From Mobula hypostoma (Eukaryota): DNA of 64,000 nt. A program made the position numbers and the translations under genes. The DNA is taken from the NCBI RefSeq assembly GCF_963921235.1, contig NC_086097.1, forward strand, positions 81,346,001 through 81,410,000, in the 5' to 3' direction. Below the pieces are notes generated by a model. That model was not told the DNA's origin, made no database searches, and saw only the letters and a list, made by a program, of their open reading frames with translations. Below, one piece after another: positions 1 through 64,000 of the stretch. Each line of letters starts with the position of its first letter. The first letter of the stretch is position 1.

Positions 1-240
1 AGAGCAGAGTTGATAGTGGAGGAAGGGAAGCTCCTTTCTTTAAAAAATGAAGACATCTCCCTCGTCCTAGAATGAAAAGCCTCATCCTGAGAGCAGATGC
101 GGCGGAGACGGAGGAATTGCGAGAAGGAGATGGCGTTTTTGCAAGAGACAGGGTGAGAAGAGGAATAGTCCAGATAGCTGTGAGAGTCAGTAGGCTTATA
201 GTAGATATCAGTGGATAAGCTGTCTCCAGAGACAGAGACA
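1..240 (-). mobile_element. Penelope-like element, RT C-terminal/thumb fragment (inverted relative to 241-940)
   Basis: Manual - strand translation is open: VSVSGDSLSTDIYYKPTDSHSYLDYSSSHPVSCKNAISFSQFLRLRRICSQDEAFHSRTREMSSFFKERSFPSSTINSA, with the YxKPT...YLxxxSxHP...SQxLRxRRIC motifs of Penelope RT. Confidence 0.88.
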
Positions 241-940
241 GACACCTGTGAGTCGACTGGGGTGATATACTGCATTCGGTGCTCCCGATGTGGCCTTTTA
301 TATATTGGTGAGACCCGACGCAGACTGGGAGACCGCTTTGCTGAACATCTACACTCTGTCCGCCAGAGAAAGCAGGATCTCCCAGTGGCCACACATTTTA
401 ATTCCACATCCCATTCCCATTCTGACATGTCTATCCACGGCCTTCTCTACTGTAAAGATGAAGCCACACTCAGGTTGGAGGAACAACACCTTATATTCCG
501 TCTGGGTAGCCTCCAACCTGATGGCATGAACATTGACTTCTCTAACTTCCGCTAGGCCCCACCTCCCCCTCGTACCCCAGCTGTTACTCCTTTTTATGCA
601 CACATTCTTTCTCTCACTCTCCTTTTTCTCCCTCTGTCCCTCTGAATATACCTCTTGCCCATCCTCTGGGTCACCCCCCCCCGTCTTTCTCCCTAGGCCT
701 CCTGTCCCATGATCCTCTCGTATCCCCTTTTGCCTATCACCTGTCCAGCTCTCGGCTCTATCCCTCCCCCTCCTGTCTTCTCCTATCATTTTGCATCTCC
801 CCCTCCCCCTCCAGCTTTCAAATCCCTTACTCACTCTTCCTTCAGTTAGTCCTGACGAAGGGTCTCGGCCTGAAACGTCGACTGCGCCTCTTCCTATAGA
901 TGCTGCTTGGCCTGCTGCGTTCACCAGCAACTTTGATGTA
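241..940 (+). mobile_element. Penelope-like element 3' end: GIY-YIG endonuclease (ORF to 555) plus pyrimidine-rich pLTR/3' region
   Basis: ORF 211-555 contains GVIYCIRCSRCGLLYIGETRRRLGDRFAEH...VATHF...GMNIDF (GIY-YIG); followed by a CT-rich tract and a hammerhead-core motif. Confidence 0.92.
847..884 (+). ncRNA. Minimal type I hammerhead ribozyme in Penelope pLTR
   Basis: AGTC(848-851)-CTGACGA(852-858)-AGG..CCT stem II(859-871)-GAAAC(872-876)-GTC(877-879)-GACT(880-883): complete catalytic core, stem I AGTC/GACT, vestigial stem III. Confidence 0.75.
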
Positions 941-1206
941 TGTAACTACATTATAATCCAGTTTGCTGATGTAGGTGACAAACAACAACAGACCCAGCAC
1001 TGATCGCTGAAGCACTCCACTGGTCACAGGATTCCAGTCAGAGAAGCAACCATCTGCTGCCATTCTCATGTTTCTCCTGTAAAGCCAATGTCTAATCTAA
1101 TTAACTCCTCATCTTGAATATCAAACGACTCAACCTTCTTGACCAACCTGCCATTCAGGGCCTTGCTAAAGTCCCTGCAGACAACATCCACTTTCCTGGT
1201 AACTTC

Positions 1207-2273
1207 TGTTACGTACCCCGTAACTGGGTTGCCAAACCAGCAGAAATGGATCACTCAGTTGGAGTCTGGATTACTAGAACTAAGAAAGTTTTATTAAAGA
1301 AACAAGCAACACCGTAATCGAAAGGATAATAAATGCAACAGTTCAGCAATGATAAACATACATGTGCACAGAATTAAGATAACAGCATCAATCAAGCTCT
1401 ATCGTTGTCTAGGGGTAAATGACCAATTTCAAAGTGACACAAAGTTCAGTCCAATTTAGTTCAGTTCGCAGTAATCGTTGCCATGGCGATGGACAACGTG
1501 GGGGGAGGGAGAGAGAGAACAGGAACGACTGATCATTCAGAACGGCTTCCACTCACAGACCGGCGATATTGCTCACAAGCAGCTTTTGGGCGGGTCCTTT
1601 GTGATGTCACCTGAGGTCACCGACTGTGACCCCTCCTCCAGATGCGGTCGATCCTCTGCAGTGAACCCGGCACCCAGGCAAGGGCGGACACACACCGGGT
1701 TCTCGCTGATCGTACCTTTCCACCCTGTGCGTTTAAGGCTGATCCCCCGATCAGCCGTCCAAGAGCTTCCCACCGACTTGTCAGAGGCGCACCGCTTCCA
1801 GGGTCTCGTTACCTCGGGTGTCATGTGTGTCCTGCCTTAGCGAACCTGTCCCTTTTTATCCCCCTGCTGGGGTATCACCTGTCCATCACTTCAAACAGTT
1901 CAGGGTTCAAAGGGGGAGCCGCTCTAGACAGCTCTCTCTCTCCCGTCCCTTCATTACACATCTCCAGATCGCCGGTCCATCACTTCGAACAGTTCAGGGT
2001 TCAAAGGGGGAGCCGCTCTAGACAGCTCTCTCTCCCGTCCCTTCATTACACATCTCCAGATCGCCGGTCCATCACTTCGAACAGTTCAGGGTTCAAAGGG
2101 GGAGCCGCTCTTGACAATACCCAGACTGATGGCTCCTTCATTAACATCTCCAAATGCTGCTTCATTGTTCCTTATCTCTCCTTCCCACGAGGACAGGTGG
2201 CAGACCAACTGCTGATGCCACTGATGCTAGCCCAGGCCAGCAAACATCTTAATTTATGTGTATTCTAGTCACA
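1207..2273 (-). mobile_element. Solo LTR (TG...CA, 4-bp TSD CTTC)
   Basis: Starts TGTTAC at 1207, ends GTCACA at 2273; CTTC at 1203-1206 and 2274-2277; AATAAA on the - strand near 1290; homologous to 53722-54560. Confidence 0.88.
1881..2112. repeat. ~92-94 bp tandem repeat (about 2.5 copies) inside the solo LTR
   Basis: Unit GTCCATCACTTC(A/G)AACAGTTCAGGGTTCAAAGGGGGAGCCGCTCT... starts at 1881, 1975 and 2067. Confidence 0.92.
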
Positions 2274-3224
2274 CTTCCCAAAAACCTCCATGACATGACC
2301 TACCACACCTGAAGCCGTGTTGGCATTTCAATGTGATTAAGCCACTTAATCCAGTTGCCAATCCCGATCCACAATAAACACTTTGGTTTGTCAGAGATTT
2401 CAAACCTGCCATCATTCAAAAACAGAGAAAGGAAGCTACAAATCCCAGCAATCTGTGAAATACTCAGCAGTCAAGCAACACGCGTGTAATCAGAAACAGA
2501 GTTGCAAATTGATGTCTGATGGTGGGTCATCCATTTGAAACATTGTTCCCTTCTCCACAGACGCTGTCTGATCTACTGAACATCTCCAACATTTTCTGGT
2601 TTTGCTGCATCTTTTTGTTTGTTTTGTCAACCTCAACCCCAATGCACGATTCTCCTTAAATCAAAACACATTTCATTCCTCAATCTAAATTGGTTACACA
2701 CATAGATCAGCAGGAACTGTGAGGGCCTTGGGATGGTTGTTCATTGGATAAGCTCACTGTCATCTTTCACAAACCATTTCTTATTCACTTCACGATGTTC
2801 CCTTCTGATTTGCACACACATACCCACTGCATAAGAACTTCATCAAATAAAAACTTTACAAAAGAAAACTGCACTAACTTTTAAGATTTCAAAGTAGAAG
2901 TAGAATTTTTCCCAAAGGCAAGTTACTCAGATAGTGTTTATTACTATTTACCAATTTATTTTCGACAGGAATAATTTTTCACTTCACAGAAAAGTGGTCA
3001 TTCTATGGTTACACTTGCATCACAACTTCTCAACTACCAAAATACAACCAGCTTTTGAGAGACATGATATACAATCTTCTCACCTTGCTACAAAAATTCT
3101 AATCCCACCCCAGAAGCCAATTTTCCATTCTCATCCATGTTCCTGATATGCCTGAGCAAGAACCTAGTCCCGCCGCAATATACTTACCATCACATCAGTC
3201 TACAGTGGATGCAATCTCACTTCA

Positions 3225-4122
3225 CCATACACAAAATGCTGGAGGAACTAAGAAGGTCAGGCCACATCTTAGGAGGGTTATGATGAAGGGACTGAGCCTG
3301 GAATGTCAACTGTTTTTGCCCCATTCCTAGATGCTGCCTGATCTGCTGAGCTCCTCCAGCACATCGTGTGTATTGATCTATGCAAGGAAATGGGAAGTCC
3401 ATGTTTCAGGCTGAATTGCTTCATCGGGATGAAAAAAGGAAAAGGTGGAAGCCAGAAGGAAAAGGTAGGGGAGGGGAAGGAGTACAAACTGCCAGGTGAT
3501 TGATGAGGGGGAAGGTGGGTGGATGGGGAGAGGGGAGGTAGTATGTGAAAATCTCTGAAGTGATAAGTGGAAGAGGTACAGGACTCACAAAAGTAGAATC
3601 TGATAGGAGAGAACAGTGGATTATGTAATAAAGGAAAGAAGGTGAGGAACTGGAGAAAGGTGATGTGTAGGTCATGAGGGCAGAGTTGAAGAGAAGGTGT
3701 GAGAAGACCACCAAACTGGGGGGAGGAACAGAGGGGAGTGATACTTTATAGTCGCCAAACAATTAATACTAGAGCGTACAATCATCAGAGCGATATTTGA
3801 TTCTGTGTTTTGTGCTCCCTGGAGTACAAATCGATTACAATAAGTTAGAGAAATTGATGTCCATGCCATACATTTGGAGACTACACAGACAGAATATGAG
3901 GTGTTGACCTTATTGTGGCAATGGAGGAGACCTTTGGACACACATGTCAGTATGGGAATGGAAAATGAAATTGAAATGGGTGGCCACCAGTAGATATTGC
4001 CTGGTGTGGCAGGTAGAGCGATGGTGTTTGATGAAGTGCCCCTCCACCCCAAAGCTGCTTGAGGCCGCACCAAAACCATCAGATAAATGTCCATAGGTGA
4101 AGTGTCTTTGGAGCATATGCCC
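3225..4122 (-). mobile_element. Degenerate Penelope 3' end (GIY-YIG remnant + pLTR) with palindromic terminal unit at 3225-3375
   Basis: - strand VEGHFIKHHRSTCHTRQYLLVATHFNFIFHSHTDM resembles the 211-555 protein; ACACAAAATGCTGGAGGAACT ... AGCTCCTCCAGCACATCGTGTGT inverted arms. Confidence 0.78.
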
Positions 4123-4124
4123 AA

Positions 4125-4685
4125 ATTATCAATTACAGCTTATCATTCAACACCATCATCCCCTCAGTATTAGCCAATAAGCTTCAGATCCTGGGCTTCT
4201 GTACCTCCCTCTGCAACTGAATCCTCAGCTTACCCATAGGGAGACCACATTCAGTCTGGATCAGTAATGACATCTCCTCACTGTTAATCAACACAGATGC
4301 ACTTCAAAGATGCTCGCTTAGCCCGCTGCTCTACTTTATCTACACTTCACTGTGCAGTTATACATATCTCAAATGCCATCTATGAATTTGCCATTTAAAC
4401 CACTGCTATTGGCAGAGCCTCAGCTGGCAATGAAGAGGCATACAGCAGCAAGTTAAATTGGCTGATCGAGTGGTGTCACAACAACAACCTTTCTCTCAAC
4501 ATCAACAAGACCAAGGAACTGACTGTGAACTTCACAAAGGGCAAGTTGAGAGAACACAAATTGAAGGGTCAGCAGTGGAAAGCGAAAGCAGCTTCAAGTT
4601 CGTGGGCATCAACATCTCAGAAAATCTATCCTAGGTCCAACATATTGAGGCAATCATAAAAAAGGTATGTCAATGGTATCAAAAC
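4125..4685 (+). mobile_element. Rex1/Babar non-LTR retrotransposon RT fragment
   Basis: Degenerate frames give FNTIIP, LSPLLYFIYT and WCHNNNLSLNINKTKELTVNF, the same motifs as in 28505-29790. Confidence 0.8.
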
Positions 4686-4694
4686 AATTATTGA

Positions 4695-4855
4695 GCAACG
4701 CACACAAAAATTGCTGGAGGAACTAAGCAACTCTGGCAGCATCAAGAGAGGAGAATAAACACTTGATGTTTTTGGCCAAGACCCTTCATCAGGACTTCAC
4801 TCCATGCATGCAATCTGATCCAGCATTTTCTGTGTGTTGCTCAAGATTTCCAGGA
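4695..4855. mobile_element. Penelope-derived short palindromic element
   Basis: GAGCAACGCACACAAAAATTGCTGGAGGAAC ... CCAGCATTTTCTGTGTGTTGCTC arms; - strand AGTCCTGATGAAGGGTCTTGGCC hammerhead remnant. Confidence 0.7.
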
Positions 4856-4919
4856 TTCCCTGGGTTTTAAAAAATCTCCCTTTTTTGCAGAAAGTGGGCT
4901 CCACTAGTAGCAATCACTT

Positions 4920-5773
4920 TTTTGTAGTGACAATGATTACATTTGCACGATCTTCTGGTCAAGGTGGTGCCTGTGTACAATGCTCCCTCAGTCGACATTT
5001 TCTGGATAGACCATGAAACTATTTATTTCACTTCTTTTACGTATGTGTTTTCATCTTGACTGTGTTTTTCGAACTGTTAAGAGCCTGTGATTTGCAGTTT
5101 TGAGATCGTGTGGGTGATCTGGAGCTTTGTTGTCTCCAAGAGGATTCTGGGAGGCAGCAAGCCTACGTTTAACTCCATTTCACCGACTACAGCTTCCATT
5201 GTTCACCAGTTGAAGTGTCCAGGGAGATTGAAACAGCGAGGTGAATGAGGAGGCCGAGTGTCACTGCCTACCTTCTAATCACTGGTGGGATTGCTCTGCT
5301 GCCAGAGACGAGAGCCTGTGTGGCCTATCACTGTGCCCAGAAAGTAGACCTCCAAGTCTCTCTCTTTCGAAGATGTTCGGGGATGTTACCGAGATTTTCT
5401 GAGTTTATGGATTTGGACTATATATTTTTCCCCCAGTCTTATAGTTTTCATGTTCTGTGTTTTCACCCATTCTTTCTCGTTTTTGTGTGGAGAGAGAGAG
5501 AGTTGGGGGTCAATAATTTTTGCCTTTTTGTTACCTTTTTGTGTAAGGGGGGTAGATTTGGAGGTCGTTATTCTTGTTATGTTTTACGCAGGGACAGGGG
5601 GATTTGGGGGTTGATGTTCATGTTCTGATCTCTTTTGTGTGTGGCGGAGGTGGGGTTGCTGTTTCTCTCTAAACTGACTTCCATGTTCTTTCTTTGTTTC
5701 ATGACTATCTGGAGAAGAAGAATCTCAGAGTTGCATACAGCATATATACTTTGATAATAAATGAACCTTTGAA
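4920..5773 (+). mobile_element. Probable non-autonomous retroelement with a Rex1-like 3' tail
   Basis: Ends ...CTCAGAGTTGCATACAGCATATATACTTTGATAATAAATGAACCTTTGAA, similar to the Rex1 tails at about 27237-27290 and 29738-29787; no coding capacity; 5' boundary uncertain. Confidence 0.4.
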
Positions 5774-5808
5774 GAAGTGAAAAGCTAAGGGAACAACGCC
5801 AAACTAAC

Positions 5809-5995
5809 CGATGGCAGCGACTGTAAATTTGGAACAATGAGCGGCTGCCCTTTCAACCAGCACCAAGCGACAATTCTCATGCACCAAAGTGACCCAGAGT
5901 TTGGGTATCGCTGCAACAATAGTCTGAACAGCATCGGATGAGCCCGAACCGTTCTCCCTTTTACCATGGGTGAGTACATTCATTGCTCGGTGGTT
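5809..5995 (-). CDS. Candidate internal exon (187 nt) of an unidentified host gene
   Basis: - strand acceptor ...GTTTTTACAG|AAC, donor ATCG|GTTAGT, open frame NHRAMNVLTHGKRENGSGSSDAVQTIVAAIPKLWVTLVHENCRLVLVERAAAHCSKFTVAAI; locally CpG-richer and not repeat-like. Protein not recognised. Confidence 0.4.
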
Positions 5996-6997
5996 CTGTA
6001 AAAACATGACAGCAACTGAATCAGCTATACATGACACTGTGCACCATCTGCATCAGGCAAAGCTTGTGGAAATATCACTGCATTTTAAATCAGGGTTTGC
6101 CTGAAATAACTGATATCAGCTCACAGAAGATCCTTGGAAATGCCACAGCCTGTGCAAACGAACACGCCAAAATAAAAAAAAGACTGCACCAGTCTGGCCT
6201 GGCCATGACCTTAGAAACTCAAGGGTTTAATACGCAGCGGGAATTTACTAAATAAAAGGATTAGAGAATAGAAGTGCAGAGTACTAGTTGCAAGTGTATT
6301 ACAAATTGCCATCTGGTGTAATCTAATTTACCAAAGTCTTCAGATTGATAAACCTGCCAATTATTTAAGATTCTTACAATGACGAACTGTACAAGCTATT
6401 AGGATGTTGAAAAGAATGTCCACTTAAAATTTCGACTCATGTTGACATTTTCCTAAAATTAACAAAAAAAACAGAACTGAGAAATGGATTGGGCTGTATG
6501 CTGGCTTCAGAGAGTTGGTACAGCTTTCAATCCAGTCCCAGTTGATGAGTCCAATCATCTTTCACGAATTGGGTTTGATCAGTTTTGAAATGGGAAGGAG
6601 CTGTCCCACTAAATAGTCTGTATTTGAGCACTGAAAAGCTTGTACTAGATGTGAGAACAAACAAATTGAATTAATGTAGACAGCAGGGCTTCTCCAACAC
6701 AGATAGAAACAAGTTGCTGCAACAGCGAGACAGATTGATTGCACCTTTGATTCATCAAATCTCATCTGAATTCTGGTGCTGGGAGCCTGATAAACTCCGA
6801 GTCCCCATCCCCATCACTCTCTGTGGTAAGCAGAGAGAGAGTAAAAGATAATTAGGAGGCTAAAATATTCAGCTTCTGAAAACAACTAAGAATATTGCGT
6901 TATTCAATAGGATAAAACAGTGATTTTAACTTCTGTACAGATCATTGTCTCTGCAGAAACAAAGATATATTTGTGGGAAATAAAAACAAATCTTAAG

Positions 6998-7112
6998 GGC
7001 ACATGAGATTCTGTAGATGCTGGAAATCTTGAGCAACACACACAAAGAGCTGGAGGAACTCAGCATGTCAGGCAGCATCGATGGAGGGAAATAAAAGTCG
7101 GTGCTTTCAGTT
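6998..7112 (-). mobile_element. Penelope pLTR terminal fragment
   Basis: GATTCTGTAGATGCTGGAAATCTTGAGCAACACACACAAAGAGCTGGAGGAACTCAGC, the same terminal motif as other copies in the window. Confidence 0.65.
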
Positions 7113-7414
7113 ACGGACAATCGAATTCCCTCCTCCTGTTTAGCACCGCCAGGGTGCCACAGACAGTGACTAAGGCTGGGGCTGCTTGCACAGCCAGTAT
7201 CACATCTTGCTACTCATATCAACTGTCAGAGGGATGACTCTGCACTTGGTAAGGATTGCAGACGCGAGAGAGGATTTGGGGGAGTGCCTGCATATTAGAG
7301 AGTTCAAATGCAGTCTGAAGCAGAGAAGCCCTGATGCAGCTTCCCTGCCTGCTCAGTGTAGGATTAATATAGGCATGGTCCTTCTGGTGCTTTATTACAG
7401 CATTTGCATCCATG

Positions 7415-8182
7415 GAACGACCACCCTCCGCTGAACATTGACGACTCCTTCATAGAGGTCATTAAGAACACCAAATTTCTTGGTGTTAACCTGGCAGAGA
7501 ATCTCACCTGGTCCCTCAACACCGGCTCCGTAGCATGCTCCATCTCCCCCCCCCCCCCGCCCCCCCCCATCCTCACCACATTCTACAGAGGTTGTATTGA
7601 GAGCATCCTGAGCAGCTGCATCACTGCCCGGTTCGGGAATTGCACCATCTCGGATCGCAAGACTCTGCAACGGATAGTGAGGTCAGCTGAGATGATCATC
7701 GGGGTCTCTCTTCCCGACATTACAGACAGTTACACTACATGCTGCATCCGTAAAGCAAACAGCATTATGAAGGACCCCACGCACACCTCATACAAACTCT
7801 TCTCCGTCCTGCCATCTGGCAAAAGGCACAGAAGTATCCGGGATCTCACAACCAGACTATGCAATAATTTCTTCCCCCAAGTCATCAGACTCCTCAATAC
7901 CCAGAGCCTGGACTGACGCCAACCTACTGCCCTCTACTGTGCCTATTGTCTTGTTTATTATTTATTGTAATGCCTGCACTGTTTTGAGCACTTTATGCAG
8001 TCCTGGGTAGTTCTGTAGTCTAGTATAGTTTCGTGTTGTTTTTTTATGTAGTTTAGTGTAGTTTTTTTATTGTTCATGTAGCACCATGGTCCTGAAAAAT
8101 GTTGTCTCATTTTTACTGTGTACTGTACCAGCAGTTATGGTTGAAATGACAATAAACAGTGACTTGACTTGACTTGACTTGA
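7415..8182 (+). mobile_element. Rex1/Babar 3' end
   Basis: ORF 7404-7916: KFLGVNLAENLTWSLN...FYRGCIESILSSCIT...LQRIVRSAEMIIG...LPSGKR...NNFFPQVIRLLN; 3' UTR with AATAAA and (GACTT)4 tail. Confidence 0.88.
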
Positions 8183-9643
8183 TGTACATCCAGGCCTTTG
8201 TAAAATACAGCTTTGTTTGTACAAATTAAGATTAAGGCAGTCTTGAAATGAACACCTTTTGAAAGAGTTCACTATGAGATTAGAATTCAACATACCACCA
8301 GATTTCTACATTCACGGCATTAAACATGACAAAAAAAAATCAAGATTTAGAAAAGATGCAGAACTATTACTAGCTTAACTAGACATCAAGTTACGGCAAG
8401 ATACTGCAATCTTTCAGGCAGTTGTGAAGCTTGAAATTGACTATTGTTCTCTGTAATTAGATTCAGGCCATTAAACCACCAGCAATTGTTGAAATCACAA
8501 ACACAGACAGCAACATGCAGCACTGTCCAGTACCTCAGTGAGAAGGTTATTGCACAGGTGTCTGCCCTACAAAGCCTGTCAATACCATTTTACAGAGAAC
8601 TCAACTGCTACAGGGGACATCAATATTATAAATGTCTCTCAGGCATTTAAAGGAATTGTTGCTCTTTTTCGTTATAAAAAACAAGGTCCAGGAACTGCTT
8701 CCTCGACCTAAAAATATCAAATTTACCTTTACATCATTGAGAACATTGAAGGGAATTTTGTTGCTGACAAGAGGTATCACCAACCTCAGGTTGTCAGAGT
8801 TCAGATCAATAAACAAATTAAGTTGAGACTGCATGTCATCAGCCACAGTGGTGACTGCTAGTGCAGAACAAACTGAAAGATGCAGGCAAGTCCATGTTCA
8901 ACCTCCATCATGCACTAGATTTCAGTGAGAATATATGGGCAACCTATGCAAACTCCAAGCGTAGAGCTGGCTAACTGAACTCTGCTGGCACCTCCTTAGC
9001 TGTTTTCCAACTTCATACGTCACGTTACAACAGATTGCATAAACTTGCAGCAATAGCACTCGGGAATTAGCCTGCTGACCTTTACCACATTCGCCCTGAG
9101 AATAACCAGAAAGCCTATTTGTTTGAATTAAAAAGAACAGATGTGAGGGACAAGAACAAGCACAACTTAACATGCATTGCTCAAAATTATTTGATCTTAA
9201 TTAAATGTTCTAAGTTGTTTAAGCACATTCCAAGTGATTTTAATTTCTTCCAAAATATTAATTGACTAAAACTTTATTGCTAAATTTGTTTTTCAATATT
9301 TTTGAATATCAGTAATTTGACAGCTGGAAAGGCCTGAGCCATTTCGTGTGTGAGGCTTGTATCTGAACACCCACACAATGGTGTTGAACAACACCCAACC
9401 ACTGAAAAAAGCTGTTCTATTTGAATCAGAAGGGAAACAGAGAGGAGGATAAAATCTGGAATTACTGCATGTTCGCAGTTGGTACACGTGGAGAGTTTAC
9501 TGCTGGCACCAAGTTCTAGCTGATTGCCACTACAAGTCAATAAGTGCAAGAACAACAATGCTGAGATTACAATTTCACTGAAGTATGTATTCTCAGGAGT
9601 ATTTTCATTGTGAATTTTGTTTTGTTTTCAACTGAAAAATTCA

Positions 9644-9918
9644 GAGCAAGAAGGCTGCGAATGAACGGCTGATTTTCAGAGCGAAGCCAGTTCTTACCAC
9701 TCGGGGTAAAAGAAAGGCAGGTGCGTGATGTCGGCCAGTAGAGCACGAAAGGTTTAAAAAGGCAAGAAACCTTCAACGGTTTTTGATTGGGAGCAAGAAG
9801 GCTGCGAGTGAACGGCTGATTTTCAGAGCGAAGGCAGTTTTTACCACTCGGGGTAAAAGAGAGGCAAGACTGCACAGGCATGTGATGTCAGCCAGTAGAG
9901 CGTGAAAGGTTTAAAAAG
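9644..9918 (+). repeat. Two ~147-bp tandem monomers in the CR1 5' UTR
   Basis: GAGCAAGAAGGCTGCGA.TGAACGGCTGATTTTCAGAGCGAAG...AAAGGTTTAAAAAG starts at 9644 and at 9791. Confidence 0.88.
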
Positions 9919-10048
9919 AAGACCGCCATATCCAGTGGGGAGCAGAGTGAGAAGCAGCAGAGTGATAGGGCTTCGGCTCAATGGGCTTTGGCAGTAACGG
10001 GACGAGGCGAGGTAGGTTTACCTGTGCTATTTGTGGAAAGGAGGAGGT

Positions 10049-10983
10049 ATGTGTATGAGGCCAGTTTTCTGTGCTCGGTATCAAATGTGGGAGATCCTGG
10101 AGTCTCCCAGCCTCCCGACGGCCATATCTGCACCAGGTGTGTCGAGCTGCAGCTCCTGAGAGACCGAGTTAGGGAACTGGAGATGCAGCTCGATGACTTT
10201 CACCTGGTCAAGGAGAGCGAGGAGGTGATAGAAAGGAGTTATAGGCAGATGGTCACACCGGGGCCACGGCAGACAGACAAGTGGGTCACAGTCAGGAGGG
10301 GGAAGGGGAAGAATCAGGTACTAGACAGTACCCCTGTGGCTGTACCCCTTGACAGTAAGTACTCCTGTTTGAGTACTGTGGGGGTGGACAGCCTACCTGG
10401 GGGAAGTGACAGTGGCCATGCCCCTGGCACAGACTCTGGCCCTATGGCTCAGAAGGGTAGGGAAAGGAAGAGGAAGGCATTAGTGATAGGGGACTATATA
10501 ATTAGGGGGTCAGACAGGCAATTCTGCGGATGCAGGAAAGAAACTCGGATGGTAGTTTGCCTCCCAGGTGCCAGGGTCCGGAATGTTTCATATCGCATCC
10601 AAGATATCCTGCAGTGGGAGGGAAAACAGCCAGAGGTCGTGGTACATATTGGTACCAATGACATAGGTAGGAAAAGAGAAGAGGTCCTGAAAAAAGTCTA
10701 CAGGGAGTTAGGAAGGAAGTTGAGAAGCAGGACCGCAAAGGCAGTAATCTCAGGATTACTGCCTGTGCCAAACGACAGTGAGAATGGTAATAGAATGAGG
10801 TGGAGGATAAATGCGTGGCTGAGGGATTGAACCAGGGGGCAGGGATTCAGATTTCTGGATTATTAGGACCTCTTTTGGAGCAGGTATGACCTGTAGAAAA
10901 ATGACGGGTTGCACGTGAATCCCAGACGGACCAATATCCTGACAGGGAAGTTTGCTAAGACTACTGGGAAGAGTTTAAACTAG
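10049..10983 (+). pseudogene. CR1 ORF1 (zinc finger/leucine zipper + SGNH/GDSL esterase), disrupted
   Basis: HICTRCVELQLLRDRVRELEMQL, VIGDYIIRG, CLPGA, VVHIGTNDI, DGLHVN; internal stops at 10828, 10864, 10894; terminal TAG 10981-10983. Confidence 0.9.
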
Positions 10984-13879
10984 AATTGTTGGGGGGTGGG
11001 AACCCAACTGAAGAGACTGGGGAAGAGGCGGTTGGCTCACAAATAGAGAAAGCTTGTAGACAGTTCGAGAGGGAGGATAGGCAGGTGATAGAGAAGGGAT
11101 GCGCTCAGACTGAAGGTTCGAGATGCATCTGTTTTAATGCAAGGAGCATTGTGAACAAAGCGGATGAGCTTAGGGCGTGGTTCAGTACTTGGAGATATGA
11201 TGTGGTGGCCATTACAGAGACTTGGATGGCTCAGGGACAGGAATGGTTACTTCAAGTGTTGGGTTTTCGATGTTTCAGAAAGGACAGGGAGGGAGGCAAA
11301 AGAGGTGGGGGCATGGCACTGTTGATCACAGATAGTGTCACGGCTGCAGAAAAGGTGGACGCCATGGAAGGATCGTCTACGGAGTCTCTGTGGGTGGAGG
11401 TTACAAACAGGAAGGGGTCAATAACTTTACTGGGTATTTTTTACAGGCCACCCAATAGCAACGGGGATATCGAGGAGCAGATAGCGAAACAGATCCTGGA
11501 AAGGTATAATAATAACAGAGTTGTCGTGATGGGAGATTTTAATTTCCCAAATATCGATTGGCATCTTCCTGGAGCATTTTTAGATGGGGTGGAGTTTGTG
11601 AGGTGTGTCCAGGAAGGTTTCTTGACACAATATGTAGATAAGCCTACAAGAGAAGAGGCTGTACTTAATTTGGTATTGCGAAATGAACCTGGTCAGGTGT
11701 CAGATCTCAGTGGGAGAGCATTTTGGAGATAGTGATCATAATTCTATCACCTTTACAATAGCACTGGAGAGAGATAGCAACAGACAAGTTAGAAAAGCGT
11801 TTAATTGGAGTAAGGGGAATTATGAAGCTATCAGGCAGGAAATTGGAAGCTTAAACTGGAAACAGATGTTCTCAGGGAAAAGTACGGAAGAAATGTGGCA
11901 AATGTTCAGGGGATATTTGTGTGGAGTCCTGCAAAGGTAAGTTTCAATGAGACAGGGAAGTTATGGTAGGGTACAGGAACCGTGGTGTACAAAGGCTGTA
12001 ATAAATCTAGTCAAGAAGAAAAGAAAAGATTACAAAAGGTTCAGAGAGCTAGGTAATGTTAGAGATCTAGAAGATTATAAGGCTAACAGGAAGGAGCTTA
12101 AGAAGGAAATTAGGAGAGCCAGAAGGGGCCATGAGAAGGCTTTGCGGGCAGGATTAAGGAAAACCCCAAGGCATTCTACAAGTATGTGAAGAGCAAGAGG
12201 ATAAGACGTAAGAGAATAGGACCAATCAAGTGTGACAGTGGGAAAGTATGTATGGAACCAGAGGAAATACCAGGGGTACTTAATGAATATTTTACTTCAG
12301 TATTCACTATGGAAAAGGATCTTGGTGATTGTAGTGATGAATTGCAGCAGACTGAAAAGCTTGAGCATGTAGATATTAAGAAAGAGGATGTGCTGGAGCT
12401 TTTGGAAAGCATCAAGTTGGATAAGTCACTGGGACCAGATGAGATGTACCCCAGGCTACTGTAGGAGGCGAGGGAGGAGATTGGTGAGCCTCTGGCGATG
12501 ATCTTTGCATCATCAATGGGGACAGGAGAGGTTCCAGAAGATTGGAGGGTTGCGGAAGTTGTTCCTTTATTTAAGGAAGGGAGTAGAGATGGCCCAGGAA
12601 ATTATGGACCAGTGAGTCTTAAGTTAATGGAGAAGATCCTGAGAGGCAGGATTTATGAACATTTGGAGAGGTATAATATGATTAGGAATAGTCAGCATGG
12701 CTTTGTCAAGAGCAGGTCGTGCCTTACAAGCCTGATTGAATTTCTTGAGGATGTGACTAAACACATTGATGAAGGAAGAGCAGTAGATGTAATGTATATG
12801 GATTTCAGCAAGGCATTTGGTAAGGTACCCCATGCAAGACTTTTTGAGAAAGTAAGGAGGCATGGGATCCAAGGGGACATTGCTTTGTGGAATCAGAACT
12901 GGCTTGCCCATAGAAGGCAAAGAGTGGTTGTAGACGGTCATATTCTGCATGGAGGTCGGTCAAAGGTGGAGTGCCTCAGGGATCTGTTCTGGGACCCTTA
13001 CTCTTCATGATCTTTATAGATGACCTGGATCAGGAAGTGGAGGGATGGGGTTTGCTGATGACACAAAGGTTGGAAGTGTTGTGGATAGTTTGGAGGGCTG
13101 TCAGAGGTTACAGTGGGACATTGATAGGATGCAAAACTGGGCTGAGAAGTGGCAGATGGAGTTCAACCCAGATAAGTGGGAGGTGGTTCATTTTAGTAGG
13201 TCAAATATGATGGCAGAATATAGTATTAATGGTAAGACTCTTGGCAGTGTGGAGGATGAGAGGGATCTTGGGATCCGAGTCCATAGGACACTCAAAGCAG
13301 TTGTGCAGGTTGACACTGTGATTAAGGCGTCATCTGGTGTATTGGCCTTCATCAATCGTGGAATTGAATTTAGGAGCCGAGAGGTAATGTTGCAGCTATA
13401 TAGGACACCGGTCAGACCCCACTTGGTGTATTGTGCTCAGTTCTGGTCGCCTCACTACAGAAAGGATGTGAAAGCCATAGAAAGAATGTGGAAGCCATAG
13501 AAAGGGTGCAGAGGAGATTTACGAGGATATTGCCTGGATTGGGGAGCATGCCTTATGAAAACAGGTGAGTGAACTTGACCTTTTCTCCTTGGAGCGACGG
13601 AGTTTGAGAGGTGACAAAGATGATGATGAGAGGCATTGATCGTGTGGATTCTCAGAGGCCGTTTTCCCAGGACTGAAATCGTTGCCACAAGATGACACAG
13701 GTTTAAGGTGCTGGGGTGTAGGTACAGAGGAGATGTCAGGGGTAAGTTTTTTTACTCAGAGAGTGGTGAGTGCATGGAATGGGCTGCCGGCAACGGTGGT
13801 GGAGGTGGATACAATAGGTTCTTTTAAGAGATTTTTGGATAGGTACATGGAGCTTAGAAAAATAGAGGGCTATAGGTAA
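10974..13879 (+). pseudogene. CR1 ORF2 (APE endonuclease + reverse transcriptase), disrupted
   Basis: Chain of ORFs at 10986, 11683, 11947, 12186, 12498, 12971, 13045, 13682 with EN and RT motifs in the expected order. Confidence 0.92.
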
Positions 13880-14329
13880 GCCTAGTAATTTAGTAGTTTC
13901 TTAGGTAGGGACACATTCGGCACAACTTTGTGGGCTGAGGGGCCTGTATTGTGCTGTAGGTTTTCTATGTTTCTAAATCACTGATCTTGCTGCCGTTTCA
14001 GTGACCATATAATGTAATCCTGTAATTTACTCCTGAATTACATGTACTCAGTCCATGATCACCTTACAAGCTGCTCCTGAGCTTTAACAACTTGGGTAAT
14101 AAAAATCCTCAATACCAATAAATGGAAGGATTCAATCAAAACATTATATTGCAAAGTACTACAATTAACTGTAGCATTGAGCAATTTAGAAGTCTTTTCA
14201 CATGACTATTATGGTCTGACACTGACCTACCTACTTTACTAGTGACAGTATTGTGTCTCAACTATGTTTATAGAGCAATGCTGCTGAGACTGCCTACTTT
14301 GTTGCACAAAACAGGAAAAACTGTGACAG

Positions 14330-14720
14330 ATTTGGAAATGCACATGTTCAAAAGAATGAGAAGTAATCTCTTTGTAGTTTATAAAATTCTTCCATGGTTT
14401 GATGGTGTCAATGCAGGGAAAAATGCATCCCTGCCTTCGGATTTGAAATCTTATGTCATCGTCTAAATTAAGTGAAAGTCTGTTTTGGACAGAGATGGGA
14501 AGAAATTTCTTCGCTTAAAAGGCAGTGAATCTTTGGGATTCTGTACCCCAAAGATCTAAAGAGGCTCAAACTTGAATTCATTGAATGATTGATCAATTAC
14601 AGGAGTTTAGGAGATGTAGAGATAGTGCAGGAAATTGCCCCTGAAATAGAAGGTCAACTATGGTCATGATCAAAGGTGGAATAGACTTACATGACCTATT
14701 CTCTTCCTAATTCTTGGTCA
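14330..14720 (+). mobile_element. Old CR1 3' end
   Basis: GAAATTTCTTCGCTTAAAAGGCAGTGAATCTTTGGGATTCTGTACCCC and ...GACCTATTCTCTTCCTAATTCTT resemble CR1 3' termini. Confidence 0.6.
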
Positions 14721-14810
14721 TGTATTGATACTGATCTGGAGTTCCAAGGAAAGCTGCTGAAAAGACAGTTGATAACCCTAGCACAATGGAGATCAAAAGC
14801 TCCAAGGACC

Positions 14811-15740
14811 ACAAACACGAGCAAACCTGCTGATGTTGGATATCCAAGACAGCACGCACTCAAAATGCTGGAGGAACTCAGTAGGCAGGCAGCATCTATG
14901 GAAAGGAATAAACAGTTTTCCGCTGAGACTCAATCAAGACTGGAAAAAAGATGCGTCAGAGCAAGAAGGTGGGGGAGGAAAGGAAGAAGTACGAGGTAGT
15001 AGGTGATAAGTGGAACCAGGAGAAGGACAGGAGGTGAAGTAAAGAGCTGGGAAGTTGATTGATGAAAGAGATAAAATGTTGGAGAAGGGGGAATCTGATA
15101 GGAGAGGGAAGACCATGGAAGAAAGGGAAGGAAGAGGAGCACCAGAGGGAGTTGATGGGCAGGTAAGGAGATTAGGTGAGAGGAGGAAACATGATTGGGG
15201 TATGGTGAAGGAGAGAGAGAGGTGCAATTACCGGAAGTTCAAGAAATCAATGTTCATTCCATCAGATTGGTGGCAACCCAGATCTTTCAACCTGAGTGCA
15301 GCCTCATCACGGCAGTAGAGGAGGCCATAGACTGACATGTCGGAATGGGAATGGGAAGTAGAATTGAAATGGGTGACCATCTGGATATTCTGTTTTTTCT
15401 GGCGGATGGAGTGTAGGTGTTCAGTGAAGCGGCCTCCCAATCTGTGTTGGGTCTCACTGATATACAAGAGTCCACATCGGAAGCACTGGATGCAATAGAT
15501 GACCCCGACAGACTCTCAGATGCCTTACCTGGAAGGACTGTTTAGGGCCCTGAACGGTAGAGAGGGAGGAGGTATAGAGGCAGGTATGGCACTTATTCCG
15601 CTTGCAAGAATAAGTGCCAGGAAAGAGATCAGTGGGGAAGGACAAGTGGACAAGCGAGTCACGTAGGGAGCGATCCCTGCGGGAAGCAGAAGGTGGGGGG
15701 TGGGGAGGGGAGATGTGCTAGGTGGTGGGAATCTCATTGG
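14811..15740 (-). mobile_element. Penelope 3' end (GIY-YIG + pLTR)
   Basis: - strand YISETQHRLGGRFTEHLHSIRQKKQNIQMVTHFNSTSHSHSDMS...DGMNIDFLNFR; upstream PGTYSCKRNKCHTC zinc-finger linker. Confidence 0.88.
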
Positions 15741-16076
15741 AGCTTTAAGAGAACTGGGATTGATGAGGCATTGGGACCTGATATCGAATATACAACAATT
15801 TGATCACCACCATTGTTATGCATTCATTTCAGTTTCATTTTCATACTGCAAGGTACGTGCCTGGAGCACTTCCTTTGCCTGGTAAGTTAAGGCATGGTTA
15901 TTCTGATAACAAAGCAAACAAGGTTTCAGTAAGCTAAGATTGAGTAAATCTGAAGTAAAACACATCAATTGAATAAGAAGAAAGTAGAAACTGACGTATT
16001 TTCAACACATTTTAAGTTTCAAAACCAGGAAATATACAATCTTTTCAACTGAGCCAATCCTGCTCCCCCAACCAAT

Positions 16077-16423
16077 GAGCAACACACACAAAATGCTGGA
16101 GGAACTCAGCAGGCCAGCCCTTTTTCCCCCCTCTCACCTTATCTCCTTGCCTGCCCATTACTTCCCTCTGGTGCTCCTCCTCCTTTTCTTTATTCTATGG
16201 CCTTCTGTCTCTTTCACAAATCAACTTCCCAGCTCTTTAGGTCATCCCTTCCCCCCTGCCCCACATTTCACCTATCACATTGTGTTTCTCTCCCCTCCCC
16301 CCATCTTTCAAACCTACTCCTCAGCTTTTTTCTCCAGTCCTGCTGAAGGGTTTTGGCTCGAATCGTCGACTGTACCTTTTTCCATAGATGCTGAGTTCCT
16401 CTCGCATTTTGTGTGTGTTGCTT
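16077..16423 (+). mobile_element. Penelope pLTR with short inverted 5' arm and degenerate hammerhead (about 16335-16372)
   Basis: GCAACACACACAAAATGCTGGAGGAACTCAGCA ... TGCTGAGTTCCTCTCGCATTTTGTGTGTGTTGC; CAGTCCTGCTGAAGGGTTTTGGCTCGAATCGTCGACTG. Confidence 0.75.
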
Positions 16424-17583
16424 GTGAGGTTGCTAACATAAACCATAGGACACAGGAGCAGAATTAGCCAATTTGGCCCATTGAGTCTGCTCTGCCATCT
16501 AATCATGGCTGATCCTTTTTTCCCCTCCTCAGCCCCACTCCCCATATCCTTTGATGCCGTGTCCAATCAAGAACCTATCAATCTTTGCCTTAAATACACC
16601 CAATGACTGACCTCCACAGCTGCCTGTGGTAACAAATTCCACAAATTTACCACCCTCTGGCAAAAGAAATTTCTCCACATCTGTTTTAAATGGACGCCCC
16701 TCTAACTTGAGGCTGTGCCCTCTTGTCATTGGCTCCGTCACCATGGGAAATATCTTTTCCACATCTACCGTCTAGACCTTTCAACATTTGAAAGGTTTCA
16801 ATGAGATCGCCCCACATCCTTCTAACTTCCAGCTAGTACAGATCCAGAGCCATCAAACCATCCTCATATGATAACCCTTTCATTCCCAGAATCATCCTTG
16901 TGAACCTCCTCTGAACCCTCTCCAATGCCAGCACAGCTTTTCTTAGATAGGAGTCCAATACACAAGGTGAGGTCTCACCAGTGCCTTATAAAGCCTCTGC
17001 ATCACATCCCTGCTCTTATATTCTAGACCTCTTGAAATTAAAGCTAACATTTCATTTGCTTTCCTCACCACTGTCTCAACCTGCCAGTTAACCTTTAGGG
17101 TGTTCTGTGCAAGGACTCCCAAGTCCCTTTGCATCTCCAATTTTTTGGATTTTCTCAACTATTTTATAGAAAATAGTCTGCACATTTATTTCTTCTACCA
17201 AATTAATGACTATGCATTTTCCAACATTGTATTTTACTTGCCACTTCTTGCCCAATTTCCTAATCTACTAATTTTCCTAATTTTCCTGCTTCTGCCACTT
17301 CTACTGGAAGTTCGTTCAACACTTACTTCAAGCTCCCCTGATAATTGACTTATCATTATATTCATGCGAGGAAAATATGCGCTCTGTGTTTAATATTAAA
17401 TTTGTTAGATAAACCCTTTTAGACACAAAATTGAGTGTATTACCCACTTATCACCTATATTCTGGTAGTGATTAACACTCACCCCCACGAACAGAATCCT
17501 TCTGCAGCCTGTTTCCTTAGCACTACCTGCCTCTCCACCAATCTCCGTATCATCAGCAAACCTGGCAACAAAGCCATCTATTC

Positions 17584-18813
17584 CAGCGGTCCTCAACCAC
17601 CGGGCCGCAAAGCGTGCGCTACCAGGCCACGAGGAAGCAATATGATTTGGCCATATGAGTCAGCTGCACCTTTCCTCATTCCCTGTCACAGCCACTGATC
17701 AGCCATTACGCATGCGAGGTCATGACCCACGCGTCATCCGTGTCAGGGCGGGAAGGTGATCAACTCCTCGTGCTTGCAAATGACGGTGGGCTGAAAAGTA
17801 TGTTTGACATAACATCTCTGTCGGCATTTTGGATCAAAGTCAAGGCTAAATATCCTGAGATAGCCACGAAAGCACTGAAAACGTTGCTTCCATTTCCAAT
17901 ATTTTTCTGGGAAGCGGAGTTTTCTGCAATGAATGCAACGAAAACTAAACTGCGGAGTAGACAGGACATCAGGAACCCCCTTCGAGTATCGCTGTCTCCC
18001 ATCACCCCTCAATAGGACGGTGTTGTTGCAGGGAAACAAGCCCAGGGCTCCCACTGATGCAGCGATATTGGTGTGTTGCAATGATTTTATATGTCATACG
18101 GGAAAAATATGTGCTGTGCATTTAATATCCAAATTTTACTTAAAATGTTATGATGCTATTGATTTATAAGTGACCTGTATAACCCTATAGCAATTACAGC
18201 ACGGAAACAGGCCATCTCGGCCCTTCTAGTCCGTGCCGAACGCTAATCTCACCGAGTCCCGCCGACCTGCACTCAGCCCATAACCCTCCATTCCTTTCCT
18301 GTCCATATAGCTATCCAATTTTTCTTTAAATGATCATATCGAACCTGCTTCTGCCACTTCTACTGGAAGTTCGTTCAACACTTACTTCAAGCTCCCCTGA
18401 TAATTGACTTATCATTATATTCATGCGAGGAAAATATGCGCTCTGAGTTTAATATTAAATTCGTTAGATAAACCCTTTTAGAAACAAAATTGAGTGTATT
18501 ACCCATTTATCACCTATATTCTGGTAGTGATTAACACCCACCCCCACGAATAGAATCGTCAAAAAGGATTTGCTGGGGGTGGGGGTGGGGAGGGTGGTGA
18601 GGGAAGTCGGCAGGTCACGACGCGTATGTGCATTGGTGCCCGCGCAAGGCTTCATGGTCATTGTAGTCTTTTGGGTAAACAACGCATTTGACTGCTACTC
18701 TTGTCCGTTCGCTACCCTACCACCCCCCCCCCACGCCCCACCGCTCGGCCGGTCCGCAAGAATATTGTCAATATTAAACTGGTTCGCAGGGCAAAAAAGG
18801 TTGGGGACCCCTG
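17584..18813 (+). mobile_element. Non-autonomous hAT (Charlie/Buster-type) DNA transposon with 8-bp TSD
   Basis: TIRs CAGCGGTCCTCAACC / GGTTGGGGACCCCTG; TSD ATCTATTC at 17576-17583 and 18814-18821; internal SLSAFWIKVKAKYPEIATKALKTLLPFP...EAEFSAMNATKTKLRSR matches the hAT C-terminal dimerisation region. Confidence 0.93.
18180..18370 (-). mobile_element. CR1-type 3' end embedded in the hAT element
   Basis: ACAGCACGGAAACAGGCCATCTCGGCCC...CCCATAACCCTCCATTCC...CTATCCAATTTTTCTTTAAATG is the reverse complement of a CR1-like 3' terminus. Confidence 0.6.
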
Positions 18814-20224
18814 ATCTATTCCATCATCTATATTATCAATATACAGCATAAAAAGAAGTGGTTCTAACACTGACCCATGCAGAGCACCACTGGTTACTGA
18901 CAGCCAACCAGAAAAGGATCCTTTTATTTCGACCAATCAGCCAATTCTCTAACTATGTTAGTAATTTTCCTGTAATACCATGGGCTCTTAACTTGGTAAG
19001 CAACCTCATGTATGGCACCTTGTTAAGGCCTTCTGAAAATCCAAATATGCAACATTACCGGATCCCCTTTGTATATCCTACTTGTAATCTCAAAGAATTC
19101 CAACAGGTTTGTCAGGCAATTTTTTCCCCTGAGGAAATCATGCTGATTTTGTCCTATCTTGTCCTGTGTCACCAAGTACTCCAAAACCTCATCCTTCATA
19201 ATCGACTCCAACATCTTCCCAACCACTGAGGTCAGATCTAATTGCAGTAACTGGGCTCCATGAAGTGGTAGGTGGGGAGGAGAAAGAGCATGAACATCAG
19301 CATAAACCTCAGCATAAACCTCACACAAGCGTACATTCTGGACACAGCCATTGAGTGTCTCAGGTCTGCTGTACCTTGCAATGAGACTTTATTCTTAACC
19401 AATTACCCAGCTTTGATTGCACAGTTTTTAATATCCTGGCTACAAATTTCTTCTTTCTTCCATAAAAATTTCATGCAGGCCCTTCTAAGAGCATTACAAT
19501 GCAAACGCAATTGCTAATGTGTTAATTATCACAAGGTTTCAATTCATTCTGTGTCAATTTGTTTACTTCCTGAGCTATTCCTCACATTTTAATAGTGATC
19601 AGTGACACAACTGACAGTGATGCTAAGAAAGGTTTCATGCAGCATTAGTTACAGGAACGTAAGTGCTTATCCATCTTCGATTTATAAATCTCATTGGGAT
19701 TTGAAAGAGATTTGAAATTGCAATGGTAAAACATCAATCCAGTGCTTCATTAGATAGCAAATCTTCCACCAACAGGAGACAAAAATCTAAAATAGTTGTC
19801 AAAAAGTTTGCCATCCATTACTCAGCTTAAAGTCTATATTGAAGGTAAACGTTTGTCCGTCTACCAGTTTTGAAATTGATAATTTAAAATTGCTGGTTGA
19901 GAAATACAATAAAAAGAGAACTGATTCAAGTGTTACTCTTCTATACTGAATACAGTTTAGCCAACCAGACAGAACTTTGACAAACTAGGTTATCCTAAGA
20001 TAACTAAATTATATAACAGGTGGTGTTAAGAGTACTTAAGGAAGATGCAATTATCTATGAAATATATTTTAATCTTTTTTTAAATTTTATCTCATTACAT
20101 TGTAAGAGACCAACATAATATTTAACAGGAAAAGATGAGATATCCTAGGCCTTGTAGTCAAGTCATAAAATAGCCTGGAAGACACTTTCTCATTCTTTCA
20201 CTGTTACAGTACTTAATGTTTCAC

Positions 20225-20600
20225 ATAGATTCACGTGGAAACTGAGAAAATAGCAGTAGCAGGCCATTAGGCCCTTGACACTGTATTGTCATTCTGTAAA
20301 TTATGTCTGATCTCAAAACCAGAGTCACATTCACCCCATATCCCTTGATGCTGATTGTATCTAGTAATCTAGCTATTTCCTCCTTAAATATTTCTTCCTT
20401 CGTCTCAGCGCCACTCTGTTGTAGTGAATTCCATATGTAAACCATCCTCTGCAAGAAGAAATCCCCCCCCCTAAGATTTCTTGCCCTGTGACCTAAGACT
20501 CTTACCCCATTTTCCTAGACACCCCAAGATGAGGTAACATCCTTCCCTATATCCAACATGTCCAAGCCAGTCAAGAGTTTCCCAAATTTCACTAAATCCC
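20225..20600 (-). mobile_element. Old CR1 3' end
   Basis: - strand QRMVYIWNSLQQ...FKEEIARLLDTISIKGYG, the CR1 ORF2 C-terminus. Confidence 0.7.
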
Positions 20601-20634
20601 CCTTTAAGCTCTAGTTAACAACCAAGTTAAAAGT

Positions 20635-21260
20635 CTTAAAGTCAAAGTTCGAAGTATATTTATTATCAAAGTATGTATACTATATACAACCTTGAGATTT
20701 ATCTCCTTATAGACAGCCACAAAATAAAGAAATCCAATAGAACCTATTTTTAAAAACTGTCGAACACCCAATGTATAGAAAAAAAACAAATTGCGCTAAC
20801 AATAAAAGTAAACAAATAACATTCAGAACTGAAGTTCATGGAAGTAAGCTCACAGCCACGAAGGCAGTCATCACTGCAGCTGATCTGGATTCCTTAGTTG
20901 CAGGTCACAGCCTCAGATCAGAGCAGAGATGAGTAAACCTCGAGGGGCAGTGAGTTGAACTGGCCCATCCCTCACCTCCTGCTCTGACACTCTAACCTTT
21001 TCAATCAGGCCTGGTGCTTAAATCATCCAAAACCTGGGTCGTTCCTTGCTCTCGGCATCTTGCCTCAATATGCTCTCAGATCTGGGCCCGGCTGCCTCAA
21101 TTCGGCCTGTACAAAACCTTTCTAATCCAGCCAGGCACTTAAATCGATCCAACCTCAGCTGTTACCTTGCTCTCGAGCCTGGACCTGGGCCCGGGCCCGG
21201 TCTCACCACCTTGACTCGCCTCGCCCCGCTTCTGCCACATTGAATCACCTCCAAGTCTAC
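20635..21260 (-). mobile_element. Probable non-autonomous element with Rex1-like tail
   Basis: AAGTATATTTATTATCAAAGTATGTATACTATATACAACCTTGAGATT is the reverse complement of the tail seen at 5722-5773; a similar piece lies at about 34066-34180. Confidence 0.45.
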
Positions 21261-21727
21261 TTATCATACCATCAGTCTCCAATGACTTCACGCACAGAAA
21301 GTTTCACATTGCACTGAGGTAAGCTGGATACCAAAACTGTATGGCACACCTCAAACTCACCAGCAGCAATTTCACTTTTACTCATCTTGCAAGTCTCCAC
21401 GTGCAACTTTTTATTCAACTTGATTCTTCTACACCTTTACTCGTCTGATTCTATAACTCACCCTTCAAACACCCAAGCAATCCAAATTCTATGCTATTGT
21501 AAATAAAAGGTAACATCGGCCCTTATATTAGGGCACAAAAACATTACTTATTGGTAAATATGCAAGATCACGAATGGTATACTTGACAGATGGGATCCTG
21601 TATCCATGTGATACTACAGTAATTGGAAAATGAGACTCAGATTCAGATACAGTTTTTTTTTAATCACCTGTACATCGAAACCTGCAGTGAAATGCATCAT
21701 TTGCGTTAACAATCAGCACAACAATTG

Positions 21728-24700
21728 CTGATTAGAGTACCGCGCAGATGCAACAGGAGCATTCCTGCATAGATCCAACAAAGAGCTTGAAAAAGCAGCA
21801 AGTTTTTCGACCGCAGTCATTGATTGGAGTACTGCGCAGACACAACAGAAGCGTTCGTGCACAGGTGTGACAAAGAAACCCAATCTCTATAAAAGAGAAG
21901 TACTGCCTAGCAAAGCGTCATCATGGGAGTGGTCATTATTGGAGTCGTCTGAGTCTGAGTAGGAAGGCTTTTGCTCAACGGGGCTTCGGCAATAACAGGC
22001 AGAGTCTAGGTAATTTCATTCCTCATTTCATATTCAACTCTGGAGATACTATGGGGCATATCTTCAGAACCAGTGTTCTGTTCTGGCTGTCCGATGTGGG
22101 ATTTCCAGGAGACTCCCAGCCTCCCTAATGGCCACATCTGTGCAGGTGTATCGAGATGCAGCTCCTTAGAGACTGAGTTAGGGAACTGGAGCTTCAGCTC
22201 GATGACCTTCGGTTTGTTAGGGAAAGTGAGGCAGAAATAGACAAGAGGTGCACGGAGGTAGTCACCCCAAGGCTACTGGAGACAGATAAATGGGTGACTG
22301 TCAGGAGAGGGAAAGGAGAACGTCAGATAGTGGATAGCACCCCTTGACCGTTCCCCTCAACAATAAGTACTCCATTTTGAGTACTGTTGCGGGAGACAAC
22401 CTACCTGGGGGAAAGCAACAGTGGCTATGCTTCTGGTACTGAGGCTGGCCCTGTGGCTTAGAAGGGTAGGGAACTGAAGATGATGACAGCAGTCATAGAT
22501 GGACTCTACAGTCGGGGGATAGATAGGGGATTCTGTGAACGCAAAAAGGAAACACAGATGGTAGTTTGTCTCCCGGGGCCAGGGTCCGAGATGTTTCTGG
22601 AGGCATCCACAACATCCTGAAAAGACTGGGTGAGCACCCAGAAGTCGTGGTATATATTGGTACCAACAACATAGGAAGAAAAAGGGAGGAGTTCCTGAAA
22701 AAATAATATAGGAAGTTGAGAAGGAAGCTGAGAAGCAGGACCTCAAAGGTAGTAATCTCGGGATTGCTGCCAGTGCCATGCAGCAGTGAGTATAGGAATA
22801 GAATGAGGTGACAGATAAATGCGTGGCTGAAGAATTGGAGCAGGGGGCAGGGATTCAGATTTCTCGATAACTTGTACCTCTTCTGGGGCAGGTGGGACCT
22901 ATATAAAAGGGGCAGGTTGCACTTAACTCCAAGGTGGGCCAATATTCTTGCAGGCAGATTACTAGAGCTGTTGGGAGTGGCTTAAACTAATATGGCAAGG
23001 GAATGGGAACCAGGATGACAGAGCTGAGGATAAGCCAGCAGGTTTACAAGTAGATGATGGGTGTAACATGAATGTAAGGAAGGACAAGCCAATGATCGGC
23101 AGGTACAAATGCAGACCAAGCAAAGAGCTAAGTTGTACCACAGAGCTAAAATTCATAAGGGCGAAGAATGCAGGACTGAATATGCTGTATTTAAATGCAC
23201 ACAGCGTTCAGAATAAGATGGACAAACTTGTTGGGCAATTAGAGATTGGTCAGTATGACATTATGGGCATCACTGAGTTGTAGCTGAAAGAAGGCCTTAG
23301 TTGGGAGCTTAACATCAATGACATACTTTTTATCGAAAGGCCAGGCAGGAAGGCATAGGCGGTGGTGCGGCTCTGTTAGTAAGAGATGAAATTACATCTT
23401 TAGAAAGAGGTGACATAGGGTCACAGAATGTTGAATCTTTGTGGATGGAGTTAAGAAATTGCAAAGGTGAAAAAAAAATTATGGGAATCATATAAAGGCC
23501 TCCAAAGAGTAGCCAAGCTGTGGGGTTCAGATTGCAAAGGGAGCTGGAGAAGGCATGTAATAAGGGTAGCGACACAATTGTAATGGGGGACTTCAATATG
23601 CAAGGGGCACGGGAAAATCAGGTTGGTGTTGGATTACAAGAGAGGGAATTTGTTGAATATCTATGAGATGGCTCTTGAGAGCAGCTTGTGTTTGAGCCCA
23701 CTTGGGGAAAGGCTATCTTAGATTGGGTGTTGTGTAATACCCTAGATCGTATTAGGGAGCTTAACGTAAAAAAACCCTCAGGAGGCAATGATCATAATAT
23801 GATTGAATTCATACTGCAATTTGAGAGGGAGAAGCATAAATCACATGTATTTGTATCACAATGGAATAAAGGGAATTACAGAGGCATGAGAGAGGAGCTC
23901 ATCCAGGTGGATTGGAGGAGGATACTAGCAGGGATGACGACAAAGCAGAGATGGCTTAACTATCTGAGAATAGTTCACAAGGTGCAGGATAGACATGTCC
24001 CACAGAGGAAGAAGTTCTCAAATGGCAGGGGAAGGCAACCATGGCTGACAAGGGAAGTTAAGGACTGCATAAAAGCCAACAAAAGGGCATATAAGGTAGC
24101 AAAAGTGAATGGGAAGTTGGATGATTGGAAAGCTTTTAAAATACAACAAAAGACAACTAAAAAAGCAATAAGAAGGGAAAAGATGAAATATGAGGGCAGA
24201 CTAGCCAATAATATAAAGCAGGATACCAATTTTTTTTTCAATAGATTTTCAATAGGTACATTTAATGCCAGAGAAATGTATACAAATCTGTATACATCCT
24301 GAAATACTTTTTCTTCAGTTATATAAAAAGTAAAAGGGAGGTGAGAGTTGATATTGGACCACTGGAAAATGATCCTGATAAGGTAGTTATGGGGGACAAA
24401 GAAATGGCAGATAAACTTACGGGGTACTTTGCATCTGTCTTCACTGTGGAAGTCACTAGCAGTGTGCCAGTGGTTTATGAGTGTCAGGGAGCAGGAGTAA
24501 GTGCCATGGTTATTAAAAAGGAAAAAGTGCTAAGCAAACTCAAAGATCTCAAGGTGGATAAGTCACCTCAATCAGATGGACTACATACCCGAGTCCTGAG
24601 AGATGTTGCTGAAGAAATAAAGCATGCATTGTTCATGATCTTTCAAGAATCACTTGATTCTGGTATGGTCCAAGAGGACTGGAAGATTGCAAATGTCACT

Positions 24701-25576
24701 CCACTCTTTTAAGAAGGGAGGAAGGCAAACAGAAGAAAATGATAGGCCAGTTAGCCTAACCTCAGTGCTTGGGAAAGTATTGGAGTCCATTATTAAGGAT
24801 GAGGTTTCGAGGTACTTGGATATTAATGATAAAATAAGTCAAAGTCAGCATGGTTTCTGTCAAGGGAAATCCTGTCTGACAAAATCTGGTAGAGCTCTTC
24901 AAGGAAGTAACAAGCAGGGTGGACAAAGAAGAGGCGGCGGATGTAATTCACTTGGATTTTCAGAAGGCATTTGATAAGGTGCCACACATGAGGCTGCTTA
25001 ATGGGATAAAATCCTATGGTGTTACAGGAGAGATACTAGCATGGATAGTGGAATGGCTGACAGGCAGGAGGCAGCGAGTGGAAATAAAATGGGCCTTTTC
25101 AGGTTGGCTGCTGGTAACTAGTGATGTTCCTCAGGGGGCTGTATTGGGACTGCTACTTTTCACATTGTTTGTCAATGATTTAGATAATGGAATTGATGGC
25201 TTTGTGGCAAAGTTAGCGGATGATATAAAGAAAGGGGGAGGGGAGGTAGTGCTGAGAAAGTAATGCAATTGCAGCAGGATTTAGACAAAATGGAAGAATG
25301 GGGGGAAAAAGTGGCAGATGGAATACAGTGTTGGGAAATGTATGATAATGCATTTTGGTTAAAAAAACAATAGTGAGGACTATTATCTAAATGGGGAGAA
25401 GGTTCAAACATCAAAGGTATAGAAGGGCTTAAGAGTCCTCGTGCAAGATTCTCAGAAGATTAATTTACAGGTCGAGTCTGTGATAAAGAAGGCAAATGCA
25501 ATGTTGGCACTTATTTCAAGGGGAATAGAACATCAAAGCAAGGAGATAATGCTGTATCTTTATAAGATACCAAGTC
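21728..25576 (+). mobile_element. CR1 LINE (copy B): 5' UTR, ORF1, ORF2, 3'-truncated and degenerate
   Basis: Two ~92-bp 5' monomers (21730, 21822); ORF1 remnants (GHIC, IGTNN); ORF2 LYLNAHS, GITE, GDFN, QHGF, DFQKAFDKVPH, PQGAVLG, LADD. Confidence 0.92.
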
Positions 25577-26347
25577 AGACTGTACATTCCGGCCCATACT
25601 GTTCAGCAGAACAACAATGACAAAACAAGCCCCTTCCCTCCCTCCCAATTACCCATCCACCCATTCTCACACATACAGACAATTCTCCAACGCAGGACAG
25701 GCTGTCCTCCACCCTCCATTGGACTCGCAGACATCCACCTCCAACCTTCCCAGTGAACACGCACAGCCAGGGCTTTGACCTCCAGAACTCCAGTTGACCT
25801 TCAGTCTTTAGTATCAACCCCACAACTCACCAATGACAATAACCCAAACTCTAGGCCTCCAGACTCACTGATGACGGACCCTGAACTCCAGGTTCGTCAA
25901 CTTGCATATCTAGTGGATCAGCAGCCCTTGCACCTCCTGCATGCACAGACCTCCGATCCTGCAGATCCCAAGGCAGCTCACTGACTTGGAAAGAGGATCC
26001 TCACTGGTCTTTGTCCACTGTGCTTGCAAGCCCAACATCCGTCCACAGATGTCCTTCATCCACATCTTCACTGACCATTGAATGCGGAGCGGAGACCTTG
26101 AATATGCCTTAACCCTATATTCCCATCCCTAAACCATAACCTGAGCCCCAACTCCCATCTGTCTCCAAAGCCATCCCTATGAACCGAAAAAAAAACAACT
26201 ACGTCTGGGCCATGGCCTTGATGGAAACCACAGCTCGGTGTCAGATTGACCAAACACACTCGTACTCACAGGCATTAATACCTCTGTCACATTCACTTCT
26301 TAGTCCCCTAACCTACTTGCTTGACACTTATGAATATATGGCTACCC

Positions 26348-27292
26348 ACAGCTGATGACAGCACTGTCATAGGCCGAATCAAAGGTGGTGATGAATCAAC
26401 ATACAGGAGGGAGATTGAAAATCTGCCTGAGTGGTGCCACAACAACCCTCACTCACTCAATGTCAGCAAAACCAACAAACTGTTTATTGACTACAGGAGG
26501 AAGAAACCAGAGGTCCATGAAGCAGACCTCATGAGAAATTAGAGGTGAGAGACTCAGCAACTGTTATAATTTTGGAAGACCTGTCCTGGGCCCAGCACGC
26601 AAGTGCAATTGCGAAGAAAGCAGAGCAGTACCTCCACTTCCTTCGGAGTTTGCGGAGATTTGGCATGACATCTAAAACTTCAACAAACTTCTGTAGATGT
26701 GAAGTGGAGAGCGTATGGAAACACCAATGCCCTTGAACAGAAAATCTTACAATAAGTAGTAGATACGGCCCTGTCCATCACAGGTAAAGCCCTCCCAATC
26801 ATTGAGTCCATCCACATGAAATGCTGTCACAGAAAAGCAGCATCCATCATCAGGGACCCCCCACCACCCAGGACATGCACATTTCTTGCTGCTGCCATCA
26901 GGAAGAAGGTACAAGAGCCTCAGGACTCACAGCATCAGGTTCAGGAACCGTTATTATCCCTCGACTATCAGGCTCTTGAACCAGGACAATTTCACTCAAC
27001 TTCACTTGCCCCATCATTGAAATGTTCTCACAACCAATGGACTCACTTTCAAGGACTCTTCATCTCATGTTCCCAATATTTATTGCTTATTTATTTATTA
27101 TTTGTTCTTCGTTTAGTATTTGCACTGTTTATTTAATGCCTTCTGACCCTGGTTCAACACCCTAGTTAGGCTGTCTTTCACTGATTCTATTATGATTATT
27201 CTTCTGCAGATTTATTGTGTATACTCAGATGAAAATGGTTGTATATGGCGACATACATATATTTTGATAATAAAATTTACTTTGAAATTTAT
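26348..27292 (+). mobile_element. Rex1/Babar 3' part
   Basis: [32 protein letters not shown]...LHFLRSLRRFG...; AATAAA tail. Confidence 0.85.
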
Positions 27293-27931
27293 TTGGACCT
27301 GCAATACTCTGAGAATTCCATATTCCACAAAGTTCAGACCTTGAGTGCATCCTTAATTACTAACAGCTCATCATTAGCAACTTCAACTACCTATATCAAG
27401 CTCTGGAATTCATTCTTTAAAGCTCTCTACCTCAGTACCCATTTCTCCTGAGTACCAGGGCCAATTAAACATCATTTTCATTTTTTTCAAATCAATTTTA
27501 TTAAGACAATCAGTTTAAAAATTGATCAATAATATTCTTAAGAAAGTGTCGAACTAACTTGTACCTGCAAGCTGTAGCCTTTTATACCAAACTGAGATAA
27601 CCATGAACAGAAGCTGATCTGGATTCCAGAGACACCAAAAATGACAATGGACCAAACTTGCAACAAAAAATTTGCAATGCCACAGTGTGGAATACTTAGT
27701 ACTGTCTTGCAGAGTTAAAGTGAGTCATTTTCTTGTCTTTCATCGATAAAACTTCTAGATGGTAGTAAATGGGATTACTGGGTATTTTCCATTTGATCTG
27801 TGAAGATGGAAAGCATTAAACTGTTTGTCACCTGTGTTCGAGTGGCACCAGGGTTCTTTCCAAAGCTGCACTAATTTAAGCTAGGAATACAAACGTTCTA
27901 AGCAAGAAATCAATATTTCCTTACTGTGCCA

Positions 27932-28052
27932 AACACAAGAAAATGAGCAGATACTGGAAATAAAAGAAGGTCTTGGCCTGAAACATTGACTGTTTATGCT
28001 TTTCCATTGATTCTACCTGGCCTGCTGAGTTCCTCCAGTATTCTGTCTGCGC
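27932..28052. mobile_element. Penelope-derived short element
   Basis: GAAGGTCTTGGCCTGAAACATTGACTG...TGGCCTGCTGAGTTCCTCCAG terminal motif. Confidence 0.6.
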
Positions 28053-28504
28053 TTCCTTACTATGGATTTGTTTCATTAAATCGATATGCAAGCAAAGTTA
28101 CTCACTGTGTACACTAAAAAGCAGCATAGTTTGTTATTTTTCTCTCATGTATCAAATCTGCAGCTCCGGAAACAAGAATGTGGAAAATGTTGTGCAACTT
28201 AATTAAATACAGTATACAAGACAAGCAACATATTATATTTTGTTACTTTAATCCCTGCTGAGCTACATTGTATTAATAACAACAATTAATAATTTTAACA
28301 GCAGGAAACAACATGACAAATGTCTGAAACCTCTCCCACTTTTCAAGGATAACGTGAGTCTGATTGATGAAACATACTGGAAACTTTAAGAATCTGCGGA
28401 ATTCGTGTCAAATTAAATATATTACTTTAGAGTCAGCAAACAATCTTGGCAAATGTTTTTTTTTCCTTCCAGCAAACTTGGAATCTGCTCTAATTTGCTT
28501 CCAG

Positions 28505-29790
28505 CACAACAGGTCCACAGCCACACTCTACCCTAGAACATCTGAATAGCAAAGGTGCATACATCAAGATGTTCTTTATGGACTACTGCTCAGCATTCAA
28601 TACTATCTTCTCCTCAAAACTAATCAATACGCTTCCAGAACTACTTTGGCCTCAGTACCCCCTTGCTCAATTGGATCCTTGATTTCCTCACTTGCAGAGC
28701 CCAGTCAGTTCAGATTGGCAACATCTCCTCCACGATCTCTATCAGCACAGGTGTATCACAGGGCTGCACACAGAGCCCTCTGTTCTACTTGCTTTACACA
28801 TATGACTGTGAAGCAAAGCACAGCTCCAATGCCAGATACAAGTCTCCTGACAACATCACTATCATTGGCCAAATCAAAGGTGGCGATGAATCAGCATATA
28901 GGAGGGAGATTGAAAACCTGGCTGAATGGTGCAACAACAATAGCATCTCACTCAATGTCAGCAAAAGCAAAGAGCTGATTATAGACTACGGATGGAGCAA
29001 ATCAGAGGTCCATCAGCAAGTCCTCATCAGAGGATCAGAGGTGGAGAGGTTCAATAACTTCAGATTCCTTGGTGCTATCCTTTCAGAGGACCTGTCTTGG
29101 GCCCAGCACGCAAGTGCAATTACGAAGAAAGCACAGTAGTGCTTCTACTTCCTTAGGAGTTTGCGAACATTTGGCATGACATCTGAAGCTTTGTGCATTG
29201 GAGAGTATATTGCTTTGTTGCATGACTGCTTGGTATAGAAACATCAATGTCCTTGATCAGAATATCCTCCAAAAACTAGTAGATACAGCCTAGTTCATCA
29301 GAAATAAAACCCTCCCCACCTTGGAGCACATCTACACAGACCACCGAGGTAGGAAAGCAGCATCCATCATCAGGGGACACCACCACCCACGGCATGCTCT
29401 CTTCTTGCTGCTGCCACCAGGAACAGAAGGTGGTACAGGAGCCTTAGGACTCACACTACCAGGTTCAGGAACAGTTATTACCCTTCACTCGCCCTATCAC
29501 TGAACTGTTTCCACAACCTACAGACCCAATTTAAGGCCTCTTCATCTCATGCTCTTGAGATTTATTGGTTATTTATTATTATTATTTATTATTATTATTA
29601 TTGTTATTATTTCCTTTTGTATTTGCACATGTGTTGGCTTTTGCATATTGGTTGTTTGTCTATCCTGTTGGGTGCGATTCTTCATTTATTCTATTGTGTT
29701 TCTTGGATTTACTGTGTATGCCTGCAAGATGATGACCCTCAGGATTGTATGGTGACATTTTTACTTTGACAATAAATTTACTTCGAAACA
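28505..29790 (+). mobile_element. Rex1/Babar RT and 3' end
   Basis: [61 protein letters not shown]. Confidence 0.9.
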
Positions 29791-29999
29791 GAGTTCACTC
29801 TCCTGGTATTGTTCATCTTGAAGAGATGGGGTGCTGATATTCCAGGTGCATAGGAATTTGAGCTTTTTTTAAACCAAGTATCAATAACTACAACCAACAT
29901 TTAAAGACTGATCATCTCCTTTGCTGAAAGAAGCAATGAAACTATACATTCTTCTTAGAGGATAAACCAAGCCTGTGCTGAAGAGATAGGAAGCAAAAG

Positions 30000-30400
30000 C
30001 CGGCAGATGCTGAAATCTGAAAGCAAGAACAGAAAATGCTGGAAAAACATCAATCAGACAGCAGCTCTGGGAAGAGAAAAACTCTATACTTCAGGTAAGA
30101 GATCCTTCATTAGAATTGTTCTGATGGATCATTACTTCTTTGAAGATGTCTTCAAGGCAAAAATACAGTTGCAGGCCTGAGTTATTCATTTATACAGCAC
30201 CGGATTGACTCTGACCAAGTCAGCAATATCTCAGTTTGTTTAATCTCTCAGCAAGTCAGGCAACACCTGTGCAAACAGAAGTGGTCAACATTTCTGGTCT
30301 GCGACTTCTAGTCAGTAAAAAGGATCCTCCACAGACACCACCAGTCAGGCCAAGTACCTGAGCATTTTCTACTTTTGTTTCAGATTTCCAGCACCTGCAA
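30000..30400. mobile_element. Two old Penelope-derived terminal fragments in opposite orientation
   Basis: GCAGATGCTGAAATCTGAAAGCAAGAACAGAAAATGCTGG (30003) versus AGCATTTTCTACTTTTGTTTCAGATTTCCAGCACCTGC (30361). Confidence 0.5.
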
Positions 30401-30449
30401 GATTATATTTATTTCTCATTTGCTCCCAAGACCTCAAGGATGTGGGCTT

Positions 30450-31297
30450 AGCCACTGCTCTACACCCTCTACACTCATGGCTGTGTAGCTAGGGACAGCT
30501 CAAACACCATTATTAAATTTGTTAATGACACCATGGTTGTTGCCAGAATCTCAGATGGCAACAAGAAGGTGTCAAGAAGCGAGACAGATTGGCAGGTTGA
30601 CTGGCCTTGCACTCAACGGTAATGGGTACACAGACCTAATTGTGGACTTCAAGAAGAGGAAGTTGGGAGACAGTCAGTCAGTCCTTATTCAGGGGTCAGC
30701 GGTGGAAAGGGTGAGCAACTTCAAGTTCCGAGGCATCTCCATCTCAGAGGATCTATCTTAGGCCCAATATATTGATGCAATCACAAAGAAGCCAGTGCCT
30801 CTTTTTTTGTAAGAAGTTTGAAGAGTCACCAAAGACTCTGGCAAATTTCTATGGATGTACCATGCAAAGTATTTCAAATGTTTACATCACCATCTGGTAC
30901 GGAGACTGCAATGCCCAGAATCAAAAGATGTTGCAGAGGGTTGTCGATTCAGCCAACTGAAAAGTCATAGCCCTCCGCACCATTGAGAATATCTTCAGGA
31001 GAAGGTGTCTCAATATGACAATATCCCTTCAGTAATGGCCTTCACCATGCTCTTTTCTCATTTGTCCAACCAGAGAGGAGCTATGGGAGCCTGAGTATCC
31101 ACACTCAGTGGTTAGAAGCAGCATCTCCCCCTTTGCTATCAGACCTCTGTACAGTCCATGAACACTACCACACTTTTCATCTTTTGCACTTTTTATTTTA
31201 TTCTTTTTGTAACTTGTCTTCATTTTTGATCTCTTGCACTGTACTGTTGCCACAAATTTTACAACATATGTCAGTGACAATAAATCTGATTCTGAAC
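30450..31297 (+). mobile_element. Degenerate Rex1/Babar 3' part
   Basis: LIVDFKKRK...VERVSNFKFRGISISEDLS; LANFYGCT...LQRVVDSA; GACAATAAATCTGATTCTGA tail. Confidence 0.8.
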
Positions 31298-31506
31298 ACT
31301 TATTTCTTCATTTAATTGCTCTAATAAACCAAAATTATTTTACCTGCCAGCAATTCTCTTGTGTGTCTAACTTTTCATAATAATTGAACAGCACATGAAC
31401 ATCTTTCATGCTCAAGACACAGTAAATTGTTACTTTGGAAATTTGACTTCACACAATATTACTTGCAGCATTCTAAAGTCATCTGAGAATTCAGGAAGAA
31501 ATTATA

Positions 31507-33174
31507 CAGTGGCATGCAAAAGTTTGAGCACCACTGGTCAAAATTTCTGTTACTGTGAATAGTTATATGAATAGAAGATGAACGGATCTCCAAAAGTCAT
31601 AAAGTTAAAGATGAAACATTCTTTTCAACATTTTAAGCAAGATTAGTGTATTATTTTTGTTTTGTACAATTTTAGAAAAGGAAAGGAGCACCATGCAAAA
31701 GTTTGGGCACCCCAAGAGATTTGAGCTCTCAGATAACTTTTACCAAGGTCCCTGACCTTAATTAGCTTGTTAGGGCTATGGCTTGTTCACAGTCATCATT
31801 AGGAAAGGCCAGGTGATGCAAATTTCAAAGCTTTATAAATACCCTGACTCCTCAAACCTTGTCCCAATAATCAGCAACCATGGGCTCCTCTAAGCAGCTG
31901 CCTGGCACTCTGAAAATTAAAATAAATGATGCCCACAAAGCAGGAGAAGGCCATAAGAAGATAGCAAAGCGTTTTCGGGTAGCCGTTTCCTCAGCTTGTA
32001 ACGTAATTAAGAAATGGCAGTTAACAGGAACGGTGGAGGTCAAGTTGAGGTCTGGAAGACCAAGAAAACCTTCCGAGAGAACTGCTCATAGAATTGCTAG
32101 AAAGGCAAATCAAAACTCCCGTTTGACTGCAAAAGACCTTCAGGAAGATTTAGCAGACTCTGGAGTGGTGGTGCACTGTTCTACTGTGCAGCAACACCTG
32201 CACAAATATGACCTTCATGGAAGAGTCATCAGAAGAAAACCTTTCCTGCGTCCTCACCACAAAATTCAGCGTCAGAAGTTTGCAAAGGAACATCTAAACA
32301 AGCCTGATACATTTTGGAAACAAGTCCTGTGGGCTGATGAAGTTAAAATAGAATTTTTTGGCCACAATGAGAAAAGGTACGTTTGGAGAAAAAAGGGTGC
32401 AGAAATACATGAAAAGAACCCGTCTCCAACTGTTAAGTAAAGGGATGGATCGATCATGCTTTGGGCTTGTGTTGCAGCCAGTGGCATGGGAAACATTTCA
32501 CTGGTAGAGGGAAGAATGAATTCAATTAAATACCAGCAAATTCTGGAAGCAAACATCACACCGTCTGTAAAAAAGCTGAAGATGAAAAGAGGATGGCTTC
32601 TACAACAGGATAATGATCCTAAACACACCTCAAAATCCACAATAGACTACCTCAAGAGGCACAAGCTGAAGGTTTTGCCATGGCCCTCACAGTCCCCCGA
32701 TCTAAACATCATCGAAAATCTGTGGATAGACCCCAAAAGAGCAGTGCATGCAAGACGGCTCAAGAATCTCACAGAACGAGAAGCCTTTTGCAAGGAACTA
32801 CTACTACTACTACGTCGACTCAGGCCTAGGGGGCTGGCGTCGGGCAAGGAAGAATGGGAGAAAATCCCCCAAACAAGAATTGAAAGACTCCGAGCTGGCT
32901 ACAGAAAGCGTTTACAAGCTGTGATACTTGCCAAAGGGGGTGTTACTAAGTACTGACCACGCAGGGTGCCCAAACTTTTGCTTCGGGCCCTTTTCTATTT
33001 TGTTATTTTGAAACTATAAAAGATGGAAATAAAAAAAGTAATCTTGCTTAAAATATTAAAGAAGTGTGTCCTCTTTAACTTTATGCCTTTTGGAAATCAG
33101 GTCATCTTTTACTCGCTTTTATTCACAGTAACAGAAATTTTGACCAGTGGTGCCCAAACTTTTGCATGCCACTG
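31507..33174 (+). mobile_element. Full-length Tc1-family DNA transposon (IR/DR type), 1668 bp, TA TSD
   Basis: TA|CAGTGGCATGCAAAAGTTTGAGCACCACTGGTCAAAATTTCTGTTACTGTGAATA ... near-perfect inverse ...CCACTG|TA; inner direct-repeat copies near 31692 and 32964. Confidence 0.97.
31880..32956 (+). pseudogene. Tc1 DD34E transposase with one stop (32438-32440) and a 54-bp in-frame insertion
   Basis: GRPRK, WADE, QQDNDPKH-34 aa-SPDLNIIENLW; ORFs 31880-32440 and 32456-32956 are in the same frame. Confidence 0.95.
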
Positions 33175-36100
33175 TATATGTAGGCATAGACGAGAAGAAT
33201 CAGTGCTAAAAATGCAAATGATGAACTATTTTCAACAGTGTTTCTATTCATATACTCTGGCAACAATATGCTTCAAAATCACTTTCTATATAATTTGCCT
33301 GATTGGTTTCTAAGTGTCATTTCTGAAGACAATAATTTAAGGTAACATTTTTAATACAAGCTTTGGACTGCTGCAAGATACACTCTGTCCTTTGAAATTT
33401 AACTAAAATATTCATCACAAAGAGTTCTAATTCCGAGGTATGGGACAAATTAAATTTCCATGCATGCTTCTCTGAGATCCCTGAATCATCAGAAAGAGAC
33501 CCATTTCTTTTCTCAGTGGAGCCTTACACTTCCTTACAGATTGGTGAAGTGGGTTAGCTAATGATTGCTTTCAACACATCTTTGGAATTGGCTGCTGATA
33601 GATAAGTGAACTTAAAATTCCTCATAACTTGTCAAAAGCTTTAGCCCACTACAAAGATAAAACCTTATCAGACAAACTAATGACAATTGTTTCAAAGTCT
33701 CTTTAATTGTTAAGTACAGAATTTGAGAGACCAGATATACTTGGATATTTTTTACCCTGTGGCACTGCAAACATCAGTTACTCAGAGATTGTATTCACCA
33801 GTGGCTTTTTAATTTGTACTTGATGGTAATTGGTATAATAATTTATTCTGCGATGGTGAAGCAAGTTGGACAAGAAATAAAGTTGAACAGTAAGTTAAAA
33901 TTAAATCCAAAGTTCAAAGGTTTCCAAAACAGCCACATAAATAAAAATCATTTTCAGTTAATTTTTGAGGAAAAGTTAGTTTATTTTCAATGAGATGAAG
34001 TTCATACATCTTTAATAAGTTGCTTTAACTATTTTATTGATCATTTCAATTTTTCAGTCTTAAGTACAAAGTTTCAAATGACATTTATTATCAAAGAACT
34101 TACAAGTTATACAACCTTGAGATGTGTTTGCTTACAGGCAGCCACAAAGCAAGAGACCTGAAAGAACCCAATTTAAAAATATAAAGTTATTGCATTTGAT
34201 GAATCTTTCAGAGTAGAATGGTGCAACTCAAGGTAACAATACTTCTGTTGTTCCAGATGTTGCAGCAAAGGAGACCTTCCTGCCCATTGAGTCTACGTCA
34301 TCTCCAAGTACAGCAGTCCTCTTTGGTTGCATTGCCTGCTCTTTCCACATAACTCTGAATATGGACTTTGTGTTTGTTCAGATTGTGTCTTTATTGTATG
34401 AATTGTGTGTAATATATATTTATGCTTTTATCATAAATGCAGCTTCTATGATACTGTGTGTGCATGTGATGGAACTGCAAGCAAGTTTTGCATTGTACCT
34501 TTGCATACATATACTTGTGACATTGTCTTCCATAACTCACCAGGTTTGTAGTGCACTTTACTGCTGCTGAGGAAAGCCAGTTTTCATGGTATTTATACCC
34601 TGGGTCCACACGTCTATGACAATAAATTTGAACTTGAAGTTTTATGTCATTATTGGAAAAGAAAATGTTAACAAAAATTGTTATGTGACATGTCATTTTT
34701 TCCCCTCAGTTTCTGAACACTTTACAGTCAACACTCACTTGACATTACTTTGGAGGGTAAGAAGTGAAAAAATAAATGAAGTCCTCCTGCATCAGGAGCC
34801 ATGAGCCTGACAGAGCAGATGTTAAGTTTCCTTTCCGTGGAACACTGGTGTGGAGAGGTCAACTGGCTCATCTCACTATGACCTTATTAAGATAAGATCA
34901 ACCAACTTAAAACTTAAAAACCCTCAAGAAGTGCAATTTGCCTTACCATTATCAACACTTCAACAGCATAGATTTCATGGAATTACAGAGCTTACATCAC
35001 CAGCTTATAGCAGTTTTGAAACAGTACTCCTGCAAACTACTAACCAAGCTTGAAGAAAATAAGATGAAACAATTTGGCATGTCTTTTAAAAATGCCAATT
35101 ATCTGCTAATGTGCCATTACTGTGATCTTTATTAGTTTTGTAATTTACAACCTCTGACCTTGGAAATCTCTCTCTGCTTTATGAAACTGTGCATTTATTC
35201 TCTACCTCAAATATTTTAAGAAGTTTATACTCTCTTTAAGCATCTAAAAAGGCAACTTTCAGGTTATTGAATACAGTACTTTGTACCAGAATCTGTATAC
35301 CAGCAAGTCGTGCATAGCTACTTATTGTCAGATGGGCTAGCAAAATGTCACTGCAGATTTCAGCATCCCATGTCAGAAAACGTGAAGGATGGAGGAACAC
35401 CAACCCCACAGCTACCCTGTGACCCATTCACACATACTCGCTCTGGGTAAACACAGCACTGGATGTGAACATTCTGTTAAAACTCAACAACGAAAAATGT
35501 CCATTTGAACTACACCTCAAGGACTAATTTGTAACTGTTTAAAGTGCTGTTTGCAAAGTATGGTTCCCACAAAGAATAACACAATTTTCACAGTGAAGTA
35601 ACTACAACAGACCTTAAATTGCTTACTTCAGGTGCACAGACCAGGGTTGTGGTTCACCAGGAAGGAAGTAATGCAGTCAGCCACACAACCTCTTAAATAT
35701 AACCATATTTTTTTTCTGTCAGGATGCTTCCATAGCAATTGTGGAATTCAGTGATATTTCACAGCCATTCTCCGCAGAATACCATAACTACAACCAGACC
35801 AGAACAGTCAGCCACAGCAGATTACCAAAGTGGTAGCACTTTTTTATGCATCTGCAAGGATAACACTTTATAGAAATCTCAAAAAATGCACTAATCATCT
35901 TTCAATTTAACATGAAGCATGTGCTGAAGAAAAATATTTCATCTTTTTGAAACTTTTCTCTCAATAATTGCAACAATACCTTCTGTTTGCATGCATTTCT
36001 AAATGACAATAAACGAGGACTGAGTGTCCTCATAATCTAATCTAATCTACGTAGGGTCTGAGTTGAAGATTATCAGTGAGAATAAAACAAGGAGAAGGAA

Positions 36101-36290
36101 GTGAACACTTCACAAGAACTTAGCTAGCCTTACTAAAAAGCAACCAAAAGCATATAGCAAAAGATATTGAATGGCAATGACTCAGAGTTCAATTCTCCAT
36201 ATTTCTTCAACTAACTGTGTGAGAGAACTCTCTTTTCACTCTCACCAGTGAGAAACAACTGCAGTAGCACATTTGCAGATATGGCCAGAC

Positions 36291-36371
36291 CAGGGGTTAC
36301 CAACCTGAGACCCAAGGACCCCTTGGTCAATGGTAGAAGTCCATAGCATAAAAAGAGGTTGGGAACCCCCA
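36291..36371. mobile_element. Short hAT-type MITE
   Basis: CAGGGGTTACCAACCT ... AGGTTGGGAACCCC inverted termini similar to those of 17584-18813; TSD not clear. Confidence 0.6.
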
Positions 36372-38064
36372 GACTAGATGAAAGGAGCACAAATCCTATC
36401 GAACAAACACCAAACAGCTGAAATAGTACTTCGAATCCCCAATTCTCCACATGGACTTTAAAATATAAAATTATAAACCATCATTAAAAGGCCCTTTTAA
36501 CCTCTTAACAATGAGTCTCTCCTACTTGAGTCATTACAAGGTATAACACTTAATATCAGTCAATGCTCATGTACACATCGCATTGTGTTGAACTCGAGAG
36601 TTTTGTTGAAGATTAAGTTTCATGACAGCCAGATACACTGAATGACCAGCTTTAACTGTGGTGGTTGGGAAAGTTCATAAGAACTCTAATGCTTCAGACC
36701 ATTATCAGCTGGCGGAAATTCTACCCTGATAGATCTCTAGTCTGGCTGAGCTCTTGTTCAGCTAAGCAAACTGCAGCAACTGTCAATAAATCTGTTGTTT
36801 ACAAGGGTAACTGTATGATGGAAACAGTTCCAGCATCCATTACATGCACAGAGTTTACCCATTTTCCAGACAACTTGTTTTAAATTTCCTCACTCCAATA
36901 CAGTTAGACGCAAGCGATGATTGGTTACCTCAGAAAAGAGTGGGACGTCTTGCTGAACTTTACTTAACCTGCCGGAGGCTTACAGCTTTCTGTAACTGTG
37001 ATGATACCTCCAACAGTGAAGTAAGTCTGCAGAAAATAGGGCCAGAAACTTTTGAGCTCCAATTGCATGCCTGTTATGTTCAGTGTGGGTTTGAAAGCGA
37101 AGCACAGATTGGAACATACACCAAAGGCCAAGGCTCAAGAAGTAGGACTCAATATAGGGCAGGAAAAATGGAATCCAATAACATTCTGGCAGGCACAAAG
37201 GCAAGGGATCAGCTGCAATTGGTGCAGGAGCTCAAGGGAGAGGTTGCAGTTGTTGGTGGCAATCAACCCTAGAGATGATATCAGAGAAATCCGTGAGCAA
37301 GAGTGACACTCCTAAAATTGCACCTCTGAATCAGATCATTAAATGTTCATTATATATAAGGGAGTTAATGACAAGAGGTACAAAGTTCTTTCCAGTCAGC
37401 AACAATATTAGAGATAACAATGAGAAACAATGAAAAACTCCAATACTATCCACAATACATATGAGAATATAATGTTAATTATACCTTATCAATTTCAAAT
37501 CAACACTGATTTACTGATTTGATCGTAGAATTTAGGCACTTTTGTACTATTTAGTTATAATCCTCCGGGGAATATTTATTAGGTTAGATTTAATTATCCA
37601 TTTTGGCCTTCAATTTACAGAGTGAAATCTGAATAGAAACACATGGAGACATCAAACAGTAATTAAAACACAACATTATTGTTCATAGCCAGCAGGTGGG
37701 AAGGCTCCACCCACTAAGTAATGAAGTGAACCTCTACAGCACTAGATGTCACTTCACCACTCACAGAAAATCAAAACAGCAAAAAAAATAGATTTGCATT
37801 ATAAAGCATCTTTCACAGTTTAATGTCCCAAAGTACACAGCAACAAATGAACCATTTTTGAAATTCAGCCAGTTTTCTGGTAATATAATATAAAGCCTTG
37901 GATTTTGATCTCTTTTTGGCATTTTATGACCCTGACCTCAATCAAATGTTAAAACTAGCAATATTAGTGGGTCATTTCCCTGATCAAACACAAGCACTCT
38001 AAAATGAAACTGATTTACACATAATAGAACTTTCTTTCATCACCAAAGCATTCCATATTTATTA

Positions 38065-38395
38065 GGGCAGTATGGTAGAGTAGCCTTTGGCAAAGCTCTT
38101 TACAGCGCTAGCTGTAAGATCAGGGCTCAATTCCTACCACCCTCTGAAAGGAGTTTGCACGCTATCCCCATGACTTTGTGGGTTTCCTTTGGGTGCTCCA
38201 CTTTCCTCCCACATTCCAAAAAAGACATGCGGCTTAGGGCTAGGAAGAAATGGGCATGCTGCTTTGGTATCAGAAGTGTGGCAACACTTCCAAGCTGCCC
38301 CAGCACTTACTTGGGCTGTGTTGGTTTTGGATGGAGATTAGGTATTTCACTGCACCTTTCAATGTACATGTGACAAATAAAAGCTAATCTTTGAG
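38065..38395 (+). mobile_element. tRNA-derived SINE with V-domain-like core
   Basis: Degenerate A/B boxes (TGGTAGAGTAG; GGGCTCAATTCC) followed by GTGGGTTTCCTTTGGGTGCTCCACTTTCCTCCCACATTCCAAA; AATAAA tail. Confidence 0.72.
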
Positions 38396-39016
38396 ATCTT
38401 TAATCTTCGTTTTCTAGGATTAATCGTTCTCTAGCTTAGCTTTCTGGTCCTTTTAAACTGCTTTTCTGAATTATTGCTTTGAAGATCCATTAACAATGTC
38501 AGAACAATTCTCTTCTACTCATGACTGCTTCAAGAAAATGGGCAACAACTTTGAGATTTATACCAAACACACATTAAAATAGATATCCTTAAGCTGCTAT
38601 CAGCGATTCAGCACTCCTGCAAATTGCACTGTTTGCAGCCTTCATCATCACAACCAAACAAAATCAATAGAATTGATGTGAATTTAAGCTAATTTTTTAA
38701 CTAATCCCACTGCAAAACGATGCTACCATCTTTCATTGAATTGCCTCCAGTCTAAGCGCATTTTCAAAGATGTACTAATCCACTTTAAACTATATGGTTC
38801 TCTGCATATGTACTACAATGGACCCACGTTAATATTTCAACACAAGCTTATTTTTTGCATGAGTTAATACATGAACAGAAAGTGGCAGAAACAGCCAACA
38901 GCACTTGTGAATGAAAAAAAAAACTGACATTTCAGGTCAAAGACCCTTCTGTCATAATCTGCACAAAAATATTATGTTTTGTTATATAAATGCTGCCTGA
39001 CCTGCTGAGTGTTTTC

Positions 39017-39445
39017 AAGGAGCACAGGAGGTGTATCTGGAGAAATCTGCAGTAGCAGAATACTGCATTCACAATGGCCGTAGGATTGACTTCGATGGGA
39101 CAAAACTACTGTGCCATGCCGATGGCTTTTGGGACCACCTGGTAAAGGAAGCCATTGAAATCAAACTAGAGGAAAAGAATTTTAACAAAGATGAAGGTCT
39201 TGCTCCAAGTAAGAAATGGAATTTGATTGTAAAAAGGTGGGAGAACAGAAACCTAATTAGATGAGGACCAATCAGGAGGAACGGACATGGGGGTGTAAAT
39301 ACCATCGACTAGACATGTCCAGGCATCATCCCTGAAGAAGGTGGCAGAGTTTGTCGTTGAAACGTTGGCTATAATCAATACCTGTGCATGGCTGGAAGCC
39401 TGATAAGAGTTTATTCATCATGTGTTTGGAAAGCACTAGATCCTT
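39017..39445 (+). mobile_element. Second Penelope family 3' end (GIY-YIG C-terminus + hammerhead)
   Basis: KSAVAEYCIHNGRRIDFDGTKLL...LVKEAIEIKLEEKNFNKDEG; CTGAAGA(39332-39338)...GAAACGTT(39359-39366). Confidence 0.82.
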
Positions 39446-40169
39446 TTTCATTAATATGATCGGTGCCTCAACTTGCTTGACGACATCAAAGTTTCTATGT
39501 CTTTCAGTCTTGGCTGTGTTCTCTGCCAGTCCTGTGTATATACTGAACTTTAAAGGAATCTGGTTATAAGTGGTAGGCTGCTCTCTGGAAAATCCATATT
39601 CAAAACTTTGTTGGTCGAAACATTTTGTGGTCATTGAAGTGGTAGGGTTAAACATTTTTCTACACACTTTACAAAAGCTTCATTTTCTCAATTACTGAAA
39701 TGAAAAAATATGTTCTATTACTTTCTTGTTCCCAATGCCAGGTTCTTCAAATTCATACATTTTGGTCTGGAATCAGTTTTGTGCTGCTCTTGACATGTTT
39801 GTTTCTGGCGTCTAAATGAACAGAAATGGACACAATATTCAAGTCCTGCCTAGCCAAAACACAGCAAAATGTGATCATGAGCTGCACTTCCTTATCACTT
39901 TTCACCGCCTCAGTTTCAGGCTAGGTCATCGCATTTGTACCAATTCCTGTTTTCTCTGGCAGGGTTTCCAGAGTGGGATTGCTGTTACCAATGGTCACTA
40001 CAATTCTTTTTTATATGTGAGCACCATATTATTCCAAAAACTGAAATGTTTTGCTCCCTTTAAGAGTTCAAATTTGATCTGTTATTATTATTAATAAAGC
40101 ACCAGTTTACAGTCACCACACGCACTCATTGCCTCTCCCTAACTCCTCTCAGCATCCAAGAGTCAAACT

Positions 40170-40630
40170 TGTACAGCAAAACTAAAACAGGCCCTTTGGC
40201 CCATTACATCCATGCCAACTGCTGCACCCATCTGCATTAATCCCATTCATCATGATCTTATATGTCTTGACTCTTCAAAGGCTTGCCTAGATGCATGTAA
40301 TGTGTTGTTGGAGTATCTGCCTCCACCACCTCCTCGGGCAGTACTTTCCAGAATTTATCTAAAATTCCCCCTTAGATTATCACTAAACCGCCTATATCTC
40401 ACCATAAACCTATGTTCTCTTGTCTTATACACTTCAGGAATGAATAAAAAATTTTACTACCATCCAATACATTTCCCTTATAATTCTGTATACCTCGATT
40501 AGCTTCCACTTTCTCCCTGCTCCAGGGAAAATAATCTATCCTAATAATGGAAATACTCCAGTCCAGGCCAAATCCAAGCAAACCTCCCCGGCAGTTTCTC
40601 TAGTTCAATCGCATCCTTCCAACAGTGCAC
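40170..40630 (-). mobile_element. Old CR1 3' fragment
   Basis: ACAGGCCCTTTGGCCCA at the 3' end; CTCCAGGGAAAA...TCCAGGCCAAATCC matches the reverse complement of the CR1 C-terminal region. Confidence 0.6.
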
Positions 40631-41154
40631 GCCCTCAGGTCACCTTCAGAAACTACTGTAGGGCCATTGGAAAAGATGCATTTAGAATATATTAGCTGAT
40701 GAGTTTCAGAAATTTGACTGAATGATGATTGCAGGTTAGAATAATGCAGTTCACAACAGGTTTTTAAAGCTTTTTAAGCAATATCCTAATATATGCCGTC
40801 CAGAAATGCTTACCCTATGTTGATCAATATACCTTCAAATCTTTCCTGATAGCTTCAGTTCTAATCCTTGTTAAATAGTTCATACTCCAGAGCTATGACA
40901 TGTAAGCTCTTTCTCGATATGCCAGCACTTGCTTAGATATTTTATCTTAATTAGGCACAGATTTAATCCTTTACAGTGAGCAACGGCTAAAGGAAGCAAC
41001 AGCCAGGTCAAAACAATCCACCTCCAGCCAAGGTGAAAGAACAATCTGGACTGGGATCCTAGTAAACTTTTTTTCCTGATAAACTTTTCTGTATACCTCT
41101 ATTAGCTTGTCACTCTGTGTCTCTGCTCCAGGGAAAACAAACTCCCCTAATAAT

Positions 41155-41378
41155 CACACAGAAAGCGGTGGGTGCGTGGAATCTACTGCACGGCAGTGGT
41201 GGAAGCGGATAAAATAGAGTCTTTTAAGAGCCTCTATAGGTACATTGAGCTTAGAAAAATAGAGGGCCATGCGCTAGGGAAAAATTTAGGCAGTTTCTAG
41301 AGTAGGTTACATGGTGAGCACAACATTGTGGGACAAAGGGCCTGAAGCGTGCTGTAAATTTCTATGTTCTATGTTCTA
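41155..41378 (+). mobile_element. CR1 3' end (copy A subfamily)
   Basis: Similar to 13755-13975; ends TTCTATGTTCTATGTTCTA. Confidence 0.8.
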
Positions 41379-42229
41379 ACAGAATAGTCTGCCTCAACTG
41401 TGCCACTCCAACACCTACAGCCCTAGCAGTGAGCAGCAAACCCAGAGGCCTAGCAGTAACCCTGTGTTGACACATGGATTTTCAGCTTGCACAACTCAGA
41501 AACAACAACCAAACCATGGGGATGACTTCAGCTTGCAAACTTTAAATAAGTACACCTATTCTTAGATGGAACATTTGCAAAACAAAAGTGCTTCAAATTT
41601 TTGGAGAATTCATGCTGATATTCTATTACAATGAATGGTGACTCACAATGTGTCATTTGGTGTCCCTGCATTATTACGTTTTATGCAGTGAACTTCCAGT
41701 TGTCAGGTCATTTAAGCTAAGAAATCCAAAATCCAACATATTCAATTAACAGCTACACATTTTTTAACAATGGCGATGTTAATAGAAGAAATTCCTGTGT
41801 TCCTACAGTTGCCTACCTTCTTCTATGAAGATTTTGCTTATCTAAAGTTAGAGATTAGCAAAGGATGAATGCTATGATTTGTCAGTATTGAATGTCCAGC
41901 TTACAAAATGCCCCTTCTGATCATGAATGAATCTTCTGTGAAAAATACCATGAAAAGATCAGTTTCAACCTGTTTATTATTTCCAAAAATGAGATCCATT
42001 TGAAGATTTTGCAAATGATCACATTGCTGTGATACGTCAGAGCCTCTGTTCATTCAATTGCCTTGAATTATTCCCAAAAATTACTCCCCTTCCTGAGCAG
42101 CTTCTTGTATGAGTATTAATATTCCAGGATAACTGATTTGTGGAGTTTCACTAATAAAATCATATCCCTTTAATATTTTATTCACAGAATTTATTTTCTT
42201 CAAATGCCCCTGAATTGAGGATCCCCAAA

Positions 42230-45200
42230 AGCAGGGGAGTGGAAACCGGAGTGAAAGGACTCAGAATAGGACAGATGATAAAAAAGCAAAGATAGCGTGC
42301 AGTCCGACTGCCAGGAAGGGCAGGCAGATGATACGACAAAATTGTAGCCAGAAGGGTGAGTATCAGTGCGTTTGGGATACAGAATCAAAAAAGATAGCAA
42401 AAACAGTACTCAAAGTGTTGTATCTCAATGCACAAGTGTAACCCTCAGGTTCAGCCAACAGCACTAGTCTAGAGGAAGACACTCCTTGGCCCGCCAAACT
42501 TGTGAAATCTCGTTTGTGTGGATGCTGCATGATGTTTTCCCCATTACAAATCAGTACCACGAAATAACAAACAGTACACCATATGCAATTAAATGATTTA
42601 GCTTTATAATTCTTAATTTTACTCGAGGATTAGTAAAGAAAACAAAAAGGAAAGAGTCTATTTTAATGAAAGAGTCTAATGTGCACATTGGGGCTCATGA
42701 TTCCCCCAGGCATCATCGATTCCCGACCCTGTTCCAAGTCCACTCCATCCTGCAGTCTACAACCTCTCCATTCTGACATCTTCTCTCTCCATCTTCTGCT
42801 AAACGAAAGCCCGCGACCACCTCGCTTTCAGGCACACAAGAAAGAAAAACGCTTCACTCATTGGACACGGTACATTCCAAAGCCCCCATTATCTCTAGTC
42901 ATAACCCAAACACTGCTGCTACAGAGAAACTATTACATTAGCAGTGAAACCTTTCCCAGGGAGTTACATAAGAAATAAGGCGGATGATCTTGTTGCAATT
43001 TTACAGGTTGTCAGGTACGATGTTGTGGCTGTCACTGCATCATGGCTGAAGGATGATTGCAGGTGGGAGCTAAATGTCCAAAGTTATACATTGTATCAGA
43101 GAGATAGAAAGGTAGGCAGAGGGGATGGCGTGGCTCTGTTGGTAAAGAATGGCATCAAATTAGTAGAAAGCTGTGAAATAGGATGTTGAAACCATGTAGC
43201 TTGAGTTAAGAAACTGCAAGGGTAAAAGAACCTTGATGACAGTTATATACAGGCCTCCCAAGAGTAGCTAGGATGTGGACCAGAGAATATAATGGAAATA
43301 GAAAAGGCGATTAAAAAGAGCACATTATGATAGTAATAGGAAATTTTAACATGCAGGTCAATTGGGAAAATCAGGTTGGAAATGGACCTCAAGAGAGTGA
43401 GTTTGTTGAATGCATATGAGATGACTTTTTAGAGCGGTTTGTCATTGAACCTACTAGATGATCAGCTATACTGGATTTGGTGTTATATAATGAACCAGAG
43501 GTAACTCGGGAGCTTAAGGTTAAAGAGCCCTAAGGAGCCAGTGATCACAATATAATTGAGTTCAACTTGAAACTTGATAGGAAGAAAGTAAAGTCTGACA
43601 TAACAATATTTCAGTGGAGTAAAAGAAATTACAGTGGTATGAGAGAGGAGTTGGCCAAAGTAAATTGGAAGGAGATGCTGGCAGCAGTGACAGCAGAGCA
43701 GCAATAATGTCAATTTCTGGGAAAAATGAGGAAGGTGCAGGATAGATGTGTTCCAAAAATAGAGAAGTGCTCAAATGGCAAAATAGTACAACCTTGGCTG
43801 ACAAGGGAAGTCATAGCTAAAATAAAAGCGAAAGAGAGGGCATACAACAAAGCAAAACTTAGCGGGAAGATAGAGGATTGGGAGGCTTTTAAAAACCTTC
43901 AGCAAGCAACTGAAAGAATCATTAGGAGGGAAAAGATGAAACATGAAAGCAAGCCAGCAAACAATATCAAAGTGGATAGCAAAAGCTTTTTCAAGTATGT
44001 AAAAAATAAAAGAGAGATGAGTGGATATAGGACCACTAGAAAATGAGACCGCAAAAATAATAACCGGGGCGTGGGGAGGGGGTGGCAAGAAGATGGTAGA
44101 TGAACTAAATTAGTTATTTTGCAACACTCTTCACTATGGAAGACACTAGCAATGAGCCAGATTTTGAAGAGTGAGGGGGAAGAGAAGTGAGTGCAGTTAC
44201 TATTACAAAGGAGAAGGTGCTCAAAAAGCTGAAAAACCTAAGGGTACATATTCCAGATGAACTGTACCATATGGTTCTGAAAGAGGTAGTGGTAGAGATT
44301 GTAGACAGATTAGTAATGATTTTTCAAAGGTCATAGGACTCTGGGATGAGGACAAGAAAATTGCAAGTGTCACTTCACTCTTTAAGAAAGGAGGAATGCA
44401 GCAGGAAGGAAATTATACAGCAGTTAGCCTGACTTCAGTGGCTGGGAAGCTGTTGGAATCAATTGTTAAAGATGAAGCTATGGAGTATTTGGTGACACAG
44501 GACAAGACAGGACAAAGTCAGCACAGTTTAGGAAAAATCATCCTGACGAACCTGTTGGAATTCTTAGAGGATAGATAAAGGGGGTGCAGTGGATGTTGTT
44601 TATTTGTTCTTTCAGAAGGCCTTTGACAAGGTACCACATATGAGGCTGCTTCCCAAGTTCAGAGCCCATGGTATTAGAGGAAAGTTACTGGCAAGGTTAG
44701 AGCATTGGCTGATTGGTAGGAGGTAACGAGTGGGAATAAAAGGAACTTTTTCTGGTTGACTGCCAGTCACTAGTGGTGTTCTGGAGGGATCGGTGTTGGG
44801 ATCATTTCTATCTGTGCTGTGTATCTATTATTTAGATCATGGAATTGATGGCTTTGTTGTCAAGTTTGCAGGTGATATGAAGATTGGTGGTAAGGCAGGT
44901 AGTATTGAGGAAACAGGTAGGCTGCAGAAGGACTTAGACAGATTAGGAGAATGACCAAAAAATGGCAAATGAAATACAATGTTGGAAAATGCATGGTCAT
45001 GTACTTTGACAGTCGAAATAAATGCGCAGACTAGTTTCTAAACAGGGAGAAAATCCAAAAATCTAAGAAGCAAAGGGACTTGGGAATCTTTGTGCAGTAC
45101 ATCCTAAAGGCTAATATGCAGATAGAGTTGGTGGTGAGGAAGGCACATGCAATGTTAGCATTCATCTCAAGAGGTCTAGAATACCAGAGCAGGGATGTGA

Positions 45201-45780
45201 TGCTGAGGCTTTATAAGGCACAGGTGAGGCCTTGCCTTGAGTATTGTGAGTAGTTCTGGGCTCCTCAGCTAAGAAAGGATGTGCTGGCATTGGAGAGGGT
45301 CTGGAGGAGTTTCACAAAGATGATTCCGGGAATGAAAGGGTTATCATACAAGGAACATTTGATGGCTCTAGGTCTGTACTCACTGGAATTTAGAAGGATG
45401 TCATTGAACCCTTTTGAATGTTGAAAGGCTTAGCCAGATTAGATGTGGAAAGGATGTTTCCCATGGTGGGGGAGTCCAGGAAGAGGGCACAGCCTCAGGA
45501 TACAGGGGCATCCATTTAAAGCAGAGATGTGGAGAAATTTCTTTAGCCAGAGGGTGGTGAATTTGTGGAATTTGTCGCCACGTGCAGCTGTAGAAGCCAG
45601 GTGGTTGGGTGTATTTAAGACAGAGATTGAAAGGTATTGATTGGACATAGCATCAAAGGTTACGGGGAGAAGGCCAGGAAGTGGGGCTGAGAAAGGGAAA
45701 AAAGGATCAGCCGTGATTGAAGCATAGAGCAAACCTGATGAGTCAAATAACCTAATTCTGCTCCTATGTCTTATGGTCCT
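42230..45780 (+). mobile_element. 5'-truncated degenerate CR1 ORF2 (copy D)
   Basis: Linker, YLNA, YDVVAVTASW, PWLTREV, VSLTSVAGKLLESI, RGHSLRI, FSQRVVNLWN; tail CCTATGTCTTATGGTC. Confidence 0.9.
42437..42968. mobile_element. 532-bp solo LTR-like insertion in CR1 copy D
   Basis: TGTAAC...GTTACA termini; flanks CAAG / TAAG (4-bp TSD with one mismatch); splits the CR1 NAxSIRNK motif. Confidence 0.78.
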
Positions 45781-45789
45781 CTGATGTCC

Positions 45790-46235
45790 GTCATAACCTT
45801 AGGTTTTGCCCTGAGATTCCCAAGGTTCAGAAGTTTCCTATCAGTACGGAATCTGATACCGAGGCTACATTGCCATCTCTGAAGGCATCAGTCAACATGG
45901 CAGAAAACACCAGACTGAATAGCATTAGCGCCAAGACACAGCCCTACTCAACCCCATTTGAAACAAGGAAGGGCTCGGATGTCTCACCATTGTTCTGAAT
46001 TGTAGCTCGCATGTTATCATGGGATTTCTGCACCATGGTGATTAATTTCCTTGAGCATCTGCACCTCACCATGATCTTCTACAGACCCTCTTTGCAAACA
46101 GTATTGAAGGCCTTAGTCAGATTGACATTCCAGAAGAACAGGTCGGCAATTTGCTCCTGACATTTCCCTTGCAGCGAACACCATGCTGATAGTCCCACAT
46201 AAAATTACAAAGGAAATGAGTCTTGCTCAGCAGGA
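45790..46235 (-). mobile_element. RTE-clade LINE RT fragment
   Basis: - strand GTISMVFA, VNLTKAFNTV, KLITMVQKSHDNMRATIQNNGETSEPFLVSNG match RTE-type RT motifs (DLTKAFDTV, HDxMxA, SEPFxVxNG). Confidence 0.72.
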
Positions 46236-47807
46236 AATAGGAAACACAGGCAATCCACCAATCCTCTCTCATCCCCAAATTTTAAATATTTTCAATTAAG
46301 ACACATGGCAACTTCAATTAAAATCTGAGCAAAATTAAATAGACCAATTAATGAAAGACAGGATCATTGCACGAAGAAGGATCTTGAACAGCTGCTTATC
46401 AGAAAAACTGTCCCCATATTATGAATTAGATGTTGCAAATTGAAAAAGATTGTAATACATAAGTGGGTCATGTCGTTCACAGAACTAATTAATTTTTGTC
46501 ATTTACTGTTTCTGTGCCTGTCCAGTAATATGCCACCTTTTTTAAAAAAAAAAATCCATGTACTTTAATTGCTCTTCTTAAACAGGCAGGAATTCTTCGG
46601 TGCTGGAAGAATTTCCAATTATACCAAACTCTCACACAATCAAGTAAAATGTTTCAATGGTTGATGGTGGCAGGAAGGAGGAGGAAGGTAATGAACAACT
46701 TCCACATAATTGTCATAAGCAGATTCCACACCTATCCACACTGCAGCACCTTTCACTAATGATTTCAGGGCAGATGATGATTTCTACAATAATAAGTCTC
46801 ACAGATATTAATGGCAGAGGGTGTTATAGATACAATGAATGATTATTATGGCAAATTTGATTAACAGTCAAACAAAATGCAAACATTGGGCAAATAAAGA
46901 TAATAACATGATTTACTTCAACATGTCTGCAATCCAGAAATGCAAAAGCACAATAATTAGAGATTCTAGACTATGCTGATTTCCACTGGTGAGACAAATT
47001 CAATAAACTTGATGATTCTGTCAATGAGTAAATCAAACTAACGTGTCAAAAAGGAATTAATGTGATAAATACCAGCTCAGATACACGCGGCAAGCAGTTC
47101 ACTCATTGAAAAATAAGCCATAGACAACTGACCTAAAGAACAACAAAATTAGAGGTAAAAACACACACAAACACCTCACAACAAATAAGTGTTCTAATGG
47201 GGTAATGGAGTGACTAGTGGAGTATACACGCCATTTTTAAATAGTGAGCGGGCCCTGTCGGGACTTGTCAATAGAATGAAAGATCACAGAGAGAGTTGGA
47301 GACTGTTCCTTGTGGAGTTTACGCACCAGCTTTAAAATGCAACCAGGGCCTGTCAGAAGTTATCTGCAGAGTGGGAGACTGCTTGGGTTATTAGTAACTA
47401 AGCAAGGGTCAATAACGTGAAGCAAGGTACAAGCAGAGCAGCCATTGTTGGAATGGGCCAGGCTGACAGTGGGACACTATGGCTCAATAGGCTTTGCCAA
47501 GAACAGGCAGAGGCTCTAATTAAGTTTCAATCAAGTTGCTAGTAATTTTTTTTTGTCTATTAGTACATAGGTAGTGTATTGAGAATGAATCCAGGGTAAG
47601 TGTAAGGTGAGCCTGCAGTCTCCTTGATAACTACGTCTGCATGAAGTGCATTGAGCTGTAGCTCTTAAGATTAAGAATTTGTTAACATTAAGGAACTGCA
47701 GCTGCAGTTGGAGAGCTTTTGGTTCATACGAGAGAATGAAGAGCTACAGGGAGGTAGTCACGACTAGGCTGCAGGCTGCAGATTGTCAGGAGAGGGAAGC
47801 CAATGCA

Positions 47808-48117
47808 GGTTAACACGACACTATTACACTGCAGGATGTTGGCATCCTGAGTTCAATTCCGACGTCATCTCTAAGGAGTCTGTACGTGCTGACCTTGGAA
47901 TGCATGAATTTTCTCCGGGTGCTCCCGTTTCCCCCCCACAGTCCAAAGCCTTTGACAATGGTTGGTAGGTTAATTGGTCATTGTAAATTGTCCCATGACT
48001 ATGATAAGATTGAATCAGGGGTTGCTGGGGCAACACAGTTCGAAGGAACAGAAGGGCCTACTCCATGCCCTATCTCTAAATAAACAAGTAAATAAATCAA
48101 TCCATAAATACATAAAT
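47808..48117 (+). mobile_element. tRNA-derived V-domain/HE1-like SINE with CR1-like tail
   Basis: B box GAGTTCAATTCC; core TTCTCCGGGTGCTCCCGTTTCCCCCCCACAGTCCAAAG; GAAGGGCCTACTCC tail with TAAA repeats; CAATGCA flanks at 47801-47807 and 48118-48124. Confidence 0.8.
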
Positions 48118-48631
48118 CAATGCATACATACTCCGTGGCCAGTCCCCTCAGTCATTAGTATACCAACTTTGGATGCTGCTGGGACATGACCCGCTGGGGG
48201 CTGCCTGGCACTGAGTCTGGCTCTGTGGCTCAGAAAAAAGTGGGGGGGAGGAGAGAAGAAAAGTGCAGTCGTGATTGGGGATTCCATATTTAAAGGAGCA
48301 TTCAAGAGATTCTGTGGACATGATTCGAAGAAGGAAGTCTGAGAATCGGAGCGGGAGTGCGGAAGAAGCCATTCTTGAATTTTTCGGGTTTTTTTTCCAA
48401 TCGGCATTCAGAGAGGTGGGACTGCGCAGGCGTGTGACGTTGGGCAGAGAAGCACATAAGACTTAAAAGGAACAGAGCCTCATACAGCGGGCAGGCTAGT
48501 TCGCGGGCGGCGGAGTGAGCCGGGAGCAGAGTGAAGGCTTAAGGGCTTCAGCTCAACAGGCTTAGGTGGAAACGGGCAAGGCGAAGGGGGTTTGGTTTCA
48601 TTTTTTGTTGTTATTTGAGGAGAGGGGCAGT

Positions 48632-49681
48632 ATGAGTGTGAGGGCAGTTTGTTGTTCTCGGTGCCGAATGTGGGAGGCCCTGGAGTCTCCAAGCCTCCCG
48701 GACGTCCACATCTGCGCCAGATGCGTCGAGATGCAGCTCCTAAGGGACCGCGTTAGGGAACTGGAGCTGCAGCTCAATGACCTTCGTCTGGTCAGGGAGA
48801 GTGAGGAGTTGATAGAGAGGAGTTACAGGCAGGTGGTCACACCAGGGCCACGGGAGGCAGACAACTGGGTCACGGTTAGGAGGGGTAAGGGGAAGAGTCA
48901 GGTAATAGAGAGTACCCCGGTGGCTGTGCCCCTTGACAATAGGTACTCCTGTTTGAGTACTGTTGGAGGGGACAGTTTACCTGGGGGAAGAGACAGTGGC
49001 CGTGCCTCCGGCACAGAGACCGGCCCTGTAGCTCAGAAGGGTAGGGAAAGGAAGAGGAGGGCAGTTGTAATAGGGGACTCGATAGTAAGGGGGTCAGATA
49101 GGCGATTCTGTGGACGCAGTCCAGAGACCCGGATGGTAGTTTGCCTCCCTGGTGCCAGGGTCCAGGATATTTCTGATCGCGTCCAAGATATCCTGAAGTG
49201 GGAGGGTGAGGAGCCAGAGGTCGTGGTACATATAGGTACCAATGACATAGATAGGAAAAGGGAAGAGGTCCTGAAAGGAGAATATAGGGAGTTAGGATGG
49301 GAGTTGAGAAAAAGGACCGCAAAGGTAGTAATCTCGGGATTACTGCCTGTGCCACGCGACAGTGAGAGTAGGAATGCAATGAGGTGGAGGATAAATGTGT
49401 GGCTGAGGGATTGGAGCAGGGGGCAGGGATTCAAGTTTTTGGATCACTGGGACCTCCTTTGGCGCAGGTATGACCTGTACAAAAAGGACGGGTTACACTT
49501 GAATCCTAGGGGGATCCATATCCTGGCAGGGAGATTTGCGAGGGCTGCTGAGGTGACTTTAAACGAGAATGGTTGGGGGGGGGGGAGGGTGGGAATCAAA
49601 TTAAAGAGGCTAGGAGAGGGGAGGTTAGTTCACAACAGGGGGATGGGAACAAGTGCAGAGAGACAGAGGGATGTAAAATGA
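48632..49681 (+). CDS. CR1 ORF1p: CxxC...CxxC zinc finger, leucine zipper, SGNH esterase; normal stop lost (GAG at 49565-49567)
   Basis: MSVRAVCCSRC...HICARC...LRDRVRELELQL; VIGDSIVRG, CLPGA, HIGTND, DGLHLN all intact. Confidence 0.9.
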   Translation: MSVRAVCCSRCRMWEALESPSLPDVHICARCVEMQLLRDRVRELELQLNDLRLVRESEELIERSYRQVVTPGPREADNWVTVRRGKGKSQVIESTPVAVPLDNRYSCLSTVGGDSLPGGRDSGRASGTETGPVAQKGRERKRRAVVIGDSIVRGSDRRFCGRSPETRMVVCLPGARVQDISDRVQDILKWEGEEPEVVVHIGTNDIDRKREEVLKGEYRELGWELRKRTAKVVISGLLPVPRDSESRNAMRWRINVWLRDWSRGQGFKFLDHWDLLWRRYDLYKKDGLHLNPRGIHILAGRFARAAEVTLNENGWGGGRVGIKLKRLGEGRLVHNRGMGTSAERQRDVK

Positions 49682-52626
49682 GGGTAGGAGCAAAAAGTAG
49701 TAAGGTGAAAAGTACAAGTGGCAGGCCGGCAAATCCAAAAATCAAAAAGGGCCACTTTTCAACATAATTGTATAAGGGCTAAGAGTGTTGTAAAAGCAAG
49801 CCTGAAGGCTTTGTGTGTCAATGCAAGGAGCATTCGTAACAAGGTGGATGAATTAAAAGTGCAGCTTGTTATTAATGCATATGATATAGTTGGGATCACA
49901 GAGACATGGCTCCAGGGTGCCCAAGGATGGGGGCTCAACATTAAGGGATATTCAATATTCAGGAGGAATAGACATGAAAGAAAAGGAGGTGGAGTAGCAT
50001 TGCTGGTTAGAGAGGAGATTAACGCAATAGAAAGGAAGGACATTAGCCGGGAGGATGTGGAATCGATATGGGTAGAGCTGCGTAACACTAAGGGGCAGAA
50101 AACACTGGTGGGAGTTGCGTACAGGCCACTTAACAGTAGTAGTGAGGTTGGGGATGGTATTAAACAGGAAATTAGAAAAGTGTGCAATAAAGGAACAGCA
50201 GTTATAATGGGTGACTTCAATCTACATATTGTTTGGGTGAACCAAATTGGTAAGGGTGCTGAGGAAGAGGATTTCTTGGAATGTATGAGGGATGGTTTTT
50301 TGAACCAACATGTCGAGGAACTAACTAGAGAGCGGGATATTCTAGACTGGGTATTCAGCAATGAGGAAGGGTTAATTAGCAATCTTGTCATGAGAGGCCC
50401 CTTGGGTAAAAGTGACCATAATATGGTGGAATTCTTTATTAAGATGGAGAGTGACATAGTTAATTCAGAAACAAAGGTTCTGAACTTAAAGAAGGGTAAC
50501 TTTGAAGGTATGAGACGTGAATTAGCTAAGATAGACTGGCAAATGACACTTAAAGGGTTGACGGTCGATATACAATGGCAAGCATTTAAAGATCGCATGG
50601 ATGAACTACAACAATTGTTCATCTCAGTTTGGCAAAAGAATAAACCAACGAAGGTAGTGCCCCCGTGACTGACAAGGGAAATTAGGGATAGTATCAATTC
50701 CAAAGAAGAAGCATACAAATTAGCCAGAAAAAGTAGCTCACCTGAGGACTGGGAGAAATTCAGAGTCCAGCAGAGGAGGACAAAGGGCTTAATTAGGAAG
50801 GGGAAAAAAGATTATGAGAGAAAACTGGCAGGGAACATAAAAACTGACTGTAAAAGCTTTTATAGATATGTGAAAAGAAAAAGATTGGTTAAGACAAATG
50901 TAGGTCCCCTACAGACAGAAACAGGTGAATTGATTATGGGGAGCAAGGACATGGCAGACCAATTGAATAACTACTTTGGTTCTGTCTTCACTAAGGAGGA
51001 CATAAACAATCTTCCGGAAATAGTAGGGGACAGAGGGTCCAGTGAGATGGAGGAACTGAGGGAAATACATATTAGTAGGGAAGTGGTGTTATGTAAATTG
51101 AAGGGATTAAAGGCAGATAAATCCCCAGGGCCAGATGGTCTGCATCCCAGAGTGCTTAAGGAAGTAGCCCAAGAAATAGTGGATGCATTAGTGATAATTT
51201 TTCAAAACTCTTTAGATTCTGGACTAGTTCTTGAGGATTGGAGGGTGGCTAATGTAACCCCACTTTTTAAAAAAGGAGAGAGAGAGAAACCAGGGAATTA
51301 TAGACCGGTTAGCCTGACATCGGTGGTGGGGAAAATGCTAGAGTCAGTTATCAAAGATGTGATAACAGCACATTTGGAAAGCGGTGAAATCATCGGACAA
51401 AGTCAGCATGGATTTCTGAAAGGAAAATCATGTCTGACAAATCTCATAGAATTTTTTGAGGATGTAACTAGTAGAGTGGATAGGGGAGAACCAGTGGATG
51501 TGGTATATTTGGATTTTCAAAAGGCTTTTGACAAGGTCCCACACAGGAGATTAGTGTGCAAACTTAAAGCACAAGGTATTGGGGGTAAGGTATTGATGTG
51601 GATAGAGAATTAGTTGGCAGACAGGAGCAAAGAGTGGGAATAAATGGGACCTTTTCAGAATGGCAGGCAGTGACTAGTGGGGTACCGCAAGGCTCAGTGC
51701 TGGGACCCCAGTTGTTTACAATATATATTAATGACTTGGTTGAGGGAATTAAATGCAGCATCTCCAAGTTTGCGGATGACACGAAGCTGGGCGGCAGTGT
51801 TAGCTGTGAGGAGGATGCTAAGAGGATGCAGGGTGACTTGGATAGGTTAGGTGAATGGGCAAATTCATGGCAGATGCAATTTAATGTGGATAAATGTGAG
51901 GTTATCCACTTTGGTGGCAAAAACAGGAAAACAGATTATTATCTGAATGGTGGTTGATTAGGAAAAGGGGAGGTGCAATGAGACCTGGGTGTCATTATAC
52001 ACCAGTCATTGAAAGTGGGCATGCAGGTACAGCAGGCGGTGAAAAAGGCGAATGGTATGCTGGCACTTATAGCGAGAGGATTCGAGTACAGGAGCAGGGA
52101 GGTACAACTGCAGTTGTACAAGGCCTTGGCGAGACCACACCTGGAGTATTGTGTGCAGTTTTGGTCCCCTAATCTGAGGAAAGACATCCTTGCCATAGAG
52201 AGAGTACAAAGAAGGTTCACCAGATTGATTCCTGGGATGGCAGGACTTTCATATGATGAAAGACTGGATCGACTAGGCTTATACTCGTTGGAATTTAGAA
52301 GATTGAGGGGGGATCTGATTGAAACATTTAAAATCCTAAAGGGATTGGACAGGCTAGATGCAGGAAGATTGTTCCCGATGTTGGGGAAGTCCAGAACGAG
52401 GGGTCACAGTTTGAGGATAAAGGGGAAGCCTTTTAGGACCGAGATTAGGAAAAACTTCTTCACACAGAGAGTGGTGAATCTGTGGAATTCTCTGCCACAG
52501 GAAACAGTTGAGGCCAGTTCATTGGCTATATTTAAGAAGGAGTTAGATATAGCCCTTGTGGCTAAAGGGATTGGGGGTATGGGGGAAAGGCTGGTACAGG
52601 GTTCTGAGTTGGATGATCAGCTATGA
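49558..52626 (+). pseudogene. CR1 ORF2 (APE + RT) with few lesions
   Basis: [49 protein letters not shown]; stops at 50666, 51611, 51955, 51979; frame changes near 49735 and 51620. Confidence 0.93.
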
Positions 52627-53187
52627 TCATACTGAATGGCGGTGCAGGCTCGAAGGGCCGAATGGCCTACTCCTGCACCTATTTTCTATGTTTCTATGTT
52701 TCTATGAAAGAGATGCTCAGATGGTATGTTGTCTCCCAGGTGCCAGGATCAAGGGTGTTCTTGGATCGGATCCACAGCATTCTAAAGGGGGATGGTGAAA
52801 GCAGAATGTAGTGATACACTTTGGTACCAATGACATAGGTATGAAAAGGGAAGAGATCATGAAGATAGAATACAGGGAGTTGGGTGGGAAGCTGAAAAGC
52901 AGGACCTCCGTGGCAGTAATCTCAGGATTGCTGCTTGTGCCATATGCCAGTGAGGTTAGGAATAGCACAATTTAGCAGATCAATGTGTTGCTCAGGAAGA
53001 GGTGCAGGGGCAAGATTTCAGATTTCCGGTTCATTTGGGGATCTTTTCTGGGGAAGTTATGATCTGCACAAAAAGGATGGGTTGCACCTGAACTTGAGGG
53101 GGACCAATATCCTTGAGGGCACCTTTGGGGAGGGTTAACTAATTTGGCAGGGAAATGGGATCAGAGTGAAAGGACTGAGGATGGGGT

Positions 53188-54818
53188 AATAATAATAATT
53201 ATTATTATTATTATAACAACAACTTTATTGATCCCGAGTGGGAAATTATTTTGTTACACTGAGCAATAATAATAATAATAATAAATATAATAGTATTAAC
53301 TAATAATAAGATACAGAATACACAATAATAATTTACCAATGTGCAATAATGTGGAATACTGTGCAATAATAATGTACAAAATAATAAAACAGAAACTATT
53401 CTACTATGATGTATGTTCTCCTGTAGCACAGAGATGAACTGTTGTATATGCTTATTGCATTTTGTAGGAAAGATTTTCTGTAACGATCCTTGCGAACTGA
53501 ATGAGCCTGTTTGAAAGGGTAGTCTGCTGCTTATTCAGTAGGTCATGGAGAGGATGTGCCTGACTGTCTATAATGGATAATAATTTGTTTAGTGACCTCC
53601 TCTCCACCACTAACTCAAAAGAGTCTGGGTTGTAGCCAAGGACAGATCCAGCCTTTTTGATGAGTTTATTCAGTCTTTTTGCATCACCAGCACTGATGCT
53701 GCTCCCCCAACATAAAGCCACTGTGACGAAAAACCAAGTTATCAGAAGATTGATGCTACTGAGAGAGAGATAAGGGAGACAATGGAGAAACGTTCAAAAT
53801 GTTAATGAGAGAGGAGAGAGAGATAACGAAAAGAGACACAATTCAGAATATTGACAGACCGGTTGCTTTGAACCTGAACTGTTTGAAGTTTGATGGACAG
53901 GCGATACCCCAGCAGGGGGATAAAAAGAACAGGTTCGCTAAGGCACAACACACACCACGAGGTCACGAGATAACGAGACCCTGGAAGAGCGGTGTGCCCC
54001 CACAAGTTGGTGGAGTTGGAGGTCCGGTTCACGGGAACCGACCATAGACTCACAGGGTGAAAAGGGACGATCGGTGGGAACCTGGTGTGTGTGTCCATCC
54101 TTGCCTGGGTGCTGGGTTCACCGCAGAAGAACAATTGTATCCGGAATGGAGGAGTCACAGTCGGTGACCACAGCGGGATAGGAGACATAAAAGGGTCCAC
54201 CCGAAAGCCAACTGCGAAGAACATCAAAGGTCTGTTTGATTCAAAACTTGCATGTCTCTCTCTCTCTCCAACGGCACAACAGTGATTACTGCGAACTGTA
54301 CTAAGCTGAACTGAACTCTGCGTCACTTGAGACTGATCATTTTACTCCTAGACTGCGATAGAGCTTGGTTGATTCCTATTACCCTAAGTCCTGTGTACAT
54401 GTGTGTTTTATCATTGCTAACCTGTTGCATTTATATCCGTACGATTAGAGTACTGTGTTACTTATTTCTTTAATAAAACTTTATTAGCTTCCAGTAATCC
54501 AGACTCCAACTAGTGGTCCATTTCTGCTGGTTTGGCAACCCAGTTACGGGGTACGTAACACTGTAAGACTGCACCTGCTACAACAGACTGGTAAAAGATC
54601 TCCAACAGTCTGCTGCACACATTGAAGGATCTCAGCTCCTTAGAAAGTAGAGTCTGCTCATCCCCTTCTTGTAAACAACCTTGGTATTGATTTTCGACTC
54701 AAGTCTGTTGTTGAGGTGAACAGTATTTGTACTCCTCCACCATTGCAACTTCTTCTCCCAGAATGTATACAGGACTTGTCACTGTCCTCTTCCTCCTAAA
54801 ATCAGTCACCATCTCCCT
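53188..54818 (-). mobile_element. Rex1/Babar 3' part inserted in CR1 copy E, interrupted by a solo LTR
   Basis: - strand EMVTDFRRKRTVTSPVYILGEEVAMVEEYKY; ALCWGSSISAGDAKRLNKLIKKAGSVLG...HPLH; TAA/TAT-repeat tail at 53188-53215. Confidence 0.87.
53722..54560 (+). mobile_element. Solo LTR, same family as 1207-2273, opposite orientation
   Basis: TGTGAC...GTACGTAACA; last ~100 nt nearly identical to the reverse complement of 1207-1305; AATAAA at about 54472. Confidence 0.88.
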
Positions 54819-55992
54819 AATTAATTTTATACAGTCAATGCAGTGTGTAGCGAGGCTGTCAGGAAGGACAGGCAGATGACAGGGCAAAATTGCAGTCAGT
54901 GGCATGAGTTGAGGTGTAAAATAGAAACCACATTGAAAAGGGTGATGAACATAAGACTAAAGATGTTATGTTTGAATACACTCAGTATATGGAATAAGGT
55001 AGATAATCTTATAGCACAGTTAGAGATTGGCAGGTAAGACATTGTGGGATCCACTGAGTCGTGGCAGAAACAAGATAATAGTAGGGAGCCCAACCTCCAA
55101 GGATACACCTTATATTGAAAGGATGAACAGGTAGACAGAGGGGGTGGGCTGGCTCAGTTGATAAAGAAAGAAATCAAATCCTTTGAAAGAGGTGACATCG
55201 GATCAGAAGATGCAGGATCCAGGTGGATGGAGTTAAAAAACTGCAAGGGTAAAAAGGCTCTGATGGGAATTAAAGACCTCTGAACAGTAGCCAGGGTGTG
55301 GGATATAAATTACAACAGGAGATCGAAAAGGTTTGCAATAAGGTCAATGTTACAATAGTCATGGGGGTTCCCAATAAGCAAGCAGATTGGGAAAATTAGA
55401 CTAGTGTTGGATAACAAAAGGAGCAATTGGTAGAAACCCTACAAGATGGCTTCTTAGAGCAGCTTCTGGTTAAGCCCGCTCGGGAAAAGGCAATTCTGGA
55501 TTGAGTCTTCTGTAATGACCCAGATTTGATTAGGGAGCCTAAGATAAAGGAACCCCTTGGAGACAGTGATCATCATATGATAGATTTCACCTTGCAATTT
55601 GATAGGGAGAAGCTAAAGTCAGAGGTATCAGTAATACAGTGGATTAAAGGGAATTACAGAGGCATGAGAGAGGAGATGGCCAAAGCTGATTGGAAGGGGA
55701 CTCAAGCAGGGATGATGGCAGAACAACAATGACTGCAATTTTTGGGAGCAATTTGGAAGGTGCAGTATGGATACTTCCCAGAGAAGAAGTATTCTAAAGG
55801 GAGAATGATTCAGTGTATCATTCTCAGTGTATCAACATGACTGACAAGGGAAGTCAAAAGAAGCATAAAGGAAAGCACAACAATTAGATGCAAGTTGAAG
55901 AGTGAAAAAGCGAGTGTGGGTATCGGACTGCTGGAAAATAAAGCTGGAGAAGTAGTAATGGGGGACAAAGAAATGGCGCACAAATTTAATAA

Positions 55993-56146
55993 ACAACACA
56001 CATTAAAGTTGCTGGTGAACGCAGCAGGCCAGGCCGAGACGTCGACTGTACCTCTTCCTACAGATGCTGTCTGGCCTGCTGCGCTCACCAGCAACTTTGA
56101 TGTGTGTTGCTTGAATTTCCAGCATCTGCAGAATTCCTCATGTTTA
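55993..56146 (+). mobile_element. 154-bp Penelope hairpin insertion with 16-bp TSD
   Basis: TSD CGCACAAATTTA(A/T)TAA at 55977-55992 and 56147-56162; sequence matches the 3' end of 241-940 plus an inverted arm. Confidence 0.88.
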
Positions 56147-58379
56147 CGCACAAATTTATTAAGTATTTTGCATCATTCTTCACTGTGGAAGAATTACACA
56201 GGTAGCAGTACACCAGAAATTCAGGAGTGTCAGGTGACAGAAGTGACTATGGTTGCTATTACTAGGGAGAAGCTGTTCAGGAAGCTGTAAGATCTAAAGG
56301 TAGATAAGTCACCTGGAGAGAATAGACTACACCCCAGGGTTCCAAAAGAGGTAGCTGCAGACATTGTGGAGGTGGTAGTAATGATCTATTCAAGAATTAC
56401 TAGATTCTGGAATGGTTCCGGAGGACTGGAAAATTGCAAATGTTCCTCCACTCTTTAAGAAGGCGGGGGGGGGGGCCCAAAATGCAGGAATTTATCGGCC
56501 AGTTAGCCTGACTTCAATTGTTGGGAAGATGTAAAGTCCATTATTAAGGATGAGGTTTTGGGGAACTTGGAGGCACGAGAAAAAAATAGGCCAACATTAG
56601 CATGGTTTCCTTGAGGGGAAATCTTGCCTGACAAATCTGTTGGAATTATTTGAGGAGATTACAGGCAGCATAGATAAAGGACAGTGAGTGGATGTTGCGT
56701 ACTTGGATTTTCAGAAAGCCTTTGACAAAGTGCCGCACATGAGACTGCTTAACAAGATATGAGCACATGGTATTGCAAGAAAGATACTAGCATGGATAGA
56801 AGATTGGCTAACTAGCAGGAGGAAAAGAGTGGGAATAAAGGAAGCCTTTTTGGTTTGGCTGCCGGTGACTAGTGGTTTTCCTTGGGTGTCAATGTTGAGA
56901 CCACTTCTTTTCACGTTATATGTTAAAGATTCGGATGACAAAATTGATGGCTTTGTGGCCAAGTTTCCGGATGATATGAAAGTAAGTGGAGGGGCAGGCA
57001 GTGTTGATGAATCAAGGAATCCACAGGATGACTTAAACAGATAAGAAGATTGGGCAAAGAATTGGCAGATGGAACATATTGTAGGGAAGTGAATGGTCAC
57101 GCACTTTGGAAGAAGAAATAAAGGAGTACACAGTTTTCTAAATGTGGAGAAAATTCAAAAAGTGACTTGCGGGTTGAGTCGGTGGTAAGGAAGGCAAATG
57201 CAATGTTGACATTCATTTCAGGAGGACGAGAATAGAAATGCTAAGGCTTTATAAGGCATTTGACTGCACTTCCAGTACTGTGAGCAGTTTTAGGCCCCTT
57301 ATCTAAGAACAAATGTGCTAATATTGAAGAAGTTCCAGAGAAGGCTTACAAGAATGGTTCTGAAACGAAAGGGTTAACATATGAGGAGTGTTTGATGGCT
57401 CTAGGCCTGTACTCACTGGAGTTTGGAAGAAGGGGGGTGGAGGATGGGGAGGGGGCATCTCAGTGAAACTTATCAAACATTGAAAGGCCAAGATACAGTG
57501 GATGTGGAAAAGAAGTTTCCTACACTGGGGGAGTCTAGGAGCAGAAGGCACATTCTCAGAATTGAAGGTCATCAATTTAGAAAGGAGATGAGGAGGCACT
57601 TGGTGGTGAATCTGTGAAGTTCATTGCCACATACAGCTGTGAAGGCCAAGTCATTGGGTACACAGTATTTAAAGTGCAGGTTGATAAGTTCTTGATTATT
57701 AAAGTTGTCAAAGGTTACGAGGAGAAGGCCGAAATAGACTGGATGTGGAGAACATTTTTCCTATAGTGCGGGAGTTTAGGACCATGGGCCACAGTCTCAG
57801 AATAGAATGGGTTTTGATTAGTAAAAACATCAAAAGGTACTGGGAAAAGACAGGAGAATGGGATTGACAGAGACAATAAATCATCCATGATGGAATGACA
57901 GAGCAGACTCAATGGGCTGAATGGCCTAATTCTGTTTGTATGTCTTATGGACTAGTTATCTGGAATATGGAATATCAGGTTTACTAGCTCTGTTCCATTT
58001 CTTTTTCAAGCAGTTAGTTAAACCTAGTTCTAATATCCTCATTTTCATTGGACATTTGATTCCCTAGCATTTCTGGAACAGCACGATAGGTCTCAGAAAA
58101 TCAGCTACATAGATACACTCAATGCATATAACATTAATCTCTCAATTACGTTAAAGTAAGGTATATCCAAATTATTTTCACCTCTGGGTTTTAAAAAGAA
58201 ATAGATAAGAAATTGTTGATTCCCTGTCATCCTCATCCCTATCATTGAGGAACCACCATTTAAACCAGAAAATTATTTTCATCACACCACAATTAAAAAG
58301 AAGGGGACTGTGGGAATGGCAAATCCTATACCAAGCTTCTATTTGTTGTCTTTAACTAGTATCAAGGACAGAGTAACTA

Positions 58380-59040
58380 AACCGTCATTAGAGAGAGCAA
58401 CATAGGGAATGCTAATCAAACTTGACCATTATTCAAAGAGCTGACACAAGTTATGGATAAGAACGTATCTAAGGAATTTACACTTAAAAGGACCACTAGG
58501 AAGAAGTCTCCATAATTAACATATTGCCAGCTTAGGATAACACTCAAAGAATGGAAGTAAAGTCAGCAGCATGTCTAAGTGGCATTTGGGACACTTGTCA
58601 GATGGTGTCCTTCAGCAGGAAATATTGATTTCTGTTGACTCCTTCCTTGGCATTCTACAGAAGTCAGCAACAACTTCAGTGATTGGACAGAGAACGACAT
58701 TTCCAAGTCTGCCAATGATTCAAAATAAGCAACCCTGTTAACAGAATAACTGGAAGCATAGAAGTGCAAAGGTACATAAATGAATTAAGTGAACGGTATG
58801 TGTGAAGTCATCCACTTCAGACGTAAAATGACTAAAGCAGAGTTCTTTCTAGAGTTGGAAGTAGCTCATGTCCAAGGTGACGTAGATGTCTGTGTACGAA
58901 CATTATGAAATACATCCAAATATCTTTAAACTTGCTGTTCAATTACTGGTCTTTTATAACTAGAACAAGTAGATAATTGTGCCCTACGATTAAACAAAAT
59001 CTAATTAAATCCTACCCAGGGATCTGTATTCAGTTCTGAA
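58380..59040 (+). mobile_element. Ancient CR1 RT remnant
   Basis: Traces of ISKSANDSK (FADDTK) and CEVIHF motifs. Confidence 0.45.
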
Positions 59041-59084
59041 GAATAAATTGAACTCAGAGTGCAGAGCAAATAAAACTGTACCTA

Positions 59085-60584
59085 CATTGGTGCTAGAAAG
59101 TTTGTGAATGTATTTCTGCATAGATATGACCTAAAATGTGATCAGGTATTCATGCAAGTCCTAAAACTAGATAAAGAGAACCCAATTAAACAATAATATA
59201 AAAAACATTATACTTATTCATTTATTTATTGAGAAAAATGTACTAATATTACATATATTTAGAAAAAGCATGTGAAACTCTGAGGTAATGCCTTCTATAA
59301 AAGCAATTTGGAGTCAGGTGTTCCTAAGATGAAATGAGATTGTTGTTGTGGACGTTAGAGGTGCTCTGCCTTATTAAAAAGACACAAAAAGTCAGTTTAT
59401 TACATAACCTGCTCTTCTCTTGTGTACAACATTCCTCAATCAAAACAACTTTCAGAGAACCTTTGAAGAAGAATCACAGACATGCATGAAGCTGGAAAAG
59501 GCTACAAAAGCATTTCAAAAGACCTGAATGTTCATTAGTCCACAATAAGAGAAATTGTCTACAGGGGAAACTCAGTACTGTTGCTACTCTCCCTAGGAGT
59601 GGGCATCCTGCAAAGATCACATCAAGAGCACAACATTCAGTGCTGAAGGAAGTGAAAAAGAGCCCGAGGGTAACAGTAAAAGACCTGCAGAAATCTCTAG
59701 AACTTGCTGAAGTCTCTGTTCATATGTCCACTATAAGAAAAACATTGAACAAGAATGGTGTCCATGGATGAACACCACAGAGGAAACCACTGCTCTCTAA
59801 AAATAATACTCAACTTAGCAAAAGACCACCTGGATGTTCTACAACTCTTGTGGGACAATGTTCTGTAGACAGATGAGACAAAAGTTGAACTTTTTGATGG
59901 AAATGTACATTGCTATGTTTGGAGGGAAAAGGATATGTCACACCAACACCAAAACTTGATCCCAAATGTGAAGCATGGTGAAAGAAGCATCGTAGTTTGG
60001 GGCTGCCTTGCTGCCTCAGGACCTGGACAGCTTGCAATAATTGAGAGAACAATGAATGCAAAATTGTATCAAGACATTTTACAGGAGAATGTCAGGGTAG
60101 CCGTCCATCACTTGAAGCTTAATAAAAGTTGGATGATGCAACAAGACAATGATCCAAAAGAAAAATGGTTTAAACAGAATGGTTTAAAAAGAACAAAATT
60201 CATGTTTTAGAATAGCCAAGTCAAACTCCTGACCTTAATCCTAAGTAATGTTGTGGAAGGACCTGAAGCAAGCAGTTCACACAAGGAAGTCCACCAACAT
60301 CCCAGAGTTGAAGCAGTTGAAGAAGGAATGGCCTAACATTTCTCCAAGCTGACATGCTGGTCTGATCAACAGTTACCGGAAACATTTGGATGAAGTTACT
60401 GCTGTGCAAGGGAGTCACACCAGTTACTGAAAGCAAAGGTTCACATGCTATTCCCAACTAATACACATAATATTGGATCATTTTTCTCAGTAAATAAATG
60501 TATGAATAATGATCACATTTTAGATCATACCTATGCAGAAACAGAGAAAGTTCTACAGGGCTCACAAGCTTTCTAGCATCACTG
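59085..60584 (+). mobile_element. Older degenerate Tc1-family transposon
   Basis: TA|CATTGGTGCTAGAAAGTTTGTGA ... TCACAAGCTTTCTAGCATCACTG termini; TDETKVELF, VKHGERSIVVWGC, QQDNDPK, SQTPDLNP motifs with many stops. Confidence 0.9.
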
Positions 60585-60819
60585 TTGACTTGCTCAATGT
60601 TTGGAATGAGATCGTCCAAAGAACAATTGCCTTTGAAAAGTCTGCTGGAGGAACTCAGCAGGTCGAAAACTGTACGCACTGCGGGCAGGGGAGGGGAATA
60701 TTGATGTTTTGGGTTGAAACCCTACATCAGAAGTTAAAGGCACTTCATATATAAAAAGATGGAATCCCAACTGAGAAAGTAGAGAGTAAAATATAACCTG
60801 AATAGACTGTATGGATTTC

Positions 60820-62260
60820 AAAGCAGAATTGACTAATGCCATTGAATTCTTTGCAAAGGTTACAGAGAGAATTGACAATGGCATTGCAGTAAACATAATC
60901 CATCTAGATCTCCAGTAATCCATCAACACAGTACCATACAACTGATAAATAAGGCAACAGCAAGTGGAATCAGGAGACAATCAGCAGAATGAATGCCTGG
61001 TTATCAGGCTTCAAAACAGAAGGTTATGAGTTCGGTGAAATAAGAACAATTCGGAGTCCAAGAAAGCAGAATGTGGGCCCTCCCATAAAGGACAATGTTG
61101 GAATGTTTTCCACAATAATATTATGAATTCAGACCACACAGTCAAAACCTCCAAAGTGGACTGAAGGAACCTGACAAATAGCAAGACATAAATAATTGCA
61201 AAATATATGAATACATGACAAATGAATTTCAATATAAAGGAAGTCTACACTTTATTAAGAAAAAATAAGGTCACATAAGAATTGGAAAATAACCTTTAAA
61301 GTTGAATTTTTGAATGCAAAACGTTTTTAGTTATTGTACAAACCCAAACGTAAGGTATGTTTTTACCATAACCAGCGGGTGGTGGTAAAATCATACCATT
61401 CATCTAGGTTTACTTCTGGAGACAGCCTTGAGAAGACAAATAATGTGTTACACGTATCAAATTTTGGATAACCAATGTTAGTATTGAGCACAATTTTATT
61501 CACTGTTTTATGAAAATGATAATAACATTAAAAATAACAGTAAACCATTTTGCCCCTTATTCTAATAATTCACAAAGATTGCACCTGTCTTTTTTGCCTC
61601 AACATCATTTTCCTGTACTAAGTCCAAATCCCTCAATTTCCTTAATACCTAAATACCCTTTTATGTATTCAGCAAGCAGAATTTTTAATAATTCTACTAA
61701 TTCACAACTATCTTTGGTTAACAAATTTCTTCTTATCCATCTCAAAGGACTGACCCCTTTATTTGAAACTGTGACCTCTGGTTCCAGACCCTTTCACCAA
61801 GGGAAATATTAACTCCATATTGACCTTTTCAAGACCATTCAGAATTAATGGTTCAATCACTTCTCTTCCAATATCTGGAGAATACCTGCCTGACTGCTTA
61901 CTGGTGTAATTTTGCAGTACTTTCTCAATCATAAGTGAACCCTCTTTTAGGAAAGGTGACCTCCCTAACAGCAAACAACATTCAATCTCTCATACACAAC
62001 CGTACTACTTTTTCTACTTAAGTAGAAGATTTGCATTTTTCTCTATCACATTCCCATTCACTTAATTTATAGTTCCATTAAGCCATTCTGTATTCTCCTT
62101 CCAGTCCACACTGACACCTTGCTTTGAATCATCAGCATCTTGGATCCAGTTGACTTGACCTCATCCATATCAGAGGCCAATAGTGAACATCTGGACTCTG
62201 AGCACCTATCCCTGCAGTACCCCTCTGCTCAGAGCCTCAAGCCCTGAACATTACTTACTT
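60820..62260. mobile_element. Ancient CR1 remnants (+ strand about 60820-61280; - strand about 61600-62260)
   Basis: LTNAIEFFAKVTERIDNGIAV on +; GLEKVNMELIFPLVKGSGTRGHSFK on -. Confidence 0.5.
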
Positions 62261-62627
62261 CTTTCTGCTACTTTCTATCCTTTAAGGAACGGTAGTCCTG
62301 TTGCCTAAATCTCCAGTGATATGTGCCTAATCCTGATCTCCTGTGCTGTGTATCACATGGAATTTGAATATTCCTTCTCACATCCTAAAGACGACCAGTT
62401 GTTAGGTTAATTTGTATCCATACATCATTGTGAGTGCACTAGTAGCGGGAGAATCAGGGAAGAGCTGAATGGCGTATGGGTTGTAAAAGTAAAGAGGTGA
62501 ATAGGACTGATGATATTGGTTTGGGAGCTGGCCTACACTTGATCGGCTGAATAACCTGTGGTAAAAAAACGTTGTTAGAATTAGGCAGAGAAAGCAAACT
62601 TAATCCAATTTGATTGTTACACACAAG

Positions 62628-62800
62628 ATCATAACATATAGGAACAGAATTAGGCCAACTGGATCATTGAATCTGCTCCAACATTCCATCATGGCTCACC
62701 CAATTCTCTTCTCAGCCCAATCTCCTGCCTTCTCCCCCTATTCCTTCATGCCTCTGCCTTAAATATACACAATGTCATGGCCTCCTCAGCTGCCTCCACA
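62628..62800 (-). mobile_element. CR1 3' terminal fragment
   Basis: CATAACATATAGGAACAGAATTAGGCCA...CTCAGCCCAATCTCCTGCCTTCTCCCC, similar to 16435-16625. Confidence 0.75.
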
Positions 62801-64000
62801 TCAACTTGCTGTACCGATTGAACAAAATCCAGTTAATTCTACGAAACTGTAGTATAATTAAGTCTTATGCATGAATGATAGGTCATAATCAGTATTTTAG
62901 TAGTGTGCATGGGGTATTGGATGAATTTGCTATTATTAGTTTCGGATTACTAAATTGAATTTTTGATGGCAGTGTTTTGTATTTATTACACAGGATTCAA
63001 TATTTGTTCGTCTTGCAATTTTAAGGACTCTTTGATGACTATAAACATGTGGAATCAACTAATTTGTTTTTTCCCAACGGAAGATGAGTATGCATACTGT
63101 ATATGCCCTAGATTTTGCAACTATCAATCAATCTCCTGCACCCTTCCCCAGAAGTGGCAATAGATTGATCGATGGGTGCTTAAGTCAGGGCAAGTATGCT
63201 CATCAGTTAGGTGTCAGATATGCACACTTATAGGTTTGTTTAAATATTTAAGATGAGAAAGATAAGTTCCTTGGTTTTGTGGTTAACACCGGAAGAATGA
63301 TCAACAGCATATTTACTAATGGTACAGTATAGTAAGCATCCAGTGCTGGATTAGCTTTGGTTCTAATGGCTTCCAATCCAATTACAACCAGATTCGCAGT
63401 TTTCTTACAACTTGTAGATAATACAGTACAGGAATTTTGCCAAGCTAAGGGAAGACTTCACTCGGAAAAATATCCCAATATGATCCATTGTCTTATGAAA
63501 AAGAAGATTAAATAGAAAATTACATACTATAAAATAGTCAGGTTGAATAAACATAATATTAAGGCTAATAATAACTCACTGCTTTCTGTAGTATGTTTGG
63601 CATCCAGTCAGCCATGATAGAAACTTCATTGATAAAGATGTACAGTGAGAGATTTTATTTGTCTAGTAATACATTTTCACACTGATCATAAATTGCATAA
63701 GACAGACAAAATTATTTTTTTCCCCCACACTGAACCAAGTATGACAGCAGAGGAATGGGACAAAATGTCCTTGTCACTTGCTCTTTTAGGTAACGGATAT
63801 AATGACTAATTATGTTCTGATCATATTGGTATATTGATAAATAGAGAGAAAAAGATCCCAAATAGTCTTATTGAGTTGAGTTAATGATTGATTAAAAAAA
63901 TTAATTAAATGATCTCTTTTTAAACTGCTGACATTGTATTTCTAAAATAAAAAGTGAAAATGTTGGAAACTCTCAAAGGCAAGGCTGTATCTGGGTAAAA

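Follow-up and report, generated by a model that had tools for sequence, protein, structure and literature searches.

We report that a CR1 element in the genome of Mobula hypostoma carries, where its two open reading frames meet, the heptamer TTTAAAC directly followed by the stop codon of ORF1, and that this arrangement is retained in related elements of the same genome and in distant contigs. On these sequence comparisons, we give about an even chance to the reading that esterase-type CR1 LINEs have a programmed -1 ribosomal frameshift signal, of which this site is a fossil, and that the signal gives an ORF1-ORF2 fusion. In many vertebrates, the main retrotransposons belong to the CR1 group, whose esterase-type members are dominant in rays, sharks, turtles and birds. 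Translation of the second ORF in bicistronic LINEs is unsettled, even for human L1, and a conserved heptamer at the ORF1 stop provides a concrete hypothesis for the whole CR1 group. If frameshifting is the true mechanism, an ORF1-ORF2 fusion protein is predicted, the ratio of ORF2p to ORF1p would be tied to frameshift efficiency, and the motif would serve as an annotation rule for calling CR1 ORF2.

The element, copy A, lies in a stretch of 64,000 nucleotides that was analysed as a whole and is referred to as the window (Table 1). The initial annotation had described TTTAAAC in the X XXY YYZ register with the stop next to it, an ORF2 in the -1 frame that is closed upstream by TAA and open into the endonuclease, and the absence of an ATG ahead of the endonuclease. 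Each of these was confirmed in copy A. ORF1 reads AGT TTA AAC TAG at the junction, and the -1 frame is open for 257 aa, passing through the motifs CICFNARS and ITETWM, with the M of ITETWM as its first methionine. Copy A itself is a dead fossil. Its ORF1 contains in-frame stops (three in the final 52 codons, beginning with TGA at 10828-30) and its ORF2 is frameshifted, with at least two frame changes beyond 11732 and a remnant that runs on in shifted frames to ~13500.

Table 1. Junction features of CR1 copies in the window (positions counted from the first letter of the window)
Feature	Position	Strand	Remarks
CR1 copy A ORF1 remnant	10003..10983	+	zinc-knuckle/coiled-coil region and GDSL-type esterase; ends ...KSLN stop
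TAA closing the -1 (ORF2) frame, copy A	10956..10958	+	five codons upstream of the heptamer
Candidate slippery heptamer T TTA AAC, copy A	10974..10980	+	X XXY YYZ phase of ORF1
ORF1 stop TAG, copy A	10981..10983	+	adjoins the heptamer directly
G tract GGGGGGTGGG, copy A	10991..11000	+	begins 10 nt past the heptamer
Hairpin GTTGGG/CCCAAC, copy A	10988..11008	+	found in copy A only
ORF2 frame, first open stretch, copy A	10959..11732	+	linker and apurinic-type endonuclease
Copy B junction (diverged)	22981..22990	+	CTTAAAC TAA; first T mutated; family-B majority is TTTAAAC TAA
Copy C junction	49558..49567	+	TTTAAAC then GAG, stop lost; family-C majority is TAG
Copy D junction (decayed)	53133..53142	+	GGTTAACTAA; shorter by two bases than the majority sequence of family B

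The ORF1 of copy A is 67% identical over 10003-10980 (tblastn) to the ORF1 of an intact family-C relative, L070. That ORF1 matches the Pfam model Lipase_GDSL_2 above its cut-off (E 3.7e-12), and the ORF2 of this relative matches Exo_endo_phos (E 1.2e-10) and Exo_endo_phos_2, again above the cut-offs; RVT_1, on an ORF2 that is truncated, reached 23.3 bits against a cut-off of 29.6. We provisionally class the element as a CR1-group LINE with an esterase-type (type IV) ORF1, a label taken from the type of ORF1 and from the ORF2 of related bird/turtle-type contigs, which shares 50-66% identity with proteins of birds and turtles. When the Pfam esterase model was run against the ray genome itself, the best 150 matches were almost all from a single family, C2.

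The whole ORF1 remnant of copy A holds two in-phase X XXY YYZ heptamers, and the 25-nt overlap of the two frames holds one, TTTAAAC. As far as sequence comparison goes, chance is ruled out as the source of the junction motif because the motif is conserved in other CR1 families and in other hosts. Within the ray genome, TTTAAAC is present in 27/28 copies of family A, 23/30 of family B, 29/30 of family C, 18/19 of family C2 and 20/20 of family B2. The stop is TAG in families A (27/28), C (27/30) and C2 (16/19) and TAA in families B (27/30) and B2 (19 copies, with TAG in one), and at the majority level it adjoins the junction heptamer in every lineage examined, ray families and bird-type contigs alike. 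Around the unchanged heptamer, between roughly a quarter and two fifths of the positions differ among the families, as counted by eye. The ray families are nonetheless not independent witnesses, since the ORF1-junction module that they have in common is 76-81% identical among them. In five ray families and three bird-type contigs, the -1 frame opens only 1 to 6 codons upstream of the heptamer, and it opens further upstream in contigs L096, L105 and L093. In C2 and B2 it opens just two codons upstream, and a productive shift would therefore be confined to 16 nt. From the heptamer on, and upstream of any internal ATG, this frame is protein-like and conserved, with the patterns FKLxWxGxGN and FKLxxKGEGD.

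More distant comparisons came from metagenome contigs whose ORF1 is 27-34% identical. Bird/turtle-type junctions read TTA AAC, preceded by GCT or TCT, in all eight cases, the next codon being TAG in seven and AAG in one, and every contig that extends beyond the junction goes on into the -1 endonuclease frame. Contig L093 reads CAG GGA AAC TAG, which is another canonical X XXY YYZ heptamer, and a 517-aa -1 frame comes after it; contig L094 has G TTA AAC, an imperfect heptamer. Of 24 metagenome loci whose esterase ORF is complete, 14 lack the junction. Stingray and bird gene models read ...FKL... across the site in the -1 frame. A search for natural ORF1-EN-RT fusion proteins returned one match, a gene model that enters the -1 frame just upstream of the site; we do not count this lone model as evidence that such fusions occur naturally.

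The ends of ORF1 proteins repeat the pattern. Among chondrichthyan ORF1p (sharks, rays and chimaera) with an intact tail, 44/48 end in LN. The tail was intact in 105/150 diverse ORF1 representatives, which end in LN (51), GN (10) or KN (3); in total, Asn is final in 69/105 and other ends account for 36/105. LN, GN and KN tails are what is expected of XXXAAAC, because UUA, GGA or AAA followed by AAC reads so. On DNA, the GN class was seen in one contig only and the KN class is known from protein alone; a GN-class protein query returned only the LN-class family B2 from the ray genome and no relative from viral_contigs or genome_contigs. Terminal L and N do not vary in an alignment of 23 ORF1 proteins whose mean column identity is 48%.

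Codon choice at these positions is unusual for the gene. Across the bodies of eight ORF1s, 27/186 Leu codons are TTA and 11/52 Asn codons are AAC, and at the ORF1 end AAC is the terminal codon in 8/8 and TTA the penultimate one in 7/7 of the LN-ending ORF1s, with GGA in L093. Because TTA and AAC are in the minority among the Leu and Asn codons of these ORF1 bodies, their fixation at the ORF1 end points to a constraint on the nucleotides, as far as can be read from the codons. The codon ahead of TTA fits the same pattern: by ray family it is AGT, GGT or ACT, and it is always T-ending although S, G, T or A is encoded there. The residue ahead of LN is one that is unable to take a U-ending codon in 1/54 proteins versus a background of 14.7% (binomial P = 0.002, uncorrected for relatedness).

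Support for a stimulatory RNA structure was not found. The initial annotation had proposed a coronavirus-type signal with a 3' structure, in the form of a hairpin of GTTGGG (10988-10993) and CCCAAC (11003-11008). These arms are present in copy A, but the hairpin is private to it, with a fold z of -0.63; as a family feature it was rejected, the 3' arm in 28 family-A copies being CCGAAC in 15, CCAAAC in 5, CTGAAC in 4, other sequences in 3 and CCCAAC in the window copy only (1/28). Nor was any conserved or unusually stable structure seen in its place. In 14 copies, the 60 and 100 nt past the heptamer folded no better than shuffled sequence (RNAfold, z -0.63 to +1.65), and RNAalifold on seven bird-type junctions gave -0.73 kcal/mol with 0 compensatory pairs. 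A stem-loop or pseudoknot 5-9 nt past the heptamer is thus unsupported by RNAfold and RNAalifold, neither of which is a dedicated pseudoknot program. A short stem of the form GGC.../...GCC, noticed by eye ~27 nt downstream in bird-type contigs, was discarded, as no compensatory change backs it and its distance from the heptamer is too great.

What does recur downstream of the heptamer is a two-block G tract, comparable in all lineages while the residues that it encodes differ. From this recurrence we infer that the tract may have a function at the junction. A G-quadruplex was considered and rejected, the conserved G blocks being two adjacent ones only. Transcriptional slippage was likewise rejected: the G run is the sole long homopolymer, and it lies 3' of the ORF1 stop, where slippage cannot join the frames.

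Taken as a model, the frameshift would work as follows. In a live element, a ribosome translating ORF1 would meet T TTA AAC with the stop next in line. The majority of ribosomes would terminate and release ORF1p, and a minority would slip one base back, from UUA to UUU and from AAC to AAA, then read CUA instead of UAG and enter the endonuclease-RT frame. The product would be an ORF1p-ORF2p fusion at a low fixed ratio, comparable to Gag-Pol in retroviruses, and the adjacent stop, acting as a pause, possibly together with the G tract 7-14 nt downstream, would substitute for a hairpin or pseudoknot. We infer both the slippage itself and the fusion as a functional product from the conserved layout. 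As originally put forward, a -1 frameshift yielding an ORF1-EN-RT fusion agrees with the heptamer, the stop, the phase and the codon conservation, but not with the predicted structure or with a general lack of AUG.

The heptamers A AAA AAC and G GGA AAC are those of retroviruses and luteoviruses. A wider proposal, which we put forward tentatively and would not yet bet on, is that -1 frameshifting at XXXAAAC with UAG or UAA directly behind it could be the ancestral means by which esterase-type CR1 LINEs make their endonuclease-RT, in the form of an ORF1p-ORF2p fusion. Such a signal would need no pseudoknot and would draw on the termination pause, with the two-block G tract 7-14 nt downstream perhaps serving as a linear stimulator. 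Lineages would have replaced UUUAAAC by GGGAAAC, and perhaps by AAAAAAC, without loss of the mechanism.

Several known systems resemble the proposed signal in part. The -1 frameshift signal of coronaviruses such as IBV consists of U UUA AAC, a spacer and a pseudoknot. CR1 has the same heptamer in the same phase, and in both cases the overlapping -1 ORF encodes the polymerase; however, CR1 is without a supported spacer-plus-structure, its stop abuts the heptamer, and its RNA is that of a cellular retrotransposon. The likeness to retroviral and LTR Gag-Pol lies in a structural or accessory ORF followed by an enzymatic -1 ORF, in an XXXAAAC-type heptamer within the overlap, and in the low fixed ratio of fusion to first product that would be expected in CR1. 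CR1, in contrast, is a non-LTR element whose ORF1 is of the esterase type and not Gag; a stimulator was not found, and the element lacks a protease that could split the fusion. Of 51 animal LTR elements surveyed, 28 place pol in the -1 frame, and many of these have heptamer sites (PMC5009743). The Dictyostelium elements TRE5-A and TRE3-A are also non-LTR elements but belong to another LINE clade and another host. No description of a CR1 frameshift was found in the literature searched, where some CR1 and SART1 papers that were beyond reach may bear on priority, and the accessible parts of PMC13343379, PMC4120745, PMC3905857, PMC2734521, PMC5009743, PMC3708506, PMC1965478, PMC11835228, PMC4700185, PMC5911963 and PMC13534243 contain no statement of one.

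The foremost alternative to frameshifting, which we regard as doubtful though a serious contender, is termination-reinitiation. Here, the ribosome would terminate at the ORF1 stop, remain in part on the RNA and restart a few bases away in the -1 frame, at AUG, a near-cognate or any codon, so that ORF2p is made as a separate protein and TTTAAAC-stop is either a restart signal or simply the tail of ORF1p; if so, the conserved motif would mark a new reinitiation signal. Caliciviruses use an upstream 18S-complementary motif in termination-reinitiation. Among LINEs, SART1 relies on an overlapping stop-start (UAAUG) and downstream structure, the mechanism in other two-ORF non-LTR elements being 'not clear' according to the introduction of PMC3708506, and initiation of L1 ORF2 is considered AUG-independent (PMC5009743, PMC1965478). 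CR1 resembles SART1 and human L1 in having a bicistronic LINE RNA in which expression of ORF2 and the end of ORF1 are coupled (PMC3708506, PMC5009743, PMC1965478), whereas the ray CR1 families are without an overlapping stop-start, and the two terminal ORF1 codons of CR1 keep a slippery-type pattern, which the SART1 and L1 mechanisms do not need.

Start codons bear directly on this alternative. The constant position of the stop, always exactly at the junction, speaks for reinitiation, as does the second codon past the stop in the -1 frame of bird-type contigs, which is ATG in 3/8 and GTG in 2/8; one bird-derived protein model begins with this post-stop Met, two others having V or L there, and the corresponding codon in family A is TTG. 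That codon, two bases past the stop, is however TGG in families B, B2, C and C2 and TCG, TGG or TCC in the remaining 3/8 bird-type contigs, and none of the five ray families has a restart AUG overlapping the stop or within a few bases of it. Contig L093 has an in-frame ATG 14 nt upstream of its stop. Reinitiation also does not predict the minority terminal codons that form XXA AAC, the use of GGA after G in a lineage that went from Leu to Gly, or the LN, GN and KN classes of ORF1p tails, and neither RNAfold nor RNAalifold found a counterpart to the downstream structure of SART1. Frameshifting at XXXAAAC remains our preferred reading.

A further alternative, which we consider improbable, is that ORF2 has an internal start of its own, at an ATG ~40 codons down or at a non-AUG codon, and is translated through leaky scanning or an internal entry site, or else from a subgenomic or truncated RNA. 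The motif would then have another role, such as a C-terminus that ORF1p requires or an RNA element bound in the assembly of particles. Families B, B2 and C do have an in-frame ATG ~40-45 codons past the heptamer, ahead of the endonuclease, and the Asn end of 69/105 ORF1p tails could be a requirement of the protein. Against this, C2 has GTG where those families have the internal ATG, and neither of the abundant families A and C2 has any ATG in the -1 frame ahead of the endonuclease: the first Met of family A lies inside this domain, as does that of a full C2 copy (L138, residue 217). In addition, the -1 frame is protein-like upstream of the internal ATGs, and a need for Leu-Asn in the protein leaves the fixed TTA, the fixed AAC and the preceding T unexplained. 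When junctions are compared across CR1, as the initial annotation had suggested, TTTAAAC plus stop and the -1 phase persist, but the lack of an AUG does not extend to B, B2 and C or to the 3/8 bird-type contigs with ATG past the stop. It is very improbable that the motif does nothing and was merely inherited with a common ORF1 module, the -1 phase being a historical accident, for although the ray families share their ORF1-junction block and decayed copies mirror only their master copy, the motif is kept between ray and bird/turtle-type elements, across which synonymous sites should be randomised, and the heptamer is unchanged while its flanks differ.

Besides copy A, the window contains the junctions of three more CR1 copies (Table 1). 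In copy D, ~1.7 kb of other DNA lies between the junction and an ORF2 remnant at ~54840.

Copy A, by its sequence a copy of a CR1-type LINE, ends its ORF1 in AGT TTA AAC TAG, as the initial annotation had read it. Translation of all frames across 10800-11200 also bore out that a TAA at 10956-10958 closes the -1 frame upstream of the heptamer (TTTAAAC, in the X XXY YYZ phase of ORF1) and that the first Met of this frame is the M of ITETWM. After that TAA the -1 frame is open for 257 codons, to 11732, and contains the endonuclease motifs CICFNARS and ITETWM. In an intact relative, ORF1 matches the Pfam domain Lipase_GDSL_2 and ORF2 matches Exo_endo_phos, with an RVT_1 match below the cut-off in a truncated sequence. 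Copy A is a fossil, with three in-frame stops in the last 52 codons of ORF1 and at least two frame changes in ORF2 beyond 11732; the question of a programmed -1 ribosomal frameshift (PRF) is therefore one about the family, not about this copy. Immediately 5' of its ORF1 remnant, in the presumed 5' UTR, lies a direct repeat of ~120-128 nt (9644-9761 and 9791-9918, 86% identical); some CR1-group elements have repeated 5' subunits according to a figure legend (PMC13343379).

The junction recurs in the window and in the CR1 families A, B, B2, C and C2 of this genome (table). Three junction queries returned 3292, 3495 and 1728 candidates genome-wide and two ORF1 queries 29326 and 62270; scoring covered the 40-150 top candidates per query. 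The family A copies comprise the window copy, seven loci and 20 short stretches among the 40 best places, 12 places being left out; for C2, 20 stretches were taken and one, belonging to family A, was excluded. Among the ray families the codon ahead of TTA is AGT, GGT or ACT, its third base T throughout. Judging by sequence, C2 and B2 look young, and ORF1 is open over 341 (C2) and 324 (B2) codons in many copies. In both, the -1 frame opens just two codons upstream of the heptamer, which confines a productive shift to 16 nt.

Junction features in the window and heptamer and stop counts by CR1 family
Feature	Position	Strand	TTTAAAC	Stop directly after	Basis
Heptamer, copy A	10974-10980	+			sequence reading
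ORF1 stop, copy A	10981-10983	+			sequence reading
Further junction, copy B	22981				
Further junction, copy C	49558				
Further junction, copy D	53133				
Family A			27/28	TAG 27/28	
Family B			23/30	TAA 27/30	
Family B2			20/20	TAA 19, TAG 1	
Family C			29/30	TAG 27/30	
Family C2			18/19	TAG 16/19	

The ray families are not independent witnesses of this conservation, because across ORF1 plus the junction they share 76-81% of their nucleotides (window 9942-11042 against 48510-49635 and 22070-23011). This likeness stops 25-60 nt past the heptamer, and for the greater part of their length the ORF2 proteins of the same families show only ~30-45% identity. The pattern fits exchange of ORF1 modules between CR1 lineages; reticulate ORF1 evolution has been proposed (PMC4120745).

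Many more distant ORF1s carry the same ending. Of 48 intact-tailed ORF1 proteins from rays, skates, sharks, sawfish and chimaera, with identities as low as 37%, 44 terminate in LN, and no sequence departs from the terminal L and N in an ORF1 alignment averaging 48% identity per column. Searching 1.84 billion cluster representatives with a profile brought up 7333 matches; the 105 intact tails among the best 150 end in LN (51), GN (10, including 9 QGN), KN (3), SN (2), EN (2), FN (1) or otherwise (36). Leu, Gly and Lys have chemically nothing in common. Yet UUA, GGA and AAA before AAC are just what UUUAAAC, GGGAAAC and AAAAAAC, heptamers in use by coronaviruses, luteoviruses and several retroviruses, yield when read in the 0 frame.

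An alignment of 23 ORF1 proteins, run against metagenome contigs, picked out 45 loci with distant esterase ORFs, and we examined the 28 that matched near the ORF1 end. Four run off the contig, eight have a junction, two are broken copies retaining GCTTTAAAC(T/A)AG, and 14 have neither such a junction nor an endonuclease frame behind the esterase ORF, with the in-frame exception of L122. In that contig the ORF ends at a TGA (1326-1328) and endonuclease-like sequence goes on in the same frame, which suggests readthrough or a single-ORF layout in its lineage. Six of the junction loci and the two broken copies are of bird/turtle type and read GCT or TCT, then TTA AAC, then TAG (7/8) or AAG (1/8); their ORF1s are 27-34% identical to the ray-type query, and the ORF2 of one is 50-66% identical to annotated proteins of many birds and turtles. 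Locus L094 reads TCG TTA AAC TAG, imperfect at the first heptamer position, followed by a -1 frame of 492 aa, and L093 reads CAG GGA AAC TAG, which contains a different canonical heptamer and has a -1 frame of 517 aa behind it.

Codon choice at the junction is fixed. Eight ORF1s representing four deep lineages all finish in AAC; the codon before it is TTA in the seven with an LN terminus and GGA in the other one, L093. In the bodies of these ORF1s, by contrast, TTA makes up 27/186 Leu codons, AAC 11/52 Asn codons, and T 27% of third positions. K, E, Q, M and W, which no U-ending codon encodes, stand before LN in 1/54 representatives but account for 14.7% of the 15 residues further upstream (binomial P 0.002, relatedness ignored). 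The fixed terminal choice and the scarcity of such residues argue that what is kept is the RNA sequence rather than the ORF1p tail.

The reading with the best support, which we hold with middling confidence, is a -1 frameshift at an XXXAAAC heptamer that the ORF1 stop follows directly. The ribosome would shift at the heptamer with the stop next in line, in competition with termination there, and would produce an ORF1-ORF2 fusion. The main rival, termination-coupled reinitiation at the ORF1 stop, is possible though less probable. It agrees with a stop at the junction in all cases, with an in-frame ATG 14 nt upstream of the stop in L093, and with the second -1-frame codon past the stop in bird-type contigs, which is ATG in 3/8 and GTG in 2/8; one bird-derived model starts at that Met. 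In four ray families, however, this codon is TGG, and reinitiation gives no expectation of a slippery pattern or of L/G/K variants. An independent internal start for ORF2 is unlikely. An in-frame AUG before the endonuclease in a subfamily, named in the initial annotation as evidence against the frameshift, is present in three families, B, B2 and C, ~40-45 codons past the heptamer, where C2 has GTG. In the other two, A and C2, the ORF2 frame has no Met ahead of the endonuclease; the full C2 copy L138 has its first Met at residue 217, within that domain. A junction without function is very improbable.

The hairpin GTTGGG/CCCAAC, proposed as a stimulator of the frameshift, exists in copy A but is not a family feature. 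Its 3' arm is CCCAAC in only 1/28 family A copies, the window copy; the others have CCGAAC (15), CCAAAC (5), CTGAAC (4) or other sequences (3), and the majority arm puts a G-G mismatch mid-stem. Over the first 60 and 100 nt past the heptamer, predicted secondary structure was no more stable than that of dinucleotide shuffles (z -0.63 to +1.65; 14 copies, four families), and no conserved fold was found across seven bird-type junctions (RNAalifold -0.73 kcal/mol, no compensatory pair). Given these results and a hairpin private to the window copy, a coronavirus-type stimulator is not supported. A two-block G tract, beginning 7-14 nt past the heptamer, is common to all lineages (GGGGGGTGGGAA, GGGGGATGGGAA, GAAGGGGGAAGGGGA, GCGGGGGCGAGGGA, ATAGGGGTGAAGGG) and codes for varying residues (LGGGN, QGDGN, KGEGD, AGARD, RGEGH); it may act as a stimulator. 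Just past the ORF1 stop in family C (loci L039-L068; ~49575-49590 in copy C), a G run differs in length between copies, from 6 to ~11 G, and marks a hot spot of mutation: the -1 frame stays open in copies with 6, 9 or 12 G but closes 12-13 codons on in those with 7 or 10.

ORF2 translation in two-ORF non-LTR elements has been called 'not clear', with UAAUG used by SART1 (PMC3708506), and L1 ORF2 initiation is regarded as AUG-independent (PMC5009743; PMC1965478). A term search of papers on CR1 or esterase ORF1s (PMC13343379, PMC4120745, PMC3905857, PMC2734521) met no mention of a frameshift or overlap. A CR1 frameshift is likewise not reported in the literature covered by full-text search, which did not extend to Kapitonov and Jurka 2003 or the early work on CR1. 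The CR1 junction would be a case of retroelement -1 PRF, apparently unusual among these in having the stop directly behind the heptamer and no recognised structure.

Right behind the copy D junction stands ~1.7 kb of other DNA (53190-54830), starting with (TAA)n/(TTA)n simple repeats, and the ORF2 remnant picks up again at ~54840. More LINE ORF2 fragments, 33-57% identical to family C ORF2, lie at 42968-44637 and, on the minus strand, at 19029-19241. The sequence read upstream of them contains no ORF1, and they may be copies truncated at the 5' end or members of a family that lacks ORF1. The stingray gene model 'hydroxyacid oxidase 2 isoform X1' (P0337) is a CR1 ORF1-endonuclease read-through that switches from the ORF1 frame to the -1 frame just upstream of the slippery site. 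Several other CR1 matches bear host-gene names, and all of these are annotation artefacts due to CR1 copies.
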